Virus record (IMG/VR): IMGVR_UViG_3300030372_003848
Coordinates: 1-36,178 of that record
From: a virus
Lineage: Duplodnaviria > Caudoviricetes
Reading direction: 5' to 3' (one strand)
DNA length: 36,178 nt
Within the stretch, counting starts at the first letter, position 1. Each line of letters begins with the position of its first letter. The notes under the pieces were generated by a model. That model saw only the letters and a list, made by a program, of their open reading frames with translations. It made no database searches and had not been told where the DNA came from. A program made the translations under genes and the position numbers. Positions 1 to 36,178 of the stretch are shown in pieces.

Positions 1-99
1 GGGATAAGCATACATGGAATATACAGATACCAAAGGGTCATACGATATTAGCGATGAAGATACGCTTGATTTACAAGCGGTCGTCAAAAGCGAAATGGA
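1..99. repeat. Terminal direct repeat, copy 1 (likely assembly overlap of a circular contig)
   Basis: 1-99 is identical to 36080-36178. Across the join the terL stop lies 6 nt before the portal ATG. Confidence 0.95.
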
Positions 100-2140
100 A
101 TCCGCACAGGATTTCATCGAACAGATTGGGCAAGAACGTGACGAGGCAACTCGTTATTATTTAGGCAAAGAACCAGGCGCAACTTCTGAGTTGCAATCGG
201 AATACATTTCAACCGATGTCAGAGACAGCGTGTTATTCATGCTGCCATCGATCATGCGCACCTTCTTCGGCACAAAGAAAGTGGTCGAGTTTGTACCGCA
301 CTCTGCCGAGGACATACCCTTTGCCGAGCAGCAAACGGCGTATATCAATCACATCATACAAGAGAAGAATCCAGGCTTTAATGTCATGTATAACGCATTT
401 AAGGATGCACTGATTCGTAAAACGGGCTTTGTAAAAGCCTATTGGGATGATTCGATTACATCCACTTGTCACGAGTTCAGCAATATTTCACCTGAAGATT
501 ACACCGCACTCATTATGGATGAGGATGTCGAGATCGTTGAAGAGAAAATGGAAATGGAAACTTTGACAATCGTAAACGAAATGACAGGCGATGAGATCAC
601 CGAGGAACGTCCGATTAGTTATGATTTAAAAATCAGACGAGTCAAAGCAAAAGACCAAGTGGTCATCGAGGCAGTACCGCCCGAAGAGATTTTGATTTCT
701 CGTGCTGCAAGAGACATACACACTTCACCTTATGTGGCACATCGCATGGTCAAAACCATGAGTGAGCTGATTGCCATGGGTTATGAAAAAGAAGAGATTG
801 AACAATATTCGGGTACAGGCGGATCGTATGACTCTGCTGAGTATGAGGCGGAACAAGCAAGGAATCCTCTGAGCGAGGTCATGTATGCCGACCGCCCCGA
901 CCCCGCTGGACAAGACATATTGTATGTCGAACATTATTTATTTTACGATTTGGATGGCGATGGCATTGATGAGCGCATCCGAGTCTGCACACTGGGTAAT
1001 GGCATGAACATAGTCAATGCGATGCCTTGGGATGATTTACCTATCACAATCTTCTCACCCGATCCTGAACCGCATACCGCCATTGGCTCATGCCCCGCAG
1101 ACTATCTCATCCCAATACAAGCCTCGAAGTCTCAGATCATGCGAGACACACTTGATTCATTGGGTGCCGCCATCCACCCCAGACTCGGAATTGTTGAGGG
1201 CCAAGTGAACATTGATGACGTTTTAAATACGGATATCGGGCAGCCGATTCGTATGCGCGCGCCCAATATGGTTCAACCCTTCGCTGTTCCCTTCGTTGGT
1301 AAAGAGGCATTTCCTGTGCTTGGTTATTTAGACGAGGCAAAAGAGAATCGCACAGGCGTTTCCAAAGCCAGTGCGGGTCTAAACGCCGATGCGTTGCAAT
1401 CATCCACCAAAGCTGCCGTTGCTGCCACCATGTCGGGGGCGCAAGGTAGAATTGAGCTGATTTGTCGTCACTTTGGCGAGGGTCTGCGTGACTTGTATTC
1501 TCTCGTAAACAACCTAGTTATTAAAAACCAAGACAAACAAGACGTGTTTCGCTTAAACAACGAGTTTGTGCCTGTTGATCCGAGATATTGGGATGCAAAC
1601 AAGGACATCGTGGTCAATGTCGCCATATCCAAAGGTTCGGATGAGGAAAAAATGCAAGTTTTGGCTCAAATGGCGGGCAAACAAGAGCAGATTTTACAAA
1701 CATTAGGGCCACAAAACCCAATGGTGAGCTTGCAACAATACGCAAATACTTTGGGTCGGATCATCGAATTGGCTGGATTTAAGGATGTGAGTGCGTTTAT
1801 CAACACCGATATACCGCCGATGCCACCACAGCCACAAGATGACAAGCCCGATGCTGCTGAAATGTTGGCACAAGCAGAGATACAAAAAGCCCAAGTGCAA
1901 GCACAAAAGGCAATCATCGATTCTGAAACGGATCGCATGAAACTGATTATGGAAGATGACTTTAAACGCGATGAAGCCGAAGCGGATATACGCTTAAAGG
2001 CTGCTGAACTGTCTGCCAAGTATGGCGCAGAGATTAACATTGCTGAGATAAATGCATTGATGGAACGAGATCGAGAGACCATTCGACAACTTGCCAAGTC
2101 ACAAGCTGCGGGATTGTTTAATGGTACAGGAAACGGATAA
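14..2140 (+). CDS. Portal protein (P22-like podovirus type)
   Basis: 708 aa, follows terL across the circular join; portal-like segments (STDVRDSV..MLPSIMRTF, ENRTGVS) and a Q/A-rich coiled-coil C-terminus. Confidence 0.9.
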   Translation: MEYTDTKGSYDISDEDTLDLQAVVKSEMESAQDFIEQIGQERDEATRYYLGKEPGATSELQSEYISTDVRDSVLFMLPSIMRTFFGTKKVVEFVPHSAEDIPFAEQQTAYINHIIQEKNPGFNVMYNAFKDALIRKTGFVKAYWDDSITSTCHEFSNISPEDYTALIMDEDVEIVEEKMEMETLTIVNEMTGDEITEERPISYDLKIRRVKAKDQVVIEAVPPEEILISRAARDIHTSPYVAHRMVKTMSELIAMGYEKEEIEQYSGTGGSYDSAEYEAEQARNPLSEVMYADRPDPAGQDILYVEHYLFYDLDGDGIDERIRVCTLGNGMNIVNAMPWDDLPITIFSPDPEPHTAIGSCPADYLIPIQASKSQIMRDTLDSLGAAIHPRLGIVEGQVNIDDVLNTDIGQPIRMRAPNMVQPFAVPFVGKEAFPVLGYLDEAKENRTGVSKASAGLNADALQSSTKAAVAATMSGAQGRIELICRHFGEGLRDLYSLVNNLVIKNQDKQDVFRLNNEFVPVDPRYWDANKDIVVNVAISKGSDEEKMQVLAQMAGKQEQILQTLGPQNPMVSLQQYANTLGRIIELAGFKDVSAFINTDIPPMPPQPQDDKPDAAEMLAQAEIQKAQVQAQKAIIDSETDRMKLIMEDDFKRDEAEADIRLKAAELSAKYGAEINIAEINALMERDRETIRQLAKSQAAGLFNGTGNG

Positions 2141-2309
2141 ATACTACGATTTAGAGTTCCTGGATTCAGCGGGCGAGATGATTTACACCGCCCAAGGCAT
2201 CAAAGCCAAAAACTTAGAACATGCACGAGAGATCGTGTTGTGTTTTTTGTCTGATTTCATTGATGAAGATTCAGAGCTGTTATCTCACGAGGAGACAATA
2301 ATTCATTGA
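2121..2309 (+). CDS. Hypothetical acidic protein (62 aa)
   Basis: ATG at 2121 overlaps the portal end and the ORF fills the gap to the next gene. Confidence 0.55.
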   Translation: MVQETDKYYDLEFLDSAGEMIYTAQGIKAKNLEHAREIVLCFLSDFIDEDSELLSHEETIIH

Positions 2310-2343
2310 TGCCAAATAAAAAATATAAAAAGAGGAAAAAGCG

Positions 2344-2829
2344 ATGAAGTTTAATGTGATTAAAAACGTGGTCGGCACACTCGCCCCCACCATTGGATCA
2401 GCATTGGGTGGCCCAATGGGAAACATGGCAGCCAACGTCATCGCTGACGTTTTAGGCGTTAAACCAGAACCAAAAGCACTGCAAAAGGCTATGGAAAACG
2501 CAACGCCAGAGCAGATGGCAGAAATTAAGAAAGCAGAGTTTGAATTTGAGACACAAATGAAAGAGCTGGATGTTGATATCTTTGCCCTTGAGACTGCGGA
2601 CAAACAAGATGCCAGGCAAAAATTCAGTAAAGACTGGACAACAAGAGTCATGGGCATTGCCGTATTGGGTGGATTCTTGGGGTATATCTTCATGGTCACG
2701 CTGCAACCGCCTGAACAAAACTCCGAGGCTTTGATTAACCTCGTTCTTGGTTATCTCGGCGGATTGGCAAGTGCGGTGGTCTCGTTTTACTTTGGCGCAT
2801 CAAACGGCGGTGGAAAATCAAAAAATTAA
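2344..2829 (+). CDS. Putative holin-like membrane protein (GTA 3TM-holin-like)
   Basis: GAGG RBS; glycine-rich N-terminus, coiled coil, two C-terminal hydrophobic helices ending SFYFGAS. Confidence 0.6.
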   Translation: MKFNVIKNVVGTLAPTIGSALGGPMGNMAANVIADVLGVKPEPKALQKAMENATPEQMAEIKKAEFEFETQMKELDVDIFALETADKQDARQKFSKDWTTRVMGIAVLGGFLGYIFMVTLQPPEQNSEALINLVLGYLGGLASAVVSFYFGASNGGGKSKN

Positions 2830-2844
2830 AAGAAATATGGGGTT

Positions 2845-3936
2845 ATGGTGAAAAAATTTATAGGTATATTTGGGGTAATATTTACGCTTGGATTGCTAAA
2901 TTCAGAAGCGGTTAGAGCAGATCAGACTGGAAACTGTACGGCTGGAAGCGAGTATTGTGAGCAAAACTCGTTGACTACGACCAACGCCACAACTACGACA
3001 AATACAAACAACAACAACACAACAACGACTTCGACAGCAACAAATACAAACAACAATACATCGACCTCGACAGCAACCAACACAAACAACAATGTTTCGA
3101 CCAACACATCGACTTCAAGTTCGAGCAGTGTTAATCAGAACACCAACACATCGACATCGACCGCCAATAACAACAACAACAATGTCAATACTTCGACATC
3201 GAGCAATTCCAATGTGAACACCAATACATCCACATCAAATGTGACATCCAATGTGACCAACAACAACACCAGCAATGTCACATCGAGCAATGTCAATGTG
3301 AATGAGTCAACCAGCAGCAACCGAAATGTAAATGAATCGACATCTGACAACACCAATCGAAACATCAATGAGTCAAGCTCAAACTCTAATGTGACCACAG
3401 ATAACAAGAATGTGAATGAGAACAACAGCACTTCAAACAACACCAATCGAAACATCAATGAGTCGAAGTCTGAGCAAACGATTAATCAAAACATTACACA
3501 AAAAGCACCGCCCGCTTCTGCAATAGCACCATCAATCATGTCGTATTCACAGGATTTGTGTACGGTTGGTAGATCGGGTGCTTTTCAGGGTCAAGTTTTT
3601 GGTTTATCTGCTGGTAGAACCGTCAGAGATGAAAACTGTGAACGATTAAAGTTAGGCAAATATTTATACGACATGGGCATGAAAGTCGCAGCCGTTGCCA
3701 TCATGTGCCAAGACGTTAGAGTGTTCAGTGCAATGTATATGGCTGGTACGCCTTGTCCATATGAAGGCAAGATAGGCGAGGAAGCAAGACTGGCATGGGC
3801 TGCTAATCCTAAAGATCGACCCGATTACAAAGAAGCCAAATCAAATTATGTGACCAAATGTGCTGGCACAGAAAATAATGCGGGCCAGAGAAAATCGAGA
3901 TTAACCTGTAAGCGTGAGTTTGATTCGGGCGGATAA
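2845..3936 (+). CDS. Exported protein with Thr/Asn/Ser-rich stalk and Cys-rich C-terminal domain
   Basis: Signal-peptide-like N-terminus (MVKKFIGIFGVIFTLGLL..AVRA), low-complexity T/N/S tract, C-terminal PPASAIAPS..DLC..DENCERLKL..AGTPCP domain. Confidence 0.8.
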   Translation: MVKKFIGIFGVIFTLGLLNSEAVRADQTGNCTAGSEYCEQNSLTTTNATTTTNTNNNNTTTTSTATNTNNNTSTSTATNTNNNVSTNTSTSSSSSVNQNTNTSTSTANNNNNNVNTSTSSNSNVNTNTSTSNVTSNVTNNNTSNVTSSNVNVNESTSSNRNVNESTSDNTNRNINESSSNSNVTTDNKNVNENNSTSNNTNRNINESKSEQTINQNITQKAPPASAIAPSIMSYSQDLCTVGRSGAFQGQVFGLSAGRTVRDENCERLKLGKYLYDMGMKVAAVAIMCQDVRVFSAMYMAGTPCPYEGKIGEEARLAWAANPKDRPDYKEAKSNYVTKCAGTENNAGQRKSRLTCKREFDSGG

Positions 3937-6068
3937 TGCCTAAGAAAAACAACGAAGGATTACAAAACGCCATTTTGTTTGGAATGGGATTGGCCTGTTT
4001 GCTTCTTTTATGCGCCACACTCAATATCAATGCTGGATATGTTTACGAGGCAAATCAAAACATTTTTAATTTAACCAATGAAAGCGGTACAACCAACATG
4101 GCAGTTGGTGACGACCAAGTTTCCAGTGCATTTAACCTAGATTTTACGTTTACATTTTATGGCGAAGATTTCACATCTGCTCGAATGGCAACCAATGGTT
4201 GTTTACACTTTGGGTCGTCAGGAAGTTATTGTAATGACTACACACCTGACCCATTACCTGAAATCACATACACCTTATATCCTTTCTGGACTGATCTGAT
4301 TCGTGACAACGGCTCTAAGGTTCTGGCTAAGAATTTCACCGACAAATCTGTTTTTGGTTGGTACAACTTACGAGAATACAATCGCAGCAACACAGACAAC
4401 TCGTTTGAGGTCGTTCTGTGGAAAGCAGACGACAGCTTTGAGTTTCGATACGGCGGGTTAAACGTCATTAAGCACGATGTTTTGATTGGAGAGCAAGGCA
4501 GCAGTTCACAAACTTACACTTATCTTTATCACGATGAATGTAGCACGGGAACAACAAACGTCTCTGGCACTTGTGTAAACAAAGATTGGAACAATACAAC
4601 ATTCAATACGCTTTTAGAAAACGGCGGAAGTTTGTATGGCGTTGGTTCTGGCAATGCGCTTGATTGCAGCAATCCATTGAACAATTCGGCTTGCGTTGGC
4701 TATGCTGCCGCATACCTTACTCAACAATGCAGTATTGACTCGCTTTATTCCAATCAATGCCCGTACTATTGGGATGCTGTGTTTGATGAAGAGTGTGAAT
4801 ACAACCCGCAGTCCGATCCAGCTTGCCCAGGATATAGTTTTGAAAGCTCATACGCTTATTACAATGAAGATACTTACAACTATGGCATTGAAGAAGAGTA
4901 TTTTTACGAAGAAGTGTTTTTTGAAGAACCTTTTTTTGAAGAAGAGTATTTTTACGAAGAAGTCTTTTTCGAGCCAATACAAGAAGAGGTGTTTTTATTG
5001 GTTGAAGAGTTTATCCCCATTGAAGAATTTTATGATCCAATTTTTGAAGAAATTGAATACTTCTTAGAGCCTCTGCCAACCGATGAATTTATAACATTTA
5101 GTTATATTGAAGATGATTACTTAACCTTTGATGAGTTGCCAATGATTGAGTATGACTTGCCTGTTATTGAAGATGTTTTGATGGAACATTTTGAACACGA
5201 ACAGATTGTTGAAGCGATTGAGGAGTATTACGAAGAAGAAGTTATTGAAGAAGAAGTCATTGAAGAAGAAGTGGCTGATGAGGAAATTGAAGTTCTGGCC
5301 GATGACGACAAAAAGGACGACAAACTTGAGATGCAACTAAGCGTTGTTGCCGACACCATAAAAATAGCTGCAAACAGTTATGGCGGGATCAACAACGGTG
5401 TCAACGCTTCCAATTATTCTTTGCAAAACAGCAGCACTGCATCGGGCGGCGTTGCCAATACTCAATCAAACGCTGTCGCCTCTTCTGTTTCTGGCGGTGC
5501 AGCAAGCCAAAGCAATTCGCCAAGCATATCGGATCAGGTGACAAGCTCTGCGGCACAAACGCAACAAGTTTTATCGATGAGCGTTGCAGCAGACACATCG
5601 ATTGACTCCTCTCAATCCAGCTCTGCATCAGACACAAGCGTTGACGTATCGATTACCCCCATGATGATCTTTGATGCCAATCAACCCGTTATGGCAGACG
5701 TACAAATACAAGACATGCAAGGTCAAATCAGCAATGCCACTTCAGGCGTGATGACTGCAAGCGAAGCGGATCAAATCGCAGAACAAATCATTGCTGAAAA
5801 CATCAAAGAACAGCAAGAAGAGATCAAGGCACAAGAGCAAGAAAGCGGAGAGTATGCAGACAGCTCATCCTTGGTTGCTTTGATGAGTTTTGTGCCAGGG
5901 TTTAACACTTACAGCATGATAAGCGTTCCAGATGCGACAAGCTGGTACGAACCCACAGAAATTTATGCCAATGCTTCCATTGCAGACAACAATCAGGCTT
6001 ATCTGAGCTTATTCGGAGACAGCCTGACTGCGATGAAAGACATGGTTCAATCACAACCCAACCTATGA
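3936..6068 (+). CDS. Exported protein with NIDO-like domain, Cys-rich repeats and acidic tract
   Basis: N-terminal hydrophobic segment; GDD..FTFTFYG..ATNG..YPFWTDL pattern; three C-x8-C-(P/V)(G/Y)Y units; E/F/Y-rich middle; start overlaps the upstream stop (TAATG). Confidence 0.75.
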   Translation: MPKKNNEGLQNAILFGMGLACLLLLCATLNINAGYVYEANQNIFNLTNESGTTNMAVGDDQVSSAFNLDFTFTFYGEDFTSARMATNGCLHFGSSGSYCNDYTPDPLPEITYTLYPFWTDLIRDNGSKVLAKNFTDKSVFGWYNLREYNRSNTDNSFEVVLWKADDSFEFRYGGLNVIKHDVLIGEQGSSSQTYTYLYHDECSTGTTNVSGTCVNKDWNNTTFNTLLENGGSLYGVGSGNALDCSNPLNNSACVGYAAAYLTQQCSIDSLYSNQCPYYWDAVFDEECEYNPQSDPACPGYSFESSYAYYNEDTYNYGIEEEYFYEEVFFEEPFFEEEYFYEEVFFEPIQEEVFLLVEEFIPIEEFYDPIFEEIEYFLEPLPTDEFITFSYIEDDYLTFDELPMIEYDLPVIEDVLMEHFEHEQIVEAIEEYYEEEVIEEEVIEEEVADEEIEVLADDDKKDDKLEMQLSVVADTIKIAANSYGGINNGVNASNYSLQNSSTASGGVANTQSNAVASSVSGGAASQSNSPSISDQVTSSAAQTQQVLSMSVAADTSIDSSQSSSASDTSVDVSITPMMIFDANQPVMADVQIQDMQGQISNATSGVMTASEADQIAEQIIAENIKEQQEEIKAQEQESGEYADSSSLVALMSFVPGFNTYSMISVPDATSWYEPTEIYANASIADNNQAYLSLFGDSLTAMKDMVQSQPNL
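4888..4963 (+). repeat. 28-bp exact direct repeat within the acidic tract
   Basis: ttgaagaagagtatttttacgaagaagt at 4888-4915 and 4936-4963 (EEEYFYEEV twice). Confidence 0.85.
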
Positions 6069-6078
6069 GGAAAAAATT

Positions 6079-6444
6079 ATGGACTGGTTTCAAAGTAAAA
6101 CAACACAACTAATCGCACTTGCTGGTATTGTCAGCACTTTGGCTGGATTTGGTTATACAGGTGCAACATATGTTAATCGCATCGAAAACCTTGAGTCTAA
6201 AATGACTCGTTATATCAACGAAATTGACACACTTGCTGACGAAGTTGCTGACATGGATAAACAGGTGGTCTCGCTTGTAGAGCAGATAAAATCATTAAAC
6301 ATAGAAACTGAAGATTTAACGCCGATCAAAGACGATATTGTTTTGTTGCAGACGAGTGTCGCTGGAATCAATGCCAGCGTTGATTCAATGTATGATGATA
6401 TTCAAGCGTTAGAAAACAAAAACGACAACCCACTTGCCCAATAA
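6079..6444 (+). CDS. Membrane-anchored coiled-coil protein
   Basis: GAGG RBS; N-terminal hydrophobic helix followed by heptad-like repeats. Confidence 0.75.
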   Translation: MDWFQSKTTQLIALAGIVSTLAGFGYTGATYVNRIENLESKMTRYINEIDTLADEVADMDKQVVSLVEQIKSLNIETEDLTPIKDDIVLLQTSVAGINASVDSMYDDIQALENKNDNPLAQ

Positions 6445-6485
6445 GATATGATAATATCTATCACTAACCTTTGGTAATTGTAAAA

Positions 6486-6728
6486 ATGGAACTCAATTCA
6501 ATAGTATTCTGGAACATCATATTGACTTTGGTCTATGCGCCACTCGCTTTGGGCATCAAAAGCAACATGGCCGAGACCAAGCGCATCGATATATTGCTGA
6601 ATAAAACACGAGAAGAATTGCCAACCGTTTACGTCACAAAAACCGAAATCACAAATGAAATGGAAAGGCTATTTAAGCGGTTCGATAAGCTCGAAGAGAA
6701 AATCGACCAAATAGCCCAACAATCTTGA
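6486..6728 (+). CDS. Small TM plus coiled-coil protein (possible lysis accessory)
   Basis: ATG 6486; IVFWNIILTLVYAPLALGI then ..RFDKLEEKID coiled coil. Confidence 0.65.
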   Translation: MELNSIVFWNIILTLVYAPLALGIKSNMAETKRIDILLNKTREELPTVYVTKTEITNEMERLFKRFDKLEEKIDQIAQQS

Positions 6729-6738
6729 GGATATAAAT

Positions 6739-6906
6739 ATGCAAACTTTCGCAAATATAATGGCTGTCATTATGCTCATCGTCACAGTATGCAGTGTAGT
6801 TTCAATGATAACCCCTACTCCAAAGCTCGATACGCTTGTCGGTAAGATTTACAAATACACGATTGAGCTGGGCGCACTTAACTTTTGGAAGGCAAAAGAT
6901 AAATAG
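6739..6906 (+). CDS. Small holin-like membrane protein (55 aa, absent from the ORF track)
   Basis: GAGGA RBS; MQTFANIMAVIMLIVTVCSVVSMITPTPKLDTLVGKIYKYTIELGALNFWKAKDK, one TM helix and a basic tail. Confidence 0.7.
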   Translation: MQTFANIMAVIMLIVTVCSVVSMITPTPKLDTLVGKIYKYTIELGALNFWKAKDK

Positions 6907-8258
6907 TGTCATTTTTTGGCGACATACCCGATGAGCTGATATACAGCAACGAGCTTGTTGATCCACCAGTCAGCGATACGATTGGTGGATTGCCCCTTTT
7001 GGGTGCGGGTATCGCTGGCATTTACACGCCGTCAAGAAAACTGGGTCAAGCAAACAACCCTGGGCAACAAGTTGTCACAAGTGGCCCGATACAAGTCACC
7101 AAAGCTCAAAAAAGAGATGCAAGAACTATAAAGAATAAAAACAATCTTGGTGCGGGCGATGTGTTTGTTGATCGAGGCACAGGCATTGTCTGGAAAGTAA
7201 ATGACAACGGCAAAGGCATTAAAGCATTAGGCAGCAGCGATCAAAGCCCAGTTGAGTTTGCAATAGGCGATCGTGTTTTTATTCAAAGCGGAACCATCAC
7301 TGATAGCGATGGAAATGTAATTGATGAGCATCAATCAGGTTGGGCAATTTACAATCCACAAGAAGATTTGCCTGGTGATCCTTGGGAGTTTGAAACAACA
7401 ACAACGGATGAAGAGACACCAGTTGACATACCGCTTTTTCCATCAATCATTGACGACAGCGGTACTGTTATAACGCCACCAATTATTACAACGCCACCCC
7501 CTACTCCACCTGTCATTACAACGCCACCCCCTACTCCACCTGTCATTACACCACCTGTTATTGATACACCACCTATACCGCCTGTTATTGATACACCACC
7601 GATTGTCATTGACACACCGCCCGTAATTGATGAGCCGCCAGTTATTACAACGCCACCACCATCTCCGCCTGTAACTCCGACTCCAACTCCGACTCCAACT
7701 CCTGTTGTGCCAACGCCAACTCCTGTAGTGCCTACACCTACTCCAACTCCTACACCTACTCCAACCCCTACACCAACGCCAACTCCTACACCAACGCCAA
7801 CGCCCACTCCAACTCCAACTGGCACAGGTGATACTGGAACGGGCGATACTGATGACGGCACAACCGATGATGTCGGTGTCGGCATTGGCGATACTGTTGG
7901 CATAGGAACGGGCGCGGGAGTTCTCGATGGAGACAGCACACCTTTTGTGCCAGTCGATTACAATCCATTCACTATACAAAACCCCGTCTTTGAGCCGAGA
8001 GATTTTATTGCACCAGGCGTTTCATATTCGCCAGAAGTGCCAGAGGGTTATACGGTGTTTGACGATGTGTATACGCCTTATGTTTACGACCCACCCCCTG
8101 TGCAACAAATGAGTGGGCCACCATTGATATATGATCCATTCGCGCCTTTGCCTTCAATGGCTGAATCGATTACTTCATTGCCACAAATGCCAAGCGGTTA
8201 TCAACCGCTGAATTTAGGCAACCTACAATCAATCATTAATAAAATAGGAAACACATGA
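6906..8258 (+). CDS. Pro/Thr-rich low-complexity protein
   Basis: 450 aa, GTG start overlapping the upstream stop, stop overlapping the next ATG; TPPVI and (TP)n tracts. Confidence 0.7.
   Translation: MSFFGDIPDELIYSNELVDPPVSDTIGGLPLLGAGIAGIYTPSRKLGQANNPGQQVVTSGPIQVTKAQKRDARTIKNKNNLGAGDVFVDRGTGIVWKVNDNGKGIKALGSSDQSPVEFAIGDRVFIQSGTITDSDGNVIDEHQSGWAIYNPQEDLPGDPWEFETTTTDEETPVDIPLFPSIIDDSGTVITPPIITTPPPTPPVITTPPPTPPVITPPVIDTPPIPPVIDTPPIVIDTPPVIDEPPVITTPPPSPPVTPTPTPTPTPVVPTPTPVVPTPTPTPTPTPTPTPTPTPTPTPTPTPTPTGTGDTGTGDTDDGTTDDVGVGIGDTVGIGTGAGVLDGDSTPFVPVDYNPFTIQNPVFEPRDFIAPGVSYSPEVPEGYTVFDDVYTPYVYDPPPVQQMSGPPLIYDPFAPLPSMAESITSLPQMPSGYQPLNLGNLQSIINKIGNT
7485..7820 (+). repeat. Coding tandem repeats (30-bp unit x2, then a (Pro-Thr)n tract)
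   Basis: attacaacgccaccccctactccacctgtc at 7485-7514 and 7515-7544; CCN-ACN run about 7672-7820. Confidence 0.85.
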
Positions 8259-8518
8259 GTACACGAGAAGAAGTCCTCGAATCCAACGAGGCAGAATTAA
8301 TCCTCAATTCTGTTGTTTTTAAAAAAGCAATCGAACAACTGCACGATGAATACATCCAGCTCTGGTTGCAATCCGATCAAGACGACAAAGCATTTAGAGA
8401 ATCAATGCACACTGCTGTTAAACTTTTGCCAGAAGTTGAAAAACATCTACGAATCATTGTTGAGAAAGGAAAAATTACACAAACCAATTTGAGAAGAATC
8501 CGAAAAGTCATGGCTTAG
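8255..8518 (+). CDS. Small head-module protein upstream of the scaffold
   Basis: AGGA RBS, 87 aa, helical; position typical of podovirus head modules. Confidence 0.7.
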   Translation: MSTREEVLESNEAELILNSVVFKKAIEQLHDEYIQLWLQSDQDDKAFRESMHTAVKLLPEVEKHLRIIVEKGKITQTNLRRIRKVMA

Positions 8519-8524
8519 TATTGA

Positions 8525-8553
8525 TTTACAAATACCAAAGGGTAGTTTAGAAT
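8525..8553 (+). promoter_or_regulatory. Putative sigma70 promoter for scaffold/capsid
   Basis: TTTACA-17 nt-TAGAAT upstream of the scaffold ATG. Confidence 0.5.
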
Positions 8554-8588
8554 CAATCTAATTATCAATAATTTTCAAGGATAATATT

Positions 8589-9590
8589 ATGGCCAACACG
8601 GTTCAACCTAAACCATTGGAATTACAAACAAGTATGGAAGAGGCTGTGACCTCATTTGAGCAATACCTAGAACCTGAAGAGGAAAAACTAGAAGAGGCAC
8701 AAGTAGAATCACAAGCCGATGAAACTGTTGAAGAAGAAATTGTCGAGGAAGAAGAACTCCAAGCCGATGACTTTGAAGAAACAGAAGAAACAGAAACTCT
8801 TGACGATGAACAAGATGAGATAGAGGAACAAAATGAACCTCAACTTTATGCCGTTAAAGTAAACGGCGAAGATGTTGAAGTCACCATTGACGAACTTCAA
8901 AGCTCGTATTCTAGACAAGCAGATTACACTCGAAAGACTCAAGAACTCGCTCAACAGCGTAAGACTGTTGAAGAACAACAAAGCGAGGTTGCAAAAAACG
9001 AGGCGATTTATAAGGAACTGCTGCCCAAAATGGAAGCTGCATTAAGCGAAAGTTTGGGTACTGAGCCTGACTGGGAAACTTTGTATTCTAACGATCCCAT
9101 TGGGTATGTCCGAGAACGCGATTTATGGAATGAAAAACAACAGAAATTGCAAGCCGTACAAGCTGAACAAACGAGACTTCAAGAAGAAGATCAAGTGAAA
9201 CAGCAAGAGCAGATACAGAAGTATATGCAATACGGCGAAAAGCAAATTCTTAATCATGTTCCTGAGTGGAAGGATAAAACCATCCAACAAGAAGAAAAAT
9301 TGGCGATTCGAGATCATGCAATCAATGATTTGGGATTTACAGCAGAGGAAATCAACCAAGTGTATGATTACCGCCTGTTGATGGGGTTAAGAAATAGCTG
9401 GATGCAAAACAAAACGCAAAAAGCTGTGAAGAAAAAACCCACTCAGAAGGCATCTGCTAGAAACAGAGTTGCAAAACCTGGTTCAGTCTCTCGTAAAAAA
9501 ACCAGCACTCCTTTAAAGAAATCGAAAGCACGATTAGCCAAATCTGGGAAAGTCCAAGATGCGGCGAAAGTATTTGAACAATTAATTTAA
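8589..9590 (+). CDS. Capsid scaffolding protein
   Basis: Acidic N-terminus, VKVNGEDVEVT.DEL..Y.RQADYTRKTQELA motif, basic C-terminus; directly upstream of the capsid gene. Confidence 0.85.
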   Translation: MANTVQPKPLELQTSMEEAVTSFEQYLEPEEEKLEEAQVESQADETVEEEIVEEEELQADDFEETEETETLDDEQDEIEEQNEPQLYAVKVNGEDVEVTIDELQSSYSRQADYTRKTQELAQQRKTVEEQQSEVAKNEAIYKELLPKMEAALSESLGTEPDWETLYSNDPIGYVRERDLWNEKQQKLQAVQAEQTRLQEEDQVKQQEQIQKYMQYGEKQILNHVPEWKDKTIQQEEKLAIRDHAINDLGFTAEEINQVYDYRLLMGLRNSWMQNKTQKAVKKKPTQKASARNRVAKPGSVSRKKTSTPLKKSKARLAKSGKVQDAAKVFEQLI

Positions 9591-9625
9591 CTTTTAATTT
9601 CTAGGCAACTAGAAGGAGTATTAGC

Positions 9626-10809
9626 ATGGCCAAAGTGACCAATGCTTAGTATCTTGAGCATTTAAAACACCGTGAATTGCTGGGAAGCCCTAACGGATAA
9701 GACGAGGGTAATCAGCAGCCAAGACAAGCAGAAATGTTTGTAAGGTTCAGAGACTAGGTTATGGAGTCCTAACGAATAAGACGAGGATGGTAAAAGCCCA
9801 AGAGCGCGGTGCAACTCTTAGAGTTGATGATATAGTCCAATCTTATAAGAAACTATAAGAAGTCATCCATAAACAGTTTGACGATAATAATAATGTCGAT
9901 ACCTATACTGCTACTGCTGACAGAGAGGCTTTGAGTGATCTGATCTATAACATTTCACCAATGTCAACTCCTGTCATGTCAGCTATTGGCCGTAATTCGG
10001 TAAAGAATGTACAATTTGATTGGCAAACTGAAGCATTACCCTCAGCATCCGCTACTGGACAGCTAGAGGGTTTTGAGCTTTCAAGAACAGCAGCGACCGC
10101 TACTGTAAGAGAAAGCAACATTTGTCAAATCTCAAGCAGAGATGCAACTGTGACAGGTTCACAGCAAGCATCAGACCCCGCTGGTAAGAAATCAGAAATG
10201 GCTCACCAACTCGCAATCATGGCAAAAGCCCTGAAACGCGACATGGAGAAAACCATTTGTGGAAACACTGCCAAAAACGCGGGCAACGCAACCACAGCAA
10301 GGCAAACGGGTGGCTTTGAAACTTGGATTGAAACCAATGTTTCCAGAGGCACAAACGGGGCTGGTGCTGGTAATGGTGCTGCACCTACAGATGGCACACA
10401 AAGAGCGTTCACAGAAACCATTTTGAAAGACGTACAACAACTTTGTTTTGACAACGGCGGCGAACCAACTATGTTGGTTGTCGGTTCTCACGTCAAAGGC
10501 GTTGTGTCTGGTTTCACTGGACGAGCTTCTGCTAGGCAAATGATCGATGCAACAGCGATCGAAGCTAGCGTGAGTGTGTATTCTGGAGACTTTGGTGAGT
10601 TGAAGGTAATGCCTTCTAACTTCAGCAGAGGCAGAACAGCACTGTTCATCGATCCTGATTTTGCAAAAGTTTCATATCTCAGAGATTTTGAAACTGTTGA
10701 CATTTCAACAATCGGTGATGCTCAAACTAAAATGTTGATAGTCGAGTACGGACTAGAGTGTTCTAATGAGAAAGCTCATGGTCTGGCTGCTGACTTATCT
10801 ACATCGTAA
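9626..10809 (+). CDS. Major capsid protein (DUF5309/SU10-like), spliced join(9626..9647,9896..10809), 311 aa
   Basis: AAGGAG RBS then ATG 9626 (MAKVTNA); removing 9648-9895 restores MAKVTNAFDTYTATADREALSDLIYNISP in frame with the 9931-10809 ORF; FDWQTE.L and KALKRDME motifs. Confidence 0.9.
9648..9895 (+). ncRNA. Group I self-splicing intron (248 nt, no ORF) in the major capsid gene
   Basis: P GAATTGCTGGGAA, Q AATCAGCAGCC, R GTTCAGAGACTA (9745-9756), S GATGATATAGTCC; P1 AAUGCUU/GAGCAUU with U9647-G9656 wobble; P3 9668-9674/9805-9811; P8 9812-9826; terminal G9895; P10 GUAUC/GAUAC. Confidence 0.93.
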
Positions 10810-10819
10810 GTGAGTAATT

Positions 10820-10848
10820 TAGTGGGGTGAGCAATCGCCCCACTATTT
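10820..10848 (+). terminator. Hairpin after the capsid gene (terminator or stabiliser)
   Basis: tagtggggtga-gcaa-tcgccccacta followed by only a short T run. Confidence 0.6.
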
Positions 10849-10852
10849 AAAA

Positions 10853-11146
10853 ATGGCAAAAATAACAACATTGGAAATAAAATCAGGCGGTCTCGTCAAT
10901 CAATTTGCAACCGAGGGCGATAACTTTGTTTATCAAACCAAGCAAGACGTGAGACCGATCATTGAACATTGCAAGGTTCTAAGCGAGCAAACACCAGGCA
11001 AAGAAATGCGCCACGTTGCCGAGATTCCAATGGTTGTTTATCAGAAAGCTATGAGAGAGGGCTGGATCAACGATAAGGCTAAAATGAAGCGTTGGCTGAA
11101 TGATCCTGACAACAAAGCGTTTCGCACTTGGCAAGGGAAAATATGA
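10853..11146 (+). CDS. Hypothetical head-module protein
   Basis: 97 aa between capsid and adaptor; stop overlaps the next ATG. Confidence 0.75.
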   Translation: MAKITTLEIKSGGLVNQFATEGDNFVYQTKQDVRPIIEHCKVLSEQTPGKEMRHVAEIPMVVYQKAMREGWINDKAKMKRWLNDPDNKAFRTWQGKI

Positions 11147-11793
11147 CATACAGTGAATTAAAAACAGCAGTTGCAAATTATCTGAATCGCAGTGATTTAG
11201 ATTCAATGATGGACACCTTCATCATACAAACCGAGGCAGAGCTGAATCGAAAGCTCAGAACAAAAGACATGGTTAAACGTGCAACCGCGACTGCCGATGC
11301 CCAATATTTAACATTACCGACAGACTGGTTAGAGGCCATCAATGTCGAAATCACAGCAAACAATTTCAGTCCATTGATGCAAATGAGCATTGAGTCTTTG
11401 GATGTTTACCGCAAAAAGAACAACAACAGCACGGGTCAACCCGTTTACTACGCCCTAGTTGATGACACCATGGAATTATGTCCTACACCTGACGGCTCAT
11501 ATACGCTACAATTAACCTACTACTCAAAAATTTCAGCACTGAGCAGCAGCAATACTTCAAACTTTGTCTCAACAAGCTATCCCGATGTTTATCTCTATGG
11601 GTGTTTACGCACTGCATCGATTTATCTTATGGAAGATGATCGCGCAGCGGGTTTCACCAATTTATTTGATAAGGCATTGGAAGAAATGAGGATGGAACAA
11701 GAACGTGCCGCCTTCGGCAAAGGATCAATGATTCCGAGGCGAAGAACTTACGGCAGAACCCAAAAACAAGTTGTTTATTGGGGCAATAATTAA
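11143..11793 (+). CDS. Head-tail adaptor / tail tubular A-like protein
   Basis: ATGA overlap; MTYSELKTAVANYLNRSDL, P.PDGSY.L.L.YY and YPDVYLYG.L motifs. Confidence 0.75.
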   Translation: MTYSELKTAVANYLNRSDLDSMMDTFIIQTEAELNRKLRTKDMVKRATATADAQYLTLPTDWLEAINVEITANNFSPLMQMSIESLDVYRKKNNNSTGQPVYYALVDDTMELCPTPDGSYTLQLTYYSKISALSSSNTSNFVSTSYPDVYLYGCLRTASIYLMEDDRAAGFTNLFDKALEEMRMEQERAAFGKGSMIPRRRTYGRTQKQVVYWGNN

Positions 11794-11809
11794 TTAAGAG
11801 GAAATAATA

Positions 11810-12205
11810 ATGGCTGGTTTTACAGACTATTTAGAAGATAAAGTTTTGGATCATGTATTCGGGGGCAGTGCTTATTCAGCACCTGGCACGCTTTATGTTG
11901 GATTATTCACAGCAGCACCATCTGATACGGGTGGCGGCACAGAGGTTTCTGGCGGTTCTTATGCTAGGAAAAGTATGGCTGCAATGACCGTTTCAGGCAC
12001 CTCACCTACTACTGCGACCAATGGGGCAGCCGTTGAGTTTGTGACTGCAACGGGTTCTTGGGGAACCATAACTCATGTGGGTATCTTTGACGCATCATCG
12101 AGTGGAAACTTAATGGCTTGGGCTGCGTTATCTGCATCAAAAGTTGTAGCTAGTGGTGATGTCATTCGTTTTGATGCTGGCGATCTTGACGTAACATTGG
12201 CGTAA
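11810..12205 (+). CDS. Small virion / tail-fibre-associated protein
   Basis: GAGG RBS; YVGLFTAAP.D.GGGTEVSGGSYAR..WGTITHVGIFDA..GN pattern seen in tail modules. Confidence 0.7.
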   Translation: MAGFTDYLEDKVLDHVFGGSAYSAPGTLYVGLFTAAPSDTGGGTEVSGGSYARKSMAAMTVSGTSPTTATNGAAVEFVTATGSWGTITHVGIFDASSSGNLMAWAALSASKVVASGDVIRFDAGDLDVTLA

Positions 12206-12209
12206 CCTC

Positions 12210-12980
12210 ATGGCCAGCGTTGGCTATGGTTTATATACCTATGGTAAGTCAAATTATGGCTCACCACAGTATGAGTTTGCGGCTGCAACCATCGCACAAA
12301 CATCTGGGCTTGATGCAACCGCCAAGCTCGACATCATTGTTTCGGCCACCAGCGCACAAACATCTGGATTTACATCTTCTGCAGAAATAGTACATCCAAT
12401 ATCTGCAACGATCGCACAAACCAGCAGCGTTGTTGCAACAGCAGAGGTGGTCAAGCCAATATCGGCTACCATTACACAAACATCAGGATTTGATGCCACA
12501 GCCAGGCAGATTGATAGAGCGCAAGCAAGCATAGATCAAACTTCTGCCATGACAGGTGCAGTTGTTCTTGTCAAACCAGTCACATCCACCATAGCCCAGA
12601 CATCGGCTATGGCTGGCACAGCAACCATTGTGCTTGATGCCATTGCATCGATGGATCAAACCTCGGCAATGACAGGAAGCGCAGTTAGAATTGCGCTTGG
12701 AACTGCCAGCATGGATCAAACCAGTGCCTTCAGTGCTGTTGCAGAAATGGTGGTGAGCGCAGTAAGCACCATTGCAGAGACAAGCGGTATGGAAGCAACA
12801 GGCGGAATACGCTTCTATGTTTCAGCCATATCTGCTCAAACATCTAGTTTTTCTGCGATAGGTGGTCTAAAATGGGAAGATCAAACTGTGACGACAACAT
12901 CTTATACAGATCAAACAGTCGCCACGACAACATGGACTGAACAGTCTCCTGATTCAACAACCTGGAACGAAGCAGCTTAA
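12210..12980 (+). CDS. Repeat-rich virion fibre protein
   Basis: GYG..YG...YG N-terminus, ten 20-aa repeats centred on (Q/E)TS, three 10-aa C-terminal repeats. Confidence 0.7.
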   Translation: MASVGYGLYTYGKSNYGSPQYEFAAATIAQTSGLDATAKLDIIVSATSAQTSGFTSSAEIVHPISATIAQTSSVVATAEVVKPISATITQTSGFDATARQIDRAQASIDQTSAMTGAVVLVKPVTSTIAQTSAMAGTATIVLDAIASMDQTSAMTGSAVRIALGTASMDQTSAFSAVAEMVVSAVSTIAETSGMEATGGIRFYVSAISAQTSSFSAIGGLKWEDQTVTTTSYTDQTVATTTWTEQSPDSTTWNEAA

Positions 12981-13022
12981 CGGCTGTTCATTTATATATT
13001 TAAAAACATAGGTAATTAGGAT

Positions 13023-14804
13023 ATGGCCGATACAACCACAACAAATTTATCACTAACTAAACCAGAGGTGGGTGCGAGTACAGATTCGTGGGGTACAAAA
13101 TTGAATTCTGACCTCGATAGCATTGATGCAATCTTCAGTGCCACTGGCACAAGCGTTGCGATGAACATCGATGGCGCAAACATAGATTCAAGCCCGATTG
13201 GTGCGAATACTGCATCGACTGGTGCGTTTACTTCACTTTCTGCGACTTTGGCATCTACGATTACAACAGCAGACAACACCGATACGCTTTCACTTATATC
13301 TACGGATGCAGATGCAGCAGCTGGCCCAAATCTTAGAATGTATCGAAACTCAGGATCACCAGCAGATGGAGACATGTTGGGTGCTATTGAGTATGAAGGT
13401 CGAAACGACAACTCGCAAGATGTCGTATATGCAGAGCTTTTTGCTGAAACTTACGATGTTTCAGATGGCACAGAAGATGGTCGATTCTTTATAAAAACAA
13501 TGGTTGGCGGAAGTTCTACCCATAGAATGTATATGAATTTCAATGAAACTAATTTCAATGAAGGTGGCGCAGACATAGATTTCCGTGTTGAAAGCAACGG
13601 CAATGCCAATATGCTTTTTGTTGATGGTGGAGAAGATAGAGTTGGAATTGGTACTGCAACTCCAGCAAAACTACTAAGTCTCTCAGAAACAGCAGATGGA
13701 ACTAAGCTCAGAATAACCAGAGGTGGGCTTTGTGAATGGGATTTTTCCATTGGAAGTACATCTACATTGACTGGTGTGGGTTCTGGTGCTTTAGAGCTTC
13801 TTCCGCAAAATGCTGGTACAACTAATGAATTTGCAATAGGCACGGCTGGTTCAACTGCACCTTTATTTCACTTAACAAATTCTCAAAATTATTTTGCGAA
13901 AAAGGTTGGAATCGGTACTGCGAGTCCAGCAAAAGAATTAGAAGTTGCTGTGACAGGTGCTAACCAAGCATCTACTGTAAGAATACAAGGCACAGATGGA
14001 AACTCTGATGGACATCCGTTGGATTTGAAAATGGATGGCGCTACAGATTCCTTTTCTATTTTAATTGGACAAGGTGGTGGCGCAACTCCTGATGTAGTTT
14101 TATTTAATGGAAATAGGAATGGAAAAGTTGGAATCGGCACCGCAAGTCCAGCAGAAATTCTAACTCTAGTCGCCTCATCAGGCGATTGTAATCTCAGAAT
14201 GGAAGGTTCAGCAGTCAGAATCAAAAAGTCAGGCGTAGATTGGCTTTCTTATGATGGTTCAAACCTTAAAATGTCTACAGGCAATAATGAGCGAGCAAGG
14301 TTTGATTCATCGGGCAATTTTATAATTAACGGCACTTCTGCTGAAGTTGCTGGCTCTTGCACATGGACAATAGGATCAAGAAACCCTGTCCAATGTTTTA
14401 ATGCAAGTGCTTATTCAGTAAATATGGAGTTTATGACTTTTAGAAATCAAGGAACTCAAATAGGCTCTATCACAGCCAGTTCTGCTAGTGCAACTTCATA
14501 CAACACATCATCAGATTACAGATTAAAAGATGTCAAAGGCTCTATTCAAAATGGATTAGAGAGAACACTAGCTTTAAACCCTGTTGAATTTACATGGAAA
14601 TCAGATGGAACAATCTCAGAGGGCTTTATCGCACATGAGGCTCAAGAAATCTTTGCTGATGCAGTCACTGGCGAAAAAGATGGTGAAGAAATGCAAGGCA
14701 TGGATTATGGAAGAATTACACCACTGCTGGTCAAAGCAATACAAGAACTCTCAGCAGAAGTTGAGCAATTAAAAAAACAAGCACACGATAAGTGCGATAA
14801 CTAA
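13023..14804 (+). CDS. Tail fibre with C-terminal intramolecular chaperone (peptidase S74-like)
   Basis: [25 protein letters not shown] anchor; VGIGTA.PA x3; [30 protein letters not shown]. Confidence 0.88.
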
Positions 14805-14818
14805 AAGAGGAAAATTAA

Positions 14819-15163
14819 ATGGCAAATACTTACGCATGGGATTGTAAAACAGTTGACTGCTACCCGACTAAGGATTCAAAATCTGATGTCGTTTATAATG
14901 TTCACTGGCGTTTAAATGCGACCAGCGATCAAAACGATCCAGAGGGGAACCCTTATGCTGCTAGTTTCTATGGTACTCAAGGAGTATCGACCGATGATTT
15001 ATCAAATTTCAAACCTTTCGCTGATCTAACCAATGCAATTGTCACGGGTTGGGTTGAAACAGCAATGGGCGCAGATGAAGTGGCTTCTTTGAAATCGGGT
15101 TTGGATGCAAACATTGTTGATCAAATTACTCCTACGACTGAGACTAAAACAGTAGGCGGTTAG
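14819..15163 (+). CDS. Tail-fibre-associated small protein
   Basis: GAGG RBS; DVVYNVHWRL..F.PFADLT...V.GWV; follows the fibre gene. Confidence 0.7.
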   Translation: MANTYAWDCKTVDCYPTKDSKSDVVYNVHWRLNATSDQNDPEGNPYAASFYGTQGVSTDDLSNFKPFADLTNAIVTGWVETAMGADEVASLKSGLDANIVDQITPTTETKTVGG

Positions 15164-15165
15164 AA

Positions 15166-16680
15166 ATGGCCCTTATTTCCGTCACTCCCCCACCAGGTGT
15201 GGTCACTACTGGTACTGAGTATTCTGCAAAAGGAAGATGGATCGACTCAAACCTGATTCGTTTTCAAGACGGCATACTCAAAAACATCGGCGGTTGGGAA
15301 TATTTAAAGTCATCGGCTTTAACGGGTGCGCCGATTGGTTTATTCGCTTGGAAAGACAATGACGGCAATAACTTACTTGCGGTCGGAACTAGGGAAAAAG
15401 TTTATGTCTATATGGATGAAAACCTGACTTGGTACGACATCACGCCATCTGGATTCACCACTCCAAAATCAACTGACCCCTTGGGTTATGGCGCATACAA
15501 TTACAATGTCGAAGATTATGGCGATGCCAGATCGCAATCGGGTCTTTCGTTTGCCAAACACTCCTATTCCTTTGACAACTGGGGCGAGTATTTAATTTTT
15601 AACTGCTCGTCAGATGGAAAAATTTATCAATGGCGACCCGATGCGGGTTCTGGATCACCCGATGCTGCGGGTGTGGCACTCACCAATGCACCCACGGGTT
15701 GTTCTGGCGTATTGGTCAGCAATGAAAGACACATCATTGCCCTCGGTGCGGGTGGAGACCCAAGGAAAGTGCAATGGTCGTCGAGAGAAGCATCGACCAC
15801 ATGGACTGCGGCTTCCACAAACACGGCGGGCGATCTACAAGTGCCGACATCTTCTGAGCTGTTGGCGGGCGTTAAATGGCAAACCGACATGATCTTATTC
15901 ACTTCAACGGGCTTGGCTAGGCTCTATTATTCGGGCCAACCTTTCGTGTATGGCATTAACGATGCTGGTACGAACTGCAAAGCCATTTCAGCCAGATCAA
16001 TCGTACAAGCGGGCAATTTCATTGCTTGGCTTGGCGAGAAAACCATATTTCTATATGACGGCTCAGTGAGAGAAATTCCTTGCAGCGTGTCTGATTTTAT
16101 TTTCGACAACATCAACAAACAATACTCAGGTGCAGTCTGTGGCGGTCACAACAGCTCATTCAATGAGATATGGTGGTTTTTTCCAAGCGGCGACAGCAAA
16201 GTGCCAAACAAATACATTATCTGGAACTACGCCGAAAACACATTTGCCGTTGGCACACTCAGTCGCGGTTGCTATCTCGATGAAGGCATATTTGACTACG
16301 TTATTGCTTGTGACGACAGCGGAAACATTTACAAAATGGATTCGGGCAATCTATTCAACAGTCCTGGTCTTGGCAGCACAAAACCTTATGCCACATCGGG
16401 TGCGATCCAGATCGGTAAAGGCGACAATTATGTGCAATGTAATCAAATCATTCCTGATAGCGAAGCATCTACCCTACCTGGTGTCACCATTAGTTTTAAG
16501 GGCAAATATACGCCTCTGGGAGAGACGTTTGACTTCGGTTCTTTCACCTTTGAATCAGACGGTTATACCGATGCCCGATTCAATGGCAGACAGGTGATGA
16601 TGACGGTGACAGGAGACACAAATCAAGATTTTAAATTGGGCGATATACGTTTGGATGTCACCAATCGAGGCAGAAGATAA
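15166..16680 (+). CDS. Tail nozzle / DNA stabilisation protein (P22 gp10-like)
   Basis: 504 aa, beta-rich, FNEIWWFFP motif; position before the ejection proteins. Confidence 0.75.
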   Translation: MALISVTPPPGVVTTGTEYSAKGRWIDSNLIRFQDGILKNIGGWEYLKSSALTGAPIGLFAWKDNDGNNLLAVGTREKVYVYMDENLTWYDITPSGFTTPKSTDPLGYGAYNYNVEDYGDARSQSGLSFAKHSYSFDNWGEYLIFNCSSDGKIYQWRPDAGSGSPDAAGVALTNAPTGCSGVLVSNERHIIALGAGGDPRKVQWSSREASTTWTAASTNTAGDLQVPTSSELLAGVKWQTDMILFTSTGLARLYYSGQPFVYGINDAGTNCKAISARSIVQAGNFIAWLGEKTIFLYDGSVREIPCSVSDFIFDNINKQYSGAVCGGHNSSFNEIWWFFPSGDSKVPNKYIIWNYAENTFAVGTLSRGCYLDEGIFDYVIACDDSGNIYKMDSGNLFNSPGLGSTKPYATSGAIQIGKGDNYVQCNQIIPDSEASTLPGVTISFKGKYTPLGETFDFGSFTFESDGYTDARFNGRQVMMTVTGDTNQDFKLGDIRLDVTNRGRR

Positions 16681-16907
16681 TGGCAAGACAAGCACTCACA
16701 AGACCAGGCGATAATTACGACAGAGGTTATATGAATAATTTGGTCAGCGAAGTTGAATATCGAGACGGGCAATCTTTTAAAAAAGGTGAACGAATCGAAA
16801 TTGATGGCGGCGACCAAAGCGAATTAGTATTGATTAGTCCAGATGGAACCAAGTACAAACTCAGCGTTGACAACTCAGGAAATCTCTCCACGACCTCAGT
16901 CACATAG
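16680..16907 (+). CDS. Small tail protein
   Basis: TAATG coupling; L.SPDGTKYKL.VDNSGNLST motif. Confidence 0.7.
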   Translation: MARQALTRPGDNYDRGYMNNLVSEVEYRDGQSFKKGERIEIDGGDQSELVLISPDGTKYKLSVDNSGNLSTTSVT

Positions 16908-17280
16908 ACAGGCGTGGGAGAAACAATGGGAATGGTGTAAGCCATTGGTGTCATCGTGCTTAAAATATCAAGAAGAATGGGATATACTTGATGTTGAGCG
17001 TGGCATAGCAACAGGAAAGCTGATGTTATGGCCCCACCCTTTAAAAGACCAGCAATCTTGCATAATCACAGAATTGGTCGAGTTCCCACAATACCGAGCC
17101 ATGAACTTATTGTTCTTGGCTGGAAAGATGTCGGATTGTGAGGAAATACTAGAAGCAGTCACCACTTTCGCCCGCATTGCCGAGTGCAAAAAGATTTTCG
17201 GCGGTGGGAGGGTCGGATGGAGTAGATACGCAACACGACACGGATTTAAAAAAGAACACATTATAAGTAAAACATTATGA
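16843..17280 (+). CDS. Putative GNAT-like virion assembly protein (start uncertain)
   Basis: LLFLAGK..GGGRVGWSR...GF pattern; between nozzle and internal virion genes; overlaps the upstream gene by 65 nt. Confidence 0.55.
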   Translation: MEPSTNSALTTQEISPRPQSHRQAWEKQWEWCKPLVSSCLKYQEEWDILDVERGIATGKLMLWPHPLKDQQSCIITELVEFPQYRAMNLLFLAGKMSDCEEILEAVTTFARIAECKKIFGGGRVGWSRYATRHGFKKEHIISKTL

Positions 17281-18104
17281 GCAAAGGCGCAGCAACAGCA
17301 TCCACAGAACTTGATCCACAACTCAAGGAAAGATATTTAGAAGCGTACTCTGGCATTAAGAGTGCAGCAGAAATTCCATTCACGCCATACAGCGGAGACC
17401 TTGTTTCAGGATTTAATCCCGATCAAATGGACACGTTTGAAGCCACAAGAGGCATGTTTGGCGATGCCATGAGCTACAACCCAAGGGGTGAATTAGCTGG
17501 AATGGCAACTGGCCCACTGGACATCTCTCAATATCAAAACCCCTACCAGGAACAAGTCATTGATGCTTCGATCAACGATTTAAATCGTGCAAGACAACTG
17601 CAACAAATGGGCGCACAAGATCGTGCCATTCGTGCGGGTGCTTTTGGCGGTTCCAGATCGGGCATATTAGAAGCAGAAGGCGACAGAGCTTTTTATGATG
17701 CTGTCGGCAGAACTGCGGCTGGATTGAGATCACAAGGATTCGACAAAGCCAGTCAGCTCGGCATGATGGATCGTGACTATCGCAGCCAGATAACATCAGG
17801 CATGTTGGGCGATCAATACAGAACACTCGGTTTACTCGGTGGCATTGGCGGTCAACAACAAGGTCTCGGACAAGCGGGTCTCGATGCACAATTCGGTGAG
17901 TTTGCCAGAGGCGTTGATTATCCACTCAGACAAGCGGGCTTGCTCAGTTCAGCGATCTCAGGGTTGCCTTTTGAAGGAACAGAGACACAAAGGAAGTCTA
18001 CAGGATTTGGCGATGTCTTGGGCGGATTGCTCGGACTCGGTACTGCAATGGCTGTCGGTAATGTCGGGCCATTCGGTGCTGGCGGAAGGTGGGGTGGATC
18101 ATAA
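17277..18104 (+). CDS. Internal virion / DNA ejection protein
   Basis: YQNPYQEQVI..AGAFGGSR motif, G/Q/A-rich, glycine-zipper C-terminus. Confidence 0.75.
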   Translation: MSKGAATASTELDPQLKERYLEAYSGIKSAAEIPFTPYSGDLVSGFNPDQMDTFEATRGMFGDAMSYNPRGELAGMATGPLDISQYQNPYQEQVIDASINDLNRARQLQQMGAQDRAIRAGAFGGSRSGILEAEGDRAFYDAVGRTAAGLRSQGFDKASQLGMMDRDYRSQITSGMLGDQYRTLGLLGGIGGQQQGLGQAGLDAQFGEFARGVDYPLRQAGLLSSAISGLPFEGTETQRKSTGFGDVLGGLLGLGTAMAVGNVGPFGAGGRWGGS

Positions 18105-19243
18105 TGGCATACACACCTTTTAAATTTCCACAGCGAACAGCCCCCAACCAGACATTTCCAACGACACCTGGTTATTTCGGTCAACTCAATATGCCTGTGC
18201 CAACTGGCCCAGCAACGGGATATAACCCACGAGGCATGTTGCCTCTTGCAACACCCAATGCCAATGCCATGCCTAAGAATCAAAAGGCAGCAATCATCAT
18301 GGGTGCTTTGTCTGACATATTCAGAGGACAAGACCCCACGCAGAACACGGTTGTTAGGCAACAGCAAATGGTGGCTATGGATGCACAGAGAAAGGCACAG
18401 GAAAGATATGATGCGGCTTTTGCAGCAGCAAATCCTCAGATGCAAAAAATTATGGCTGGTTATACAGCTCCAGAATGGCAAACCATACAAGGGCAGTTAG
18501 ATTTACACAACTTAAAGCAGACAGGTGCTTATGCTGGTACAAGCATGGATGCACAATATTTAAATGATTTAGAGATAGGTGCTGTTGATCCTGAGTTTCA
18601 AAAAACATCGAGATACAAAGTTGCATATCAAGAGATGCACGCGCCATCAACTTATATTAACGCTGCTGGCGAGTCCGTGACTAGACCAGGATTAAGACCT
18701 GGCACATATCCTAATCCATTTGGAGATGATGAAAGCGGCACAGGCGAGGTATTCGGAATTGGCGCAGAGAGAAGAAAATTATTAAAAACCGATCTTGATA
18801 CAGTAGAGAGAGTGAGAAATGCAATCGGTGGACTAAGAGAATCTATCAATAGAATTAACCCATCTCCTTTAACTGTAGGAACAGATTTAGCAGAGATTGA
18901 CGGCAAATATAATGACCTATTACTGGTATTGAAAGATTATGCAAAGTTGGGCGTTTTAGCTGGGCCAGATTTGGACTTGTTAAATAATTGGGTTGGTGAT
19001 CCCACATCAATTAAACAGCTTTTAAAAGGCGGAGATCAAGGAACATTGGTGCAGCTCAAATCACTGGAAGATGCGGTAAGAAGATCAGAGATCACCGCGA
19101 AGAAAGAACTCGGTGAGGACATAGAGGAAGCACCAAGCCAAAACAAAAACAACATAGCCTATCTTAATGGTCAAGCTATCGTTCCAAACGCACAGGGAAC
19201 TGGTTGGGTTTATAAAGACACTGGCGAACCAGTTAATCAGTAA
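18104..19243 (+). CDS. Putative internal virion protein
   Basis: TAATG coupling at both ends; LGVLAGPDL motif; position. Confidence 0.6.
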   Translation: MAYTPFKFPQRTAPNQTFPTTPGYFGQLNMPVPTGPATGYNPRGMLPLATPNANAMPKNQKAAIIMGALSDIFRGQDPTQNTVVRQQQMVAMDAQRKAQERYDAAFAAANPQMQKIMAGYTAPEWQTIQGQLDLHNLKQTGAYAGTSMDAQYLNDLEIGAVDPEFQKTSRYKVAYQEMHAPSTYINAAGESVTRPGLRPGTYPNPFGDDESGTGEVFGIGAERRKLLKTDLDTVERVRNAIGGLRESINRINPSPLTVGTDLAEIDGKYNDLLLVLKDYAKLGVLAGPDLDLLNNWVGDPTSIKQLLKGGDQGTLVQLKSLEDAVRRSEITAKKELGEDIEEAPSQNKNNIAYLNGQAIVPNAQGTGWVYKDTGEPVNQ

Positions 19244-21201
19244 TGGCCCTTGAATTACCAAAAGGCGCAACAACAGTACCGCCGCTTCCTGGTGGTGCAA
19301 TCAGCTTTGATGGACTTGATGAAAAAACAGGTGCGCCAAACAAGTTAAGAGCAGTTATCAATGCTTATCGAAAACCAGAAGATAAAATAAAAGTATTGCA
19401 ACAATATTACCCCGATGCGATTCCATTTGGCTCTGACAACTATGTTTTCAAAAACCCGAATACTGGACAACCCACTCTTTTTAACCCAAAAGGTTTTGAT
19501 GTTGGGGATGTTGTTGAATATGGGCGTGTCGCAACTGAAATATTGGCATCCATACCAGGCTTTGCGGCTGGTGGTCTCGTATCTTCACCAACGGTTGTTG
19601 GAATACCCGTAGCGGGCGCGGCTGGTGCTGCGGTCACATCAACCGCTGCTGGAAACTTATATGATGCCGCACTCAGAAAAATGTTTGGTTCAGGCGTTGA
19701 TGACACAAGAACTGCGGGAGAATTTGCTTCCGAAATTGCAACACAAGCTACCATTGAGGCTGTGACACCTTTTCCAGCTCAAAAGGTTTTGTCTGGCACG
19801 AGAGATATTGCCAGTAAAGCGTTAAACACGGAGACAGCAAAGAACACGATTGAGGCAGCAAAGAATCTAGATATTAAAAACCTACCTTTGGGTGTAATTG
19901 CGAAGGGCGTTGCCCCAACCGAAAATGCAATTGCATCAACGCTTGGCGGTGGAAAAATTGTTAAATCATACGATGATGCAATAAAAAGGCTCAGTGACAG
20001 CGTTGATGAAATTACATCAATGTCAGGAACTAAAAGCGCATCTGAGGTTGGCTCAACTGTTTCGGATGCTGCGTTCAGATTTGAAGATGAGTTTATTACA
20101 CAATCTCAAAAACTATATGACGATCTTCTTGGGCTGATTCCATCGAATCAGGTTTTTGATTTACCAAGTCTTGAGAAAGCATTAAGAGCAAATAAAAAAA
20201 TATTTGATAACAACAAAATCAATCAAGTATTTGGTGATAGTTTTACCAAAAAAATCAGTAAAATTTTTGACAAAGGCTACGCACAACCAGGCGGTGGCCC
20301 TGTTGAGCTAACTTACAACGATATTAAGCAACTACGCACATTGGTTGGAAAACAAATGAAAGGCGTTTATGTGGTTGGCACTTCTCCCGATGCGGCAGCG
20401 ATGAAACAAATATACGGCGCACTCTCTGATGATATGTTTAAAGCAGCTAGAGATGTTGGTGGCGAAGCGTTTGATACCGCGAAATATGCTGATACTTATT
20501 ATAAGCAAGGCATTGACATTCTAAATAAAAAGATCAGACCATTAACTACAACTGCTGGTGGCAAAGAGCAGTTAGCAGACGAGAGGATTTACGACAAAGT
20601 AGTCACAGGCACGAGAACCGAGCCAAGCAAAATGAATGAGACACTCAAGGGCTTTATGACTGCGGATGAGATTGCGACAGTTGGAGAAAAACAACTTTAT
20701 GACTTAACCAGAGACACCGCTGGAGATTTTAGTGTTGGCAAAACAGTTAGCAATCTCAATAGATATAAACAAAGAACAGGTGAATACCCTGTGACCATCG
20801 GAAGTCTTGGGCCAAAAGTTGATGACATTGATCTATTATCTAGGGGGTTTAAAGAAGCCAGCAAAAGTTATAACTTTTCCAACACCGCAAGAGGAAATGC
20901 AGCAAGAGAGTTAGGCGCATCATTGGGGCTTGGCGCGGGCGGTGGGCTGATTTCTGGTGATCCGACTGTCGGTTTGAGTATTGCGGCGGGTTCTTATTTG
21001 TTGCCTAAAACGGTTGCAACCATGTTGTCCAACCCAGCAACAAAGGCAGCCTTCACAAACTGGGCAACAAAAGCGGGTACTCCTGTAAGTGAAAAAATTG
21101 CTGTTTTGGTATCAATGGGCGTATCTGCACCACAGGCTGAAAAATTAATTGAAGGTTCATATAGAGAGCAAAGTGTACAGTCAGGCTTTCTTGGAAACTA
21201 A
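19243..21201 (+). CDS. Putative internal virion / DNA transfer protein
   Basis: 652 aa with G/A-rich hydrophobic segments; last gene of the structural block. Confidence 0.65.
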   Translation: MALELPKGATTVPPLPGGAISFDGLDEKTGAPNKLRAVINAYRKPEDKIKVLQQYYPDAIPFGSDNYVFKNPNTGQPTLFNPKGFDVGDVVEYGRVATEILASIPGFAAGGLVSSPTVVGIPVAGAAGAAVTSTAAGNLYDAALRKMFGSGVDDTRTAGEFASEIATQATIEAVTPFPAQKVLSGTRDIASKALNTETAKNTIEAAKNLDIKNLPLGVIAKGVAPTENAIASTLGGGKIVKSYDDAIKRLSDSVDEITSMSGTKSASEVGSTVSDAAFRFEDEFITQSQKLYDDLLGLIPSNQVFDLPSLEKALRANKKIFDNNKINQVFGDSFTKKISKIFDKGYAQPGGGPVELTYNDIKQLRTLVGKQMKGVYVVGTSPDAAAMKQIYGALSDDMFKAARDVGGEAFDTAKYADTYYKQGIDILNKKIRPLTTTAGGKEQLADERIYDKVVTGTRTEPSKMNETLKGFMTADEIATVGEKQLYDLTRDTAGDFSVGKTVSNLNRYKQRTGEYPVTIGSLGPKVDDIDLLSRGFKEASKSYNFSNTARGNAARELGASLGLGAGGGLISGDPTVGLSIAAGSYLLPKTVATMLSNPATKAAFTNWATKAGTPVSEKIAVLVSMGVSAPQAEKLIEGSYREQSVQSGFLGN

Positions 21202-21370
21202 ACCAACACCAACATAATCGTCTGAATCACTAGCCCATAAAAAACCACACGAAACATAAACTTGTATCGTTCGATTTCAGATAATAGATTTTCGCGTTCC
21301 TTTTGGCTCACTTGGATTCATAATTGGGGGTTTTAGTGAAGTTAGAATCATTCTAAAAAAAAATATAACT

Positions 21371-21628
21371 TTATTCAAAATTATTTAGAATATCTATTAT
21401 TTTCAGATAGCCCTGAATGTCGTCTTGGGTGTCAACTTTGTCTGGCTTGTTATACAAACGCACTGATTTAAATAGCACCATCATCGTTGCTGCTTGTTCG
21501 GGTGTAATGTCCACATCAAGCACCCCACTCCACACTCTCGCCAACTGGCGAAAGAACCGCATTGGATGTCCGTATTCGAGTCCTTTTTTATGTATCAGCT
21601 CATCGACTTGAAATTCATTTTGAATCAT
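21371..21628 (-). CDS. DUF6378-like small phage protein
   Basis: YGHP...F..LA..WS..L...ITPEQ...MM...K..R..D...DI.GY pattern. Confidence 0.65.
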   Translation of the reverse strand: MIQNEFQVDELIHKKGLEYGHPMRFFRQLARVWSGVLDVDITPEQAATMMVLFKSVRLYNKPDKVDTQDDIQGYLKIIDILNNFE

Positions 21629-22074
21629 TACGCTTCCTCATTAAACAAATCGGCTTCTGCTTGTCTGCGCCTGGTTAATCCTTCCAGCTCTGTCAGCTCA
21701 CCTTTGACTCTGGCTTTGTTCCAACGCTTCATTTGATAAGGCACTTCATCGTACTTTTCTTCGTTTAATTTTTTCAAAAGGGTACTCTTAGAAAACGCAC
21801 TGGGTCCGATGTTGTAAATTAGACTGACAAGCGCTGAGTTTTGATTAGCATTTAAAGGAACACTCACTAAATCATCAATGTATTGCTCATACTCTCTGAG
21901 TTCTTTATCAAGCATTGCAGTCGCAAATTGTTCAGTGATTGAATCGCCTTCTTTAACGCCCTTGGTATGCCCATAGCCAATCGTGAGTACATCGGCAGCA
22001 TCTCGATAAGCGTTGGTTTCTAATCCTTCAAATTGTTTTATGAGGTTGAGTCCTCTGTTGTTGATTTTGGTCAT
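21628..22074 (-). CDS. Endolysin, GH24 lysozyme
   Basis: FEGLETNAYRDAADVLTIGYGHT (E-x8-D-x5-T) and GLTRRRQAE; GGAG RBS before ATG 22074. Confidence 0.92.
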   Translation of the reverse strand: MTKINNRGLNLIKQFEGLETNAYRDAADVLTIGYGHTKGVKEGDSITEQFATAMLDKELREYEQYIDDLVSVPLNANQNSALVSLIYNIGPSAFSKSTLLKKLNEEKYDEVPYQMKRWNKARVKGELTELEGLTRRRQAEADLFNEEA

Positions 22075-22117
22075 GTTAACTCCAATTAAAATAATCGCTA
22101 TGAGAGCGAGAATAAAT

Positions 22118-22426
22118 TTAAGACTCAATCGTCTTGGTTTCAGTAATGATTTGAGGTGTTTCTTCATCGCGTTTTGCAAACTCTTGTTGTAATCGATCCG
22201 TTAAAAGGTTTATGTTCAGAGTCAATGATTGCCTCAATAGTCCTTGCTTGTGCGTTTCGTCATGTGTACGCAATGCTTCATGGATGTTTTTAAGGTCATT
22301 TACCAAATCCCTTTCAGCATCGCTCAGATCGCTTTCAGGTATCTCAACTTCATTGCCCTCTGCGTTCTCATACTTGATGACTGGTATCGGTTCTTCGGTT
22401 GCTTCGTTTTTTACTTCTTCGTTCAT
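22118..22426 (-). CDS. Hypothetical protein (102 aa)
   Basis: AAGGA RBS before ATG 22426 (MNEEVKNE...). Confidence 0.6.
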   Translation of the reverse strand: MNEEVKNEATEEPIPVIKYENAEGNEVEIPESDLSDAERDLVNDLKNIHEALRTHDETHKQGLLRQSLTLNINLLTDRLQQEFAKRDEETPQIITETKTIES

Positions 22427-22439
22427 TGTTGTTCCTTGT

Positions 22440-22649
22440 TTAATAGTTGTAATTTTTTGTGGCTTTTTCCCATGCATCGACTGCAACAGCCATACAGAGA
22501 TTGCTGCCTTCTTTGATGCCCTTGACAAACCAATCCGCAAACTCGCCTTTGTTTTCTTCAAACCAGGCTATGAACTCAGGATCGGTTTTCTTTTTGTGAA
22601 CGCCCTCAACGTAAGGTCTGGTTGGGTTTAGTTTGTATTCATTATTCAT
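22440..22649 (-). CDS. Hypothetical protein
   Basis: 69 aa, tightly packed in the leftward block. Confidence 0.55.
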   Translation of the reverse strand: MNNEYKLNPTRPYVEGVHKKKTDPEFIAWFEENKGEFADWFVKGIKEGSNLCMAVAVDAWEKATKNYNY

Positions 22650-22830
22650 AATTGCCCCAAGGCTGTTTGCCTCTGTTTTTGTGATATCGTTCTGCCAAGA
22701 ATTGACGACAAACCCTGTAATATCGAAATAAATTTTTATATGGTTTTTGCCCGTGCCGATGTCTTTCTAAGTCGTTTTCACCTTTCTTCATCAACACATA
22801 ATTTTTAAAACTAGGATCAAGCTGCATCAT
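22642..22830 (-). CDS. Hypothetical basic protein
   Basis: 62 aa, overlaps both neighbours. Confidence 0.55.
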   Translation of the reverse strand: MMQLDPSFKNYVLMKKGENDLERHRHGQKPYKNLFRYYRVCRQFLAERYHKNRGKQPWGNYE

Positions 22831-23051
22831 TCTTTACCGCCTATTCGTATCTGACCATTCAGATCAAAATGAATCTTGCCCATCTTTGCCAAAAACTGTA
22901 AGCGCGGATAAACTGCACCGCGACTCATGCCCATCTCTTTAGCAATCTGATGTTGGGTTGGGGTAAAGCTATATCGCTTATAAAGTTTCTTAATCACTTT
23001 GAGTGTTTCAATGGCGTTTTTTTGTCGCCTGTTTTCAATCGATGTCTTCAT
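22827..23051 (-). CDS. LexA-type winged-helix DNA-binding protein (no peptidase domain)
   Basis: AAGGAG RBS; FTPTQHQIAKEMGMSRGAVYPRLQFLAKMGKI; 74 aa. Confidence 0.75.
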   Translation of the reverse strand: MKTSIENRRQKNAIETLKVIKKLYKRYSFTPTQHQIAKEMGMSRGAVYPRLQFLAKMGKIHFDLNGQIRIGGKE

Positions 23052-24012
23052 TTTGAATCTCCTTGATTGTGAGGGTTTTGTTTCGCACAACACGCGCTTC
23101 TGTGGCGGGTATGACTTTGGTGACTTCTGGCTTTGCTTTGTATCGCCTAGAACCCCATTTGATCTGAAACTGGCCCGTGACTGCATGATCGTTCTCTTGC
23201 ATAAGTGTTTTGATCTCAGTCTCTCTGTCATCAATGATTTGTTTTGCGTTCTCAATAATTCGCTTTGAGGCTTGTATGTCCTCAACCTTCATTGCGATCT
23301 CGTCTGGAAGCTCAACCAATTTATCCACCGACTCTGACCAAATGATATTGGCATCGATGCTGTTCTCTGGCTCAAAATATTTGCGAGTCTTTATGCGTTC
23401 ATCAAAATCAGTCACGATTTCTTCCAACCACGAACTGAACTCAGGGTCACGTTCGTAAACGTAAACCCTAAGATCAGTCGAAGCATACAAGACCACAACA
23501 GCGCACCAGTCTAATCCAGCGCATTCCATAAGCCCCTGAGCTTGGAATTTGCCTCGCCAGTCTGGGAGATCATCGTCTCCATAGTCTCTTGTGGTCTTGG
23601 CTTCTAGGATGCCATCACCAGTCAAACGCAGTTCTTTATTATTTGAGGTAAATATGTTTTGCGTTGTATCGGTTTTGACAACCAAGGGGGATTCATCGCC
23701 TACCGTTGCCGTTGCGATGCCATCGGGCGATCCAGCAAGCGGTAGTGTTTTGTGTATTAGAGGCTCATCGATGTCGAGCTGTGGGTTTGTTAAACCGAGT
23801 CTAAGACATGCTTCCTCTAAGATTGGATTCTCCAGGACATCGCCCACTCTCATAAAGAGAGGTTGCTTATCGTCTCGGACATTCTCAAATCGTGCTGCCC
23901 TGATACAGCGATCAAGCAACTCGTTCTTGGTTAGGCCATAAGGGTAGTTAGGATCAAATACCGCTAGACCAGAACACGAGAGCTGATAATCAGGTGTGAC
24001 TTTACCGACCAT
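23035..24012 (-). CDS. YqaJ / lambda-exonuclease-like recombination nuclease
   Basis: GGAG RBS; GDVLE, AGSPDGI, ILEAKTT, Q.QGLM motifs. Confidence 0.8.
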   Translation of the reverse strand: MVGKVTPDYQLSCSGLAVFDPNYPYGLTKNELLDRCIRAARFENVRDDKQPLFMRVGDVLENPILEEACLRLGLTNPQLDIDEPLIHKTLPLAGSPDGIATATVGDESPLVVKTDTTQNIFTSNNKELRLTGDGILEAKTTRDYGDDDLPDWRGKFQAQGLMECAGLDWCAVVVLYASTDLRVYVYERDPEFSSWLEEIVTDFDERIKTRKYFEPENSIDANIIWSESVDKLVELPDEIAMKVEDIQASKRIIENAKQIIDDRETEIKTLMQENDHAVTGQFQIKWGSRRYKAKPEVTKVIPATEARVVRNKTLTIKEIQNEDID

Positions 24013-24244
24013 ATCTGCTGACTCCCATTGCATCTTCAATGTCCTCAACAGACCAAGTAGTCATGACTCGATTCCAGTTTTTATCTTGGAAGTCGAAATA
24101 ATTTACATAGGTCAAACCAATGTGATCGCCCTGATCGATCCTTCGATACGATTCAATACAATCCACAGGTATCTTGAGACAACCTTTTATTCGTGGCACA
24201 TATGGGTTAATGTATTTAGGCTTAGATGTTGCATGTTGGTACAT
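24002..24244 (-). CDS. Hypothetical protein (80 aa)
   Basis: AGGAG RBS before ATG 24244. Confidence 0.6.
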   Translation of the reverse strand: MYQHATSKPKYINPYVPRIKGCLKIPVDCIESYRRIDQGDHIGLTYVNYFDFQDKNWNRVMTTWSVEDIEDAMGVSRYGR

Positions 24245-24526
24245 GGTACTCTCCTCTCTTTGAGAGCGATTGCGACCATACATCTACCAACGGCATCCTT
24301 ACAGCAGTAATTGTAAAAGCTGTTAGGACAGTTCCAACTACCGAATTTACCTTAATATATATTATACGCATATATACAGAGTAAATTTTTTTAGACGATA
24401 CGGTGCTTTCGCTTGATTTTATTGAGTTTGACAAGGTTTGAGCCTCATCGGTGGGTAATGAATCAGGTGTTTCATAGGAAAAACACCTAAAAAGGGGTTC
24501 TCGGAACAGCTTTACCAAAGGGCCAA

Positions 24527-24820
24527 TCACTCGGCATCCCTAGTTGATCGGCGTTCCCGAAGGGTTAAACGGGCATGATCCAATATGCGCTGGGCAATGG
24601 CTGCCTTCATTGACATGCGAAGCTCGGCGCGTTTGATGGCCTTTAATTCATCCAATACGTCTTTGAATACATCGATGGCATCATCGAGGTCGTCACTGGT
24701 CAGCATTGGGATTTCAAGTCTCTTTGTACCCCACCCAAAATAATCGAGGTGATACACCTCTTGGTCTTTTGTGTTGGTGGTGGGTAGAGTCATGCCTGTT
24801 TTGTTCTCCTGTTTTTTCAT
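24527..24820 (-). CDS. Hypothetical protein (alternative start 24793)
   Basis: AGGTG upstream of 24820; AGGAG upstream of 24793. Confidence 0.6.
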   Translation of the reverse strand: MKKQENKTGMTLPTTNTKDQEVYHLDYFGWGTKRLEIPMLTSDDLDDAIDVFKDVLDELKAIKRAELRMSMKAAIAQRILDHARLTLRERRSTRDAE

Positions 24821-24863
24821 TGTTCACCTAATATATTTTTTTTGTTTATGTTTGGTCAAGGGG

Positions 24864-24917
24864 AAATACTGATAATAAATGGTGATAATAAATGGTGATA
24901 ATAAATTATCAGTATTT
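24864..24917. repeat. Three direct repeats (13-bp period) inside a perfect 13-bp inverted repeat
   Basis: tgataataaat at 24870, 24883, 24896; aaatactgataat (24864-24876) / attatcagtattt (24905-24917). Confidence 0.85.
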
Positions 24918-24933
24918 ATTGGACAGCCTTTCA

Positions 24934-25611
24934 TCAATAATTCTGATTGGCATCACGAATGAAGCCCCTTATGCGTTCGTCAAACTGATCGGGGTCTGTG
25001 CCTTGCCATCCAATGTAATGAAACAGCCAGTCGTTCTCGGCTGTGGACCATGCGCCCTCAGAAAAGTCATTGAGATCGGCTCGATCCAATCCGAATTGTC
25101 GCATGTTCCAAAGCACCCAATCTTTGATGTGTTCTTCGCTGTAAACATAATGCTTGGCACGATTGTCAATGACCTTTGTAAATTTATTATAAACACCCGT
25201 CCTTTTTCTAATGAGTCCTTTGTTGAGGTGTTTCTTCAAAATCTTCCGAACCGAATGGATGGTGTATTCGCCTTTGCCTTTCACTCTTTCCACCGATGAG
25301 AGAATGTCGGTTTCGGTGGTTTGTTGGTTGGCAATGCAGCGAATCAAGATGATGGCTAAAATGTATCGATCGGGTGGATTCGAAGATTCATTGATTGCAT
25401 CACTAAAATTGGATGACAATGATTCCAATCTTGAAGATCGCAGTGCAGACAGAAACAAAATGGTCACACCCAAACACATTACAAAGGTGTCAAATGTTTC
25501 GAAATTAATCGTGCAGTTCTTCCAAGCCTTTTTAAAGAAAAGGCTGTGATCGGGGTCTAATTCTCGTGGGAACTCTAAATACTGAAATCCGCCTTCTTTT
25601 ACTTCTCTCAT
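24934..25611 (-). CDS. Hypothetical protein, possible winged helix
   Basis: GGAG RBS; SVRKILKKHLNKGLIRK..DNRAK resembles a MarR-type wing. Confidence 0.55.
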   Translation of the reverse strand: MREVKEGGFQYLEFPRELDPDHSLFFKKAWKNCTINFETFDTFVMCLGVTILFLSALRSSRLESLSSNFSDAINESSNPPDRYILAIILIRCIANQQTTETDILSSVERVKGKGEYTIHSVRKILKKHLNKGLIRKRTGVYNKFTKVIDNRAKHYVYSEEHIKDWVLWNMRQFGLDRADLNDFSEGAWSTAENDWLFHYIGWQGTDPDQFDERIRGFIRDANQNY

Positions 25612-26324
25612 GACAACTCCTTTATTTTCAACAATAGATTCCTGACGTTTGATGGATGCCAGGTTCTTCCATAGCGTGATTTGATGCCCTCGGCATTGAG
25701 TCGGTTGGCAATGTCCTGATAGGTGTTTGCCCCACTCTTTTGAATCTTCTTCACCACAGGGCGCATCGTGACCGCAAAGTCATTGGCTCGTCTGGTGTGA
25801 TCTTCCGAGGCTTTTTGGGTGGCTTCCTTGATGTTTGGATTGCCAAACTTCATGCCTTTGGCTTTCAGCTTTGCCATTGCTTTCTTCGTGTTGCGAGAAA
25901 TCTTTTTGCGATTCTGTGCCACGATGTTTGCCATCATGTCCATCGGAATCCAATGAACACCCCAAATGTCGAGTGCTGCAAATTTCAGGCCATACTTGTT
26001 GTATGCCTCTAACATCAGGCTCACAAACTTCAAGTTGTTGATCCTAGAACCGAGCTTTGGACTCAATATATTGGCTTTGTTTCTGACTGCATATTTAATT
26101 GCCAATTCAAGCTGTGGCATGTGATAAGGATTCCTCGATTTCTCTTCGATGTATTCCTTTAATATGTGTCGTGTCTTGCCCTTATCACGAAGGGGTGGAT
26201 CGGTCGCTTCCTTGAGCTGGATGCGTTTCTTGTCGATGTCATCGTCACTGATGTGGTAGGTCACGAACCGAGTGGTGCGCCCTACTTTCACCTTGCCGAC
26301 ATCTGCAAAATCATCTTTTGTCAT
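25608..26324 (-). CDS. Serine recombinase/resolvase-like protein with degenerate catalytic motifs
   Basis: ISRNTKKAM...KAKG.KFGNP and YQDIANRLNAEGIKSRYGRTWHPSNVRNLL; YxRVS and DRLxR motifs altered. Confidence 0.75.
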   Translation of the reverse strand: MTKDDFADVGKVKVGRTTRFVTYHISDDDIDKKRIQLKEATDPPLRDKGKTRHILKEYIEEKSRNPYHMPQLELAIKYAVRNKANILSPKLGSRINNLKFVSLMLEAYNKYGLKFAALDIWGVHWIPMDMMANIVAQNRKKISRNTKKAMAKLKAKGMKFGNPNIKEATQKASEDHTRRANDFAVTMRPVVKKIQKSGANTYQDIANRLNAEGIKSRYGRTWHPSNVRNLLLKIKELS

Positions 26325-26333
26325 ATTGTTCTC

Positions 26334-27182
26334 CTATGATGATTGTATTGAATTAAAAATCTCGTTGCCAACATCGTTCACATTCTGCTTGGCAGTCTCA
26401 TCCATGACATGTGCATAACGCATAGTCGTCTTTGGACTTTTATGCCCTAGAAGGTTGCCTATTTCAACAAGGCTCACTTTCTTAGAACGCAGGGCAAATG
26501 TTGCAAACGAATGTCTGAGGTCGTGTAAACGAAGATCGGGTACACCCGCCTCTTCCCTTACTTGCAACCAAAACTTATCGGGGTATTTGCTTTGCATCAT
26601 TGAACTGCCTTTGCGTTCTAGGTGGTTCACAATCTGCATCGCTTGATCGTTTAGATGGATCACACGATCACCATCTTTGTCATCGGTCTTGTGTTCCCTT
26701 AAAACGATTCTGTTGCCTTCTAGGTCATCCCATTTGGCAGATGCCAACTCACCTTTGCGACAACCTGTGTAGATTAAAAGCATGATGAAATCGATGTGTT
26801 TCTGATTGTCTTTTGTGCGTTTGCGATTGAGTACATCAAAGATGCGTTTCATTTCATCTTCATTGCAATATCTTTTGCGTTTTAAGTCTGGATGTCGCTT
26901 GATAAAGGTGCATGGGTTCTGCTCGACCATCTCGTATCGCATGGCAATATCAAATGTGCATTTCAATATCGTGAGACATCGATTGGCGATACCATTGCCA
27001 CTTTTGCTTACCTCATAGAACCAATCGTTGATCTGATCGTGCTTGATGCGTTTGATGTTCTTATCGCCTATTGAGTCTTTGATGTGTCTCAACCATATTC
27101 GTTCCATGGAAGATACGGTTTTCTTCTCACGGCGATTGAGGTCGCACACATAAAGCTCGAAGGCTTTATTGAGGGTTTCCAT
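26334..27182 (-). CDS. int: Tyrosine integrase/recombinase
   Basis: YTGCRKGE, HDLRHSFAT, LLGHKS, MRYAH give the R-HxxR-H-Y catalytic set. Confidence 0.93.
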   Translation of the reverse strand: METLNKAFELYVCDLNRREKKTVSSMERIWLRHIKDSIGDKNIKRIKHDQINDWFYEVSKSGNGIANRCLTILKCTFDIAMRYEMVEQNPCTFIKRHPDLKRKRYCNEDEMKRIFDVLNRKRTKDNQKHIDFIMLLIYTGCRKGELASAKWDDLEGNRIVLREHKTDDKDGDRVIHLNDQAMQIVNHLERKGSSMMQSKYPDKFWLQVREEAGVPDLRLHDLRHSFATFALRSKKVSLVEIGNLLGHKSPKTTMRYAHVMDETAKQNVNDVGNEIFNSIQSS

Positions 27183-27202
27183 TTCGTTCTCCTATATAAA
27201 AC

Positions 27203-27466
27203 TTAATTAGGTATCACGCCTACAGCATGAACACTCTTGTTTCTTTGTTTGGCAATCAAATCTGCATAATACTGTTTGTCATTCCTTGTAAGTGTTCGCT
27301 CATCAGAGCTTGTCATTTCTCCTGATATAAAAGAACACATTTGCTCGAATATCTCTTTGTCGCTTAGTCCTTTTTCTATTAACCTTGCTATATTCTTCTT
27401 TGCAGATTTTTCTTTATTTTGTGGGTTTAGTCTTATTAATTCTTCCCAATGTTTTGTTTGTTCCAT
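27203..27466 (-). CDS. Hypothetical protein
   Basis: ATAGGAGAACGAA leader; 87 aa. Confidence 0.7.
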   Translation of the reverse strand: MEQTKHWEELIRLNPQNKEKSAKKNIARLIEKGLSDKEIFEQMCSFISGEMTSSDERTLTRNDKQYYADLIAKQRNKSVHAVGVIPN

Positions 27467-27492
27467 TTCGTTCTCCTATAAAAAAGGCAGCC

Positions 27493-28221
27493 TTAATTGG
27501 CTGCCCTGTTGTTTGTTTGGTGTTCTTCGATTAGATTCAATGCTCCGTTTTTTGCTTCTTTCCAAGAAAAGACTCTGTATTCCCATGGATCAAGAGTTTC
27601 TATTTCGGGATCGTTTTTGTCATAGACTTCAATAATCAACTCGTTCTCAAACCAATCATCGTGGTAAATGTGCAACCAATCGTGTTCCTCTGTCAACATC
27701 TGACATCTTTGTTTGGGTGAAATCCTTTTCTTCTTAGGTTTCTCAACCTCAACGATTGCGATTTCTGGAACAGCCTCAAAAGGTTTATGCCTTCTGCTGA
27801 GTTTATGTTTTCTTTTCCATTCATCAAAACAATCGTGGCTAACTCTAAACTGATACATTGTTTGGCACAGTTCATCGATGCTTGGTTGTTTGGGATGAAA
27901 GATGTTAAGAAGATTACAATAGGCTGAAACAAATTGACGACCATGTAAATCATCTGTTAAGAGATGTGCGTATTCATGAAGTATCACTCCATAGTTCATA
28001 CTCCATCTTTTTCTCAGGTGTATCTCAGACCTACCTTCGACAAAAGAACAGCCATGACCATCTTTAAATTTAATTTTAGTATTTCTTTTAAAGATTTTAT
28101 CTAATCTTTTGATAATTAATCTCACTTGTTGCTCGGTAAGATAACTGATTTTAGTCATCCATGATTGAGAATTTTCCCAGTCATATACTCGCTTTCTTTG
28201 AAAGTCTCTTACCTCAGTCAT
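27493..28221 (-). CDS. HEXXH zincin-like protein (SprT/WLM-like)
   Basis: VILHEYAHLL...HGRQF; ATAGGAGAACGAA leader. Confidence 0.7.
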   Translation of the reverse strand: MTEVRDFQRKRVYDWENSQSWMTKISYLTEQQVRLIIKRLDKIFKRNTKIKFKDGHGCSFVEGRSEIHLRKRWSMNYGVILHEYAHLLTDDLHGRQFVSAYCNLLNIFHPKQPSIDELCQTMYQFRVSHDCFDEWKRKHKLSRRHKPFEAVPEIAIVEVEKPKKKRISPKQRCQMLTEEHDWLHIYHDDWFENELIIEVYDKNDPEIETLDPWEYRVFSWKEAKNGALNLIEEHQTNNRAAN

Positions 28222-28271
28222 TTCGTTCTCCTATGTATTTTTTATGTATAAGTATTGTTCTATTTCTATTG

Positions 28272-28299
28272 ACTATATAGACATATATAGAAATTACAA
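28272..28299 (-). promoter_or_regulatory. Putative leftward sigma70 promoter in the divergent control region
   Basis: TTGTAA-16 nt-TATAGT on the minus strand, overlapped by ctatatag/tatatag repeats. Confidence 0.4.
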
Positions 28300-28333
28300 G
28301 TACTATTGGGTCATCTTTTTCAAGTTGTAAATT

Positions 28334-28498
28334 ATGAAAAAACCACAATACAAAGCACTATGGGTTGATCCAGAGCTACACGCTCAAATCCTTTGTCTAG
28401 CGGACTTTCAGAGGCGCAGCATTAAAAATGTAGTGGAAAGCATACTCAAAATAGCAATCAGAGAAGAAGCCGAGAAAATTGAAAACGGTGAAAAATAA
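28334..28498 (+). CDS. Ribbon-helix-helix-like regulator (54 aa, absent from the ORF track)
   Basis: MKKPQYKALWVDPELHAQILCLADFQRRSIKNVVESILKIAI..; first rightward gene; no clear RBS. Confidence 0.6.
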   Translation: MKKPQYKALWVDPELHAQILCLADFQRRSIKNVVESILKIAIREEAEKIENGEK

Positions 28499-28522
28499 TA
28501 GCAAAAGATAGGAGATTTGCGC

Positions 28523-28957
28523 ATGTCAAAGAAGAGTAGAACGAAGGGCCATAACTTTGAAAGAGAAGTTGCGCTCATTCTAAACGAGGCTTTTTACATG
28601 GCAGATTTACCCATCAAAGTACAACGTGATTTAGCACAATATCAGGAAAGAGACCGAGGCGATCTCGTTGGTCTCGAGGACTATGGTTTTGTCATTGAGT
28701 GCAAACGATATGCCAAAGGCAATAAACCCCTCACCGCTTGGTGGGATCAGGTCACGAAAGCTGCCGATTATCAAAATGCCATCCCCCTACTCATCTACCG
28801 ATTTGATCGACAACAATCAGAAGTGCAATTCCCATTGATGATGTTCATCACAGAAAGAGAGCATCAACCTGAGTTCAACGAATATTTTGTACGCATGGAT
28901 TTCGATAAATTCTTGCACCCATTCATCTCTTATTTAAAGGCGAAACATGAGCAGTGA
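28523..28957 (+). CDS. Hjc-like Holliday junction resolvase (PD-(D/E)XK)
   Basis: SRTKGHNFEREVA..GDL..IECKR; AGGAG RBS. Confidence 0.75.
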   Translation: MSKKSRTKGHNFEREVALILNEAFYMADLPIKVQRDLAQYQERDRGDLVGLEDYGFVIECKRYAKGNKPLTAWWDQVTKAADYQNAIPLLIYRFDRQQSEVQFPLMMFITEREHQPEFNEYFVRMDFDKFLHPFISYLKAKHEQ

Positions 28958-29129
28958 TGACAAAGGCGATTTCGCAGAGTTCTTGGAGTTTATTAAAGAC
29001 TTCTATCAAGGCTATGTTCAGAGCTGTAAGTCGCAAGATAAAGAACCACTGGAATACGAGGTCTATGTGGACACACGATTCTTTTGGCTTGTGGATCGAT
29101 ACAAAGAGTTCAAAGGGTTGGTGCATTGA
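28947..29129 (+). CDS. Hypothetical protein
   Basis: 60 aa, overlaps neighbours. Confidence 0.55.
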   Translation: MSSDDKGDFAEFLEFIKDFYQGYVQSCKSQDKEPLEYEVYVDTRFFWLVDRYKEFKGLVH

Positions 29130-29215
29130 TGAATCCTAAGTTTGAAGATTTTAAACGGGTGGTGGTCGCTCTATTTTTGGGGGCCATCGTAATTTTAATC
29201 ACTAATAATTTATAA
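29129..29215 (+). CDS. 28-aa single-TM peptide
   Basis: TGATG coupling; MNPKFEDFKRVVVALFLGAIVILITNNL; fills the gap to the next RBS. Confidence 0.45.
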   Translation: MNPKFEDFKRVVVALFLGAIVILITNNL

Positions 29216-29225
29216 GGAGAAGAAA

Positions 29226-29807
29226 ATGAGCTTATTAGGACTAAACGATGCAGCAGATGACAAGCTGTTCATCCGATATATGCCATCTACTAATGGATGG
29301 TTTGTCGGCAAAGAAGATGAAGTGGATTTGAAATACTTTATCTTAAACCCAAGTTCTGTGAAAACAGGATGGGGCAAAATCACAAAAGGAGAAGCCCCTG
29401 ATTGGGTGTTTGATGAAGCCCTTGGTAAAAGAGCGATTCGACCAGGTGACACAGAAGAAGAGAAAATGAACTACAAACGTGGTTTCTCTGTGGACATGTT
29501 TATCCAGGAGGAAGGGCTTAGAACATGGTCAACCACAACCACTGGATCAAACATTGGTTTTGAGAACGTCTACACCGAGATACATGCCAAACAAGCAGAG
29601 AACGTGGGCAAGTTTCCCGTGATCGAATATACGGGTTCTGAGGCGATCAAAATAGGCAAAGGCAATACACGAGTGCCTCAGTTTACTTTGGTCAAATGGG
29701 TCGAGTCGGATGAGTTCGAGAAGAATGAACCGAACGGTGCATACGAAGAGCCTAGCTTTGATGAGCCAGTGGCAGAAGATAACCCCCAAGACGATATACC
29801 GTTCTAG
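29226..29807 (+). CDS. Putative ssDNA-binding protein
   Basis: TAAGGAG RBS; acidic tail ending DDIPF (SSB C-terminal motif); replication context. Confidence 0.65.
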   Translation: MSLLGLNDAADDKLFIRYMPSTNGWFVGKEDEVDLKYFILNPSSVKTGWGKITKGEAPDWVFDEALGKRAIRPGDTEEEKMNYKRGFSVDMFIQEEGLRTWSTTTTGSNIGFENVYTEIHAKQAENVGKFPVIEYTGSEAIKIGKGNTRVPQFTLVKWVESDEFEKNEPNGAYEEPSFDEPVAEDNPQDDIPF

Positions 29808-29826
29808 ACAATATCGTCACCCAAAA

Positions 29827-29867
29827 GGCTAGGGTGGGTTTGTTCTCCTATCTTCCCACCCTAGACC
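29827..29867 (+). promoter_or_regulatory. Hairpin with an anti-Shine-Dalgarno loop
   Basis: Perfect stem ctagggtggg/cccaccctag; loop tttgttctcctatctt; no U-tract. Confidence 0.6.
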
Positions 29868-29880
29868 TATAGGAGATAAC

Positions 29881-30495
29881 ATGATTGAAATCAGATACGC
29901 AGATAAAAACGACTTGGTTTTTATTGATTATTTACAAAAAAAGAACGCAGAAGATTTATCTTTTTATCCTAAAGTAGTTTTTGAAAGAGAGGTTGAAAAC
30001 AAAAGATTGCTATTAGCCTTAGTCAACAAACAACACGCTGGATACTTATATCATGGAAGCATTGAGGTTTATAAACCAATAAAAATTCATCAAGCCTGTA
30101 TCGAATATGATCTGAGGGGTAATTGGTATGGGGCTGGTTTGGTTGGAACATTAGAGGACATTGGAAAGTTAATCAACGCACAAGGCATATCATTGCGTTG
30201 CGGTTCTGATATTGCAGCAAATAGTTTTTGGAAATTGATGGGTTTTAAGTGCATTGATATACAACCAGGCGGTATAAGGAGAATGAGAGACATCAATGTT
30301 TGGTTCAAGCAGATAACAGAGGATATGTTTGGGGATGAGATTGACAACAGTTTAGCAATCGAGCCAAGCACCAAGAAAAAAGACTCAAGTTATTGGAGAA
30401 AGCGAGGAGAAAACAAATCACAAAGCAGTATGTTGAGAGGGGATGCGCTGTTGAAATACAGGGAAGAAATACTGAAGGAAGCAGAACATGATTGA
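29881..30495 (+). CDS. GNAT-family acetyltransferase
   Basis: IHQACIEYDLRGNWYGAGLV (acetyl-CoA-binding motif A variant) and ANSFWKLMGF. Confidence 0.75.
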   Translation: MIEIRYADKNDLVFIDYLQKKNAEDLSFYPKVVFEREVENKRLLLALVNKQHAGYLYHGSIEVYKPIKIHQACIEYDLRGNWYGAGLVGTLEDIGKLINAQGISLRCGSDIAANSFWKLMGFKCIDIQPGGIRRMRDINVWFKQITEDMFGDEIDNSLAIEPSTKKKDSSYWRKRGENKSQSSMLRGDALLKYREEILKEAEHD

Positions 30496-32278
30496 AATCA
30501 GTCAATACAGCAAAGAGATCGCTCTGGCCCTACTCGGCGAGGAGAACAAGCGACTCAGCAGTGCTTATGAGCTGAGATACGGCAACAAGGGCAGCTTGTC
30601 GGTCGATCTCAACAAAGGCACTTGGTTCGACCACGAAGCCGATGAAGGCGGTGGCATGATCAGTTTTATAAAGAAATATCACGGCGAGGATGTAAGCCAG
30701 TTTTTAAGGTCGATGGGCATCGAGGATTTGCAACCCGTATCGGTGACAGCACAACCAGAAAAGCCCACAAAGAGTTACAGCAATGACGAGATGCGCAACA
30801 TGGCGAAGAAAGCCGAGTTGGTGTCTCGTTATTCAGACACGTTCTGTGTCATGCGTTTTCCAGGCAAGGTCATACGACCGTTCAGCCGATTGGACGATGG
30901 CACATGGCAAATGAAACGCCCCAAGGGGCAACTTCCATTGCTGATCTCAAGCGAGGGCGATGAGAGTTTGCCCTGTTTGATCGTTGAGGGAGAGCAAGCA
31001 GCACTTGGTGCTAGAGCATTGTACGAGGGCATTGTGGTCACATGGCACGGTGGCACGGGCAGTTGGAACAATCAAGATTGGTCACAGCTCAAACGCTTTC
31101 CCAAAGCGATTATATGGCCCGATAACGATGAGGCGGGATTTGAGGTTGCCAAGTCGATCAAAGACGAGCTGAAAACACACGGCATTGACACGGTGATCAT
31201 TGAACCGCCTGAACACTTCCAGCCCAAAGACGACCTCATGGATGCGTTTGAGCGCGAAGAGCCGATCAATGTGATTGAGTTGGCAGATGCGCGTGCGATG
31301 GATAGAGGTAAACGAGTTATTTACAGTCATTATGGAGATTTCAAAGACAAAGAATATCCTCAGATGGTGTGGGTGATCGAGAACCTTATGGCAAGAGGTC
31401 ATTTGTCCATGATTCATGGCAGTCCTGGACACGGAAAGAGTTTAATTACACAGATCATGGCTGTTTGCTTGGCTGCTGGTTATGACTTTGGACACTATCG
31501 CATTGAGAAGCCACAAAAGGTTTTGTTGGTCGATGCAGAGATGCCACCTGTGAGCTTACAAGAGCGATTTGCAGACATGATGATTATTTTTAATGGCGAG
31601 GTTGAAAGAGATGAACTGATTAAACGAGTCAATCAAAACTTGGTCATTGTCAGTCATCACGATCAACCAGAGGGATTGATTCCACTCAATACCGATGATG
31701 GCAGAGAGTGGTATTACAACCTGATCGATGATGTCGATCCAGACTTCATTATTCTCGATAATTTATTAACGCTGATGCAATTTGAGGACTCAAACAGTTC
31801 TGAAGAATGGGTCAGAGAGGTCAATCCCCTACTCCTTAAAATGAGGCAACAAGATCGTTCCGTGTGGTTTGTGCATCACTCAGGTAAATCAGGCAAACAA
31901 CTCGGCAGCATGGCAAAAGAGGTCATATTGGATTGTGTCGTCAGAATTGAGCTGCAAGGCATCGATGAAGAGGACGATGACAGCATGCTTGGATTGGACA
32001 CCAATCTGCAAGAGTCTAAGTTCAAATGGACATTCGAGAAAACCAGACATTTTTACGGCCAACATGCTTTCCCTGTGCTGTGGAAATACAGCAATGGAAT
32101 ATTAACCAAAGACCTCACTGACAAAGAAATGAGGACTCAAATGGTTGCAAAAATGAAGATTGAGGGCTTGAGCAACAAGGAAATTGCCAAAGAGTTTAAA
32201 ATAAACGAGAGAACCGTAAGACGAGACCTCAAATCGGCTGAAAGCCTTGGATTTATTGACAATGAGCCTGAATTTTAG
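30488..32278 (+). CDS. Primase-helicase (Toprim + AAA_25/RepA-like + C-terminal HTH)
   Basis: IVEGE and WPDNDEAG Toprim motifs; GSPGHGKS Walker A; IILDN; VHHSGK; SNKEIAKEFKINERTVRRDL HTH. Confidence 0.88.
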   Translation: MIEISQYSKEIALALLGEENKRLSSAYELRYGNKGSLSVDLNKGTWFDHEADEGGGMISFIKKYHGEDVSQFLRSMGIEDLQPVSVTAQPEKPTKSYSNDEMRNMAKKAELVSRYSDTFCVMRFPGKVIRPFSRLDDGTWQMKRPKGQLPLLISSEGDESLPCLIVEGEQAALGARALYEGIVVTWHGGTGSWNNQDWSQLKRFPKAIIWPDNDEAGFEVAKSIKDELKTHGIDTVIIEPPEHFQPKDDLMDAFEREEPINVIELADARAMDRGKRVIYSHYGDFKDKEYPQMVWVIENLMARGHLSMIHGSPGHGKSLITQIMAVCLAAGYDFGHYRIEKPQKVLLVDAEMPPVSLQERFADMMIIFNGEVERDELIKRVNQNLVIVSHHDQPEGLIPLNTDDGREWYYNLIDDVDPDFIILDNLLTLMQFEDSNSSEEWVREVNPLLLKMRQQDRSVWFVHHSGKSGKQLGSMAKEVILDCVVRIELQGIDEEDDDSMLGLDTNLQESKFKWTFEKTRHFYGQHAFPVLWKYSNGILTKDLTDKEMRTQMVAKMKIEGLSNKEIAKEFKINERTVRRDLKSAESLGFIDNEPEF

Positions 32279-32290
32279 TGCAAAAACAAA

Positions 32291-32511
32291 ATGTCCACTT
32301 TTCGAGCTAAAAAAAAGGGCAAAAGTGGACATGGTTTTCATGAAGTGGACATTGGGTTGGACAAAAGAGTGGACATTGTTGTCCAAAATAATATGAATAA
32401 AATCAATAACATACAAAAAAGTGGACATTTGGTTGGACAACATCTTGGACATGATGTCCAGAAATTGATGACAATGGACAGGCGGACAAGTGTATATAAA
32501 AGACACTTGTC
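32291..32511. repeat. Iteron-like GGACA/TGTCC cluster, putative replication origin
   Basis: About 12 copies in both orientations; 12-bp inverted repeat 32291-32302/32321-32332; AT-rich spacer; immediately after the primase-helicase. Confidence 0.7.
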
Positions 32512-32554
32512 GCCTAGTCATGACCTTTTTGTCCTTTTTTGAGCCTTATTTATT

Positions 32555-33142
32555 ATGAGTAATTTAGAGTACAGAATGAAGAACATCAGAGACGAGTCTT
32601 TTAAAAAGAAAAAGGAAGAAGCCAACGCGGTTTATTCAAAGATGTTAAAACTCAAAGCAGAGGCATCGGCTCGTTATGGGTGGGATCGAATCATGGAGAT
32701 TATATCGCCTGATTTGAGAAAGCGATTCTATCGTCAGCAAATGTTGTTGACCAATTCGTTATTGGAAAACGATCCAGACGAGATCATCAAACAATCCGAG
32801 GGCATGATGCGTGGCATAACTGCCCTGGTTGAATATGTCAGCGAACAGGGATTTCAAGAACTCGATGAAAACATATGGATTACCAAGCATAAAAAATTGG
32901 GTGTGCAAATATTGATTGCATTGGATCAAGATGCTTTGGCGAAATGTGCTGCTATTTGTCAGGCAGAACCACCGAGTCTGTATTTCAGTATCAATGAAAT
33001 ATTTTGCATGATTCCAGAAGAGACATTCGATATTAAAAAAAGATTTAAGGAGAGCTTTGGAGATGTGACGATTCTCAGTCGTAAACCGATTGACATCGAT
33101 AAGGAGTCACAGAACTTTATTGAAGATGAAATACTTTATTAA
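32555..33142 (+). CDS. Hypothetical protein
   Basis: 195 aa ORF in the rightward block. Confidence 0.7.
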   Translation: MSNLEYRMKNIRDESFKKKKEEANAVYSKMLKLKAEASARYGWDRIMEIISPDLRKRFYRQQMLLTNSLLENDPDEIIKQSEGMMRGITALVEYVSEQGFQELDENIWITKHKKLGVQILIALDQDALAKCAAICQAEPPSLYFSINEIFCMIPEETFDIKKRFKESFGDVTILSRKPIDIDKESQNFIEDEILY

Positions 33143-33144
33143 TA

Positions 33145-33549
33145 ATGGCCCATTACAAAAAACAATATGGCATTTCAGGGGAGATGCTAACAGCGACCTA
33201 TTTTCTATTAAAAGGCTTCAATGTGTTTCAACCGTTTGCGACATCATCAAGGGATTTGCTCGTGGAGATTGAAGGCAATTACTACGGCGTACAGGTTAAA
33301 AGTGGAATGAATCCTTGGAAAGACCCAACAAGAAAGAAAAAGCGATACAAGTTTAACCTGAAGCACAGCTCAACTCACGATCCATACGATCAAGACATCG
33401 TTCATATCTTCGCTTGCGTTGATCTCAGAACAAAGTTTATTTTGTTTGAAGAAAACAGAGGCCAGAAAGCCAAGGCTGTGACTATTGATAAGTTCACATT
33501 AGAGAATCAAGAACAATCATTTGACGAGATGCTAAAAAAAATTAAATAA
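33145..33549 (+). CDS. PD-(D/E)XK endonuclease (PDDEXK_5 / I-Ssp6803I-like)
   Basis: G..GE......L.KGFNVF.P.....RDLLVE......VQVKS pattern. Confidence 0.65.
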   Translation: MAHYKKQYGISGEMLTATYFLLKGFNVFQPFATSSRDLLVEIEGNYYGVQVKSGMNPWKDPTRKKKRYKFNLKHSSTHDPYDQDIVHIFACVDLRTKFILFEENRGQKAKAVTIDKFTLENQEQSFDEMLKKIK

Positions 33550-33577
33550 AGAATACAACTACCATAGGGTTATAATT

Positions 33578-33754
33578 ATGGACAATGAAAATGAAAACGA
33601 AAATCAAAAGCAAGAGCTGACATTGGAATCGGTGGCTGCATATTGGACTCATCGTGGCTTTGTTGGCAAACAGCTTGCCATCAAAATTGCAGAGACAATG
33701 AGTCGTGGTGAAATCGTAGACAATGGCAATGATGCTTGCAAGGTATGTGAATGA
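33578..33754 (+). CDS. Hypothetical protein (58 aa, absent from the ORF track)
   Basis: MDNENENENQK...DACKVCE; stop overlaps the terS ATG (ATGA). Confidence 0.55.
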   Translation: MDNENENENQKQELTLESVAAYWTHRGFVGKQLAIKIAETMSRGEIVDNGNDACKVCE

Positions 33755-34167
33755 CTGTAAAAAAGAAAGTTGGAAGAAAGAGGATTGACCTCAATCCTGA
33801 GAAGGTCAGAAGATTGGCAGCACAAGGATTGAGTCAGAAGCAAATTGCTAAAGCAATGGGTGTGTCCTGGAATACTTTGAGTCGTAATCGTAAACGATCA
33901 AAGGATTTCAATGCTGCATACGAACAAGGCGTTGCTGAAGGATTGTCCAGCGTGACTAATTCTTTATATGAGCAAGCGTTGGGTGGCAATACAACTGCTT
34001 CGATATTTTTCCTCAAGAACCGAGATGAAAACAGATGGCGTGACAGAGTAGAAACAACTCACGACCATACATTAAGCCTCACAAATGTAATAGATTCGGC
34101 TAAAAAAAGGCTCATTGATGTCACTCCTGAACCAAAAAAGATCAGCAAATTAGATATTAGTGAATGA
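33751..34167 (+). CDS. terS: Terminase small subunit
   Basis: N-terminal HTH (LSQKQIAKAMGVSWNTL), GNTTASIFFLKNR...WRD; upstream of terL. Confidence 0.8.
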   Translation: MTVKKKVGRKRIDLNPEKVRRLAAQGLSQKQIAKAMGVSWNTLSRNRKRSKDFNAAYEQGVAEGLSSVTNSLYEQALGGNTTASIFFLKNRDENRWRDRVETTHDHTLSLTNVIDSAKKRLIDVTPEPKKISKLDISE

Positions 34168-34550
34168 TTGTGCTTATCGTGCATGAAACCTTCAAAGCAT
34201 TGATTCTATTGAGATACAAGACGATTAAGGGTTGTTGTATGGCTAATTTTGAACCTCTTAAAAGGCGGGGGGAACAAAAGTTGTTGCCGCGCCGAGATCA
34301 AGGCCATCTTTTGTTTTTTCCCAACAAACAGGGAAAATCCACTGTTTTTAGCCAGGCAAATACAGTTCTTATTCAGGTAAAAGCCTTGAAAGCCTTTATC
34401 TATAGGGTTTTCCATGTTCTATACCAGAACATAGTAAGCAATCTCAGCTCAGTTTCGGCGGCTGGATCGCTGCTTAGACCCCCCTTCGATTCCAAGCGGG
34501 GGGCGTTTGTTTTCGTACCCCCGAACTAAAATTTTTTAATTTTTTGTGAG

Positions 34551-36086
34551 ATGAAATACACCCCTAAACAAGAAGAAGAATTGATGACCGATATATGGTC
34601 ACTTACCATAAAGGATTCGCCACTGAACTTTGTGCGTTATGCCTTCCCTTGGGGCATCGAGAACACCCCCCTCGAAGAATTTACTGGCCCTAGAGAGTGG
34701 CAAGAAAAAATTTTACGAGACATTGGCAATCACATACGCAAGAACGAAACAATCGATTTGCCTGAGATGTTTAGACTCGCAGTTGCCTCTGGTCGCGGCA
34801 TTGGCAAGTCGGCTTTGGTCGCCTGGATCATTCTTTGGTTTTTATCCACGCGTCTTGGCGGCACAGTCGTTGTATCTGCCAACACCGAACAACAGCTCAG
34901 ATCGAGAACATGGGCAGAGCTGGGCAAGTGGCTCACTCTATCCATCAACGGTCATTGGTTCGCAAAGACAGCGACCACACTGAGACCGCAAGCATGGTTT
35001 GAAGAATTATTGGTCAGAGACCTAAACATCGATTGCGGCTATTACTATGCAATGGCTTCTTTGTGGTCAGAAGAGAATCCGGACGCATATGCTGGCCTCC
35101 ATAGTACCTTGGGTATCTTACTGATTATGGATGAGGCAAGCGGTATACCCGCACCGATTTATTCCGTGTCTGAAGGCTTTTTCACAGAACCCACAAAGAA
35201 TCGTTTTTGGCTGACGTTTTCAAACCCAAGGCGCAACACGGGGCCATTCTTTGATGCGTTTCACTCAAAACGAGCGTTTTGGAACACGGAACAGATCGAC
35301 TCACGCGATGTCGAAGGCACAGACCAGGCGTTGTTTCATAAAATGATTGAGCAATACGGTGAGGATTCCACCGTTGCCAGAGTCGAGGTCATGGGTGAGT
35401 TTCCAAAAGCCGATGACGACACTGTGATTCCTTTGGAGTTGGCAAGAGCAGCGGTGAGCCGTGATGTGGAATTAACTGCATCTGAGCCGATTGTATGGGG
35501 TTTGGATGTGGCTCGGTTTGGGGGCGATAATTCTGCGCTGTGTGTTCGTCAAGGCAACACGGTATTTGAGATTAAAACATTTCGCTCGATGGATTTAATG
35601 CAACTTTGCGGTGCGGTCAAAAATATTTATGACTCTGCGACCGCAATGAATAAACCGCAAGAGATATTGGTCGATGTCATTGGTCTGGGTTCGGGCGTGG
35701 TGGATCGTCTTTCTGAGTTGGGCATGCCAGTGCGCGGTGTCAATGTTGCGGAATCGCCCGCAAGTCGCAGAAACTATTTGAATCTACGCGCCGAGTTGTG
35801 GTTTGCGATCAAAGATTGGCTTACCAAAAGAGATTGTCGTTTGCCAGAGGATGATGAATTGATTGCAGAACTGACCTCACCGCAATATACTTATACAAGT
35901 GCTGGCAAGATAAAGATTGAAGCAAAAGAGGCAATGCGTAAACGCGGCATCAAGTCTCCCGACAAAGCCGATGCGCTGGCACTGACGATGGCAAGCACCG
36001 CTGCGACCTTTACGGGTGGCACGATTTCCTCGATGGGGTATAATTTCAAGAAACCCCTAAAATCAAAAATTATACGAGTGGGATAA
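34551..36086 (+). CDS. terL: Terminase large subunit
   Basis: ASGRGIGKS Walker A, LLIMDEAS Walker B, FSNP, GLDVARFGGD and SPDKADAL nuclease motifs. Confidence 0.93.
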   Translation: MKYTPKQEEELMTDIWSLTIKDSPLNFVRYAFPWGIENTPLEEFTGPREWQEKILRDIGNHIRKNETIDLPEMFRLAVASGRGIGKSALVAWIILWFLSTRLGGTVVVSANTEQQLRSRTWAELGKWLTLSINGHWFAKTATTLRPQAWFEELLVRDLNIDCGYYYAMASLWSEENPDAYAGLHSTLGILLIMDEASGIPAPIYSVSEGFFTEPTKNRFWLTFSNPRRNTGPFFDAFHSKRAFWNTEQIDSRDVEGTDQALFHKMIEQYGEDSTVARVEVMGEFPKADDDTVIPLELARAAVSRDVELTASEPIVWGLDVARFGGDNSALCVRQGNTVFEIKTFRSMDLMQLCGAVKNIYDSATAMNKPQEILVDVIGLGSGVVDRLSELGMPVRGVNVAESPASRRNYLNLRAELWFAIKDWLTKRDCRLPEDDELIAELTSPQYTYTSAGKIKIEAKEAMRKRGIKSPDKADALALTMASTAATFTGGTISSMGYNFKKPLKSKIIRVG

Positions 36087-36178
36087 GCATACATGGAATA
36101 TACAGATACCAAAGGGTCATACGATATTAGCGATGAAGATACGCTTGATTTACAAGCGGTCGTCAAAAGCGAAATGGA
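36080..36178. repeat. Terminal direct repeat, copy 2
   Basis: Identical to 1-99. Confidence 0.95.

Follow-up and report, generated by a model that had tools for sequence, protein, structure and literature searches.

The window analysed in this study comprises an entire virus record (36,178 bases) and represents a complete phage with direct terminal repeats of 99 nt. It encodes a portal, a scaffolding protein, a major head protein, tail and DNA-transfer proteins, an endolysin, an integrase, a primase/helicase, and a terminase. The gene of the head scaffolding protein (positions 8589–9590, + strand; phrog_3927, E 3.4e-53) lies directly 5′ of the major capsid gene, which is read from the same strand and is preceded by the Shine–Dalgarno-like sequence AAGGAG (9612–9617, + strand) 8 nt before the ATG at position 9626, a motif that is placed alike in close intron-less loci. 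The capsid gene consists of a first exon of seven codons and one additional nucleotide (9626–9647), an intron of 248 nt (9648–9895), and a second exon (9896–10809), all on the + strand. Exon 2 matches PF17236 (E 1.5e-86, 291 bits at a cut-off of 24.1, from model position 14) and phrog_1328 (E 1.9e-86, from position 25). By this profile score above the cut-off and by its place behind the scaffolding gene the predicted protein is a member of the SU10-type capsid proteins. The best of its 290 matches in GenBank phages is less than 50% identical; in GTDB, three short contigs of MAGs and a Caulobacteraceae contig with a 50% match were found. The runs of RNA libraries that hold the region are labeled as marine, seawater, or aquatic metagenomes. 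A promoter scan of the sequence yielded 7 sites versus 3.9 ± 1.9 in shuffled sequences, none of which is informative. Elsewhere in the genome a tyrosine integrase gene (phrog_1; 25608–27182, − strand) adjoins a gene with a weak recombinase/invertase match, and this integrase region suggests that the phage is temperate.

The initial annotation had proposed from the letters alone that a group I intron lacking an ORF interrupts the capsid gene within codon 8, and the reading frame agrees with this proposal in every position. Starting at ATG 9626 the frame reads MAKVTNA and then encounters the stop codon TAG (9647–9649), which in the unspliced RNA extends across the 5′ splice site. Removal of the nucleotides 9648–9895 (248 nt, the last base being G) creates the Phe codon T|TC and leaves an open frame of 311 codons up to position 10809. 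A search with Infernal, which had been named as a check, gave a match to the group I intron model RF00028 with 86.1 bits against a gathering threshold of 50 (E 8.5e-21); this is the sole Rfam match in the genome at E ≤ 1. The match spans 9591–9859, with the 5′ part of the model misplaced onto the upstream DNA, and therefore the boundaries of the intron were taken from the homologues and from the pairings P1 and P10. Within the ranges tried, 16 pairs of T/G boundaries leave an open frame; the 15 alternatives were rejected as they do not reproduce the N-terminus of the empty alleles. On the contrary, the N-terminus obtained by removal of 9648–9895, MAKVTNAFDTY, is found exactly in 71 of the 73 intron-less homologues with which it was compared. 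The intron is indeed devoid of an endonuclease ORF, as its longest stop-free stretch in any frame of the 248 nt is 51 codons.

As foreseen, mechanical ORF calling truncates the protein: the ORF list begins the capsid at TTG 9931 and gives 292 amino acids, 19 residues too few. Initiation at this TTG or within the intron was considered and rejected; no common in-frame start precedes position 9931 and the ATG at 9893 is out of frame. In addition, the first 19 residues are conserved in all 73 empty alleles, and the solved relative 9ny2_A in the PDB, matched by the capsid of the intron-less locus L004 with E 2.9e-47, is aligned from residue 1. For these three reasons synthesis of the full-length capsid protein from the filled allele would need splicing.

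The distribution of the insert among related phages was followed with exon 2 alone as the query in IMG/VR, which gave 434 relatives, the best 80 of which were examined. In 73 of these 80 the intron is absent, an ATG is found 19 codons before the query start and codon 8 is uninterrupted. The other seven carry the intron at exactly the predicted junction, and all of them fall within the 18 loci with at least 92% amino acid identity. Running cmscan on the first 20 loci yielded nine matches, namely the seven codon-8 copies and two copies at another site. Filled and empty alleles are found at close as well as at larger distance to the window: L004, with 99.5% nucleotide identity in exon 2, is intron-less, and L011, with 85.8% nucleotide identity, bears the intron. 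Two motif scans (13 and 10 matches) recovered the seven copies, the genome G001, and five further contigs; these six additional contigs encode capsids that are ∼60–71% identical and also have the intron at codon 8. All 13 other same-site copies are 248–255 nt long, thus none of them holds an endonuclease gene. In each of the 14 same-site copies the last base of exon 1 together with the first two bases of the intron forms a stop codon, either TAG, TAA, or TGA. The exon 1 allele of the window does not occur in any of the 73 intron-less loci and is linked to the intron in all four viral pattern matches, in a scan which missed the contig of L003, a known carrier. Scanning metagenomes for exon 1 gave four matches, three of which belong to an unrelated bacterial gene; the fourth carries the intron, does not differ from the window in the compared region, and is not independent. 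Compared with the loci L004–L016 the capsid gene (9896–10809) is a mosaic, with the differences arranged in blocks of 100–200 nt, pointing to frequent recombination in the population.

Standard base pairs form throughout P1, P3, P4, P5, P6, P6a, P7, P7.1, P8, P9, P9.1, and P10 of the predicted ribozyme. The elements originally read from the sequence, that is P1 with the U–G wobble at the splice site, P3, P6a, P7, P8, P9, P10, the terminal G, and the lack of P2, could all be confirmed. The internal guide sequence (9649–9662) pairs with both exons. Its part 9656–9662 forms with the end of exon 1 (9641–9647) a P1 of 7 bp containing the wobble pair U9647–G9656, U9647 being the splice-site U, and P1 is intact in 14 of 14 same-site copies. 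The part 9649–9653 forms P10 with exon 2 (9898–9902), which has 5 bp in the window and 3–6 consecutive pairs in the other same-site copies; the intron terminates with the omega-G at 9895. The spacing between P1 and P3 amounts to 5 nt only and therefore P2 is absent. P3 (9668–9674/9805–9811) encloses P4 (9678–9683/9712–9717), P5 (9687–9691/9705–9709), P6 (9718–9720/9744–9746), and P6a with a GAAA loop (9724–9730/9735–9741). The predicted guanosine-binding helix P7 (9750–9756/9833–9838) contains the bulged A9751 and is followed by an insertion (9757–9798) with P7.1 (9757–9760/9795–9798) and a capping hairpin (9766–9770/9784–9788). P8 (9812–9826) has a short loop of 3 nt at the position that is occupied by an HNH gene in Bastille-like relatives, and P9 (9842–9847/9854–9859) and P9.1 (9862–9865/9879–9882) complete the structure. 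The minimum-energy fold gives P1, P3, P4, P5, P6, P6a, P7.1, P8, and P9 (z −2.36).

The structure is also retained among related introns. Pairing was scored on the structure drawn from the window's own sequence, and a set of 16 introns was assembled by adding to the window 15 of the 26 other dereplicated cores, picked for similar layout. In this set 90.6% of the cells are paired and two-sided changes are found at 32 of 55 pairs, in statistics that ignore relatedness; P5 and P9 are poorly aligned here (62.5% and 64.6%). For eight same-site variants the corresponding values are 97.0% paired cells and 14 of 76 pairs with two-sided changes, compared to 33–39% pairing in controls with slid partners, which likewise ignore relatedness. 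P3, P4, P6, and P7 are 100% paired in both the 16 related and the eight same-site introns, and two-sided changes occur in P3, P6, and P7. Individual exchanges are instructive. The pair −2 of P1 is U–A in two and G–C in six of the eight variants, the guide sequence tracking a synonymous exchange in the Ala codon of exon 1. The copy L258 swaps two adjacent pairs of P7 together, both sides are altered at three of the four pairs of P7.1, and P10, by register, changes together with the Asp codon in four copies. A possible pseudoknot between 9761–9765 and 9866–9870 was discarded: it had seemed invariant in five copies but is broken without compensation in the wider set. Taking sequence, structure, and homologues together we conclude that the insert at 9648–9895, which splits codon 8 of the SU10-type major capsid gene, is a group I intron.

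Subgroup IA of the group I introns is defined by one or more extra paired regions between P7 and P3, and IA2 proper has two separate stems, P7.1 and P7.2. The intron described here has a 48-nt insertion between P7 and P3 with a P7.1 that covaries and a capping hairpin, so that its earlier description as IA-like is justified; this insertion adopts a single stem interrupted by an internal loop. Subgroup IA2 is the usual phage type of group I intron (PMC11835236, PMC11878797) and is heterogeneous according to the second report (PMC11878797). The intron contains two copies of a 19-nt motif with a single difference between them, one in the P5 hairpin (9689–9707) and one in the hairpin of the P7–P3 insertion (9768–9786), and both copies are retained in the same-site variants. 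The P5 copy displays the CCC…GGG and asymmetric loop signature of class-R2/IC3 GNRA receptors (PMC2275092), and the loop of P6a remains GNRA, either GAAA or GUAA. Two loop–receptor contacts may substitute for the missing P2.

The nearest introns in GenBank phages are those of the family A DNA polymerase genes of Bastillevirinae (Wphvirus), which are of the I-BasI type (PMC11878797). They share with the window intron the core, the P7.1 insertion, and the layout of P9 and P9.1. The intron of phage Nigalana (KU737344) is 79% identical over 85% of the window intron in two pieces and has an HNH gene in P8, whereas that of Belinda (KX147229) is 73% identical over 90% in one piece and has no HNH gene. 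In contrast to the capsid gene described here the host gene of these introns is a DNA polymerase gene of a 160-kb Bacillus myovirus, and most of them carry the HNH gene in P8 instead of the loop of 3 nt. The first pair of P7 is A–U in Belinda and G–C in the window.

Introns in this capsid family are not restricted to codon 8. The loci L017 and L018 have a different group I intron of 264 nt near codon 56 of the capsid gene (RF00028, 104–109 bits). It is located at about 2100–2370 in L017, in strains which are otherwise 96–98% identical, and is nearly the same as the third intron of G001. The capsid gene of G001 is interrupted three times by short group I introns, at codons 8, 30, and 56 (L239, positions 1196–1446, 1512–1781, and 1860–2125) with exons of ∼65 and 78 nt, and a fourth intron (L240, about 1500–1770) lies near the start of a downstream tail-like gene. 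The first two introns of G001 are 82–86% like that of the window, and its capsid gene is a candidate for exon skipping. In L260 a second capsid intron near codon 112–132 (model hit 738–980, − strand) is found besides the codon-8 copy. Distant SU10-type capsid genes (30–50% identity; L096/L138, L111, L125, L149, L177, L185, L186, L187, and L206) have one to three short introns at other sites. Related introns with an ORF of ∼190 codons in P8 were seen in another host gene in L103 and L105 (around 1390–2100, matched strand), where RF00028 gave no score at gathering level. A scan for the core motif, covering 15 of the 64 IMG/VR parts with a motif that biases towards relatives, gave 123 loci on 119 contigs, 43 of the loci having short flanks; 14 contigs have an SU10-type capsid match and 10 of these are outside the top 80. 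The sites at codons 8, 30, and 56 are clear, and those at about codons 24, 88, 121, and 240 are approximate; automatic mapping of the other intron sites is reliable for close capsids only. Short introns occupy about seven sites of the SU10-type capsid family.

A search for the spliced junction in RNA had been named as a check, and an exact joint was seen in one of four runs. The four runs of RNA libraries (X1–X4) were compared as contigs, which carry no strand or level, and a library of this kind may hold DNA. In X4 a contig of 1,639 nt (depth 10.6) continues from 9300–9647 directly into 9896–10520 with no letters between, and a separate contig of 151 nt (depth 2.8) lies inside the intron. At all 21 positions compared, comprising 18 substitutions and three unchanged sites, the larger contig has the letters of the intron-bearing locus L006. 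When the hidden changes of X4 are deduced by subtracting the shown from the tallied substitutions, 21 changes in exon 2 fit L006 and one unplaced G>T is located upstream of 9648. The empty alleles of the X4 background (L009 and L007) need three changes in exon 1, including one at position 9646; the contig allows at most one and position 9646 is unchanged at the joint. Fifteen DNA contigs with a junction-like motif were ruled out as the source, being 54–74% identical in exon 2. The runs X1–X3 were not accepted as evidence for splicing: the letters at their joints differ and agree with those of intron-less alleles. The exact joint is therefore present in a single run, on a haplotype linked to the intron, and the other three runs display intron-less alleles. 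We suggest that the X4 contig most likely derives from spliced RNA, and less likely from an empty allele of the sample that escaped detection. Splicing in infected cells is hence probable.

On this basis we propose with considerable confidence that the ORF-less intron splices itself out of the late mRNA, giving rise to the capsid protein of 311 residues, and that it is probably a tolerated passenger which moves between strains together with short flanks. It is the optional presence of the intron that makes it probably a passenger. Between the window and L004 eight differences are found in the 42 nt around the site and two in the other 894 (Fisher p 3.5e-10), and between L008 and L007 four of 42 around the site and six of 894 elsewhere (p 6e-4). 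Among the 12 pairs compared there are also pairs without clustering, for example L011 and L014 (0 of 42) and the window and L009 (p 0.53). In addition, capsid backgrounds that are only 93–94% alike share an identical exon 1 and an identical stretch of the first 49 nt of exon 2, with introns 99.6% alike. The clustering and the identical flanks fit a transfer of the intron with short flanks, and in the pair with L004 either allele may have donated the short tract. Recombination or gene conversion during co-infection by related phages would spread the intron, which has no endonuclease of its own.

A different way of spreading would be active homing by an endonuclease that is encoded elsewhere, either free-standing or in an ORF-bearing sister intron at the same site, the synonymous changes then being escapes from cleavage. 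The clustering of synonymous differences at the site in some pairs would be explained in this way, the closest GenBank introns have an HNH gene in P8, and collaborative homing of ORF-less introns has been described (PMC3984707). Nevertheless, none of the 13 other same-site contigs has an ORF-bearing intron, the flanks of the intron-bearing loci are collinear with the window and have no added gene, and no HNH, GIY-YIG, or LAGLIDADG family was detected among the ORFs scanned. The genome does contain an ORF of 134 amino acids (33145–33549) with a weak PD-(D/E)XK match (PF11645, E 5.2e-6) before the small subunit gene of the terminase, which could be taken as a hint of a partner nuclease. This ORF was rejected for that role: it is ∼12 kb away around the genome, it has no PDB match, and it is present in the intron-bearing G004 as well as in the intron-less G006; it was not found in the near-complete G008. 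Altogether we regard active homing as improbable and favor a spread by recombination or gene conversion.

According to the chemistry of group I introns, free guanosine bound at P7 would cleave after U9647 (PMC3984707). Exon 1 would then attack after G9895 with P10 aligning the exons, in a reaction that requires divalent metal ions (PMC3984707). A ribosome translating the unspliced RNA would produce a peptide of seven residues, terminate at the junction stop, and thereby not enter the ribozyme core; an in-frame stop at the beginning of introns of this type has been read as a folding aid (PMC3984707). Because P1 occupies the coding bases 16–37, translation and formation of P1 would compete.

The initial annotation put forward the idea that the dependence on splicing could gate late gene expression. 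In its explicit form the rate of splicing, set by GTP, Mg2+, or ribosome traffic over the 22-nt exon 1, would time or limit capsid synthesis to the advantage of the phage. The filled allele in fact requires splicing for the full-length capsid, P1 is located within coding bases next to a junction stop that is preserved in 14 of 14 copies, each of the three stop codons being represented, and a “molecular on-switch” hypothesis is discussed in a report that also treats translation-dependent splicing of a T4 intron (PMC11878797). However, 73 of the 80 relatives are intron-less, among them one at 99.5% identity, and three RNA runs show intron-less alleles; no sign of regulation was seen in the tests made and the gating is unsupported. 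Furthermore, the in-frame stops are a known folding aid (PMC3984707), and the occurrence of related introns in a tail gene and at about seven sites of the capsid gene, of which most are distant from the start codon, fits the colonization of conserved sequence better than a placed switch. We therefore consider a regulatory gate unlikely, and retain the passenger reading. That the filled allele is dead or crippled, by decay of the intron or as an assembly artifact, with the capsid made from TTG 9931 or not at all, is scarcely credible: the TTG-started ORF of 292 amino acids exists and P9.1 has four standard pairs only, but 13 other viral contigs contain the intron as well, which comes in several variants and shows two-sided changes in P1, P3, P6, P7, P7.1, P8, P9, and P9.1, all 73 empty alleles retain the first 19 residues, and the exact junction is present in a contig of an RNA library.

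Phage group I introns are said to prefer genes of DNA metabolism, a bias that is called unexplained in two papers from 2025 (PMC11878797, PMC12350094). The rarity of a capsid intron that this preference had implied was overstated, as introns in capsid genes have been published (PMC7886860), a tail tube case is known from phage Twort (PMC11878797), and several other sites are occupied in the same capsid family. The published capsid introns are group I introns in the major capsid genes of crAss-like phages of the Delta and Zeta groups (Yutin et al. 2021, PMC7886860). They were detected through their encoded endonuclease domains and reside in large gut phages (PMC7886860). In contrast, the intron described here has no ORF, is located in a phage of 36 kb whose capsid is of the SU10 type, and varies in its presence among near-identical strains. 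The gene orf142 of Twort harbors three introns that are not known to contain ORFs. For this late structural gene, which encodes the tail tube, group I introns and exon skipping have been reported (PMC11878797). Twort orf142 is a tail tube gene of a myovirus and the capsid gene of the window has one intron; the three-intron capsid gene of G001 is the closer parallel. Short introns, on average ∼206 nt by model hit, are also present in the Jug gut jumbo phages, where splicing of 37 of 76 is supported by metatranscriptome reads (PMC12880540). Examples given are terL, nrdD, and DNA polymerase genes, with ∼18 introns per genome of 360–400 kb compared to one in the window (PMC12880540). Our literature search, which covered mostly papers outside subscription, found no report of the codon-8 site or of introns in SU10-type capsid genes. 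The codon-8 site, the presence/absence polymorphism, the junction stop in 14 of 14 copies, and the short introns at about seven sites thus appear to be new.

The splicing chemistry itself is textbook; the value of the locus lies in a clean pair of filled and empty alleles, a probable RNA junction, and a colonized capsid family. As a practical consequence, ORF calling starts the capsid of the window 19 residues short and splits capsids with internal introns. As a rather speculative extension, the SU10-type capsid genes of small aquatic phages could be a reservoir of a phage lineage of compact endonuclease-free introns that need no homing enzyme to colonize new sites and to pass from strain to strain, and the codon-8 copy, characterized by a 22-nt exon 1 and an invariant junction stop, might tie capsid output to ribosome traffic at the start codon; we attach a low probability to this view. 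Together with its relatives the locus provides well-supported counter-examples, located in a capsid gene, to the bias towards DNA metabolism, and these are of the kind that is missed by endonuclease-based screens. As alleles with and without the intron occur side by side at up to 99.5% identity, the cost of the intron, its enzyme-free spread, and the competition between the ribosome and P1 would be directly testable.

Follow-up and report, generated by a model that had tools for sequence, protein, structure and literature searches.

The c4 RNA of phages P1 and P7 is cut from a longer transcript and controls phage genes through short pairing between a loop and its target, and the preQ1 and SAM-II/V riboswitches are H-type pseudoknots that sequester a Shine-Dalgarno (SD) sequence. 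In those parts of the review literature that are openly accessible, phage antisense RNAs mostly control one phage gene. The CI RNA of phage P4, according to the accessible portion of one source, targets seqA/seqC in its own transcript and brings about termination, for immunity (PMC4825925). In Cluster K mycobacteriophages, a 13-bp extended ribosome-binding site (RBS) termed SAS precedes 11-19 non-structural genes, and four K1 phages carry one reverse copy that lacks a start and to which the available sections of the report assign no role (PMC3203893). SAS elements were described in 2011, and their function is still called unresolved in the accessible text of papers from 2024 and 2025 (PMC11373665, PMC12699233). 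Our literature searches, whose reach excluded most subscription papers, found no published phage system with an anti-RBS loop. The element described here is most likely regulatory, and would represent phage antisense control directed at a shared RBS.

The window is the whole stretch of DNA that was analysed, 36,178 nucleotides in length, and represents a complete phage genome with a 99-base terminal repeat, classed as direct terminal repeats. The portal and capsid of this phage are of the SU10 type, and the sequencing runs that contain it are of marine DNA. Its primase and portal matches among cultured phages are all below 60% identity, and no tRNA was found in the window. Among the virion genes, a 450-amino-acid protein with long Pro/Thr repeats is encoded at 6906-8258 (plus strand). 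A Group I intron (RF00028, 86 bits) without a long open reading frame inside it lies at about 9647-9900 on the same strand and seems to split the major capsid gene near its 5′ end, the ATG at 9626 standing behind GAAGGAG and the coding sequence resuming near 9900.

Transcription diverges at about 28,250-28,330. Leftward, on the minus strand, lie two variable-cassette genes without a family match (27493-28221 and 27203-27466), a tyrosine integrase (26334-27182; PF00589, 1.1e-20), a serine-recombinase/invertase-like gene with weak matches (25608-26324; 6e-5 to 3e-6), small genes, a RecE-like exonuclease with a family match and an uncertain start (23035-24033), an HTH gene and, near the end of the arm, an endolysin with family matches (21628-22074). 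The first leftward protein (27493-28221) carries a HEYAH motif, which we take to resemble that of HEXXH metalloproteases, and an AT-rich gap of the same arm holds three tandem copies of TGATAATAAAT (24869-24910) that could form a binding or attachment site. Rightward, on the plus strand, a likely ribbon-helix-helix (RHH) repressor gene at the divergence point (28334-28498; feature score 0.93 with RHH_1/Arc clusters, a lead without an alignment) is followed by a RusA-like Holliday-junction resolvase (28523-28957; phrog_244, 2.9e-21), an SSB-like gene (29226-29807), the hairpin studied here, a GNAT-like acetyltransferase gene (29881-30495) and a Toprim primase/AAA_25 helicase with family matches (30488-32278). 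The SSB assignment is putative and derives from the position of the gene before the primase and the acidic tail of its product. This protein gave no Pfam or PHROG match and no cultured relative was found; its top structural matches are weak (Z 5.2 and below) and include several OB-fold proteins. The first 14 bases of the GNAT gene (29881-29894) are those of the primase gene (30488-30501).

Downstream of the SSB-like gene, the plus strand can form an RNA hairpin (29827-29867) in which the arms CTAGGGTGGG (29829-29838) and CCCACCCTAG (29855-29864) pair perfectly over 10 bp, with a GG/CC extension around a bulged A, and enclose the 16-nt loop UUUGUUCUCCUAUCUU (29839-29854). Folding of the 111-nt hairpin region gives z = -4.0, with none of 200 shuffles equally stable, which bears out the stem and exposed loop (29829-29864) reported in the preliminary description of this DNA. 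The loop is predicted to be open, at an opening cost of about 0.6 kcal/mol for a segment shifted by one base, as are the target leaders (0.7-3.0 kcal/mol). A further 8-bp helix upstream, around the SSB-like stop codon (29790-29818), is present in group A relatives (defined below) and weak in group B. The observation that a terminator U-tract is absent holds as well: the next eight bases, ACCTATAG, include two T, the terminator scan of the window does not list the site, and the 16-nt loop is at odds with the short loop and U-tract of intrinsic terminators. No Rfam match was found at the hairpin (E <= 5; gathering score) or in five related loci. A preQ1 or SAM-II/V riboswitch was considered and set aside, given the lack of an Rfam match and the wholesale replacement of stem and loop sequences between lineages. 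The gene after the hairpin had been put forward as a partner in cis, and its RBS (ATAGGAGA, 29869-29876) does pair with the loop over 8 bp. However, this GNAT gene is an insertion, and the usual neighbour is the primase-helicase, which lies directly 3′ of the hairpin in 16 of the 26 other loci with a primase match; the slot otherwise holds an inserted gene that differs between relatives.

The loop is complementary to leaders on both arms. On the minus strand, these are the shared leader ATAGGAGAACGAA of the first leftward gene (28222-28234), which is also the joint for alternative cassettes, its counterparts before the second leftward gene (27467-27479) and the integrase gene (27183-27195), the leader ATAGGAGAACAA of the serine-recombinase-like gene (26326-26337) and the leader AGGAGAACAAA (24800-24810) of a gene at 24527-24793. 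The loop pairs over 13 bp (12 Watson-Crick and one G-U) with the first three, over 12 perfect bp with the fourth and over 11 bp with the fifth, in agreement with the pairings listed earlier. On the plus strand, the leader AAGATAGGAGA of the RusA-like resolvase gene (28505-28515) forms 11 perfect bp with the loop. The leftward leaders match the 5′ 13 bases of the loop and the resolvase leader matches the 3′ 11, so that each loop base is partnered in one class or the other. When the loop was scanned against the whole genome on both strands (RNAduplex plus opening energies), the four best partners were the four leftward leaders (-17.7 to -17.1 kcal/mol), followed by three non-leader sites (-16.6 to -16.3) and then the resolvase leader (-16.1), so that the leftward leaders lead the best non-leader site by only 0.5 kcal/mol. 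Among 49 scored start regions, a set that leaves out the capsid start, the top six (11-13 bp) are the five leftward leaders and the resolvase leader, and the 21 structural-gene starts form at most 6 Watson-Crick pairs with the loop. The ranking of leaders thus agrees with the preliminary description for the leftward genes, but the resolvase leader, on the rightward transcript, had been missed.

Several null models bear on how far this fit could arise by chance. The sequence GTTCTCCTAT occurs five times in the window (26328, 27186, 27470, 28225 and 29842), on one strand only, where 0.03 copies are expected and none of 100 shuffles reaches five; since the leader copies are one motif and not five independent events, this statistic overstates the case. 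With the CUCCU core of the loop fixed and its flanks shuffled, at least 12 Watson-Crick pairs to one named leftward leader arose in 190 of 50,000 shuffles, the fit to the resolvase leader in 284 of 50,000, and at least 12 pairs to a leftward leader together with at least 11 to the resolvase leader in 46 of 50,000, the targets having been chosen post hoc. Against any of 19 early leaders, core-fixed shuffling gives p = 0.049. The complementarity by itself is therefore suggestive, not decisive. The claim that it extends beyond the SD core stands insofar as 7-8 bases past CUCCU are matched in groups A and B, and is tempered by the p value over the 19 leaders. Pattern searches among other phages gave little: a first hairpin scan returned 82 stretches, mostly chance, and a leader scan that spanned about one eighth of the collection gave 80 loci with flanks (fragments of at most 20 kb), in which none of the eight unrelated viral fragments with two or more leaders carried a matching hairpin.

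Relatives of the locus were drawn from scans of viral, metagenome and bacterial collections. Throughout a clade of SSB-like proteins that are 43-96% identical, a large-loop hairpin is always present in the slot between the SSB-like gene and the primase. We distinguish 17 hairpins in 40 rows, which fall into eight groups (A-H); distinct hairpins were counted instead of rows because several loci are the same contig found twice or in two collections. The window's own genome (L308, 99.98%) was left out of the counts, and another locus of the clade (L313) stops short of the slot. The clade rows (n = 32) form one group in the tree, with low support (82/88). Among the more distant relatives listed, the slot mostly holds a short-loop hairpin with a U-tract, which is to say an ordinary terminator. 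Hairpins with small anti-SD-like loops also follow the SSB-like gene in four loci with 24-49% SSB identity (L421, 2142-2200; L425, 1091-1160; L324; L334), and in the first two of these the loop is complementary to the downstream leader.

Within the clade, the stems of groups C-H show no sequence relationship with those of groups A and B, and a UC-rich anti-SD core is kept in the large loop of seven of the eight lineages, the exception being H. Groups A and B share 12 identical loop bases, against 31-45% identity at the four-fold sites of three flanking genes; at 0.4 per site, 12 shared bases would arise by chance about twice in 100,000. The sequence GTTCTCCTA is kept in seven of the eight distinct A/B hairpins, and one stem (L386) carries a compensated change. 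Since the A/B alignment shifts the 5′ arm of group B by one column, stems were counted directly. Internal wobbles across the 17 distinct hairpins, some of them common to related hairpins, read as G-U on the plus strand in 12 cases and as A-C in one. This bias suggests that the hairpin forms in the rightward transcript, the strand on which its loop is antisense to the leaders. In the tree, groups D and E, whose hairpins differ, fall between A and B, and hairpin exchange between lineages may therefore have occurred. We regard the element as real and conserved, and most likely regulatory.

The co-variation of loop and RBS among related phages, proposed as a check in the preliminary description, is found in part. 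Loops and leaders fit in A and B, and the changes in C are concerted; against this, loop and leader do not evolve in lock-step over the clade and F departs from the pattern. In the longest-helix test (3,000 loop shuffles), A and B alone among the six lineages that could be tested do better than shuffled loops (best-leader p 0.011-0.016), and C, F, G and H are not significant (p 0.17-0.71); by energy (150 shuffles), group G stands out with z -3.4. Leaders with AGGAGAAC occur in four groups (A, B, F and G); neither C nor H has them. The loop matches them fully in A and B and over 7 bases in G, and among the lineages with enough flank, which leaves aside D and E, the GUUCUCCU loop is never seen without AGGAGAAC leaders. 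Group C uses a UCCUGUUU / AAACAGGA pairing, to which its loop core, resolvase leader and primase leader have all moved; this looks compensatory but on its own does not reach significance (p 0.55). For the loop of group B, the leaders of group A are better partners (-18.7) than those of B itself (-16.8), which argues against co-variation between these two groups. In two loci (L386 and L378) the resolvase leader has changed and the loop did not follow.

Group F is a clear counter-example: each locus has two or three AGGAGAAC leaders, yet the loop does not fit them. An F cassette and an A cassette are 97% identical in protein and agree at 26 of 26 four-fold sites, despite SSB-like proteins that are only 47% identical, and some F leaders may consequently be recent imports. 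In two F genomes, the best target of the phage's own loop is the first leftward gene, paired at the SD plus AUG in two segments. On the minus strand, the F loop carries in order an SD, a spacer, ATG and TAA (L379, L380, L382 and L383); interpretation as a minigene was dropped, since this arrangement is missing from A, C and G.

The leaders themselves appear to be mobile. In four independent DNA studies, contigs are interrupted at or near 28218-28219, a position just within the start codon of the first leftward gene, and differ beyond it, which indicates that the leader doubles as a cassette joint. This role alone would keep the copies alike. A terminator-like hairpin with a U-tract (27484-27507, minus strand) runs straight into the shared leader of the second leftward gene, and this unit recurs in groups A and F. 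One locus (L386, 4200-5500) carries an array of six leftward cassettes with near-identical leaders, and one cassette of this array is common, almost unchanged, to the distant group F (L379, 7041-7283).

In our judgment it is roughly an even call that the hairpin loop acts as an antisense RNA that binds the shared early-gene leaders and damps their translation as replication mRNA accumulates. No internal promoter was found, for which reason the element would be transcribed within the rightward replication mRNA; a promoter scan of the window was uninformative, with 29 sites against 31 expected. At a site where a terminator stands in more distant relatives, the element could then persist, either because it protects the 3′ end of the SSB-like message or as a processed piece of that message. 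Because wrapping beyond one helical turn would be difficult for a closed 16-nt loop, pairing in trans over the SD sequence and spacer would probably involve 8-11 bp at once. The outcome would be a hand-over from early to replication functions, with negative feedback on the element's own operon (resolvase and primase slot); reduced integrase output would be one consequence and not the main purpose. These properties, namely transcription, stability, binding and repression, are inferred from sequence. The earlier proposal of an RNA element that silences leftward genes is retained to the extent that the hairpin is read on the plus strand, its loop appears to be under selection and the leftward leaders are its best partners, although there are rightward targets too. 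If this antisense reading is true, a regulon could consist of RNA alone, with one loop addressing a gene set via a shared ribosome-binding sequence, and a newly acquired cassette would enter it simply through the leader that it inherits.

Action in cis is an unlikely alternative. Here the loop would form a pseudoknot with the downstream RBS and lower expression of the primase, or of the inserted gene, relative to SSB, in place of the terminator found in the outgroup. Such pairing spans 8-9 bp in group A and 8 bp in three other cases, namely group C (with changes that are compensatory), part of group F (with a single bulge) and the distant locus L421; the UCCUA/UAGGA match is invariant in all 13 A/B rows. 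One loop change (L309) would create a mismatch with the leftward leader and improves the cis pair. Yet cis pairing reaches only 5 bp in B and no more than 5 in G or H, and D and E show no evident pairing of this kind. It leaves the conserved 5′ UUUGU of the loop unexplained, and in group A it requires 4 nt to span the 10-bp stem, which on general grounds is sterically tight.

We give a small chance to the loop being a generic anti-SD module, comparable to the cuckoo RNAs discussed below, that acts on host mRNAs or on strong RBSs at large, with a fit to phage leaders that is partly incidental. The UC-rich core is retained in seven of eight lineages even where no phage target is evident, the exact complement of the F loop (SD, spacer and AUG) was found only at the hairpin in the records searched, with one site at two mismatches, and nulls for such low-complexity sequence are lenient (the p of 0.049 above). 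A generic module would not account for a fit in A and B that runs 7-8 bases past the CUCCU core and is confined to early genes, nor for the choice of flank, given that AAC follows AGGAG in just 4 of 155 start-like sites of the outgroup loci.

The preliminary description favored an RNA-based lysis/lysogeny switch, with the RNA taking the role of CI by silencing an integration operon; this reading now seems improbable. The integrase leader is among the best targets in group A, where it forms 13 bp with its own loop, and 7-8 bp are kept in B, C and G; moreover, no CI family match was obtained among the proteins scanned, as had been noted. The leftward arm, however, does not hold up as a lysogeny operon, because variable cassettes, the RecE-like exonuclease, the HTH gene and the endolysin lie there as well. 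Rightward genes are targeted too, a likely RHH repressor sits at the divergence point, and one scan of bacterial genomes yielded no prophage of the clade (two distant matches). With lytic genes on the leftward arm and targets on both arms, the switch is the weaker reading. Finally, there is a slim chance that the hairpin involves no RNA-RNA pairing, being instead an mRNA stabiliser or processing signal, a captured leader copy, a minus-strand protein decoy or a DNA element, for it occupies the outgroup terminator position and leaders that move between lineages as recombination joints could land a copy there, but conservation of the loop sequence itself stands out against neutral sites that are near saturation, and the wobble bias favors the plus strand, on which the loop is antisense, contrary to a sense decoy or DNA hairpin.

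The antisense reading can be placed among described RNAs by what is paired and where. Like P4 CI, the element would be a phage RNA cut from a longer transcript that acts by short loop-target pairing, as far as the accessible text on P4 allows comparison (PMC4825925). It differs from P4 CI and P1 c4 in that the loop targets are many SD regions on two divergent transcripts, and it has no Rfam match. OppZ and CarZ of Vibrio cholerae resemble it as mRNA-derived RNAs that pair with an RBS of their own operon and provide negative feedback; the available portion of that work describes them as RNase E products from operon 3′ ends that target one operon (PMC7398697). Own-operon complementarity is found here as well, over 11 bp with 28505-28515 and 8 bp with 29869-29876. 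Unlike OppZ and CarZ, the window element is intercistronic, has no U-tract (groups A-B) and has targets on the opposite arm. The cuckoo RNAs of Alphaproteobacteria likewise combine variable stems with a conserved anti-SD loop, and are described, in the text at hand, as having two to four hairpins with CCUCCUCCC (PMC4615179). The window element is a single hairpin with a larger loop matched to a phage-specific leader, and CCUCCUCCC occurs in none of the 17 loops.

The SAS elements of Cluster K share with this locus an extended RBS that reaches beyond the 16S-pairing core, is repeated before non-structural genes and has one reverse copy (PMC3203893, in its accessible part). In the window, SAS-type leaders amount to four exact copies and one near copy, with none at the 21 structural-gene starts, and they are kept in groups A, B, F and G. 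Compared with the Cluster K consensus, ATAGGAG is common and both flanks differ. The sequence, host and phage family are others, the SAS papers propose no antisense partner in the sections available, and the window element lies in the SSB-primase gap, unlike the reverse SAS of Cluster K. We found that the reverse SAS forms the loop of a long hairpin in four of eight Cluster K phages examined, all K1: Anaya (JF704106, 59,870), Angelica, Adephagia (JF704105, about 58,685) and SgtBeansprout. The hairpin region matches 128 records, many of them near-identical. Niklas keeps the anti-SAS loop sequence with a different predicted best fold, Amgine and SirPhilip keep the stem without the anti-SAS loop, and Pixie has no reverse-SAS hairpin in 25,000-61,147. 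The Adephagia hairpin occupies the interval between genes 92 and 93; the accessible text of a study of this cultured phage, with published RNA-seq, places the onset of late transcription there (PMC11373665). We tentatively propose, as a possibility that we would put somewhat below an even chance, that unrelated phages have repeatedly evolved a private extended RBS for early genes together with a complementary hairpin loop in a later transcript that shuts the set off. The marine clade and Cluster K1 would be two instances, and the reverse SAS would be the missing partner. The K1 layout also makes the function of SAS testable in a cultured phage.
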